A stretch of 39,326 bases of DNA, taken from positions 1 through 39,326 of the IMG/VR virus record IMGVR_UViG_3300032302_000077; one strand, written 5' to 3'. The DNA is from a virus. Taxonomy: Duplodnaviria > Caudoviricetes. Positions 1 through 39,326 of the stretch are shown piece by piece (the stretch's first letter is position 1; the number at the start of each line of letters is the position of its first letter). A program made the position numbers and the translations under genes. The notes beneath the pieces are model-generated. The model made no database searches and was not told where the DNA came from. It saw only the letters and a list, made by a program, of their open reading frames with translations.

Positions 1-123
1 AAAGCAAAGGGAAAAACACTCTGTTTGAAAAGTATAAGCACATCTTATAAACGCACAGGTAAAACGTACAGGTAATTGCCAACCAAGTGTGGCTCACTAT
101 CATAATTCACTATCATATATATC
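1..123. repeat. Terminal redundancy, copy 1 (identical to 39204-39326)
   Basis: Exact 123-bp match between both ends of the window, indicating a circular or terminally redundant assembly. Confidence 0.95.
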
Positions 124-316
124 TATCATATATATATCTTCTTATTTATTTCATAAATAAAGTAGTATTTCTATATATAATATCTTAATATATTTATCTT
201 TTTATATTCCTTACAGAGTAAGAAAGATGGATTTTTCTGGATTTTCAACACAAGGGGTGGTGGTGCTGGTTTGGCTAGGCCACTATGGGCGGTGGTGGCG
301 TTTGGCATATAGGCAC

Positions 317-353
317 AAAAAAACGGGGGAAGGGATTGGAACCCCGCCCCCGC
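317..353 (-). terminator. Rho-independent terminator ending the amidoligase cassette
   Basis: Minus strand GCGGGGGCGGGG-TTCCAAT-CCCTTCCCCCG followed by T7, just after the stop of the 366-659 ORF. Confidence 0.85.
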
Positions 354-365
354 TTGTTGCATCAC

Positions 366-659
366 TTATCCACCTATGCAACACACCCCGCAGTAAAGCC
401 ATTCCTTTACGTCATTTATTTTCAAAGTTCCCGAACAATCACGGGCATAGGGGTTATGATTAATCACCACATACTTCGCTGGTGCTCCACAATCGCCACA
501 TAGCAACGGGATTCCCTCGACAACCTTCCCAGCGTCCACCCCTTTCGTCAGAGTGAACGGCTTGTGGATTGAATGATTTTGCGGTGGCATATCGGGATTG
601 CTGGCAATCTCGACATACGTTCTCTGCTCCTTGTGGTCATAGTAGGCGTTGTGTTTCAT
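366..659 (-). CDS. Hypothetical protein with putative Zn finger
   Basis: 97 aa, CGDC...CGVC; last gene before the terminator. Confidence 0.7.
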   Translation of the reverse strand: MKHNAYYDHKEQRTYVEIASNPDMPPQNHSIHKPFTLTKGVDAGKVVEGIPLLCGDCGAPAKYVVINHNPYARDCSGTLKINDVKEWLYCGVCCIGG

Positions 660-661
660 GT

Positions 662-820
662 TTAATTCTCCCCTGCCCAGACCGCTTCAAAGCACGGCTG
701 GCAAGATATGTAGGACATTCTTAACGCCTCATCTTTTTCCGCTATGTTCGGGAAACGGCGAATACCTTCAGCTTTTTTGCAAGTTTCGCAGATTCCTGCT
801 TGTTGTTTTTTGTCGTCCAT
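662..820 (-). CDS. Small putative Zn-finger protein (52 aa, not in the ORF track)
   Basis: MDDKKQQAGICETCKK...YISCQPCFEAVWAGEN; AAGGAG SD upstream; CxxC...CxxC. Confidence 0.7.
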   Translation of the reverse strand: MDDKKQQAGICETCKKAEGIRRFPNIAEKDEALRMSYISCQPCFEAVWAGEN

Positions 821-837
821 TTGTGTTTTCTCCTTTT

Positions 838-945
838 TTATTTGTTGTTGTTTTTAATATAGCTGACCAGCCCTAAAAAGAGCCATCCCAGCACGATTAA
901 AACTTTGACCCCTGCCCATAGGTCGTTTTGGGTTTGCTGTGTCAT
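838..945 (-). CDS. Small single-pass membrane protein (35 aa)
   Basis: MTQQTQNDLWAGVKVLIVLGWLFLGLVSYIKNNNK; ATG overlaps the GATase stop (ATGA). Confidence 0.6.
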   Translation of the reverse strand: MTQQTQNDLWAGVKVLIVLGWLFLGLVSYIKNNNK

Positions 946-1667
946 TCCCAAGCTCCTTCTGTGGTGTGAAACGATTGCTGTTCCCATTTCTTAATGCTGT
1001 CTGCTTCTATGAGCCTTTCCACGGCATCGTCATCATCAATCGGGACAACTCCCCCAGAGGAGGGAATGATTTGCACGGGCGAGCGTCCGTAGTAGGAGGG
1101 CGGGCAAGTATAACCCCCAGTTTTCCACCAGTCGCTTCCAGTTTTATAGGAAGTATTGGAATACCACACACCCCCAGCCCAATGCCCAGCCGTTTCATTT
1201 ATGATGATGAACTTTCCCGTGTAGCTAAGGAAGCAGAGTTTAGACCCCTTGGCATATTCATGAAGCATTTCCACAAGTGGTGCGGTGATTCCTCCCGTGT
1301 CTCTCACTAGTGGTTGCATCACCTTTTGATTGAAGTGCCAAGTGTCAGAGCGTGTCGGCTTGTCGGCGGTGGATATTGGTAGGCATCCATTATGAATGAA
1401 AGCCAAACCCTTACTCACTCGGAACGGGTGGCAATTCTCCAAGTCTGTCGCCCCGTGCGTGGTGATTCTGGCGTGGATGATAGCAATAGACTTTTCTAAG
1501 CTCATCACCTTATCAATCCACTCTCCCTCCTTCATAGTCTTAAAGGTGCGGAGGCGTTGTCCGTCTGTCCAAGCCACTCCGAACCCGTCTGGATTACTTT
1601 GAGCAGAGTTTTCGAGGTGCTTCCTGCTAATCTTTGCGTTTTTAGTTTTTAGAATTGCTATGCACAT
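942..1667 (-). CDS. Class II glutamine amidotransferase (Ntn-hydrolase)
   Basis: N-terminal MC nucleophile, NPDGFG, HARITTHG, NCHPF, HNG, SDT and WYSN motifs. Confidence 0.9.
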   Translation of the reverse strand: MCIAILKTKNAKISRKHLENSAQSNPDGFGVAWTDGQRLRTFKTMKEGEWIDKVMSLEKSIAIIHARITTHGATDLENCHPFRVSKGLAFIHNGCLPISTADKPTRSDTWHFNQKVMQPLVRDTGGITAPLVEMLHEYAKGSKLCFLSYTGKFIIINETAGHWAGGVWYSNTSYKTGSDWWKTGGYTCPPSYYGRSPVQIIPSSGGVVPIDDDDAVERLIEADSIKKWEQQSFHTTEGAWE

Positions 1668-1699
1668 AGTGTTTTTTCTTTCTTGGTTGGTTGTTGTGT

Positions 1700-2665
1700 T
1701 TAATCTTCTGACCCTTCTTCACTCATCCCGCTTGCGTTGTTGTCGGGATAGAACTTTCGTTTTCTTGCCATAAACCACTCTTTCGCTTCCCGTGGGATTT
1801 CGTTGCAATTCATCATAGCGTCAATCGTGGGAAGTGTGTTCCTGCTCGCACCTACGCAAAGGCTAACCCAATGCTTAATTTTGTCGGCTGATGTCGTCCC
1901 GTTTAAGAGCCTAACTTCTAGCGTCCCGTGTTCGGCGTATGCCTTCCAGTTTATCGCCATATAGCGGTCATAGTTTTCGGGATTCTCCCCAACGGCGTTC
2001 AATTTGCAGTAGGTGTTTCCGATTCTAGAGGGAGGCACGGCAAGTTTTAGCCACGGGAGAGCAGAGACAAGGCGATGGTATCTCCTCCAAGCAGTTGCAC
2101 GGCTGACATTCCTTTGATCTAGATGAAGGTGCAGACCGCAAGTCTTGTTTACTTGTGCTTGTGATAATGATAGTTTTTCGCAGAATGTTTCTAGGCGATT
2201 CTCTGAGACTCCTCGGACATAGACTAGGTTTGCTTCCAAGCCGATATATCCGCTAGGTGGGCAAATACTCCCATCACTAGTTAGTGCAATAAACTTACTG
2301 GTGCGAAGGGTCGGAGCGTTGACCTGCCTTGGCAATAAAAACTCCAGCTCTACCCCTATAAACTCTCCCCTATGGCTTTGAATGTTCAGCAGGTCACGAA
2401 TACTTAGTTCCCTTTGCATCACGGGAACGGCAGGGCGGTGAACCTTTCTTTTTTCCTGCATAGCAGACCAGAGCCAAGCTCCAGCCCGTTGAAAGCTAGG
2501 GATATGTTTTTGAGGGAGTCCCATAGGATAATCGGTGGAGTCGAAGCGAAGCTGTCGCCCCATAAACTTAAGTTTCCTCCCCACCTGCATTTTAACGTCT
2601 AAAGGCAACTGCTGAACATTTAGACCGCCCCAGCGGAGAGCCTTTTTATAGAGTGTGTTTTTCAT
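1700..2665 (-). CDS. Putative amidoligase (COOH-NH2 ligase, glutamine synthetase/GCS-like fold)
   Basis: IGVELEF, DGSI, VNKTCGLHLH, RYMAIN, GTLEVRLLNGT motifs; adjacent to a class II GATase. Confidence 0.85.
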   Translation of the reverse strand: MKNTLYKKALRWGGLNVQQLPLDVKMQVGRKLKFMGRQLRFDSTDYPMGLPQKHIPSFQRAGAWLWSAMQEKRKVHRPAVPVMQRELSIRDLLNIQSHRGEFIGVELEFLLPRQVNAPTLRTSKFIALTSDGSICPPSGYIGLEANLVYVRGVSENRLETFCEKLSLSQAQVNKTCGLHLHLDQRNVSRATAWRRYHRLVSALPWLKLAVPPSRIGNTYCKLNAVGENPENYDRYMAINWKAYAEHGTLEVRLLNGTTSADKIKHWVSLCVGASRNTLPTIDAMMNCNEIPREAKEWFMARKRKFYPDNNASGMSEEGSED

Positions 2666-2674
2666 AGTGTGTTT

Positions 2675-2776
2675 TTATTTCTTTCTAGTTGTTAGGACAT
2701 ATACCGCACCCCAGAAGAATCCTGCTACTCCGCAGAGAATCCCGAAGGTTAGGAATGTCCAGATTTCGTTTTGCAT
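2675..2776 (-). CDS. Small single-pass membrane protein (33 aa), probably leaderless
   Basis: MQNEIWTFLTFGILCGVAGFFWGAVYVLTTRKK; ATG 6 nt after a -10 box. Confidence 0.65.
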   Translation of the reverse strand: MQNEIWTFLTFGILCGVAGFFWGAVYVLTTRKK

Positions 2777-2782
2777 AATGTG

Positions 2783-2811
2783 AAGATACTGGAGAGCGTG
2801 AAGTGTGTCAA
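2783..2811 (-). promoter_or_regulatory. Sigma70-type promoter of the amidoligase cassette
   Basis: TTGACA (2806-2811), 17 bp, TATCTT (2783-2788). Confidence 0.75.
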
Positions 2812-3625
2812 GGGATATTTACTCTCTTTATAAAAAGATTTTAGTGCGTTTCTAGATAGAGGATAGCGGGAAGCGGTGTCGAGCGTTTCTAAGGCCATTT
2901 ACGGCTCACCTTGTCGATTTGAGTTTTTGGCAAGCGAAAAAAGTGATAGAGAAATGATAGTAGGTGTGCTTATGGTTTGCTTATGCTTTTCTAATAGTTA
3001 CAAGGTATAATAAAAAAACACTAAAAAGTTTTTCATGCGTCACGATTGCGAGCGTTACACCATAAGCAAAGCCCAGGGAAACTTTAGGGCCGTCAAACGG
3101 GCCTGGGTTTGGGCCTAGTTTCTGGTTGCATCATGTCGAAAACATTCTTAATCTGTTCACTCCCCTGCGAGAGCCTGTCCAGATTGACCAATTCTTGCCC
3201 GATCTTTTCTTGGTTGCATCATCGTGCAACGGCTGGAGCTGATAGAGTTTCGACACGGCTTCGACCGCTGGAAAAACTCCTAAAAAAGTCGATGGGGGAA
3301 AACGCACCAGTAATTCACGTTAATACTCTCTCAGATTTTTTCACCAAAATCTTAAGCCACCCTAACAAGAGCATTAAACAACCCCACTAAAAAGACCTTC
3401 TCTCTTATAGCCAACCTTTGCCAACTTCAATCAATCCTTATTAAACCTCTGCTCTACAACAGGAAACCTTGTCCATCCTCAACGCTTCCAAATAGCCCCT
3501 ACGACACCCCTATGGCATCCCCCATCCCTCCCTATTATACGTTGTATATCCCCTTTAAATTACTACCTATAAACAAAAAAGCCCTTATATTGACTATAAG
3601 CTACCCTTCTAACTTACAGCACCCC

Positions 3626-3654
3626 TTTACAAACGGGTTTGTACCTAGTATTCT
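3626..3654 (+). promoter_or_regulatory. Sigma70-type promoter of the only plus-strand gene
   Basis: TTTACA (3626-3631), 17 bp, TATTCT (3649-3654), ATG 6 nt later. Confidence 0.65.
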
Positions 3655-3660
3655 ATCCGT

Positions 3661-3933
3661 ATGAAAACACTATTATTAATTTTAACCTTGGTAACCGCAA
3701 CCCTACAGGCTGAAGATAACTGGTCAGAGTTCTTGGGTGTGTCCCATCAGTCCAGAGGCACGACTACAATCGTGAACAACACAGCTTTTACCAGCACAGG
3801 GGTAGTCACTAAAGTCCGTGACACCTATTTTGGAGCTGGTGGAATTACCATTAAGCAGGGCGACAGCTATTATGGCCCTCGTACATATACGACCAAAGTT
3901 GGTAGCGATTACTTTGGTAGCGGGTCTAGGTAA
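3661..3933 (+). CDS. Exported protein with signal peptide
   Basis: MKTLLLILTLVTATLQA-EDN signal-like N-terminus; Thr/Gly-rich repeats (DTYFG, DSYYG, DYFG); own promoter. Confidence 0.7.
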   Translation: MKTLLLILTLVTATLQAEDNWSEFLGVSHQSRGTTTIVNNTAFTSTGVVTKVRDTYFGAGGITIKQGDSYYGPRTYTTKVGSDYFGSGSR

Positions 3934-4234
3934 TAAAGCCTTTAGTAAAGCTTGGGTTGTCCTTAAGCACTTGCCCTAGTGTTGCTTCAAGTGTCTTTAT
4001 GTCCCGTTCAGACAGCTTAACCTCGTAAAGAAAGTTAATAGCTTCAAGCACTTCATGGAGCAAAGTCAGTTGCTTGCTTTGTGGGTCTTGAAGGCTGTTT
4101 ATGAGAATCTGAGTCTTGGGGTATGTCTGGCAGATACCGAACATATCAGAGGAACCTTCGTTCCCCATAAGCTTTTTGTAGGCTGAAGTGGAGTCGTACT
4201 CTACGACCTCAAACTCCAACGGGCCAATCTTCAT
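3926..4234 (-). CDS. Phage protein with zincin-like motif (HExxE variant)
   Basis: FGIC...ILIN...TLLHEVLEAI resembles small phage HExxH proteins. Confidence 0.65.
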   Translation of the reverse strand: MKIGPLEFEVVEYDSTSAYKKLMGNEGSSDMFGICQTYPKTQILINSLQDPQSKQLTLLHEVLEAINFLYEVKLSERDIKTLEATLGQVLKDNPSFTKGFIT

Positions 4235-4485
4235 TGAGGCACATTTACACCAGAAGATTCAGTAGGTATAGTTAAACCAGAAACTCCACGCAATCTAGTT
4301 CTTTTCTGTCTTGCTGGAGAGGACGCTGAAACTGCGTCAGTAGCCAAAGGGCTTGCTGTAGCTTGTGGAACAGAAGCCGTTTGTGCTTGTTGAGCTTCGC
4401 CTAAACCCCGTGCTCTGGCTTGGTCTCTAATTTCTAAAAAAACCCTATCTCGAACAGCAGGAGCATTATTCAATACTGCACACAT
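4231..4485 (-). CDS. gp6.7-like small virion protein, paralog of 27547-27774
   Basis: Likely start MCAVLNN at 4485; basic patch then GLTIP...SGVNVPQ C-terminus. Confidence 0.6.
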   Translation of the reverse strand: MCAVLNNAPAVRDRVFLEIRDQARARGLGEAQQAQTASVPQATASPLATDAVSASSPARQKRTRLRGVSGLTIPTESSGVNVPQ

Positions 4486-4486
4486 A

Positions 4487-4618
4487 TTATTTAGCAAACC
4501 CGCCTGTTTTGTTTTTCATCTTCTTATAAATCTTAAGGTCAATCGTAGAGTTCTTTTTGCTACGGCTAATGCCTAGCTTCTTGCGTTTGTTGATATTGTA
4601 GTAAAGACCTTTTTTCAT
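4487..4618 (-). CDS. Small basic phage protein (43 aa)
   Basis: MKKGLYYNINKRKKLGISRSKKNSTIDLKIYKKMKNKTGGFAK; ATGA-coupled to the upstream ORF. Confidence 0.65.
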   Translation of the reverse strand: MKKGLYYNINKRKKLGISRSKKNSTIDLKIYKKMKNKTGGFAK

Positions 4619-4761
4619 TTACTACGACCTTTTGAGTAAGCAATAGCAAGAATCTGAGCCATGCTACGTTTCTTACCATTAGCACCTCTGGCTCTGCCTT
4701 TTTTCTTATTGTCAGCCATAAGTTCTTTGATGTTCTTTTGAATGTTGAGTCCTAAAGGCAT
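4615..4761 (-). CDS. Small basic phage protein (48 aa)
   Basis: MPLGLNIQKNIKELMADNKKKG...QILAIAYSKGRSK; tightly coupled to the next ORF. Confidence 0.65.
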   Translation of the reverse strand: MPLGLNIQKNIKELMADNKKKGRARGANGKKRSMAQILAIAYSKGRSK

Positions 4762-5101
4762 TTAAGTTTTTTAAATAACTTTATTCATTTTGTAAAGGAC
4801 ATATATCATACATTGGTTATGTAAGTGTTATTATAGAAGTTTAGAATAGGTTATTACTTACTAGTATTTTTTAAAGAATGTATATCTATGATTAATCTCA
4901 TTATTCTAATATATGATTAATCTATATACCCCCTTACCCCCATAAAGTGACCTTAAACTATACCCCCTTAAGATTCGTTTAAGTAAGGAGAATCAGATCG
5001 TCTCCCTCTACTATACAGACAATTCCCATAAGGGAAAACTATAAACTATTAACTATAAATAACTTAAGTCTAGGCTTGTAACAATTCTTTTTTATATTGT
5101 G

Positions 5102-5893
5102 TTACCCCGTAGGGGAGCCACCAGATAGCCTACTGAAAGTCTTATATTCATCATTGTAGCGGTTGATAAGCCCTTTACCAAATAGGTCACCCCATCTACC
5201 TGTCTGGGTGTTACCATTAGCCATCTTGATGCTGTCTGTCTTGTTCCAGTAATGGGTCTTGTCATATAGCTCTCTGGCTTGCCGTAGCTTGGTATGGAAC
5301 TCCCCAGCACTCATTCCATTAAGAACCTTAAGGGCTTCTGGTGAGATGTCTTTACGGCTGTACTCGATCTTGTCAGAGCCTGTACCGATTGAGTTAAGAA
5401 TAGCCCTAGCACCAGAATCACCCCTCATGTGTGCAACAGACATAATGGCTCCAATCATGCCAGCATCTGTAACATTGGGTAGCCCTACGACCTTTAGCTT
5501 TGAAGAAAGCTGGTTAGCTACAGCATTGGTGGCCTGTTCGCTAGTTGCTCCATATTGCTTTACAGCGTTGGTTACTTCTTGGTATCCTGGGTTACCTTCT
5601 CTAAAACCATAAGTTTCTTTACGTCCAGATTGGATGGTAGATACTCCTTCTGCACTCATAATGGCTTTTGCTGAGTCTCTAATGATGCCTGTAATGGAAT
5701 CTACTTGGTTGCTATTTAAGTTCATTTTAAATGCCATTGTAGGCTCATTTTGAGGCATTGTAGAGCTTTTTTGGGAAGCCTGTGGTTGGGTAGGGGTAGT
5801 TTGAGGGGCTTTGGGGGTGGGTAAAGGAGCACTAAAGGATGGAGCAGGTCGTTCCCACTTCATCGTTGATCTGTTAAGAGTCCAATCTGACAT
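5102..5893 (-). CDS. Putative lysozyme/endolysin, GH108-like with PG-binding-type C-terminus
   Basis: AEG...ETYGF resembles GH108 EGG...TxYGI; FGKGLINR resembles the FxxGWxNR C-terminal motif; P/Q/T-rich N-terminal extension. Confidence 0.5.
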   Translation of the reverse strand: MSDWTLNRSTMKWERPAPSFSAPLPTPKAPQTTPTQPQASQKSSTMPQNEPTMAFKMNLNSNQVDSITGIIRDSAKAIMSAEGVSTIQSGRKETYGFREGNPGYQEVTNAVKQYGATSEQATNAVANQLSSKLKVVGLPNVTDAGMIGAIMSVAHMRGDSGARAILNSIGTGSDKIEYSRKDISPEALKVLNGMSAGEFHTKLRQARELYDKTHYWNKTDSIKMANGNTQTGRWGDLFGKGLINRYNDEYKTFSRLSGGSPTG

Positions 5894-5898
5894 AGCTG

Positions 5899-7575
5899 TT
5901 ATCTTGTTATCCAGTTAGATTGTTTAAGTTTTTTGCCAAATACTCCTTCAGCAAATTTAGCCAGCTCTTCGTCTAAAAGTCGATCTTTTTGTTCTACCAA
6001 CGCCAAGTCTGTATCTCTACCCATTTGCTCTACCCAGTACTGGACAGCCATAGCTAAAGCATCGAGTCGGTCATCATTGGATAAAGCACCCCTATCCCTT
6101 GTAATACGGCTCATCTGGTAGAATAGGCTGTATTTGAGTGCGGTGTCTAATCCTCTGGTATCACAATCTGCATAGTCCTTTCGTACTAAATCAGAGTCTA
6201 CTACTAGCTTGTGGCTACTCATAACAGGCTCCAAGACATCAATAATACGAGCTTCTTTCTGTTTGCTATGACGAACTTCTTCTATGTTGCACGGGTGTAT
6301 ACGGGCAAACACGGGTTTGATGAGGCTGGTAAACATACCGCCACCAAAGTTTTCTTCGATAATTACAGCATTTACACCATGCTTTTTGGCTACTTCAGCT
6401 AGAGCCTCTAGGCTTTTAGGGCTATAACCCTCCATTAAACCGCCTATTTCAGCCAAGAATAGCTGTCCGTGAAGCATCTTTACTACTGCATAGGCTGTCT
6501 CATCCCTGCCTTTACCAGAGGGGTCAATGCTCATGCAACAGCCATCGTACTTAACCCAAGGCTCTACTATGCTCATTGGCCTGTAGAACCTGTCTCCGTT
6601 AAGACCAACATTGGGTAATTCGTTCCATGCCAGCTCTGGACTAGATGCCCATACAGCTTTTTGTGGCCCCATGTCTGGGTTAAGGGTCATTACAATCAAG
6701 TCAGACAGCTTAAGTGGGTATCTATTCTGGTCGGACAGGCTGGTGTTTAGCTGGAACTGCAAAGCAAACCCAGAGCGACCATAGCTGGCCTCACGTTCCA
6801 TAAGGTCGGCCTCACTAAACCGCTGGGGGTCTGTGGGTTTGCCTAATAGTGTTGGGTCATTATGAAGTTCGTCCCGCAGATCGACAGCAAAAGAATCACC
6901 ATAAGCTATGCGTTCTGTTTCTGTTGGGTAACGGCTAGGCCATACGCAGGTCTTAAAGCCTCGCTCTGGAAGCATCTTGTAAATACTATTGTAGCTCTGC
7001 GGGGTTCCCAAGTAGATCACCTTGCTGGTTTCCAGAGGCTTGATAACCGCATCAAACTCCTTGATTGTTTCCGACAACTTGTGACGCATCCCTTCGGTAG
7101 CAGAGTTGTTAAGAACTTCTACGTCATCTGCAATAATCACATCAGCTCGGCTACCTGTAATTTGTCCTGTAATACCAATGCTCTTGACGCTGGGAGCCTG
7201 TGAAGCTGGAGCACCATTAATATCAAAAGCAACCTTGGAGCAACGCTGTTCTTCGGTGGGCTTAAGGTGTTCAAGCACGGGCATTTCGCTTAAGAGACGT
7301 AAACAGAAAGTAGAGAAATCGTCAGAACGGCTTTTGCTGGCCGAGATAACCAAGAAGTTCAGCTTGGGGTCAAGAAGAAGCCTCCATAGGACATACCCAG
7401 CAGATACATAACTTTTACCACACCCTCGGAAGGCTTGGATAACGCACCGCTTTGGCCCGTGCTGAAGGTACTCTGCAATCTGGTATTGAACCTTTGTAGG
7501 AGTAGGGAGACCTAGATGCCCCCAAGCCATGTATAAAAAATTACGAAAGTCTTTTAGTCTGGGGTCTAGTTGCAT
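5899..7575 (-). CDS. terL: Terminase large subunit (T7 gp19-like)
   Basis: QAFRGCGKS Walker A, GSRADVIIADDVE, IDPSGKGRDET and DDRLDALA nuclease motifs. Confidence 0.97.
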   Translation of the reverse strand: MQLDPRLKDFRNFLYMAWGHLGLPTPTKVQYQIAEYLQHGPKRCVIQAFRGCGKSYVSAGYVLWRLLLDPKLNFLVISASKSRSDDFSTFCLRLLSEMPVLEHLKPTEEQRCSKVAFDINGAPASQAPSVKSIGITGQITGSRADVIIADDVEVLNNSATEGMRHKLSETIKEFDAVIKPLETSKVIYLGTPQSYNSIYKMLPERGFKTCVWPSRYPTETERIAYGDSFAVDLRDELHNDPTLLGKPTDPQRFSEADLMEREASYGRSGFALQFQLNTSLSDQNRYPLKLSDLIVMTLNPDMGPQKAVWASSPELAWNELPNVGLNGDRFYRPMSIVEPWVKYDGCCMSIDPSGKGRDETAYAVVKMLHGQLFLAEIGGLMEGYSPKSLEALAEVAKKHGVNAVIIEENFGGGMFTSLIKPVFARIHPCNIEEVRHSKQKEARIIDVLEPVMSSHKLVVDSDLVRKDYADCDTRGLDTALKYSLFYQMSRITRDRGALSNDDRLDALAMAVQYWVEQMGRDTDLALVEQKDRLLDEELAKFAEGVFGKKLKQSNWITR

Positions 7576-7599
7576 GAACCGCCTTGTGTTTTACTGAGC

Positions 7600-7824
7600 T
7601 TAGTGTTTGGCTCTGTTGTATTTAATAGAAGTAATCCTAAGATTGGAGCTAGAGTTATTCATAGGGTTTCCGTCTTTGTGGTCAATATCTTTGCCTTTAA
7701 CCTTTGATTTACCATACTTACGAATCATTAATCTTCGAGCAGAATTGCGTTTAGCCCTATGTTTAATCTGCAAAGGGTTGCCGTGGTAGTCTCTATATTC
7801 TTTCTTATAATCCCGTGCTTTCAT
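7600..7824 (-). CDS. Small HNH endonuclease
   Basis: DIDHKDGNPMNN...NLR...NR motif; between terminase subunits. Confidence 0.85.
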   Translation of the reverse strand: MKARDYKKEYRDYHGNPLQIKHRAKRNSARRLMIRKYGKSKVKGKDIDHKDGNPMNNSSSNLRITSIKYNRAKH

Positions 7825-8105
7825 ACTGCAACAGCCTTATCTACTTGATTGGGTGCTGGCAAGCTGAAAGTCTTTGCTGGAGCTTCTATTACTTGTTGTT
7901 CTTCAAACGGCAACACCATAGCTAGTTTTTGAAGTGGCGACCCACGCATAGCTACAGCGTCAATCCCATTGTCTCTTAAAAACTGCCTAGCTCCGTTAAG
8001 GTCGGCTGGCGTTGCATCGCCCATTTTAACCCGCCTTAAAAATTCATTAGCAAGCTCAACGTGAAGCTCTTCCATTACTCTTGTTACTTCGTCTTGTTTG
8101 CTCAT
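7821..8105 (-). CDS. terS: Terminase small subunit (T7 gp18-like)
   Basis: ELH...ATPADLNGARQFLRDNGI motif; upstream of terL. Confidence 0.85.
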   Translation of the reverse strand: MSKQDEVTRVMEELHVELANEFLRRVKMGDATPADLNGARQFLRDNGIDAVAMRGSPLQKLAMVLPFEEQQVIEAPAKTFSLPAPNQVDKAVAV

Positions 8106-8311
8106 AACTTATTCTTAATTAAATCCCATGCCCAATTACAAAATATCACAATAGTACCAAAAAAACCTAAAGCTTTCATGTGTTGACCTTCTAACTTTCG
8201 TAAACGTTCATCGTGCTTAGAAAAAGTAGCTTTAAACTCATCTTGGTTTACAAGTATGGTGTCAATTTTGCCTTCAAGACGGCCTATTGCTCTGTTAAGT
8301 TGTTGACTCAT
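8102..8311 (-). CDS. Holin-like membrane protein (coiled coil plus C-terminal TM)
   Basis: 69 aa, hydrophobic C-terminal segment; T7 gp17.5 position. Confidence 0.5.
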   Translation of the reverse strand: MSQQLNRAIGRLEGKIDTILVNQDEFKATFSKHDERLRKLEGQHMKALGFFGTIVIFCNWAWDLIKNKL

Positions 8312-10359
8312 TTTATTCTTTGTATGATAAGGTCTACAATAGATTCATTCCATCTATCGTATGCTGAACTTCTCCATGCTACAGGAGGAGCACTATATCC
8401 ACTATTAGACACTAAATAATCAGCTCCTCTACCAAACCCACGAACATTATTTGCAGTAGGAGCTGTATTAAGATTATCTGTATAATAATATTGAACAGGA
8501 AAAGTTACTGAATCATTACTAGGTATATTTAGAATTGTAGTAATATTAAATATTTTGTATGAAGATGAATTAAAAGCAATTCGAGCTACTGATTTAGGAA
8601 CGTAAATTCCATTGTTATAAGGATAATAACTATCTGAAATTGGTTTTAAATATAAAATTCCAGTGCTTGTATCACATTCGGCAGTTCCTATTAATTTAAT
8701 TAAATATTTTTTTGAAGTTTGACCTAAATTATTAAATACAATATTTCCAGAAGTTGTTAAAGGAGTATATGGAGTACCAGTTAAAGATATTTCTGGATTT
8801 TCATTTTCAATTATATAATTAAAAGGAATATTTGAAATAGTTTTATAAAAAAATGTTGGTTGTACATTTCCTAGTCCACCACTTCCATATTCAGGGTAGC
8901 TTCCAGCATATCTATCTTGCCATTTAAATATAGTAATTCCTCCAAATTTACCTAACAAATATGGATTTTTAATATAAATGTTATACGGATAATAACCATT
9001 TGAGTCTGGAGTGGTGTCTAACTCAAATGTTGGAATAGCTCCTTGAAATTGATTTAATGTTTGTGAATTAATTGTTATACTAGAATTTGGTTTAAAAGAA
9101 CCGCTTAACATTGGCAACAAACCAGAATTTATTGCTTCAGAAGTTAAATAACTTAAAGTTTCTTTTTTTACTACATTATTAGCATTAATAGTTGCACTAG
9201 GAGCGTCTATGAGTTCAGCCGTTGTATATACATAAGTTTTATCAAGATTAAACGAATTGATTCCCCAATTAAGTCCAGAATTATTTAATTTAGATGCTGA
9301 AATACTATTATTAGCTAAAAATGCGTCTCCGCTTAAAGTCTGATTAGCTAGTTTATCAGAAGTAATAGTACCACTTAAAATTTTATCATTTGTTACAGAC
9401 CCTGTACCAAGTTTTGTATTTGTTACAGCTCCAGTTCCTATTTTATCTTCTATTATTGCTCCATTATTTATAGCTGTAGAAGTTACAGCATTTTGGGCTA
9501 TTTTTGAAGAAGTAACAGCTCCAGTTCCTATTTTTATATTAGTAACTGAACCTTGAAAAATTTTATCTGCTGTTACAGCATTTGCATTTAATTTTGTAGA
9601 AGTTACGGCTGAAGTTCTAATTGCAGTAGAAGTTACGGCCTCTTCTCCAACTACTTTCCTTAAAAGTTCTGATGTAATTGAATCATTCGCTATTACAGGC
9701 TGGCTTCCACCGCTTAAAGTAAGGCCATCTACATAAGCCTTATTAACTGCATCTGTATTATAAGCAGGTGTGGGAACATTTCTAATAGTTCCACCTTGAA
9801 GTTGTACTTGCGGTGCAAATATTCCTTGACCTGTATCTGTAAGAGCTAAAGATGTTACACCACTTAATCCACCAGTTAAATTATCTCCAGTTTTAGCTAC
9901 TTTATTATTAAGTTCAGAAATTACTTTAAAAAGACTAATAGAATCTACAGCTTCAATAGTTTCTTCTATGCTATATGAATTTTGCAGAAGAATAGAATTT
10001 AAATCAGAAGCTTGAATTGGACTACCATTTGAAAAATAAGTTGTATTTAAAGCAGGAGTCCTTCTATATATTGTAACATTAAGTGATTGATTTGCAGAAA
10101 TTTTAGCATATTTAATTTTATTAACTCCATTTTCAAAAACAACAGAATAAGTTCCAAATGGGTAACTAGTTTCTCCGTCTACTAAATTGTTGTTCCAAGT
10201 TAATATAGGAATATAATTCCATATTAAAGGATTACTTAAACCATTTATATTAGCTGAAGATACTTTTATATGTTCTGGGTTTAAAAAATTAAAAGGAATT
10301 GTATATTCAGTTTGACCGCTTCCAGTATAATCAAGAAAAGTAACGTATGAATTAGCCAC
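8308..10359 (-). CDS. Tail fibre protein (gp17-like)
   Basis: T7-type N-terminus (YTIPFNFL..IKV, IYRRTP, F.NGS.I.ASDLN), DAVNKAYVD, 10-aa shaft repeats. Confidence 0.9.
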   Translation of the reverse strand: MANSYVTFLDYTGSGQTEYTIPFNFLNPEHIKVSSANINGLSNPLIWNYIPILTWNNNLVDGETSYPFGTYSVVFENGVNKIKYAKISANQSLNVTIYRRTPALNTTYFSNGSPIQASDLNSILLQNSYSIEETIEAVDSISLFKVISELNNKVAKTGDNLTGGLSGVTSLALTDTGQGIFAPQVQLQGGTIRNVPTPAYNTDAVNKAYVDGLTLSGGSQPVIANDSITSELLRKVVGEEAVTSTAIRTSAVTSTKLNANAVTADKIFQGSVTNIKIGTGAVTSSKIAQNAVTSTAINNGAIIEDKIGTGAVTNTKLGTGSVTNDKILSGTITSDKLANQTLSGDAFLANNSISASKLNNSGLNWGINSFNLDKTYVYTTAELIDAPSATINANNVVKKETLSYLTSEAINSGLLPMLSGSFKPNSSITINSQTLNQFQGAIPTFELDTTPDSNGYYPYNIYIKNPYLLGKFGGITIFKWQDRYAGSYPEYGSGGLGNVQPTFFYKTISNIPFNYIIENENPEISLTGTPYTPLTTSGNIVFNNLGQTSKKYLIKLIGTAECDTSTGILYLKPISDSYYPYNNGIYVPKSVARIAFNSSSYKIFNITTILNIPSNDSVTFPVQYYYTDNLNTAPTANNVRGFGRGADYLVSNSGYSAPPVAWRSSAYDRWNESIVDLIIQRIK

Positions 10360-10362
10360 AAC

Positions 10363-13300
10363 TTAAACTCCCTGTAAAGACTCAATCAAACCCTCAACAC
10401 TCCTACCAGACCTTCTTCCTTCCTTAATTTGCTCAACAACTCGTAGTTGCTGTTTAACTTTTGGAAGCTCACGTTGTAGTTGAAGTCTAGCCTGTTGGCG
10501 ATACTTATTAACTACTTTTTTAATTTCAGAAATACGAGGGGAATCATCAACAGAATAAAGCCTATCTTCTGGTAACCTCTGGTACTGGGTGCTTTTGATT
10601 AGCTTGTCTAAGCTTTGGCGTAGCGTTTTACCAGCCAGTTTAACTTGACCAGTAAGTTCCATGTAGCGGTCATAAGCAGTCTGTCCGTTTTGCATAGAAT
10701 AATCTAGTAGTTCAAGCCCGTTTAGCTTTGTGCTTGGGTTTCTAAATCCGTGCTGAAGTCTAGAAAGTTCATTCATTACTGCGTCATTCTTATCTTTAGA
10801 CACAGCAGTAGGAACAAGATAATCAACAACAGAAGGAGAGTTTCTAGTTATTTTTTCTCCAAGCATATTCCGTTTGCTCTCCACAACATTTGCTCCTGGG
10901 ATTTTAGACAGAATAGCATCCCCAATACTGCGAACTTCAGCTAGTTCTTCATTATTGAATAAAGGAGCCAATCCTCCAACAGCAGACGGAACAAGAGACC
11001 CAACTTTTGTTTGAACAAACTTTTCCATAAACCTGTCTGGTTGCGATATGGCTTCATCAAATTGCTTAAGAGATGCTAGGTATGTTTTGTTAGTTACATT
11101 TTTAGCAAAAGCGATGCCAATAGCTGTAGCAAACATTTGTAATCCGTCTTGCCTGTGGTTCTCACTTAGCTGGCTCATCTTGTCCACAAAATCAGCCGTA
11201 AGGCCAAGGAAGCTGGCAAAAGGGTCTAGCTTGGCATAGGAAATGTAAGTATCACCATTTGGGGTGGGGATGCGGAAGGAGTTAGCTTGCCAACCAGTTT
11301 GAGTAAGAAGTTTAAGTTCTTCTGGGTCTCTTGGGCCAGAACCAGTAATTGCACCAGAGCCAGCGGTCATTAACGCCCCAACAGACAACAGATTTCCCAT
11401 AATGATGCGTCCCTCTGCTGATGCCATCCTAGCTGGGTCTCCAGAAGCTAAATCGTTAATTAATTGTTTATGAAATCCTCTAATTCCAGGAATATTTGTA
11501 GTGATGCTAGGAAACAGCCTTTGTCCAACCATTTTCATTAGATTCATTGGCGTATTAACAAAAGGAAGTGCAACAAGGCGAACCAAAGGAGAAGAACTTG
11601 CAATATTACTTACTAACTGCGAAAAACCTTTTTCATAGGTCTTACCATCAGCACTCAATACGCCTTGCCTAGTAAATGTAGCCTCTTGGCTAAAATCTTT
11701 AGCTAGGCTTTCAATCCTAGAAAGTTTAGGTTGGTACTCAGAAACCATATTGTTTTCTAGGTCTGCGATGTCAAACTTGTTAAGCCCCTTAGCTTTGCCG
11801 ATACGCTGGGCTTGTTGACGGATAGCCAGTTCGCTATTTAATGCCCCCTCTTGTGTAACTAACTTTGCTAGTCCTTCTTCAACATACGAAACAATCTGAG
11901 CAGGGTCTTTAATTCCTTTTTCTAAAGCCTCGCCATGAAGGTAAGCAGAAGCAGACGCACGGACATGAAGTTGTTTAAAGCCTTCATCTACCGCTTGCAT
12001 AAATCTAGTAGGGCTGGTTAGCAATACATCAATACCATTTAGAGCTTTGGCAAGCATGGGAGCGTTGGTTTCAAGATACTTCACGCCACCCAAAACTTGT
12101 TGTTTACCTGCTTCAGCAACAGAACTCTGAGAACCAATAAAGCTTTGTCCTTCTTTAAGAGACTTTACAAACCAGTTACGGGCTTCCCCAGCTAAACGAT
12201 TGTAGTAACCAATTACTCGTAAAGAGTTTTTTGACTCGGCTAGGTCACCCCTAAACAAAGCTCCTGTTGCACGTTCCAAAGGCAAATAAAGGCTTGTAAG
12301 GCTGTTACTGGCAAACTGAATAGTGGCAAATGTGCTTACCTTGCTTAACATGGCGTTGATTGTGTAGGTAGCCAGTCTGTCTAAGCCAGTACGAGTACCA
12401 TCTACAAGCTTTGTAAATGCAACCTCGTTGTCGCCAGCCAGCTTAATTTTAATAGCCAAATCCTCAAGTCTTTTTAAACCGCCTTTTGAGTTCACAGCTC
12501 CCATCAAGGCTTGAGCATCCTTACCAATAAACTCTCTTCCAGAACCAAGAATATCCTCTACGGCTTTGGCTGTGTTGCCTTTTTGAAAAACTCTTAATGT
12601 CCTAGATGCACCAGCTCCAATTTGTTTAATATATCCAGACATCGCTTTCTGGGCTTCCAAAATCTGAAGAAAACTACGAGCAGAAGCAGGAAGTTCACCA
12701 GTTAAAGCCTTGGCTGTGCCAGCAAAACCCTTAAAATTAGGCATTTCAGCTAGGAACTCATCAACAGCGTTCTTAGAAGCTGTATGAAATAGGGTGTTTG
12801 CTACCTTGTAAGCCTCTGTAAGCACGGGCAACTGGCTGGCAAACTGGGCAGATGATCTAGCACCACCTAAAATAGTCTCAAAACCACGGGCATCTAAGGT
12901 TTCTTTGAGGTAGTTAAGACCTTTTTCAGCCCTTACTACGTCTGGGAGTACCCCGCCCTTGCGGTTCTTAAGGAATCCCTCAAAAGCTGAAGCAAAAGAA
13001 CCAAACCATTCTTCAGCATCCTTGCCAGTTTTAAGGTTCTTGATGCTTGTAATAATCTCTGGGGCTTCACGGGCAATATCTTCACCCACTAGCTCTCCAT
13101 TACCCGACAAGTAGACATTAAATAGCTTTCCTAGCTGGGCTTCACTAATAGGAGCAGAAGTAACAGGTACAGGGACAGCGTTAGCACCAAGTTCTCTGTC
13201 TGGTCTTGTACCTTTCTTCATGTTTGGTTGCATCTCGGTAGCCAAGGCAGGGACAGCCTTTGATTTAGTTAAAGCTTCCTCTTCAGCAGTACGGAGGATA

Positions 13301-14007
13301 TTAATTGACCCTTGGATAGACGGGTCTTTTTTAAGAACCTCTACAACCTCTTTGGCAGACTTACCAGCCAGCTTCATTTTGTTAGCCGTAAACAAGGCTT
13401 TAGCAGAACCCATGAATAGTTCTGTTGCACCACCAAGAAGAACCCCCTCTGAAGCCGATTTTAGTCGTGCAACAAACTCGCTGTCAGAATCGCTTTGGGC
13501 CAAGATGTCTGCAAAGGGAATTCCAGCCTCTTCAGCAATATTCGATAGCCGTTTAGTATGCTCATCAAAGAATCCAAAGTCAGTTATAGCTCCAGCGATT
13601 GTTCCTTTTAAAAATTTGTTAGAAAGAGCAGACCCCACGGCTTCTGCCATAGCCACGCCTTTAAGTGCTTTAGTGGCTGTAGCAACCTTACCCAATACTC
13701 CCACAGCAGGGAGAAAGCCTACAGCAAAGTTACCAATGCCTTCAGCCAATTCCTCGCCTCCAGTCTGGCTTTCACCAAACACATTCAAAAAATTGTCATC
13801 AATCTTGCCGAAAGAGGCTAATTGGGCTATTTCACCAATACCTTTAGCTCCACCTCGTAAAAAAGCCGTTCCAAGCCTATTTGCTGTCCCTAAAACACCT
13901 TCTTTTGCGTCTGGGGTTGGAGCCATAGGTACTTGAGTTTCTGTTGCACCCATAGGAGGTACTGGTGCATTTAAGGAAGGTAGCTCGCTTTCAGACAATA
14001 AAGCCAT
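10363..14007 (-). CDS. Internal virion (ejection) protein, gp16-like
   Basis: 1214 aa, position before the fibre; LPFVNTPMN, ITGSGP, ISYAKLDPF motifs. Confidence 0.8.
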   Translation of the reverse strand: MALLSESELPSLNAPVPPMGATETQVPMAPTPDAKEGVLGTANRLGTAFLRGGAKGIGEIAQLASFGKIDDNFLNVFGESQTGGEELAEGIGNFAVGFLPAVGVLGKVATATKALKGVAMAEAVGSALSNKFLKGTIAGAITDFGFFDEHTKRLSNIAEEAGIPFADILAQSDSDSEFVARLKSASEGVLLGGATELFMGSAKALFTANKMKLAGKSAKEVVEVLKKDPSIQGSINILRTAEEEALTKSKAVPALATEMQPNMKKGTRPDRELGANAVPVPVTSAPISEAQLGKLFNVYLSGNGELVGEDIAREAPEIITSIKNLKTGKDAEEWFGSFASAFEGFLKNRKGGVLPDVVRAEKGLNYLKETLDARGFETILGGARSSAQFASQLPVLTEAYKVANTLFHTASKNAVDEFLAEMPNFKGFAGTAKALTGELPASARSFLQILEAQKAMSGYIKQIGAGASRTLRVFQKGNTAKAVEDILGSGREFIGKDAQALMGAVNSKGGLKRLEDLAIKIKLAGDNEVAFTKLVDGTRTGLDRLATYTINAMLSKVSTFATIQFASNSLTSLYLPLERATGALFRGDLAESKNSLRVIGYYNRLAGEARNWFVKSLKEGQSFIGSQSSVAEAGKQQVLGGVKYLETNAPMLAKALNGIDVLLTSPTRFMQAVDEGFKQLHVRASASAYLHGEALEKGIKDPAQIVSYVEEGLAKLVTQEGALNSELAIRQQAQRIGKAKGLNKFDIADLENNMVSEYQPKLSRIESLAKDFSQEATFTRQGVLSADGKTYEKGFSQLVSNIASSSPLVRLVALPFVNTPMNLMKMVGQRLFPSITTNIPGIRGFHKQLINDLASGDPARMASAEGRIIMGNLLSVGALMTAGSGAITGSGPRDPEELKLLTQTGWQANSFRIPTPNGDTYISYAKLDPFASFLGLTADFVDKMSQLSENHRQDGLQMFATAIGIAFAKNVTNKTYLASLKQFDEAISQPDRFMEKFVQTKVGSLVPSAVGGLAPLFNNEELAEVRSIGDAILSKIPGANVVESKRNMLGEKITRNSPSVVDYLVPTAVSKDKNDAVMNELSRLQHGFRNPSTKLNGLELLDYSMQNGQTAYDRYMELTGQVKLAGKTLRQSLDKLIKSTQYQRLPEDRLYSVDDSPRISEIKKVVNKYRQQARLQLQRELPKVKQQLRVVEQIKEGRRSGRSVEGLIESLQGV

Positions 14008-14009
14008 AA

Positions 14010-16349
14010 TTATTTTCCTAGTAGTTCTAGCTTGAGTTTCTGGTTAGCAATAAAGTTGTTTAGGGAATCTTCGTCTTTAAGTCCATACAAGTCAATCAAA
14101 GTTTGAATATAATAGCCTTGGGCAGACCCTTCAAAAGTAGTGAATCCATTGGCATCAGTCCTTACTGCGTTCCTGTAATCTTCCCAAGCCTTAACTCTTT
14201 CAGCCGTAGACTTAAAGAATAGCGTTCCATCAGTAGACAGGGTCTTAGGGTCAAACTTAATACCATCAGACGTAACACCGCTAGAAAGCTCGGTAGACGA
14301 AAAGCCCATGCGACTTTTGATCTTGAGGTAGTCGGCATTGTACTTTTCAGTCTGTTCTGGGGTAAAGGTGTAAAATTCAGAGTGGCGGTCATCACCAAAC
14401 ATATCAGCAACCTCAACACCACCAGCATTAATAAGCTTGGAGAGTTGGGTCAAATAGTTTTGTGACTTATTCGCCATGAATTGTTTAAGCTCTCCCTGTT
14501 CCTTTAAAGCTTGTTCTGGCCTAAACTCTGGAATTTTTGTTCCTTGAGCTGTGACATCTAGCTGATTCTGTAGCTGTTCTAGGCGATTCCACCTAGACAA
14601 AAGTATCTCATTAGGATTCGGGTTTGTGTTAGGGAATACAAGAGATGAAAGTTTCCATTCGGCTACTGGATTTACTTTAGGGTCTTGAGCACCAGTTTTA
14701 ATTTCATTTTTTAAACGAGGGCTTAAGTATGCTTGTGTTTCCAAAGCTTTTTGGTTCTGCACCTTAAACAAATCGTTTTTAGTTTTCTCTGTAATTTTAG
14801 GAAGCTCTTGACGCAATAACTTATTTACTTCTGTGTTAGGCATCGCTGGGTCAAGACTCTCAATAAATGAGGCCACGTTAGAATCAAAAACAGCCCTAGA
14901 GTTAAGAACAAATACTTCTTGTTCAGATTCCGTCATAGATTCAAACATTGAATTATTTTTAAAACCATCAGACAAAATTTTATAATACGAATTAGAAGCT
15001 GGGCTGTTGATTAATTGCAAATTGTCGTTAGCTTTTGCAAAAGATTGTTTTAACTGCTGACTGGCTTGCCAAGAAATAGACACTCCTTCAGCACTATTAA
15101 GAAACTCAATCGCCTGTTCGGGATTTGTTTTAGCAAGTTCGTAAGCGTGATTAACTGCTTGCTCTTGATCTGGAGCAGAAACTTGTGCAAGTTTTTCTCT
15201 TGTTGTTTGCGTAACATTAGCAATATCAGCATTTGGATTAGTTTTCATTACTTCTGACACAATGCTAGGAACAACAGCATCATCTAATAGATTTGCCCCA
15301 GACTCGACAAACTTTTTTATATTAGAATCAATTTCTATATTAGCCTTAAAATTTTCTCTACGCTGGTTACGTTCCCAATTACGATCTTCCCTATCCAAAG
15401 ATGAATCAATAATATTTTGAAGGTCATCAACTACTGGAGTAATAATTTCACCAAAAGAAGCGGTACTTCCGTCTCTACGGGAGACAACCATAGTCGTAAC
15501 TTCATCTAAGACTTGCTGGGCTTTTGTTGGGTCATCTTTGGCAATAGACCTAATCGCATTACCCACATCCCTAGCTGTCAAAGCATTTACATTGGGAGCA
15601 TATTGAGACCTGTTATTGTAAAGTTCCATCAAACTAGTTAAAGCATTGGTTTTATCTTCTGGAGTAGTTGCTCGACTTAATGAAGAAACAATCTTGGAGG
15701 TAGCTAAAGCATCTTTTTCTTCAGTTACAGCTTGAGTAAATTTAGCCTTCTCGCTAATAACAGCATTTTTAAAGCTCTGTTCAGCTTGATTAGCTTCCGA
15801 AAGAAAACCCTGCTGTGCATAGAAGTTTTCACCTACCTGTTCCGCAAACTTCTGACGCTCTTGAGCGATAAGCTGATCTTCTGTAATCTTTGAATAAGGG
15901 CTGTTTACTTCATCCCTACGATTAAGAAGGGCTTCACGATATTCTTGCCCAGCAATTTTTCCAGTAGTCTCATAAAGACCCAAACGCATATAAGGATTGG
16001 CTCCTGGGTCAATTAAACCTTGCTCTGAAGCTTTCTTAAAGCCAAGCTTTGTTATTTGTCTAGCTTTAGCCATGTCCTCCATAGCCATTTGCTGACCCTG
16101 TTCTAAATTATCTTTATTAGATATTCTTGTATATACCGAACCTAAACTAAAAAGGTTTTCGTTGAAGAATCCTAAAGAATTAGCAATCTGTCCAAGTTGA
16201 CTTTGTTCTGGACGTATAGGTCTTACAGCTTCCGCTGGGGCTGTTGCTTTAGGAGTAGCTACTTGTACAATTGGAGCAGGAGCAGGAATGTTAGGGGCAG
16301 GTAATTGTCCTACACTTACACCCCGCCTATTGACTAATTCTACGGCCAT
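14010..16349 (-). CDS. Internal virion protein, gp15-like
   Basis: 779 aa, helical composition; synteny between gp14 and gp16. Confidence 0.7.
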   Translation of the reverse strand: MAVELVNRRGVSVGQLPAPNIPAPAPIVQVATPKATAPAEAVRPIRPEQSQLGQIANSLGFFNENLFSLGSVYTRISNKDNLEQGQQMAMEDMAKARQITKLGFKKASEQGLIDPGANPYMRLGLYETTGKIAGQEYREALLNRRDEVNSPYSKITEDQLIAQERQKFAEQVGENFYAQQGFLSEANQAEQSFKNAVISEKAKFTQAVTEEKDALATSKIVSSLSRATTPEDKTNALTSLMELYNNRSQYAPNVNALTARDVGNAIRSIAKDDPTKAQQVLDEVTTMVVSRRDGSTASFGEIITPVVDDLQNIIDSSLDREDRNWERNQRRENFKANIEIDSNIKKFVESGANLLDDAVVPSIVSEVMKTNPNADIANVTQTTREKLAQVSAPDQEQAVNHAYELAKTNPEQAIEFLNSAEGVSISWQASQQLKQSFAKANDNLQLINSPASNSYYKILSDGFKNNSMFESMTESEQEVFVLNSRAVFDSNVASFIESLDPAMPNTEVNKLLRQELPKITEKTKNDLFKVQNQKALETQAYLSPRLKNEIKTGAQDPKVNPVAEWKLSSLVFPNTNPNPNEILLSRWNRLEQLQNQLDVTAQGTKIPEFRPEQALKEQGELKQFMANKSQNYLTQLSKLINAGGVEVADMFGDDRHSEFYTFTPEQTEKYNADYLKIKSRMGFSSTELSSGVTSDGIKFDPKTLSTDGTLFFKSTAERVKAWEDYRNAVRTDANGFTTFEGSAQGYYIQTLIDLYGLKDEDSLNNFIANQKLKLELLGK

Positions 16350-16352
16350 AAA

Positions 16353-16988
16353 TTAGCTAGGAATTGCTAGTACAGACCTTGGGGTACTGCGTTCTGGCCT
16401 CATGCCACCGCCGTAATTTAAATAGTTGCCATAAGCACCCACACCCTTACCAGCTATCTCAAGACCAAGAGCAACACCGCTAGGACGAGCAATAGGCTGT
16501 GATGTAATAGGTCTGTTCATTTCAGCCATTGTAAAAGCAGAAGCTATTCTATTTTGACGAAGTTGTTCATTATAGTAAGCATCTTTATTTTGCTGTTCCC
16601 TTAATATTCCTTCTTGGTAGCCAAGCTCTTGTCTAGTAAAATCAGCCAAAAGAGCATCAACAGAAAGACCAGTAACTCCCGACTCACCAGACTGCACTAA
16701 AGCGGTTGCCTGTGCTGACCTAACTTCTTTAGAAGCCTGTCCCTGCTGTCTAGCAAGAGCCTGTTGTTCTTGAAGCTGTCTCGCTCTTACAGCGTTACTT
16801 TCAGCTTGAAATCTTTCACCTTCTAGTTGAATAAGCCGATTCTGATATTCTTGTTGTTGTCTTATTGCATCGCTCTGAGCTTGAGCTTGTTGATTAGCAA
16901 AATCACTTTGGGACTGATATTGGGCATAACTTTGGGCTATCCCAACAGCTAGACCAATACCTGCAAAAGCTAAAGCTGGACTACACAT
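16353..16988 (-). CDS. Internal virion protein, gp14-like
   Basis: MC start, hydrophobic N-terminus, Q/A-rich, ESGVTGLSVDALL motif. Confidence 0.8.
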   Translation of the reverse strand: MCSPALAFAGIGLAVGIAQSYAQYQSQSDFANQQAQAQSDAIRQQQEYQNRLIQLEGERFQAESNAVRARQLQEQQALARQQGQASKEVRSAQATALVQSGESGVTGLSVDALLADFTRQELGYQEGILREQQNKDAYYNEQLRQNRIASAFTMAEMNRPITSQPIARPSGVALGLEIAGKGVGAYGNYLNYGGGMRPERSTPRSVLAIPS

Positions 16989-17496
16989 TATTTTTTATCC
17001 TCACAAACTCGTAAAATGTTTCTCCATTTATACCAAAATTTTCCTTTTTGCTTATAATTGAAAAGCCCAACCAACGCAACCACTTAATGTGTAGGGTGTT
17101 CTTTTCGTGTATAAAGTTAAATAAAACTGGCTTTAATTCAAGCAAATAGTTAAGCCACTCTTTAGAAGCCTTTAAAAAGGTATGTTTTATTTGTAACACC
17201 TTGTCAGTACCCATCATCCACACAACTCCTACATCCTTTTGAGGGCATAAACCAAACAAACCAATAGGTTCGCCGTACACACAAATGGTATAACAAGGGT
17301 TACTTAGCCAAACACTAGTCATTAAGGCAATATTTGGTTTGGCTGAGGAGTTAGCTTTAAGTTCTCGAAGGTCTGCTTTGCGAAGTCTAGGGGCTATATA
17401 CTTTACGTCTGGCATTAAAGTCTTTCTAACAACGATCCCATTAGAATAACTAGCCAATACGTTTTGATCTTGCACTATACAGAGCCTCCCACTCAA
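16981..17496 (-). CDS. gp13-like protein (GNAT acetyltransferase-like); true start probably near 17457
   Basis: LRKADLREL, VVWMMGT, NFIHEKNTLHIKWLRWLGF motifs; synteny. Confidence 0.85.
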   Translation of the reverse strand: MSGRLCIVQDQNVLASYSNGIVVRKTLMPDVKYIAPRLRKADLRELKANSSAKPNIALMTSVWLSNPCYTICVYGEPIGLFGLCPQKDVGVVWMMGTDKVLQIKHTFLKASKEWLNYLLELKPVLFNFIHEKNTLHIKWLRWLGFSIISKKENFGINGETFYEFVRIKNNV

Positions 17497-20400
17497 GGCT
17501 TAACAATGAACATGGATAAGGAGATTCGTTTAAAATACTAACTTTAACATCATCTGTACGGCAGAATACAGGGAATTTAAAAGCACCATCTTCCATGTGC
17601 ATATAATCCAGATTAGTAGGCCCAACACCTAAATAATTGGGAACGAAGTTATATAGATAAGTGTAATTATAAGTATCTCTGTATTTAGGAGTAACAAGAA
17701 CTTGAAAAAACCTGCTATTGTCATACAACATAATCCCGTTCTTAAGCTGTAACCTTCCATCAGCCACAGCCGATTGGCCTTTACCAGAAGCAGAACGGAG
17801 AATAGGTCGGCCTAGCTCGTAAACAAATGGATAAGGAATACCAATTACACCAGTAACATTAGTTAAATTAGCTTTTACAAATAATTTTGTATTAGAACAA
17901 TAACTAAATGTTGCTGAGTTGGGTACTCCAGCTACTCCAGAAGTATTATAAATTGCATAATATGTGTCGTATGCTACTCCAGAGCTACTTATAAATTGAT
18001 ATGGACTTTTATTATACATTAATCCTGTTGTGCCAACATTAATAGAAGAAGCTGTTGTGTAGCTTGGAATTAAATATCCATTTAAAGTTGGGTTTGATGC
18101 CCCCCTTTGAAAATAAAATACTTGACTAGAAGAAGAGCTAAAAGTCAACCTAAAATAATAAGTTGTTTCTTCAGCACCTCCTTTCAGCTCCAAAGGAGAA
18201 GTTAAAGATATGTTAGCTCTATCAACGTGAATAGATGTTGTGCCTACTTCTAAAAAATCTGAATTATTTCTACTAAAAAATAATGTAGCTATTGCAACTG
18301 GAGGAGAAAAATTATGATATAATAAAAAATTAGAAAAACTAGTTAAATAAAAACTTTTATATTTTCCTAATGTAACTGAAAACTCTACAAATTGATTATT
18401 ACTTAAAGCTAGTGCTGGCGTAGTAGCAAAAGAACCTATTGGAGTTAAATCATATTCGTATCTATTATCATAACTATTATATCTATTTGCACTTGAAAAT
18501 CCAGAGCCAATTTTAAAAGTATTAATTGTTAAGTCTGAGGTAGGAAGAAAAGAATAATTAGTTGATGCTTGTGTAAACCCAGTAGTTAATGAAAAAGGGG
18601 CATTATAAGAAGTAGTTGCGGTATTAAAATTTATTTCAGTTTGAGTGCGTGGTATTAAAGTTCTGTTATTCAACGTAATAAGAGAAAAAGTTCCATCTGC
18701 ATTACTTAGTGTAGAATTAAAAGTAAAATTAGAAGATTTATAATCTAATAGAGCTTGAATATTAGGACTACCAATAGCGTCTTTTTTGGTTGTGTCTAAA
18801 TCAAGATACACCATAGATAACTTTGTGTCTGTAGTTCCAGCACTTTCAATAATAAAGTAAATTTTATCTCTTTTTATATAAGCAATTTTAACATTGTTAT
18901 TAACACCAAATGACCATTTTGACCAAGCCGATTGAACTTTTTCATCTCCAGAATAAAAAAACTTATACACTCCAATTTCGTGCTGTTTAGTATCTCCCAA
19001 ACAAAGCAATAAAGAAGATATGTCAGAACCAGCAAATTTATTTATTCCACCATTAAGATAACTAGGAACATTGGCACTAATGTCATTACCATCCAATAGA
19101 ATTGTATTTGGATTAATAAAATACTCTTGAACTCCAGAATAATCTGTTTTTCTAAAAGAAAAGTAAATTTTATTTCCTATTGCTATCGGGTCAGTTTCAA
19201 TGTCTACATTAAAAGATGTACTTTGTTGTAAAGATACTGATTTAGAGGTCATCTCACCATCCGATTGCAAAGAAAATTGAATACCATCTGCAAATAACAC
19301 AACTCGGTCATAAAAAGGAATAGCATGATATAAAGTACCAATTTCAGTAGTAGAAGAAGTAATATCAATCGGGTCTGAGGCAAGAACTTGTGAAGTAGTT
19401 GCTTTAAAGAAATTAAAAAACTCTCCTGCTTCACTCATTATTACTGACTCTCCTGCCAAAAATCCTAACCTATTTTTAAAGAAGAATAGGTTATTTATAC
19501 CTTTTCCAATAAAACTAGGGTTTGGATTAGATTCTAAATCTCCAGAGTCTCTGTTTCCCCAAGCAGGTGCGGTGTAAGATTTAGTACCACTACTGCCTCC
19601 ACCAAGTGTGTAAGTTGCTGTAGTTCCATTTAAAGGAGTAAATAAAAAATTATTAGCATCTAACTTAACAATAGCATGAGGCATACTAGAAGAGTCTAAT
19701 TTATAAGTGATGCCAGGCCCACCAGTTTCTGACCAAGTTCCTTCGTTTACGGCAAATATACCTACAGGAGTAGAAGAAGAGCCTCCATCTAAAAATGCTC
19801 CTGTGTAGTTACTAGTGTGTTTTACATAATATTCATCTCCAGTCGAATCTGGAATACCAGTAATTTTAGCTATAAATCCGTGTGGAGCAATAATAGGAAG
19901 ATCAGTAAAATTTTGTACATTATCTTTTACGCTGTAAAAAATAGTTCCAGCATATCCGTCATCAACAATTATTTTAAAATCTAATGCTGAATTTTGAATA
20001 TAAACATTAGAACCAAAAGAAGCAATTCTTCCGTTTGTTTTCCACGCTGTAGTAGCAGAAGCATTAAGTTTCGTTGCAATATCTGTAGCAATAACAGAAG
20101 GAGTACCTCCTAAAGAAGCACTATCTGGGTTCCAATCAGTACTAGTTCCAGAAGCAGAAATATATGGAGTATTATTAGTTCCAATAACTTGAACAGACCA
20201 GCTTATTTGTCCACTTGGTCTTTGCCTATTATTACCAGTATATCCAGTTTTAACTACTACCATACCTTGATTTACTTGAATACCTCCTACTCCAGCAGTT
20301 GCTTTGGAAGATATGTCAGAAGATAACGATGTTATTTTTGCACTATTTACTAAAAATGTATAATCAGCTATTGAAAGGCTTTTAATATTCTGTCCTAGAG

Positions 20401-20854
20401 TCTCTGTAGTAATACCACTTAAATAAGAATTTACTGCTGTTTGATTATTACCATAATAGAGAACATTCTTTTCGTTACCATCAAGATCAAAAATCTTAAT
20501 AGTTTTATCATTAGTAGTAGGATTGTTAAATACTATTCCAAAATAATCAGTAAATTCTCCAGAAGAAATTGTAAAATATTTTATTGGAGTAAGTTTTGGA
20601 TATACAGCATTACCATTAGCTCCATAAGGATAAGTAGCTGTTCCAGAAGGTTGATTAAAAGAAATTTCTTTAAGTAGAGATGTAGATGGACGTTTAATTA
20701 AACCATCTACAACGCTTGAAACACCATTAATTTGTTCATAAGCTTGTGTAGTAAGCTTAAAAGAATCAGCTTGTTGAGATACCCCAGAAATAAGATTAGG
20801 TACACTTGTCCTAATAAGGTTTTGTGAAGCCCCCTTAACATCTGCTATTGCCAT
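17450..20854 (-). CDS. Tail tubular protein B (gp12 nozzle), enlarged
   Basis: NLISGVSQQ, GLIKRP, FFKNRLGFL, QSAWSKW, GRLQL, EWEALY motifs; 1134 aa. Confidence 0.92.
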   Translation of the reverse strand: MAIADVKGASQNLIRTSVPNLISGVSQQADSFKLTTQAYEQINGVSSVVDGLIKRPSTSLLKEISFNQPSGTATYPYGANGNAVYPKLTPIKYFTISSGEFTDYFGIVFNNPTTNDKTIKIFDLDGNEKNVLYYGNNQTAVNSYLSGITTETLGQNIKSLSIADYTFLVNSAKITSLSSDISSKATAGVGGIQVNQGMVVVKTGYTGNNRQRPSGQISWSVQVIGTNNTPYISASGTSTDWNPDSASLGGTPSVIATDIATKLNASATTAWKTNGRIASFGSNVYIQNSALDFKIIVDDGYAGTIFYSVKDNVQNFTDLPIIAPHGFIAKITGIPDSTGDEYYVKHTSNYTGAFLDGGSSSTPVGIFAVNEGTWSETGGPGITYKLDSSSMPHAIVKLDANNFLFTPLNGTTATYTLGGGSSGTKSYTAPAWGNRDSGDLESNPNPSFIGKGINNLFFFKNRLGFLAGESVIMSEAGEFFNFFKATTSQVLASDPIDITSSTTEIGTLYHAIPFYDRVVLFADGIQFSLQSDGEMTSKSVSLQQSTSFNVDIETDPIAIGNKIYFSFRKTDYSGVQEYFINPNTILLDGNDISANVPSYLNGGINKFAGSDISSLLLCLGDTKQHEIGVYKFFYSGDEKVQSAWSKWSFGVNNNVKIAYIKRDKIYFIIESAGTTDTKLSMVYLDLDTTKKDAIGSPNIQALLDYKSSNFTFNSTLSNADGTFSLITLNNRTLIPRTQTEINFNTATTSYNAPFSLTTGFTQASTNYSFLPTSDLTINTFKIGSGFSSANRYNSYDNRYEYDLTPIGSFATTPALALSNNQFVEFSVTLGKYKSFYLTSFSNFLLYHNFSPPVAIATLFFSRNNSDFLEVGTTSIHVDRANISLTSPLELKGGAEETTYYFRLTFSSSSSQVFYFQRGASNPTLNGYLIPSYTTASSINVGTTGLMYNKSPYQFISSSGVAYDTYYAIYNTSGVAGVPNSATFSYCSNTKLFVKANLTNVTGVIGIPYPFVYELGRPILRSASGKGQSAVADGRLQLKNGIMLYDNSRFFQVLVTPKYRDTYNYTYLYNFVPNYLGVGPTNLDYMHMEDGAFKFPVFCRTDDVKVSILNESPYPCSLLSLEWEALYSARSKRIG

Positions 20855-20857
20855 AAA

Positions 20858-21451
20858 TTAAACTATAGAACGCCTGTAGGCGGTTACTTTAGATACATCG
20901 TACTGATCAAAAATGTTGTGGTTTGCTGTTTCATCTTCTGAATCTTGTAAAGCCATGAGAGCCGTTGTTTCTTCTTCAGCACTAAAAGCAGACCCTGTTG
21001 AGTCTCCAATCATTCTCTGTTGGAATAATCTAGCAGACCTAACAACAATATAGTATCTAGCTTGTTCTGGAAGGTCTGTAAAAGGTAATAAATAAACAAT
21101 TTGAGCTTTAATGGCTGAACTAAACTGAAATGTTTTGTTTTGTTTATCATAAAGACGTGTACCACGCTGTACAACATCAATATCAGTATATGTTCGTTTA
21201 TCAATGCTGATGCGTACAACATTGTTTGCTAAGGTAATTTCTTTAGTACTTCCATTAGGAGTAAGAACTACATCTGTTTCCGTATTCCAATTCCACCCCT
21301 TGATCTGGGTTGCACGATCTACTTCTTGAAGGATAAGCTGGGCAATACGGGTATCGGCGGTAGAAGCACTAATGCTATTGACAGGAGACTCACCGATGGT
21401 GGTCAGCATTGTGTTGATTGCGTCTAATTCGGTGGAGGCAATTACTGGCAT
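20858..21451 (-). CDS. Tail tubular protein A (gp11)
   Basis: TELDAINTMLTTIGESPV, GWNWNTE, LPEQARYYI motifs. Confidence 0.93.
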   Translation of the reverse strand: MPVIASTELDAINTMLTTIGESPVNSISASTADTRIAQLILQEVDRATQIKGWNWNTETDVVLTPNGSTKEITLANNVVRISIDKRTYTDIDVVQRGTRLYDKQNKTFQFSSAIKAQIVYLLPFTDLPEQARYYIVVRSARLFQQRMIGDSTGSAFSAEEETTALMALQDSEDETANHNIFDQYDVSKVTAYRRSIV

Positions 21452-21466
21452 AGGTATAAGTTATAC

Positions 21467-21570
21467 AAAAAAGAGACCGCCAGCCAAGCTTAAATTCACT
21501 TCACTCGCCAAAGGGAAACACAATAACCTTTGGTTTGCCGAGGATGTGACAAGCTTGACTGACGGCCCCT
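21467..21570 (-). terminator. Extended hairpin with U tract after the capsid gene (T-phi position); possible structured ncRNA
   Basis: 20-bp outer stem (21551-21570 with 21472-21491, 4 G-U pairs), inner stems, 12-nt loop, U tract. Confidence 0.75.
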
Positions 21571-21584
21571 AGAGTACCTAATTA

Positions 21585-22607
21585 TTAGGCAGACTTGACT
21601 TCGTAAGACGCTTCGGGACGGAGAACTCCGTGTCCAACTGCGTACTTAGCAACCATCAAGGTTGCCTGTCGCTCAATCTGGTATTCGCTCTCAACGCCAA
21701 CGTCTAGGAGCTTAACGCAACCAGTCGAGGCAGGATGGAACACAATCGCTTGCGTGTTCGCATAGTTGAGACGGCGTGAACCACCAGAGGCTTGCTCTGG
21801 AATTGTGGTATCACTCGACAAGTCCGTAGAAGGAATGTTGTTGCTTTTCACGATGGTTGCACCACCGATCATAGCGACTTTTCCGTTCTCGAACACGCCA
21901 GAATTGCTAGTATAAGGAGCCTTGAAATCGCCCTTTGTCAGAGCATCAATCAAGAGCCAATACTGGGCAGGACGAACAGCGATGTATCGGCTATCCGAAG
22001 GCACATCACGCTCGTCAAGCTTACGCAATCCAGCCAGAACAGCACCAGCAAGAACAGAACCATCTGTTCCAGAGTTAGCTGTTACAACTGAATGGTTACC
22101 AGCAGTCCAAGTATCGGAGGTTGCAGAATCTCCGTCTGGGCCGTTGGTTCCGAAGCTGTTAGCTTGTCTCGAAGCAGAAATGATCGTTTGTGCAACTGCC
22201 TTATCAAAGGCTTTTGCCAATGCACGACCAATTTCAGTTGAGTAGATAGAACGCACATCAAAGTGGTTCATCGCTTCGTCAATGTTTGCCAGCAACACAG
22301 AGGAGGTCAGCAATCCTTCGATTGTGATAACCTTCTCAACGTGAGCCACATTGTTGAGGTAGTTCGTACCTTCGATGACTGAGTCACCAGGGGTATGATA
22401 TTTGGTCACAGCCGTTCCGACCACGGGGAACTGGGCAGATTTGCCATTCTCAATGGTGCGGGTCGTTGTGAGGTCTTTAAACATCGCTTCAGTCTCAAAA
22501 GTCGTCAGCACTTCGCCAGCGAACTTCTTAAGAAAAAGCTCCGTTTTATCGCTTCCTGCTGGTAGATTAGAACCAGGGCGAGCGAGAGTATTAGTAGCTA
22601 GAGCCAT
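21585..22607 (-). CDS. Major capsid protein (gp10)
   Basis: LFLKKFAGEVLTTF, GKSAQFP, DEAMNHFDVRS.YS.EIG.ALA, GHGVLRPE motifs. Confidence 0.97.
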   Translation of the reverse strand: MALATNTLARPGSNLPAGSDKTELFLKKFAGEVLTTFETEAMFKDLTTTRTIENGKSAQFPVVGTAVTKYHTPGDSVIEGTNYLNNVAHVEKVITIEGLLTSSVLLANIDEAMNHFDVRSIYSTEIGRALAKAFDKAVAQTIISASRQANSFGTNGPDGDSATSDTWTAGNHSVVTANSGTDGSVLAGAVLAGLRKLDERDVPSDSRYIAVRPAQYWLLIDALTKGDFKAPYTSNSGVFENGKVAMIGGATIVKSNNIPSTDLSSDTTIPEQASGGSRRLNYANTQAIVFHPASTGCVKLLDVGVESEYQIERQATLMVAKYAVGHGVLRPEASYEVKSA

Positions 22608-22633
22608 ATTAGTAGCCCTTTCTTTGTTGATGT

Positions 22634-22748
22634 CGAAGCCCGATTAAATCACACGATTCAAAACGAACTCCAACAATTCTTGGTTGTTCGCTCTGGTATA
22701 TCAATCTGTTGCACCAGCGATTGTCCTCCGCAGAGGGTCGGGGCTTCG
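22634..22748 (-). ncRNA. Putative multi-branch structured RNA in the capsid leader
   Basis: Closing stem CGAAGCCCCGA/UCGGGCUUCG enclosing four hairpins. Confidence 0.55.
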
Positions 22749-22773
22749 GAAAGCTTTTCCAAAACTTGAGTGT

Positions 22774-23058
22774 TTATTTACTAGACTGCGGAGCTTTGTC
22801 AAGCCCTTCTTTAGCATCTACTCCTACAGAACCTGTATACCATCCTTCTGGAATCTTTATCTTGTTCTGACTTAATGCCCAATGCTCACCATCCCAAACA
22901 TAAACTTGTCCAGTTACATTAGGCCCAATACGGACAAACCCACCAGACTCATCTACGAATACTACCTTTTTTGAGTCGGTTAAACTCGCACACCCTGTCG
23001 TTAAAAGCCCTGCGAATATAAAGAGGCGGGGGAGAGCCATCAGAAGCCTTAACTTCAC
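22774..23058 (-). CDS. Lipoprotein, o-spanin (Rz1)-like
   Basis: Signal peptide with lipobox-like LTTG-C; overlaps the upstream ORF in another frame. Confidence 0.6.
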   Translation of the reverse strand: MKLRLLMALPRLFIFAGLLTTGCASLTDSKKVVFVDESGGFVRIGPNVTGQVYVWDGEHWALSQNKIKIPEGWYTGSVGVDAKEGLDKAPQSSK

Positions 23059-23134
23059 GAACAGCCCTCCCCGCCAACGTGGATACCCAAGCTTGCACTA
23101 GGTAGGCAAGAGCTTGAAATATCGCCAACCACAC
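22949..23134 (-). CDS. Small membrane protein, i-spanin (Rz)-like (GTG start at 23134)
   Basis: MWLAIFQALAYLVQAWVSTL hydrophobic N-terminus; 110-nt out-of-frame overlap with the lipoprotein gene. Confidence 0.45.
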   Translation of the reverse strand: MWLAIFQALAYLVQAWVSTLAGRAVREVKASDGSPPPLYIRRAFNDRVCEFNRLKKGSIRR

Positions 23135-23139
23135 TATTG

Positions 23140-23334
23140 TTACTCTTTGTTCTTGAGAGACAACCTTGCCCCAGTATAGCCAAGTGCAACAAGGGCAGTA
23201 GTGGCTACCCCTAGAATCTGTTGCCAAGCTCCTTCTGCGGGAATGAGACCGCTGGCTGATACAGCACCAATAATCATGGCGACTACGGACAACCAGAACT
23301 CTGTAGTTTTATAACCTGCTTTTTTATTTTCCAT
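23140..23334 (-). CDS. Holin-like two-TM protein
   Basis: 64 aa, GYKTTEFWL then two hydrophobic helices, charged tail; AAGGAG SD. Confidence 0.65.
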   Translation of the reverse strand: MENKKAGYKTTEFWLSVVAMIIGAVSASGLIPAEGAWQQILGVATTALVALGYTGARLSLKNKE

Positions 23335-23345
23335 ATATATCTCCT

Positions 23346-24104
23346 TTAGTTGAATACATTAGACCTGCCAAGTTTTTCTTCAACATCCTTTCGGTATGCC
23401 TTATCAGATTTATACTTGGGGTTTTTCATGGCTTCAACAACTTCTGCTGTGCTTCTAAATACATCAGTTGGGCCAGAAATCCTAGTATCTCCAGCTAGGA
23501 GTCTCGGTTCCCGCCCACCAATACCGCTTTTAAATCGAGCATACATACCTTTAACAGCAAAAGAGGCTTGCTCTTTATTACCGCTAGATACGGCTTGATT
23601 ATAGATATTCAAGTCATCTTCAGACAAATTCTCACTTGCCCATTCACTCATGGCTTTAAATTCAGATTCACCGCCAACATCAGCAATAATAGCATTAGAC
23701 TCAGCTTGCTGGGTTGCTTCAAAGCCTTTCATATACTGATCGACATACTCTTTAGGTATACCTTTAGAGGACAATTCAGTATAAGTCTCATCAGAGAGCT
23801 TCCCGTTAGAAAAGTACTCTTCGCTGTACTTTTGGAAGCCAGTTACAGGCTGTTGAGTTCCATCTTGAGGCTGTTCTGTCTTGGTTGCATCTTGTTTAGG
23901 CTGGCTGAATCGTTTCTCTAATTCAGAGTAGGATTTAGCCATTTCTTCTGGAGATTTAAACTTCTCTGGAAGCCAAGTAGGACGAACCTCTTGAGTGGTT
24001 GTTTGGTTATCCTGCTGAATCAAACCGCCACCTCTAGGGTCAGCAATAGGCTGATTAGGTGCGTCAGCAGGTACTTGAGTTACGGGTGTGCTAACTGCTT
24101 GCAT
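23346..24104 (-). CDS. Capsid scaffolding protein (gp9)
   Basis: RPTWLPEKFKSPEEMAKSYSELEK, WASENL, AMKNPKY..DKAYRKDVE motifs. Confidence 0.92.
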   Translation of the reverse strand: MQAVSTPVTQVPADAPNQPIADPRGGGLIQQDNQTTTQEVRPTWLPEKFKSPEEMAKSYSELEKRFSQPKQDATKTEQPQDGTQQPVTGFQKYSEEYFSNGKLSDETYTELSSKGIPKEYVDQYMKGFEATQQAESNAIIADVGGESEFKAMSEWASENLSEDDLNIYNQAVSSGNKEQASFAVKGMYARFKSGIGGREPRLLAGDTRISGPTDVFRSTAEVVEAMKNPKYKSDKAYRKDVEEKLGRSNVFN

Positions 24105-24131
24105 TGTGTGTTTACTCCTTTGTTGTGTTGT

Positions 24132-25718
24132 TTACTGACTAGGTTGGGGCTGTTGCTGATACTGGCTAAAAGCTTGGGCTAGTCCAGCTTTAAATTCTGG
24201 GCTGGAGTTAGCAATCTGACCAGCAGTTGAAATAGCTTGAGGGCCAAGAGCTTCCGTCATACGAGCCATCATTTCATTCTGGTTCGCTCCTTGAGCTTCT
24301 TGAGCTACTGCTTGTTGATCTTTAATCAACCCTTCAGTATCAATACCAAGGCTTGTAGCCCTTCTGGTAAGGTAGTTGTCCATGTTAATGAACTGAGCCA
24401 GCCCTTGTTGGCCTAGAATTGAAGCGATGCCCTGCACAAACAGGTCTAGCTTATTCAAGTCACTAGCTCTGCCTAAAGCGTCAACACCAGTAGTTACTAC
24501 TGGCCTAATAATCTTATTGTCGATTTTAGGAAGCCTGTTCTGTCGTTGCATCCTATCCATAATCCGTGAAACCAAGGGTAGCTGAAACTCTTGAGAAAGG
24601 ACGCTGTAAGCACCGCCAAGGGCTGTTTCAATCTCATTGGAAAGGTAACGAATTTCTTCAGCAGTTACTCGTTCTGCATTACGGACAGCAGAAGCATTAA
24701 GTAGGAAGGCATATCCAAGACGCAGAGTAATAGCTTCCATTACGCTTTGAGCTATACGAAGGTCTGCTTGTTTTTCTACTTGTAAACAAGATACGTCATT
24801 CCTGTCGCCCGTGATAATTGCTCCATTACGAGCCTCGGCCAGCATCTTCTTATTAGTTACTCCATTAGGACGCACCAAAAATACTACTTTAGCTGAAGCA
24901 GAAGAAGCCTCTACAACCGATTGGGTAAGGGCTTCAAGCGACCTTAAATCGCCCAAGTACTCCTCTACAAAGCCTCGGCCATAATCTTCACCATCGACCC
25001 GTATAAACCGCAAAGGAATCCAAGGTAGCTTGTCTAAGTCGTATTCCCCTTCAGACCCTGGAATAATTGCATCTTTAATTGTTTGATACACATACCACTT
25101 GTCATTTTTGCGGTGAATACAGGTAAACAACTCAATGTTTGGCTCGTTGGAGTCGCTTTTAGTAACAATGCTCCTTGCTTCTTCTGGTAGAGCCGTAACA
25201 GACAGCTTCTCACGGGTAACAATGTCCAAAACATTACCGAATGAATCACGCTTAACCACATAGTTCTCTAGTCTGAACACACGCAACCCGCCAGAAGCAG
25301 GAAGATACAGCAAGCAGTTACCGCCGACTAAAAGATGCCTTAAAGCTTCAAAGGTAGCCACACGGACAGCAGAGGTTTCAATGTCAGTCATAATGGCTTT
25401 CTCAACGCCAGCCAAAGCTTTCTCCATTTCTGCTTTAAGAGTCTGGTCGCCTTGGAGCTTTTTAAACTTAAATTCATCAATAGAGAATTTAAAGAAGGGC
25501 TGGTTAGGAGGGAGCAAGGCTAAAAGAAGCTTACTAGCCAAGTTGTTGACTCCTCTAGCTCCAATGCCTTGAAACGGGGTGCTGTACTCTGTAGAAGAGC
25601 CGTGACCAGAAGGGGGTACTAAAGTAGGAATAGTCAACTCAGAGCAATCTCTAGCACGAGATAGGTAACTACTACGGGCTAACTCCAATTCAGAATATAA
25701 AGATTTTCCTGTTTTCAT
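24132..25718 (-). CDS. Portal / head-tail connector (gp8)
   Basis: QGIGARGVNNLASKLLLALLP, GEDYGRGFVEEY.GDL, ERVTAEEIR motifs. Confidence 0.97.
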   Translation of the reverse strand: MKTGKSLYSELELARSSYLSRARDCSELTIPTLVPPSGHGSSTEYSTPFQGIGARGVNNLASKLLLALLPPNQPFFKFSIDEFKFKKLQGDQTLKAEMEKALAGVEKAIMTDIETSAVRVATFEALRHLLVGGNCLLYLPASGGLRVFRLENYVVKRDSFGNVLDIVTREKLSVTALPEEARSIVTKSDSNEPNIELFTCIHRKNDKWYVYQTIKDAIIPGSEGEYDLDKLPWIPLRFIRVDGEDYGRGFVEEYLGDLRSLEALTQSVVEASSASAKVVFLVRPNGVTNKKMLAEARNGAIITGDRNDVSCLQVEKQADLRIAQSVMEAITLRLGYAFLLNASAVRNAERVTAEEIRYLSNEIETALGGAYSVLSQEFQLPLVSRIMDRMQRQNRLPKIDNKIIRPVVTTGVDALGRASDLNKLDLFVQGIASILGQQGLAQFINMDNYLTRRATSLGIDTEGLIKDQQAVAQEAQGANQNEMMARMTEALGPQAISTAGQIANSSPEFKAGLAQAFSQYQQQPQPSQ

Positions 25719-27121
25719 GAGTAAATAGCGTATTTAGTATTCAAATAGGTTTGGACAGCTTGCCTTTCTAGGGTTGTTAGTACTCGGTTGTAAACTACTA
25801 TTTCAGCAACTTTACCATTTAAATATTGATCTCCGTTTTGATATTGTACACCAATAAGAAGATGACCATTTCCGTCCTCATCAGAATTATTTATTTCATT
25901 ACTATAAACATTTGTGTTGTTGGAGTGCATTAACTGACCATTAATATAGGCTCTCCAATCATTTGAAGTACTTACAACGGAATATAAACTCCAAGCATTT
26001 GTAATAGTTACTGGTGAAGTAAGTGGGCCTTTTCTAGTAGTTGTAGCAAAAGAATCATAAACAGAGCAGTTTGGGCCATAAGGATAATGACTTCCATCTC
26101 CAGCAGTACCAAAATTTCCAAAAATAGCTCCGTTTCCGTTAGAATTGGAACACACATCATCGACAAAAACTACTGCAAAAGCAGTTGTTCCTACAGAACC
26201 CATAATTTGTGGATTTTCTATAGATGAAAAACTTCTAGCATAGAAAGCTGTTTCATCGCCAGAATAATCTGTGTTTGATAACCTAATTGTAGGTTTAGAG
26301 TTTAAATCTAAAGAATTTAAAATAGGATTTCCTACTCCATAAAAAGTGTTACCTAAAGGACTTTGATCTAACCAAGATGTTACATTTGTAGTATTCACGT
26401 TTGTTGTTGTAACAACCCCTGTTGGTACTCCTCCTGTTGGATATAAAGTTCCAGTTCCTACTGGGCTTCCTGTACCTTCTTGAATAGTCCAAGACCCAAT
26501 GCCCCAACCAGTCGATTTATCGGCTGAAACAAAAAAATCTGGTGCTAAAATAAAAGCCGAAGCAAGACCCTGTGGATAAATTTCAACACCAATACTTGTT
26601 TCAACCTCACTTGAACCAGCTATTGATTTATAACTAAAAAAGCTACCATTTTCAGATTCCCATTCAAACTGATTATAAGTTCCGTTTGATTGTGCTGATG
26701 TTCCTGTTAAACCAGAAAGTGTAATTGAAACAGGTTTTTTTTGATACGCAGACCAAGTTATTCCATCGCTAGATGTAAATGAATAAAATCTAGGGTTATT
26801 GCTATTATTTGGTATATCATTTGAATTATATAATCTGTATCTTGGATTAGAATTTGGCCTTACCTCAATTTTATTATTATTTGGCCCATTCATTATATAA
26901 GAAGTAGTTCCGTTTCCTGGGCTTGATGTTGTATAAGAGCCGTTAATTGATGATTCACCAGCCAAACTTAAAGTTATGTTTGATTTATATGAATAAGATT
27001 GAGTTATAACTCCAGCATCAGCTTTGAGCCATAAAGACAAACCAGAAGTAGGCATAGCTGTAGACGAAGAACCGCTTACATAATTAGACCCTAATCCTAA
27101 ACTTAAACTTAAACTAGGCAT
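25715..27121 (-). CDS. Concanavalin A/LamG-like domain protein, probable virion decoration or fibre
   Basis: LSLWLKADAGV, WLDQS, YINGQ, NGKVAEIVVYNRVLT..ERQAV.TYLNTKY motifs. Confidence 0.75.
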   Translation of the reverse strand: MPSLSLSLGLGSNYVSGSSSTAMPTSGLSLWLKADAGVITQSYSYKSNITLSLAGESSINGSYTTSSPGNGTTSYIMNGPNNNKIEVRPNSNPRYRLYNSNDIPNNSNNPRFYSFTSSDGITWSAYQKKPVSITLSGLTGTSAQSNGTYNQFEWESENGSFFSYKSIAGSSEVETSIGVEIYPQGLASAFILAPDFFVSADKSTGWGIGSWTIQEGTGSPVGTGTLYPTGGVPTGVVTTTNVNTTNVTSWLDQSPLGNTFYGVGNPILNSLDLNSKPTIRLSNTDYSGDETAFYARSFSSIENPQIMGSVGTTAFAVVFVDDVCSNSNGNGAIFGNFGTAGDGSHYPYGPNCSVYDSFATTTRKGPLTSPVTITNAWSLYSVVSTSNDWRAYINGQLMHSNNTNVYSNEINNSDEDGNGHLLIGVQYQNGDQYLNGKVAEIVVYNRVLTTLERQAVQTYLNTKYAIYS

Positions 27122-27124
27122 AAA

Positions 27125-27274
27125 TTAAAACTTCCCGTAATTTGGGTCGATTGCATAAAACAATGGAACATCTGGATATTTTGTGTATTCTTCATCGCTC
27201 TGTGATGTTTTATCAGAGCAAGAAGTTAAGAGCAACCCTAAAAATAAGGCAATAATAGCCTTTTTATTAGACAC
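27125..27274 (-). CDS. Small lipoprotein (49 aa, GTG start, not in the ORF track)
   Basis: MSNKKAIIALFLGLLLTS-CSDK: basic n-region, h-region, lipobox LTSC. Confidence 0.55.
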   Translation of the reverse strand: MSNKKAIIALFLGLLLTSCSDKTSQSDEEYTKYPDVPLFYAIDPNYGKF

Positions 27275-27533
27275 TAAAACCCTTGTAAGCAATAATCTTT
27301 CCAGTAGCTAAAGTTACTGCCGTAAAGGTTCCAAAAATAGTAAGACCTTTGGGGTAAGTTACAGAGGTGACTTGAGAGCTTCCAGAAGTCCCAGCAGACC
27401 AGTTAGAGGACGTTAAAGTTGTGAATGTGGTATCTTCTAGCATCGTAATAGCACAATAGTTTTTGCCTGTTGCAGAAGTGGTATTGCTAATAAATTCAGC
27501 ACCATATTGACCTAAAGCTTCGTATTCAGTCAT
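27267..27533 (-). CDS. Small Thr-rich putative virion protein
   Basis: 88 aa, beta-rich composition; GAAA-rich upstream region; precedes the LamG gene. Confidence 0.6.
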   Translation of the reverse strand: MTEYEALGQYGAEFISNTTSATGKNYCAITMLEDTTFTTLTSSNWSAGTSGSSQVTSVTYPKGLTIFGTFTAVTLATGKIIAYKGFSV

Positions 27534-27546
27534 TTTTATATTTCCT

Positions 27547-27774
27547 TTAGCTAGGGACGTTTACTCCACTTAAATCTTCTTGTTGGTTTGAAATTACCAA
27601 AGCTCCACGACCCCTTCTACGATAATCTTGTCTACGAGCACTTATAGAAGAATCAGAAGGCATAATTTCTTTAGTTAATTGAACAGGAGCAGGGGGCGGT
27701 GGTGGGGGCGGTGGTGGTGGCGGTATAACTGGTGCTTTATAACTTCCTCCTCCTCCTCCTCCTCCCATACACAT
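27547..27774 (-). CDS. gp6.7-like small virion protein
   Basis: MC start, Gly and Pro runs, RRRGRGALVI...SGVNVPS; upstream of portal. Confidence 0.7.
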   Translation of the reverse strand: MCMGGGGGGGSYKAPVIPPPPPPPPPPPAPVQLTKEIMPSDSSISARRQDYRRRGRGALVISNQQEDLSGVNVPS

Positions 27775-27778
27775 AAAT

Positions 27779-27994
27779 TTATCTCCCTATTTCCTGTTGA
27801 TCGTCAAATTTTGATTGTAAAAATCTTACAATTTGACGCTGACCACTATAAATCCAAATATCCCGATCAGATTCACTAGAATCTGGACATCTTTCGGGAA
27901 CCATTTGGTGCAACACATCTAGTAAAGTCTTAGATACTTTTGGAAATTCGTCAACATTTTTTTCACTTTTACTAATAATTTTATAGCCAGCCAT
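27779..27994 (-). CDS. Conserved hypothetical protein at the gp6.5 position
   Basis: Likely start MAGYK at 27994 after AAAGGAGG; P..CP...DRDIWIYSGQR.IV..L pattern. Confidence 0.65.
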   Translation of the reverse strand: MAGYKIISKSEKNVDEFPKVSKTLLDVLHQMVPERCPDSSESDRDIWIYSGQRQIVRFLQSKFDDQQEIGR

Positions 27995-28355
27995 AATCCT
28001 CCTTTGGCAAGTCATCCAACTCCTTCGGTAACAAGCCTTTGTCAATTCTATGTTTTGTTTCTATCATCGCTCCAATGTTCCAAAGGCAAGCTACATCATG
28101 CCTTTCGTCTCGCATACCAGCAAGATGTTTTGTTAAATGACGCAACGCAGAGTCAGCATAACGACTTAACGGCTGGCCTTTTTCCCAGTTGCGAGAAGCA
28201 TATTTCTTAGCTCCTTCTTCAAGTTGCCTAGCCCACATAAACAAAGCGTAAGGAGGAAGTAGGTCAAACCTGCCTTTATTTTCGTTTGTATCTCTTACAG
28301 AACCCGTATCAAAGTTTTGTCGTTTACCAGAGTCTTTAACTACTACTTCATTCAT
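27981..28355 (-). CDS. dATP/dGTP diphosphohydrolase N-terminal-like (DUF5664) protein
   Basis: TGSVRD...KGRFDLLP...GAKKY..RNWEKG...DSALRHL motif. Confidence 0.8.
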   Translation of the reverse strand: MNEVVVKDSGKRQNFDTGSVRDTNENKGRFDLLPPYALFMWARQLEEGAKKYASRNWEKGQPLSRYADSALRHLTKHLAGMRDERHDVACLWNIGAMIETKHRIDKGLLPKELDDLPKEDYGWL

Positions 28356-28654
28356 TCGTTTTCCTCTAATGTCAATATATTACATTCCCGTGCAACCAAA
28401 GCTTCTAGTAAAGCCCCAGCACTTTTCTCAAACCCAGGAAGAAATACAATACGATCAGAATTTAAAAGATTTTTAATATCTTCTTTTAAATACATAAACC
28501 TTGGAAGTGTAATATCTCCATCAAAGTTTTCTGCTGGGTTGCGAACTATGTACCCTTTAGCTCTTAATTCAGTAGCTTTAGAGTGAAACGCAGGGTAGTT
28601 GTGATTTGGTAGGCCCGTCATGGCTCCGCTTATGTATACGCTTAAGGTTGCCAT
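28352..28654 (-). CDS. DUF4406 family protein (nucleoside deoxyribosyltransferase-like fold)
   Basis: VYISGAMTGLP..NYPAF, NPAE, LPGFEKSAGALLE motif. Confidence 0.85.
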   Translation of the reverse strand: MATLSVYISGAMTGLPNHNYPAFHSKATELRAKGYIVRNPAENFDGDITLPRFMYLKEDIKNLLNSDRIVFLPGFEKSAGALLEALVARECNILTLEENE

Positions 28655-29385
28655 AGTATTACCTCATTGTTTTTGTATTCACCTTTTCTCAAGATACGGG
28701 AAACCCTAGCTTGTACTAAGGCTTCTGATTCTGGAACTCCTTCTTTGGCGTAAGCCTTAAGCACTTTGTCCCATAGCCCTTTAGAGCCAACAGGCCCAAG
28801 TATCTTTTCAGCGGTCTTTGGGCCACATCCTACCAAACCTGTGTAGCCGTCTGTCTGGTCACCCGTAAGGGCTTGGAATAGATGCCACCAATCGGCTTGT
28901 TCTTTAGATACCTCAATCACCCCTTCTTCAGCTTTGTGGGGGTTGTAATGCTTTGCTGGGAGCTGTTTAAAGTCTTTATCTTCACCAACTACAATAGCTT
29001 TACCATTCAATTCAGTAGCCCATATACCCAGCAAATCATCTGCTTCTAGGGTTGGTTGCATCTCTGCCTTATACTCTGCAACCAGCCACTCTCTAACCCT
29101 TGGGTAAAGAAGAGGCTTTCTTATTTTTTTACGACTTTCCTTGTAGGTAGGAAGAATCCTTTTTCTCCAGTTGGTGCTGTCGGACAGAGCTACTTTGATA
29201 CTATCTGCCTTCAGCTCTTCCTTCAGTTCTACAAGAAACGCAGTAATGGTTTGCGTAGCTGTTTTGACATCTCCGTGGAGAGTCCACATATCGTTGCCCC
29301 AATCACAGGGGTATTCATTGGTAATTGTATGCCAGAAGGCAAGCCAATCACCATCTATTAGTATTGTGTTTTTTGTGTTTTTCAT
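28642..29385 (-). CDS. 5'-3' exonuclease (T7 gp6-like)
   Basis: LIDGD, NWRK.ILPTYK..R, LEADDLLG, DKD, GDQTDGY.G..G.G motifs. Confidence 0.93.
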   Translation of the reverse strand: MKNTKNTILIDGDWLAFWHTITNEYPCDWGNDMWTLHGDVKTATQTITAFLVELKEELKADSIKVALSDSTNWRKRILPTYKESRKKIRKPLLYPRVREWLVAEYKAEMQPTLEADDLLGIWATELNGKAIVVGEDKDFKQLPAKHYNPHKAEEGVIEVSKEQADWWHLFQALTGDQTDGYTGLVGCGPKTAEKILGPVGSKGLWDKVLKAYAKEGVPESEALVQARVSRILRKGEYKNNEVILWQP

Positions 29386-29389
29386 AAAT

Positions 29390-29770
29390 CTAGTATTTTA
29401 CTTTTTTTAAACTTTTAATTTGGATAGCATATTGGGCTTTAGTATGAGCATCTTTTGAGTTGCTATATTTAATAAACAATCGAGCTTGCTCTTTTTTCTC
29501 ACGCAAAAATGGGAATAAGCTGTTGACAACATAGAGGGCATCATTTCCGTATGCCCTAAAATTATAAAAATGCCTCCATTGTTTCTTTTTAGAGACGTTA
29601 GGCATTTTTTTACACCACCCTCCGTAAATTTTATGAAATTTCTGAACAACTTTTGGGTAACACGATTTAATAGAAATAACTCTGGCTCCAACTTTTGAAA
29701 CATGGATACAGCCTTCTCCGTCAAAGTAACCAGCAAGATACGAAAGTTCAATTTCATTAGGTTGTCTCAC
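29390..29770 (-). CDS. Free-standing single-motif LAGLIDADG homing endonuclease
   Basis: YLAGYFDGEGCI helix, PFLREKKEQA motif; AT-richer than flanks. Confidence 0.85.
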   Translation of the reverse strand: MRQPNEIELSYLAGYFDGEGCIHVSKVGARVISIKSCYPKVVQKFHKIYGGWCKKMPNVSKKKQWRHFYNFRAYGNDALYVVNSLFPFLREKKEQARLFIKYSNSKDAHTKAQYAIQIKSLKKVKY

Positions 29771-31609
29771 TCAATGGGTCTCTGCCCAATTAAAGCCGAT
29801 TTTAAACTCTCCGTCAAGAGGGCAACGGAACTTAAAATCGCTCCCTGCTTGACGTATAGATTCCACCGCTGTATTGCCTACTAACTCCTCAATTCCAGAC
29901 TTTGCCTCAATTTGTAACTCATCGTGAATGTGGGCTACAATTCCGTAGTCTTTACCAAAACCATAGCCCTTTGCTTCTAGTGATTTTACTAGGTTGATTG
30001 TAGCTCTTTTCATAATCAAAGCACCTGCTGACTGAAGAAGTACATTTAAAGAGGCGTGAGCAGAACGGACGGGCAAATGTCTGCCATCCAGACCGATCAA
30101 ATAGCCCCTTTGGTTTACTGCCAACTCAACGGCATCCTTAAGCCTTTTAATGGCTGGAAGCTTGGTTTGAAACTGGTCAATAATCTTACGGCCTTCCCTC
30201 TCACCTTTGTTAATGATGCTACCAATCTTGGCTGGCCCTGCTCCGTACAAGAAGGCGTAGATAAAGGTCTTGGCATCGTTGCGTGTGGGCAACCCAGAAG
30301 CTTGTTGATTAGCTGTGTGGATGTCTCCTTCAAGAAGCACCTTGGCGTAGCTACCTCCGTCATAAGGAGCCATGAAGTGAGCCAAGCAACGCAACTCAAT
30401 ACCGCTGGCATCTGCCCCAATCAGCTTAAAGCCATTTGTAGCTACAAAAAGACTACGGCACTCTTCACCATAAGCAGACCCTACTCTTGGTACTTGAGCC
30501 ATGTTTGGCCCTCGATGTGTGCAACGACCCGTGACGGCTCCGTTAGTAATTACCCTGCCGTGCATACGACCATCACCCTTAACAAGCTTCATCCAAGCCT
30601 CGTTTCCCTCTGCAAGCTGACCTAGTCGCTTCGATACTAGTAAGTATTCTAGGAGTGGCTTGGCCTCTGCAAATCCCATCCTTTCAAGAGCCGTAAGCAC
30701 TTGTTCGTCAACTTTGGGTTTGCCATCTGGTGTAAACTCTTGGGGTTTCCAGCCTTTTTTGATAAAGCGGTTTGCGATCTGGTCTCTGCTTCCTGGGTTG
30801 AATGGGATGATTTTCTTTTTCTTGCCACCTTTAACAATGTACTTTGCCTTGTAACCAGCCTGTACTGCTGACTTCTTGGTTGTCCATTCTTTTCCGTCTT
30901 GTGTTACCCATAAACTAGACTTCATCTCTTCCTCATCTGGAGGAAACACCGCTTGCATATTCGCCTCGATCTCAGCCCTCTTCTTCTGAAGTAAAGCACA
31001 AAGAGCTTCAGCTTTGGTGTGGTCAAACTTGAACCCGTAGGTTTCTTGATTCTGCATTATCTTTGCAAACTCATGCTCTAGTTCGACACTAGCTTTAGAT
31101 GGGTTCTTGGTCTGGATAAGCCTGTAGAGTTTTAAGGTAACGGCTACATCTTGTACGCAATAATCCTCCATAGCTGGAGTCCAGACTTCAAAGCTGTTGT
31201 TCTCCTTGAAGTCACCCTTCTGCAATCCAATACGGATACCCCAAGCCTTGAGCGAATGGGAACCAATCATCTCTTTGGGAAACCCATCGTTAAGCCTAGA
31301 GAAATCATTCTCCTTTAAGTCGGGCCAAATGAGCCTAGTTAATACCAAAGTATCCTCTATCACCTTTGGCTGGACGAACCAACTATAGAGCTTCTTAAGA
31401 ACCAGCAGGTCAAAGCCGATTATGTTGTGTCCTATAATCCTGTCGGCACTAGCTAGTTCTTTGATACCAGCTTCAATAGAGTTGCCGTTGGGCTGTTGGT
31501 TATACCTTGTGGTTGCACCAGAATCCATATCTGTAATTACCAGACAATGAATCTTGGTGGTCTTTTCGACTAGGTGATCTGATTCTAAATCAAATATAAG
31601 TGTTTTCAT
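29771..31609 (-). CDS. Family A DNA polymerase (T7 gp5-like)
   Basis: FDLE and HNIIGFD exonuclease motifs, DASGIELR, AKTFIYAFLYGAG, HDE, NWAETH end. Confidence 0.97.
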   Translation of the reverse strand: MKTLIFDLESDHLVEKTTKIHCLVITDMDSGATTRYNQQPNGNSIEAGIKELASADRIIGHNIIGFDLLVLKKLYSWFVQPKVIEDTLVLTRLIWPDLKENDFSRLNDGFPKEMIGSHSLKAWGIRIGLQKGDFKENNSFEVWTPAMEDYCVQDVAVTLKLYRLIQTKNPSKASVELEHEFAKIMQNQETYGFKFDHTKAEALCALLQKKRAEIEANMQAVFPPDEEEMKSSLWVTQDGKEWTTKKSAVQAGYKAKYIVKGGKKKKIIPFNPGSRDQIANRFIKKGWKPQEFTPDGKPKVDEQVLTALERMGFAEAKPLLEYLLVSKRLGQLAEGNEAWMKLVKGDGRMHGRVITNGAVTGRCTHRGPNMAQVPRVGSAYGEECRSLFVATNGFKLIGADASGIELRCLAHFMAPYDGGSYAKVLLEGDIHTANQQASGLPTRNDAKTFIYAFLYGAGPAKIGSIINKGEREGRKIIDQFQTKLPAIKRLKDAVELAVNQRGYLIGLDGRHLPVRSAHASLNVLLQSAGALIMKRATINLVKSLEAKGYGFGKDYGIVAHIHDELQIEAKSGIEELVGNTAVESIRQAGSDFKFRCPLDGEFKIGFNWAETH

Positions 31610-31626
31610 GTTGTGTTTTACCTACG

Positions 31627-33222
31627 TTATTCCAACTCTTCTGGAACTTCAATCTCTGAATCGGGAATAGCAATCTCCTTGAGCCTACCTGTTTCCTTGC
31701 TGTACTCAAGGCGACAACTAATACCAGTTTCTCCAGTAAACCTATTCTTAAGAATACGAACACTAGTGATGTTTCTATCGTTGCCCTCGGCTTGCTGGTC
31801 ACGCTCTAGGCCAATCACAATGTCTGAAAGCTGGGCAATACCAGCAGAGCCTCGAAGCTGTGACAGGCTAGTGGTTGCACCATCTTCATGCCCCCTGCCT
31901 TCTGGACGCTTAAGATGGGACACAAGAATCATCCCGATCTTCAGCTCTTCCACAAGGCTACGGAGCTTGGTCATTGTGTTGTCAATAAGCCTACGCTCGT
32001 CTCCGTCACCCATACCAGATACCACAATGCTCAAGTGGTCGAGGACTATGTACTCACACCCACAGCCTCTAGCCATGTACCTTACTCTGTTTAGCAGGTT
32101 GTCCGAATCCAAGGAACCAAAGTGGTCATAGGTAAAGAACTTCTGGCTAATAGTACCATTGAATAAATTCTTTAGCTCCTCTTGGCTTATGCTGTCTGGC
32201 TTTAGGTGCAACGGCTTGCTGGCTTCAATCGCTAAGATGCCCAATGCTGTACGCCTTACAGATTCCTCAAGGGCTATATAGCCAATACTTTTGTTGTTGC
32301 GTAACAACCAATGAGCAATCTCCCTGCAGAACTGGCTCTTTCCAATACCAGAACCTGCACAAATGGTAACCAGCTCGCCCTTACGAAGCCCGTGAGTCAT
32401 GGCCGATACACCTGCATAGGGGTAAGATACAGATTCCTCTAGATCAACTTTTGTTATGTAATCCCAAAGCTCGTTGCCACCTACAATTCCATCTGGCCTA
32501 AACTCTTTAGCACTCCATATAGCATCAATAATCTCTGGCCCCCTACCAGCCACAAGTAACTCGTTAGCGTCCTTCATGTGCAACGAAGCAATCCTAGCTT
32601 TCCCTGGACTTAATAAAGATGCACATTCCTTTGAAGCCTTCTTACCAGCTTCATCCATATCAAACATAAACACGACTTTCTCAAACTTCTCAACCCAATC
32701 TATATTCCTACGAAGTGCCTTGGTAGCGGATTGAGCACCAGTAGGAATGGATACTACAGGCCATTTATTTCCTTGAGCTTGGGACACAGAAAGGCAATCA
32801 ATCTCACCTTCAGTAATCACAAGCATCTTCCCACCATCCCTAAACAAATGCTGGCCGTAAAGAGTCATCTCAGAGGCTTCTCCAAGAATCATAAAATCCT
32901 TGTTAGGGAAGCGTAGCTTCTGGGCTACTGGATTGCCCTCTTTATCTTTGTACTCTGCGATCTGGACGGGCTTGCCGTTAAACTCTCCAAGCTTGTAACC
33001 GAACTTCTGACAAGTCTCCATGTGGATATTGCGTTTGGTCAAAGCCGTAACATTACCTTCAATTAAGTTAGCCATATAAATGTTTGGTTTCTCCTTTATC
33101 TCCCCGTTGCTTTTAGAATATGCGGAACAAGAGAAGCAGTAAGCTGACCCATCAGAATACTCTGCACGAGCATCCGATGAACCACACTTACTACACTCTG
33201 TATGTCTTATAAAGTCAGCCAT
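31627..33222 (-). CDS. Primase/helicase (T7 gp4-like)
   Basis: Zn finger C..CGSSD...CFSC, TOPRIM ITEGEID, GSGIGKS, LDHLS, LRGSA.IAQLSD, KNRFTG. Confidence 0.97.
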   Translation of the reverse strand: MADFIRHTECSKCGSSDARAEYSDGSAYCFSCSAYSKSNGEIKEKPNIYMANLIEGNVTALTKRNIHMETCQKFGYKLGEFNGKPVQIAEYKDKEGNPVAQKLRFPNKDFMILGEASEMTLYGQHLFRDGGKMLVITEGEIDCLSVSQAQGNKWPVVSIPTGAQSATKALRRNIDWVEKFEKVVFMFDMDEAGKKASKECASLLSPGKARIASLHMKDANELLVAGRGPEIIDAIWSAKEFRPDGIVGGNELWDYITKVDLEESVSYPYAGVSAMTHGLRKGELVTICAGSGIGKSQFCREIAHWLLRNNKSIGYIALEESVRRTALGILAIEASKPLHLKPDSISQEELKNLFNGTISQKFFTYDHFGSLDSDNLLNRVRYMARGCGCEYIVLDHLSIVVSGMGDGDERRLIDNTMTKLRSLVEELKIGMILVSHLKRPEGRGHEDGATTSLSQLRGSAGIAQLSDIVIGLERDQQAEGNDRNITSVRILKNRFTGETGISCRLEYSKETGRLKEIAIPDSEIEVPEELE

Positions 33223-33596
33223 TCCTGCGGAATTACTTTTTCACTCCAGAGGAACCCGTTTGTCGTTGACCACTCTGCGTAGGTGGTGCGGGACTTCTTG
33301 TTTAGACGAGCTGTAGACTTGGAAAAAACCAATCGAATGTCTAAACTTGGGTCTTGCTTCTTTAATAGAAGTAACTTGCTCCTGTCCTGCGGTGTGAACC
33401 ACCCCTTTCCCTCGATTAGAACTCCGTTTGGCAGTATAAAGTCTGGAATGTAATAACATATTCTTTGATATTTTAGTCGAATAGTTTCGTAGCCAAACTG
33501 CACCCCAGCCTTTTCAAGCTGGGACGCAATCTGGACTTCGAGACCGCTTCTATATTTAGAAGTCCTCTGGTAGTTCGGGCGTTTTGCTCGATACAT
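33207..33596 (-). CDS. Endonuclease I / Holliday junction resolvase (T7 gp3-like)
   Basis: YRSGLE, YIPDF.LPNG..IEGKG, LDIRLVF motifs. Confidence 0.95.
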   Translation of the reverse strand: MYRAKRPNYQRTSKYRSGLEVQIASQLEKAGVQFGYETIRLKYQRICYYIPDFILPNGVLIEGKGWFTPQDRSKLLLLKKQDPSLDIRLVFSKSTARLNKKSRTTYAEWSTTNGFLWSEKVIPQEWLTL

Positions 33597-34197
33597 TTGA
33601 GGACTCCTTGGGTTTGGTTAGTTCTGGGAATGTTTCGCCTTGAGCTACAAAACCCTCTTCTTCCGAAGAGAAGCCGAAGCTTTCAAAGCTAGAGCCACCA
33701 GAAGAAGGCTCTTTGAGGTCGATCACTTGCACAGCACGGAGACGGAGGGTTACCCCAACTCCCAATGCGGGTACAAACCACGGACTAGCTTCACAACCAA
33801 TCTTGATTGTGGAACCGCCACCGATCAGCTTGTCGCAGGGCGAACCTTTGCTGTCGAACAAGGCTGGACGCATCTCAATGCTCTCCCCGTTCTTGGTCTT
33901 GACCTTGGCTGGCAGTTTGAAGTTAATCTCCAGCTTGTCACCATCCTCGTTTTCTTTCCAAGGGTAGTCTGCAAGCTTGAGCTTGTTCTTCTTCTGCTGT
34001 TTGCAAGTCTCCTCGTAGTATTCTTTAAGGAGCTGTTTTACTGACTGAACAAACGAACTGGCTTCTTCTTTGGAAACTAAAAGTTTCGTAGAATAAACAC
34101 CATCTTCGTTGAATTTAGTATCTGCTCTGTTGAGCTTTGGGTACATCGCCACACCTTTAGGGCTGGTCAAACGTACACGATTATACTTCTTATCCAT
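33556..34197 (-). CDS. ssb: Single-stranded DNA-binding protein (gp2.5-like)
   Basis: TSPKG...YPKL, IGGGS, GVTLRLRAVQVIDL, acidic tail ending DF. Confidence 0.92.
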   Translation of the reverse strand: MDKKYNRVRLTSPKGVAMYPKLNRADTKFNEDGVYSTKLLVSKEEASSFVQSVKQLLKEYYEETCKQQKKNKLKLADYPWKENEDGDKLEINFKLPAKVKTKNGESIEMRPALFDSKGSPCDKLIGGGSTIKIGCEASPWFVPALGVGVTLRLRAVQVIDLKEPSSGGSSFESFGFSSEEEGFVAQGETFPELTKPKESSNVSSKTPELPEDF

Positions 34198-34247
34198 TTT
34201 GTGTTTTTACCTTTCTGTGTTTTGTGTTGTTGTGTTTTAGCTCTAGC

Positions 34248-34487
34248 CTACTTGGAATTTAATTCAAAACCAGTTAGGTTAGGCTGAAGTGGGTCAGTAT
34301 CTTCATCGTCCACAAATTCAAGACGACCAGACGGATAAAAACCACTACCTCTTAAGAATTGCTGGAAACTTTGAAGGACTTCAAAAATATCCTTAGCTTC
34401 AAATTCAATAGTAGTTTTAGATTTTGGAAACCCGTAAGATTCCCCAGTCTCAATGTCCTCACTTATGAATGTGTATTTTGTTGTCAT
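34248..34487 (-). CDS. Hypothetical phage protein
   Basis: 79 aa, abuts the RNAP stop; EFEA...VL..F..FLRGSGF pattern. Confidence 0.7.
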   Translation of the reverse strand: MTTKYTFISEDIETGESYGFPKSKTTIEFEAKDIFEVLQSFQQFLRGSGFYPSGRLEFVDDEDTDPLQPNLTGFELNSK

Positions 34488-34488
34488 A

Positions 34489-36747
34489 TTATTTAATAAG
34501 GTAGGGACTATGGATTATCTGGTCAATAGGAAAACCGCCGTAGAAAGGCTCTAAAATGAAGTTAGTAGGCAAACTAATAGATGAAGCTACTTCGGTCTTA
34601 AGAGCCTTGAGCAAAGGATTTTTAAATATGTCCCTCATAGTTTCTGCTACGGCTTTCCTCATAGCAGGTACACGACTTGCGTGACAACCAAAACAATCGT
34701 GAATTGTAAAAAGGCTGTTGATGTTTTCCTTATTCATTCGCTCAACGGAAATATGAACAAGGCTGGCATCGAGGCTGTGAATGAAGTTCGGGGCAAAGCT
34801 GTTGATCTGTGCGTCTCTGTCAACCTTACTGGTTATCTTGTTGGTTAAGTTCATGTACCTAATTGTGTCACCGATACGCAACTTAACTGACTTGGACTTA
34901 CTAACAAAGTAGGGCTGGTATACAGAAAAACCAGAAGGACTAACCCATACCATAGGACAGCCATTGTCCGTTGGTATTTTCGCTAATTGCTTCAACCAAA
35001 CCATAGTCTCTTGTGGGGCTTGCACTAGTTCACCCAAGGCTTTGATTATCAAATCAGCTAAGTAAAGACCTTGGACTATGGAGCAGTTGGTTTGTTCCAT
35101 GAGCTGTTGAGACATTCCATACTTAGATACTCCATACGGAATGGTCATAACGGGCCTCTTTACCAGCTTCCTGTTGCATCCTTGGTGCAACCAGAAAGTT
35201 GCCATCTCCCCAGGAGTACCCAATAGGTAGTGCTGTACCTTTAGAGCTATAGCCCCGTAAATGTCCTTGGGTACATCGCTAGGTAGGACATTGGTAAGTA
35301 GTGCTGTCTCTGCATCGCCCGTGAGCAGGGAAAGAATCTGTAATCCGTTACTCGTAGCATCTAGGCATACTGGATACCTTTCGGCTCCCTTAACCCACGC
35401 AAAGCACCACCTCAAGAATTGCCAAGGCTCGTCTGCTTCATGCCACCATTTGCATCCGTATGGGTCAGCCACGACCTTCCTAATATCGCTATCATGCAAT
35501 TCAGCCCACGCTACACGCTCCTCGTAGCTAACCTTGTCACATCCGAAGTGAGCAGAACCAGCTACCTTGAACCAGTACTTGCCCTCCTCAGTCAAAGGAA
35601 CGGCTTCATCAAAGTCACCCAAGGCTTTAGAGATGTCATCCCGCTGTGGCCCAATATGGGTAGGTAGGTAATACACCCGACCTCTGAAGTCTAGTTGCAC
35701 GGGTAAGTAGTAGGGCTGGCCTTGGAGTTCTTTAGCCATGAGAATCTGTTGGGTAATAAAGTAACCCCTAGCTCTGTTCCAGACATTGTAGGTATGCGAC
35801 CTCCACATCCCCTTGATTCTGGCTTTGGCTTGGTCTGGGGTAAGAGCATCCAAGTTCTCCCTAATCACTTCCTTGTGGCAGTTCACGGGTTCTCCATTAA
35901 TCTCTAGCCCGTTCTTGTAGTAGGTATCCAGTACCTCCAGCACATCCGTATTAATCCTCCATGCCACCTGTTGCATAGCCTGTACGCAATTCCGTACAAC
36001 TTCTGGCTGGGTCTTGTAAAGGGCTTCCTGTTTTTTTGATCTGCACTTAACCCAGAATACATTGGGGTCTGAACCTGCCTCTACCCTTGGAAGCATAAGA
36101 GGCCGTAGCACCTCCGTACCCTCAAACTCCTTCATCCACTCAGAGCAGGATTTAGTTGCAACAATGTAGTTCATCCTCGTCTTACTAGTCCTTGTGGTAA
36201 CCACCTCACAAAGCCCTGTACTTTTGATAAAGAGTTCGATGAGTACCCCACCGACTGATGCCTTCTCAATCGTACCCCAAGCTGTAGTCTTGTTCTTCAT
36301 CCCACGGAAAGCCGTCTGCATCTTGTGTCTATGCCCCTTGCGTAGTTTCATCCTTCTCTTGATTTTGTTCCACTCTTTGCTGGGGCTTTCTTTTAGCCTT
36401 GCTTCATGCTCTACAAGCCTACCTAGTTCAAAGGCTACAGAGGCAAAGGTTCTCTGGGTGGAGATGCCATTCAGCACCGACCTACAGGTGAGGGCCGAAA
36501 GCTCCAAAGGTTTTAGTTGCACCATTAAAGCAACTGACTTGTGCTTGGGGCCAGGTGAAGTCTGGGCCTTATCAATCCATAAAGCTATTATCTCAGCTAC
36601 AGAGGCAACGGAATGTCGTAGCAAGAAGCCTTGACCACCAGACAAACTTTCCCTGCCAGTCGAAACATTCCTAGCCTTGGCTTTGTCTCTCTTTAGCTGG
36701 GCTTCGTATACTGCCTTATGATCTAGTTGTGTTTGCGTTAAACTCAA
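34489..36747 (-). CDS. Single-subunit T7-like RNA polymerase
   Basis: DFRGRVY, LDATSNGLQ, RKLVKRPVMTIPYG, PNFIHSLDA, IHDCF motifs. Confidence 0.97.
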   Translation of the reverse strand: MSLTQTQLDHKAVYEAQLKRDKAKARNVSTGRESLSGGQGFLLRHSVASVAEIIALWIDKAQTSPGPKHKSVALMVQLKPLELSALTCRSVLNGISTQRTFASVAFELGRLVEHEARLKESPSKEWNKIKRRMKLRKGHRHKMQTAFRGMKNKTTAWGTIEKASVGGVLIELFIKSTGLCEVVTTRTSKTRMNYIVATKSCSEWMKEFEGTEVLRPLMLPRVEAGSDPNVFWVKCRSKKQEALYKTQPEVVRNCVQAMQQVAWRINTDVLEVLDTYYKNGLEINGEPVNCHKEVIRENLDALTPDQAKARIKGMWRSHTYNVWNRARGYFITQQILMAKELQGQPYYLPVQLDFRGRVYYLPTHIGPQRDDISKALGDFDEAVPLTEEGKYWFKVAGSAHFGCDKVSYEERVAWAELHDSDIRKVVADPYGCKWWHEADEPWQFLRWCFAWVKGAERYPVCLDATSNGLQILSLLTGDAETALLTNVLPSDVPKDIYGAIALKVQHYLLGTPGEMATFWLHQGCNRKLVKRPVMTIPYGVSKYGMSQQLMEQTNCSIVQGLYLADLIIKALGELVQAPQETMVWLKQLAKIPTDNGCPMVWVSPSGFSVYQPYFVSKSKSVKLRIGDTIRYMNLTNKITSKVDRDAQINSFAPNFIHSLDASLVHISVERMNKENINSLFTIHDCFGCHASRVPAMRKAVAETMRDIFKNPLLKALKTEVASSISLPTNFILEPFYGGFPIDQIIHSPYLIK

Positions 36748-37031
36748 ATGAGCTTCTTTGTTTTAGCAATCTTTTTAGCAGACTTCCATACCTTCTCATC
36801 ATCCTCAACGGCTATACGAACAAGCTTCCTGTGCTCATCCGTATCGGTGTCTACTTGGTAAGCCCCCAGAGGAGAGCTTGCCCAAACATCATTGGAATCT
36901 ATGTAACGAAAGGGATACTCCTTATCATCAACAACCTCAAAGGTCGCCACTCCGTTAATGTATTGAGCTGTATCTGCATCGCCATGACTCATGTAGTAAA
37001 CATCCCTAAAGGGTACTTCAAAGGTAGTCAT
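36744..37031 (-). CDS. Hypothetical early protein
   Basis: 95 aa, coupled to neighbours by 4-nt overlaps. Confidence 0.65.
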   Translation of the reverse strand: MTTFEVPFRDVYYMSHGDADTAQYINGVATFEVVDDKEYPFRYIDSNDVWASSPLGAYQVDTDTDEHRKLVRIAVEDDEKVWKSAKKIAKTKKLI

Positions 37032-37204
37032 TTGTTTAAATGTAAGCTGGCTTCTCGAAGGCTGTCGAATGATTTTAATAGCCGTTCATGCACACGAGGT
37101 TTAAAGATACCTGCTTCAAGCACCTGCTCAAAGACACCCCACTTCTGGATGAAGCGTCCATAGGAATCTGTAAGTTGCTTTATGAATTTATAAGTCTTGG
37201 TCAT
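37028..37204 (-). CDS. Hypothetical early protein (58 aa)
   Basis: MTKTYKFIKQLTDSYGRF...LHLNK; AGGA SD; ATGA overlap with the next gene. Confidence 0.55.
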   Translation of the reverse strand: MTKTYKFIKQLTDSYGRFIQKWGVFEQVLEAGIFKPRVHERLLKSFDSLREASLHLNK

Positions 37205-37361
37205 TGTATTTCCTAATTTCTAGTTCTTCTTTTATTTCGTCTACAAATCTTTCTCCTAACCACCAGAGAAAACAAAGAAGCAATAAGCCAACTCCTAGCC
37301 CTATAGAGCCAAAAAGAATTAGCAGTAGGTAAATTGTTAGATCGGTTATTGTTTTGCACAT
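37188..37361 (-). CDS. Small membrane protein (57 aa)
   Basis: MCKTITDLTIYLLLILFGSIGLGVGLLLLCFLWWLG...; TAATG coupling to the upstream ORF. Confidence 0.55.
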   Translation of the reverse strand: MCKTITDLTIYLLLILFGSIGLGVGLLLLCFLWWLGERFVDEIKEELEIRKYNDQDL

Positions 37362-37600
37362 TACAAAAGCTCCCTCTCAACAACTGACCAGCCAAGTTCC
37401 ATGAAGATTCGCTTGAGCCTTCCGTTCACTTCGCTGTTGTCACCTACTACTTGCACAACTTTACTATTCCGTTGGGGCTTCCACACCGAAAATCCAGAAG
37501 GAACGACCCATGTACTTCCCGAGGGATGCGAATGAATCCTGTCAGCAAGTTCAAGCATAGCCATTGTTGTAGGTCTCTGCTCAACACCATTGGTAATCAT
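37361..37600 (-). CDS. Hypothetical early protein
   Basis: 79 aa, ATGA-coupled. Confidence 0.6.
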   Translation of the reverse strand: MITNGVEQRPTTMAMLELADRIHSHPSGSTWVVPSGFSVWKPQRNSKVVQVVGDNSEVNGRLKRIFMELGWSVVERELL

Positions 37601-37836
37601 TGTGCAACCTGTTTCCCTTTGAGTTGATTAATTGTCTCCTTGCCAATCAGCCTAGCTGAATCGACTTGAGTACAAATCAGTTGAAGCTCTTTCCAAAAGC
37701 CATTGGGCAAAGCCATGTTCATTTTCTTTAGGTTCTCTAAGGCTTGACCTAGCAAGTCATCTTGCCATTCAAGTCTCCTGCTTGTTTCAATTTTCACTAC
37801 ATCTACCTCCGTTGTTATTGCTTCTAGTTGTTTCAT
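37597..37836 (-). CDS. Hypothetical early protein
   Basis: 79 aa, helical, in the coupled early chain. Confidence 0.6.
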   Translation of the reverse strand: MKQLEAITTEVDVVKIETSRRLEWQDDLLGQALENLKKMNMALPNGFWKELQLICTQVDSARLIGKETINQLKGKQVAQ

Positions 37837-37841
37837 ATTTC

Positions 37842-38021
37842 TTAATCATCGCTACAATTTTCCCTATCTTCTCGGTCAATTTCTCTATCTTCTCGGTCAA
37901 GCTTGTTAGAGATGTATTCATCCCACTTGCATTGTTCACCGATTTCTTTGTCCCACTCCTCTTGAGCTTTGGTACGCTCCGCAAAAGTATAGGTTTTTTC
38001 ATCTGGTTTAGGGTTGTCCAT
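37842..38021 (-). CDS. Highly acidic small protein (59 aa, not in the ORF track)
   Basis: MDNPKPDEKTYTFAERTKAQEEWDKEIGEQCKWDEYISNKLDREDREIDREDRENCSDD; GGAG SD; fills the gap after int. Confidence 0.6.
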   Translation of the reverse strand: MDNPKPDEKTYTFAERTKAQEEWDKEIGEQCKWDEYISNKLDREDREIDREDRENCSDD

Positions 38022-38022
38022 G

Positions 38023-39006
38023 TTAATTCTCCAACGCCCCGACTGCTTCCAGTAGGTTTGTAGGAGCTAGGTGTGCGTATCTCATAGTCATCTGGATTGT
38101 TTTATGTCCCAGCCATTCTTTGACAACTACAATCGGTACGCCTCGTTGAACAAGTCTGCTTGCACAGGTATGACGAAGGGAATGAGGGACAAACTCTTTG
38201 TCGTCCGTCAAGCCCATCTGGTCTCTTATGCTTGTCCAAGCCCTGTTCACCTCAAACTGCTTAATGTGACCGAAAGGGCTATCCCCTCCAACCTCCATCA
38301 GCTCGTTCATAACAATGACTAGGCCAGTTGTCATAGGGATGCTCCTGCTTTCACCACTCTTGGTATCCCAGAATGTGACCACCTTGTTAGTCCAGTTGAA
38401 ATCAGCCCAAGTCAGCTTCAAGGCTTCACCAACTCTTGCCCCTGTATAGAGCAAGAAGATAAACAAAGGCTTCAGCTTGTCACTTACCTTGGATAAGATT
38501 ACAGCTTCTTCCTCTGGAGTCACAAAACGGATTCTGCCTTTGGTTTCCTTCTTGATCGGAAAGATAAACCTCTTGGTTACCAATCCTCTTTCGAGGGCAA
38601 ACCGAAGCATACGGCTTAAGCAAGACAGCTTGCGGTTTATGGTCGCATCTGAGTTGCCTAGAGCTTTTAAGGATACCACCCAGTTGTCTAGGTCTCCTTG
38701 CGTGAAGTGAGCTACAGGTGTACTAGCACCAAAGTAACGCACTACATGGTCGCTGTTAAGCTTGCTTGTGTTCTCGCTTTTGGCTCCCTTCCAAACAAGG
38801 GTATAGGTCTGGTCTTTGAGTTCTTGCCAAGTCGTAAGGTTGCTCTCGGTCTCTGGCAAAGGCTTTCCAGCTATGGAAGCCCTGCGTAAGTCCATTAGGT
38901 AACCTTCAGCTTGCGTCATCGAACCGAAGCGTCTGCGTATACGCTTGCCTTTGGTTGTGAAGGATACATTAAATGAATCCCCTGCTGATTGAATGGAGCC
39001 GTTCAA
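38023..39006 (-). CDS. int: Tyrosine integrase
   Basis: TINRKLS.L, TGARVGE, TKSG..R.IP, HSLRHT, WLGH, TMRYAH catalytic motifs. Confidence 0.95.
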   Translation of the reverse strand: MNGSIQSAGDSFNVSFTTKGKRIRRRFGSMTQAEGYLMDLRRASIAGKPLPETESNLTTWQELKDQTYTLVWKGAKSENTSKLNSDHVVRYFGASTPVAHFTQGDLDNWVVSLKALGNSDATINRKLSCLSRMLRFALERGLVTKRFIFPIKKETKGRIRFVTPEEEAVILSKVSDKLKPLFIFLLYTGARVGEALKLTWADFNWTNKVVTFWDTKSGESRSIPMTTGLVIVMNELMEVGGDSPFGHIKQFEVNRAWTSIRDQMGLTDDKEFVPHSLRHTCASRLVQRGVPIVVVKEWLGHKTIQMTMRYAHLAPTNLLEAVGALEN

Positions 39007-39173
39007 AGGACGATTCCTTTCATGTACTCAACGACATACTTTAAGTAGCCGACAAGCATTTCAGTTCCCTTCCACACGACTACATCATTCGGTTTCTTAC
39101 CAGCCGATATGCTGTTCTCGTATAGGAGGCGTAGGTTGTAGTAGTTGTCTTTGGTTATTGCTATGTGTTTCAT
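39003..39173 (-). CDS. Hypothetical protein coupled to the integrase (likely start MKHI at 39173)
   Basis: Stop overlaps the int start; ATG 8 nt after a -10 box. Confidence 0.6.
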   Translation of the reverse strand: MKHIAITKDNYYNLRLLYENSISAGKKPNDVVVWKGTEMLVGYLKYVVEYMKGIVL

Positions 39174-39181
39174 ATCCGCAA

Positions 39182-39210
39182 ACCATAAACGCACAGGTAA
39201 CTAAAAGCAA
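39182..39210 (-). promoter_or_regulatory. Putative sigma70 promoter for the int/early operon
   Basis: TTGCTT (39205-39210), 17 bp, TATGGT (39182-39187); overlapped by a repeat copy. Confidence 0.5.
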
Positions 39211-39278
39211 AGGGAAAAACACTCTGTTTGAAAAGTATAAGCACATCTTATAAACGCACAGGTAAAACGTACAGGTAA
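39185..39278. repeat. Three direct repeats AAACGYACAGGTAA
   Basis: ATAAACGCACAGGTAA at 39185-39200 and 39250-39265; AAACGTACAGGTAA at 39265-39278. Confidence 0.85.
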
Positions 39279-39326
39279 TTGCCAACCAAGTGTGGCTCAC
39301 TATCATAATTCACTATCATATATATC
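39204..39326. repeat. Terminal redundancy, copy 2
   Basis: Identical to 1-123. Confidence 0.95.

Follow-up and report, generated by a model that had tools for sequence, protein, structure and literature searches.

The hairpin and its genomic setting

The window analysed here, a 39,326-nucleotide stretch of viral DNA, is the complete genome of a phage, has an end repeat of 123 nt and carries its annotated genes on the minus strand. They make up a T7-like set (RNA polymerase, ssb, primase/helicase, DNA polymerase, exonuclease, portal, scaffold, capsid, tail tubes and terminase) together with an integrase; no tRNA gene was found. Between the genes for the major capsid protein and tail tubular protein A lies an extended hairpin followed by a U tract (Table 1), at which the capsid mRNA likely ends. 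The best annotated capsid matches covering most of the protein are ~46% identical, and no cultured relative was found by DNA match, or with more than 47% identity across most of the capsid. Among 54 genome loci there was no prophage of the window's clade; the RNA runs that contain the stretch are mostly lake metatranscriptomes.

Elsewhere in the genome we observed a LAGLIDADG-like free-standing ORF (29390-29770, minus strand, GTG start) between the DNA polymerase and exonuclease genes, with Pfam matches below the cut-off, and a cassette of amidoligase and glutamine-amidotransferase-like genes (942-2665, minus strand) whose leaders are strongly AC-rich. Upstream of the integrase region, the repeat ACCTGT(G/A)CGTTT occurs three times (39172-39278 and 34-75), possibly as integrase arm sites or an operator.

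Table 1. Features of the window that bear on the post-capsid hairpin and its predicted targets
Feature	Position	Strand	Evidence
Extended hairpin, 99 nt: basal stem of 20 bp with four G-U pairs, two short inner stems, apical stem of 7 bp	21472..21570	-	fold and conservation
Apical loop UUAUUGUGUUUC, 12 nt, open; predicted antisense seed	21515..21526	-	opening cost 0.76 kcal/mol; conserved
U6 tract 3' of the stem, intrinsic-terminator tail	21467..21472	-	invariant in 7-row alignment
Major capsid gene	21585..22607	-	phrog_267, E 1e-70; RNA contigs
Tail tubular protein A gene, downstream of the hairpin	20858..21451	-	phrog_446; synteny with T7 gene 11
Scaffold gene	23346..24104	-	phrog_1052
Scaffold start region, AAAGGAG then ACACAAUG over the start codon; predicted main target	24102..24121	-	8-bp helix, rank 4 of 48 starts; co-variation
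15-nt match over the start codon of 58-aa ORF 37028-37204; best coding-strand site	37199..37213	-	pairing search
Start of ORF 37361-37600, with matches of 13 and 9 nt	37597..37622	-	long match lost in 4 of 9 relatives
Two AAACACAA copies, ssb leader	34199..34237	-	proximal copy in 10 of 10 rows
AAACACAA in RNA polymerase codons 5-7 (TTG start assumed)	36727..36734	-	10 of 10 rows
AAACACAA before the DNA polymerase start	31611..31618	-	motif scan
Two copies (10 nt, 8 nt), exonuclease first codons	29362..29380	-	motif scan
AAACACAA 16 nt before the terminase large-subunit start	7584..7591	-	motif scan
Copies 649-656, 821-828 and 1694-1701 at the starts of ORFs 366-659, 662-820 and 942-1667	649..1701	-	motif scan

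Fold and conservation

Folded as minus-strand RNA, segment 21460-21580 reaches -56.1 kcal/mol (z -8.29), a value matched by none of 200 shuffles, and the plus strand of the same segment reaches -36.1 (z -4.22). The strand-specific folding asserted in the initial annotation thus holds as a preference for the minus strand, but not as an exclusive property. The architecture described there was recovered in every part: a 20-bp stem with four G-U pairs, inner stems UCAC/GUGA, CUCG/CGAG and CCAAAGG/CCUUUGG, a U tract and a loop at 21515-21526.

Conservation was followed in 21 close tail-tube loci, 20 of which had enough upstream DNA and several of which are near-duplicates. The apical hairpin, with its 7-bp stem, was kept in all 20, and its loop was identical in 14 and differed by a single change in the other 6, among relatives whose capsid identity falls to 65-68% and whose tail-tube identity falls to 70%. 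Across seven aligned rows, all 14 basal pairs were intact, one of them altered in both partners and three in a single partner; covariation in the basal stem is accordingly slight, with three hairpin types only, the third of them found in L389. Rfam covariance models (4227 families, E up to 1, GcvB and c4 included) gave no match anywhere in the window. A pattern scan for the exact loop returned 75 viral loci, and among the 72 that were newly fetched and folded, the long hairpin occurred only in contigs of the window's clade.

Around near-identical hairpins, capsid identity (65-96%) and tail-tube identity (70-97%) vary independently of each other in a group of relatives (L001-L017 and L081-L096), and therefore the hairpin may also be a recombination point between modules.

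Complementarity of the loop to gene starts

The minus strand has 11 copies of AAACACAA and the plus strand one, the latter being the loop itself, against 2.8 copies expected on both strands; none of 100 shuffles reached 12. All but one of the 11 minus-strand copies, which lies mid-gene (14733), are near a start, meaning at most 40 nt upstream or 25 nt downstream. Start windows make up 6% of the genome; in them AAACACA ranks first among 7-mers (13 inside, 4 outside), and AAACACAA is a joint-top 8-mer. Pairing of the loop at a stacking energy of -11 kcal/mol or better was found for 10 of 39 starts, compared with 32 of 800 non-start windows. Loops with shuffled letters paired with as many starts (10) in 13 of 600 cases, and the match between loop and starts, real as it is, is for this reason partly compositional.

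These results uphold the central observation of the initial annotation, an oversized post-capsid hairpin (z -8.3; apical part in 20/20 relatives) whose loop is antisense to a start motif. Copies of AAACACAA were found, as it had stated, at the starts of the RNA polymerase, ssb, polymerase, exonuclease, terL and cassette genes, and the 10-nt match in the exonuclease gene (29362-29371) was confirmed. The RNA polymerase, exonuclease and ORF-659 copies sit within the first codons; the terL copy lies 16 nt and the cassette copy 34 nt upstream of the start. Missing from its list were the scaffold start, with 8 bp over the AUG, and the start of ORF 37028-37204, with a 15-bp match over the AUG.

Net single-helix energies range from -4.4 to -7.7 kcal/mol for the AAACACAA sites, the scaffold start and ORF 37361-37600; only ORF 37028-37204 reaches -12.5, and no start in any of 300 shuffles offered as good a site as its 15 bp. 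Inspected by eye in nine relatives, this site retained 12-14 bp in seven, was weakened in one and was lost in one. The ORF was rejected as the main target, since its site, the best in the window, is shorter, weakened or lost in all nine. The ORF has no Pfam or PHROG match and only 4 close homologues, and its Atlas matches stayed below 0.9.

Tests of co-variation between the loop and the scaffold start

In distant phages, the post-capsid regions fold into other long hairpins with other U-rich loops, and in several of these lineages the loop matches the lineage's own scaffold start. Two adjacent changes on both sides, seen by eye, separate L028, where the scaffold gene opens with AUG AAU GAA and the loop is UUUUAUUCAUUU, from L033, with AUG AAC CAA and UUUGGUUCAUUU. 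In L119, L120, L124 and L132, the loop matches an AAACG(A) that precedes the scaffold AUG. Further matches, also scored by eye, came from lineages fetched after the idea had been noted: 9 exact nucleotides in L218/L224 (CUUCCUUCC against GGAAGGAAG), 8 in L213 (UACUUCCA against UGGAAGUA), an 11-nt exact match in L397, a 9-nt match in L389 and two 9-nt helices in L410. Hairpins of types B and C contain an extra internal loop, CCUCCUUU, complementary to the scaffold AAAGGAG or AAAGGA; no type B contig extends to the early genes.

With loops defined by rule, an open segment of at least 9 nt was present in 79 of 219 unique loci, representing 16 of 40 clusters formed at 62% capsid identity. Swapping scaffold starts among these 16 clusters gave a median p of 0.015 (60 draws), and the same test yielded no signal for the starts of capsid (p 0.92), portal (0.42) or tail tube (0.88). 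In 60 loci with at least 8 starts, the mean rank quantile was 0.34 for scaffold and 0.54 for capsid; it was 0.45 for portal (55 loci) and 0.72 for tail tube (58 loci). The scaffold swap gave p 0.02 for the seven pyrimidine-rich clusters and p 0.0002 for 25 unique loops, which are not independent of one another.

Nine near-complete genomes allowed 17 genes to be compared, using loops picked by hand, two of which were internal loops chosen after the match had been seen. With these loops scaffold had the best mean quantile of the 17 genes (0.17), and its swap p was printed as 0.0 (4000 permutations). Uncorrected swap p values were 0.005 for terL, 0.012 for portal, 0.024 for ssb, 0.039 for RNA polymerase and 0.044 for gp15, none of which survives correction for 17 genes; exonuclease (0.13), integrase (0.29) and polymerase (0.57) gave no swap signal.

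Clusters 0, 1 and 3 had shaped the idea, which left 13 clusters as held-out material; taken jointly, these were not significant (mean percentile 0.45, p 0.19). Their signal rests on clusters 4, 5 and 9, which mostly fit, while clusters 2, 12, 14, 16, 31 and 38 do not, and many of the others are ordinary terminators or misfolded segments. A crude swap of the whole 125-nt post-capsid region against scaffold starts, run on part of 161 loci and too noisy because it counted paired stems, was a null result (z near 0). The scaffold start ranks poorly in G006 (10 of 51), G008 (20 of 39), G013 (18 of 45) and G014 (31 of 58), as well as in L216, L217, L220, L399, L474 and L128. In type B, a loop change from A to C removes a pair with the U of the scaffold AUG, and L030, whose capsid is 84% identical to that of L028, has a plain terminator without the long hairpin. 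The capsid tree, obtained by a quick search and unresolved in its backbone, neither shows nor excludes a single origin of the long hairpins.

The antisense pairing put forward in the initial annotation thus gained conservation and cross-lineage co-variation of loop and target, but with a main partner, scaffold, that it had not listed. Co-variation itself, which it had named as a check, was obtained for scaffold in the 16 clusters and the nine genomes, but not in the 13 held-out clusters. Its 'late-to-early switch' is only partly right because the co-varying partner is a late head-assembly gene; ssb, RNA polymerase and terL retain weaker, uncorrected signals, and polymerase and exonuclease show none.

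Just 3' of the post-capsid stem, L216, L217 and L220 have AAAUGAG, the complement of the loop core CUCAUUU, possibly forming a pseudoknot or a self-decoy on read-through RNA. In L311, L330 and L331, the capsid stop is immediately followed by a single-stranded GUUUGGUUGUGUU, which is exactly complementary to the scaffold leader over 13 nt and is, judged by sequence, a second way to place the putative seed. The post-capsid hairpins of L018-L025 have loops (e.g., GAAACACAGACAA) that resemble the window's start tag in the sense direction, and they are not followed by a U tract.

Transcript and promoter context

For RNA data we used 8 of 24 runs, all of them as assembled contigs of relatives, which give no ends, strand or level. 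One of these (X6) looks DNA-like, with even cover, and runs on past the hairpin. In the remaining seven runs, from seven studies, the capsid contigs stop upstream at 22706-22756; downstream, they stop at 21538-21579 in five runs and at 21649 in one, and in one (X12) they continue across the hairpin as far as 21300. This pattern hints weakly at a capsid message that has its start behind the scaffold gene and its end at the hairpin, and with a separate capsid message, pairing with scaffold would therefore be in trans. None of the contigs listed is confined to the hairpin and most lack its 3' half; since contigs drop short and structured RNA, they are uninformative on a free small RNA.

A phage promoter directly before the hairpin was not found: the upstream 12-mer has no second copy with fewer than 2 mismatches, and there is no consensus promoter. 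Before the capsid leader, ~45 nt upstream of the capsid contig stops, lies TTGACA (22802-22797, minus strand), and TTGAC is similarly placed in 8 cluster 1 loci, which suggests a host-type capsid promoter, although the consensus scan made no call there. The capsid leader also contains an element, CCCUCUGCGGAGGACAAU (22720-22737, minus strand), consisting of a small hairpin and ACAA C/U, without an Rfam match. Similar elements precede the capsid gene in most clades compared, far beyond the range of the hairpin, and may be an operator or part of a promoter.

Proposed mechanism

Starting from the directly computed fold, conservation and complementarity, and from the finding that the loops of several lineages match their own over foreign scaffold starts, we consider it somewhat probable, as a reading of the sequences, that a terminator in the T-phi position doubles as an antisense damper of translation, acting on scaffold first. 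The hairpin would be the intrinsic terminator of the capsid message, releasing it at the U tract, and its enlarged stem would hold out an open U/G-rich loop. This loop is predicted to base-pair in the cell with gene starts, chiefly that of the head scaffold, where it would cover the spacer and the start codon and so presumably lower translation rather than have some other effect. Whether still attached to the capsid mRNA as its end or part of a stable 3' fragment, the loop could act in trans, and the damping would grow as capsid RNA accumulates. Its likely purpose would be to hold scaffold below capsid, and the autoregulation of scaffold in phage P22 is a parallel. In the window's clade, the AC-rich tag at the starts of ssb, polymerase, exonuclease, RNA polymerase and terL could expose these genes to the same damping.

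Alternative explanations

We think it rather unlikely that the element is an ordinary strong terminator combined with an mRNA-stabilising or RNase III hairpin, its U-rich loop being kept for structure or for a protein and its match to A-rich leaders reflecting composition. Its position, which is that of T7 T-phi and of the LUZ100 terminator, and its invariant U tract would fit such an element, as would the shuffled loops that do as well (13/600), the held-out clusters (p 0.19) and seeds that are mostly weak, at about -5 kcal/mol; hairpins that are identical at 68% capsid identity could be explained by segment exchange. However, composition would not favour a lineage's own scaffold start and yet spare the starts of capsid, portal and tail tube. 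The loops, moreover, vary by lineage and follow the scaffold start, unlike a single protein site, and T7 and four other annotated relatives have loops of only 4-6 nt at this place.

Less probable again is that the main function is that of a late RNA shutting down early and replication genes through their many starts. Arguing for it are the rank of AAACACA as top 7-mer at starts (13 against 4 outside), the ssb and RNA polymerase copies present in 10 of 10 rows, the best coding-strand site, 15 bp over an early AUG (0/300 shuffles), the rank of RNA polymerase as top target in G010 and G011 and of ssb in G009, and the uncorrected swap signals of terL, ssb and RNA polymerase. No early gene passes the 17-gene correction, however, with polymerase, exonuclease and integrase showing no signal, and the 15-bp site is shortened, weakened or lost in relatives although the loop hardly changes. 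In addition, CA-rich tags are themselves translation enhancers, according to the accessible part of the work on GcvB (PMC3879156), which would account for their presence at many starts.

It seems very improbable that the element is the RNA repressor of a quiet (lysogenic or carrier) state, in which a host promoter would read the capsid unit and the 3' loop would silence translation of RNA polymerase, ssb, scaffold and terminase. The phage does have an integrase, TTGACA precedes the capsid leader here (22802-22797) with TTGAC in the 8 cluster 1 loci, and the two strongest sites lie between the integrase and RNA polymerase genes; but these two sites show the poorest conservation, TTGACA was not called as a promoter by the consensus scan, which also found none directly before the hairpin, and no prophage of the clade appeared among the 54 genome loci. 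We give least credence to a regulation that runs in reverse or in cis, where read-through into the tail genes would be altered when the loop is paired with the scaffold leader of a long transcript. One RNA contig (X12) does cross the hairpin, reaching 21300, and L216, L217 and L220 have a loop complement just 3' of it; the loop, however, lies ~40 nt from the U tract, pairing would spare the 20-bp basal stem, and the paired stretch falls on start codon and spacer, which points to translation. We retain the terminator that doubles as an antisense damper of scaffold translation as our preferred reading.

Comparison with known regulatory RNAs

Virus-encoded pairing RNAs that lower translation include the c4 RNA of P1/P7 and the CI RNA of P4, which are separate RNAs acting in immunity. 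To our knowledge, neither of these, nor SviR, serves a T7-like phage as its capsid terminator. The PLE satellite's SviR is likewise a virus-encoded RNA that pairs with phage mRNAs and lowers their translation, but as far as the available text describes, it is a separate RNA engaged in satellite conflict (10.1101/2022.04.08.487710).

T7 T-phi (NC_001604) and the post-capsid terminators of T7-like phages, such as T16 of LUZ100 in the accessible part of its description (PMC10134795), occupy the same place between capsid and tail tubular protein A, and they share with the window hairpin a GC-rich stem followed by a U run. In T7, LUZ100, TRX32-1, CRP-125 and S45-C18, however, these are compact hairpins with loops of 4-6 nt, whereas the window has 99 nt and a 12-nt open loop complementary to gene starts. 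It falls outside the compact class (3-8-nt loop), and the terminator scan made no call on it. The antisense RNA reported downstream of the LUZ100 capsid gene is an opposite-strand transcript, not a terminator loop.

In its proposed working, the element comes close to two bacterial systems, as these are described in the portions available. GcvB of enteric bacteria likewise uses a G/U-rich single-stranded seed on C/A-rich enhancers at many ribosome binding sites, but GcvB is an independent RNA of the host whose seed is unstructured, whereas the window's seed is the loop of a hairpin that ends a phage capsid message (PMC3879156). In the icaR mRNA of Staphylococcus aureus, a complement of the translation start in the 3'-UTR blocks initiation, as proposed here; icaR acts on its own Shine-Dalgarno region, whereas the capsid's own start is unmatched (quantile 0.54-0.67) and the partner is the start of another gene (PMC3868564). 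The terminator loops of SdsR, RseX and ArrS also have a regulatory role, which, in the text accessible to us, is said to be exerted probably without base-pairing, while co-variation in the window's case points to pairing (PMC11979758). The hairpin is a real, conserved RNA element, close to GcvB and icaR in its proposed working and a member of neither class.

We found no description of a T7-like phage mRNA end that regulates the translation of another gene in the literature searched, which took in few subscription papers and included the accessible parts of PMC10134795, PMC10914365, PMC10690425 and 10.64898/2026.09.22.753630. The window's loop does not occur in the searchable supplement of PMC10690425, and the remaining supplement may include this RNA as a candidate.

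Implications for T7-like phages

T7-like phages are the textbook case of control by promoters and terminators, and an mRNA end that regulates the translation of another gene lies outside that picture as drawn in the literature searched. A broader proposal, which we put forward tentatively and regard as doubtful though worth stating, is that in an aquatic branch of these phages many targets are repressed in trans by the 3' end of the capsid mRNA, whose loop is re-tuned in each lineage to that lineage's own start tag. Capsid RNA would in effect count itself, throttling scaffold and then ssb, RNA polymerase and terminase, and might replace a protein repressor in phages that have an integrase. The natural loop and target pairs from several lineages are ready-made compensatory swaps. 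If the pairing is true, the hairpin would give these phages a simple RNA feedback on the ratio of scaffold to capsid, and possibly a late shut-off of replication genes.
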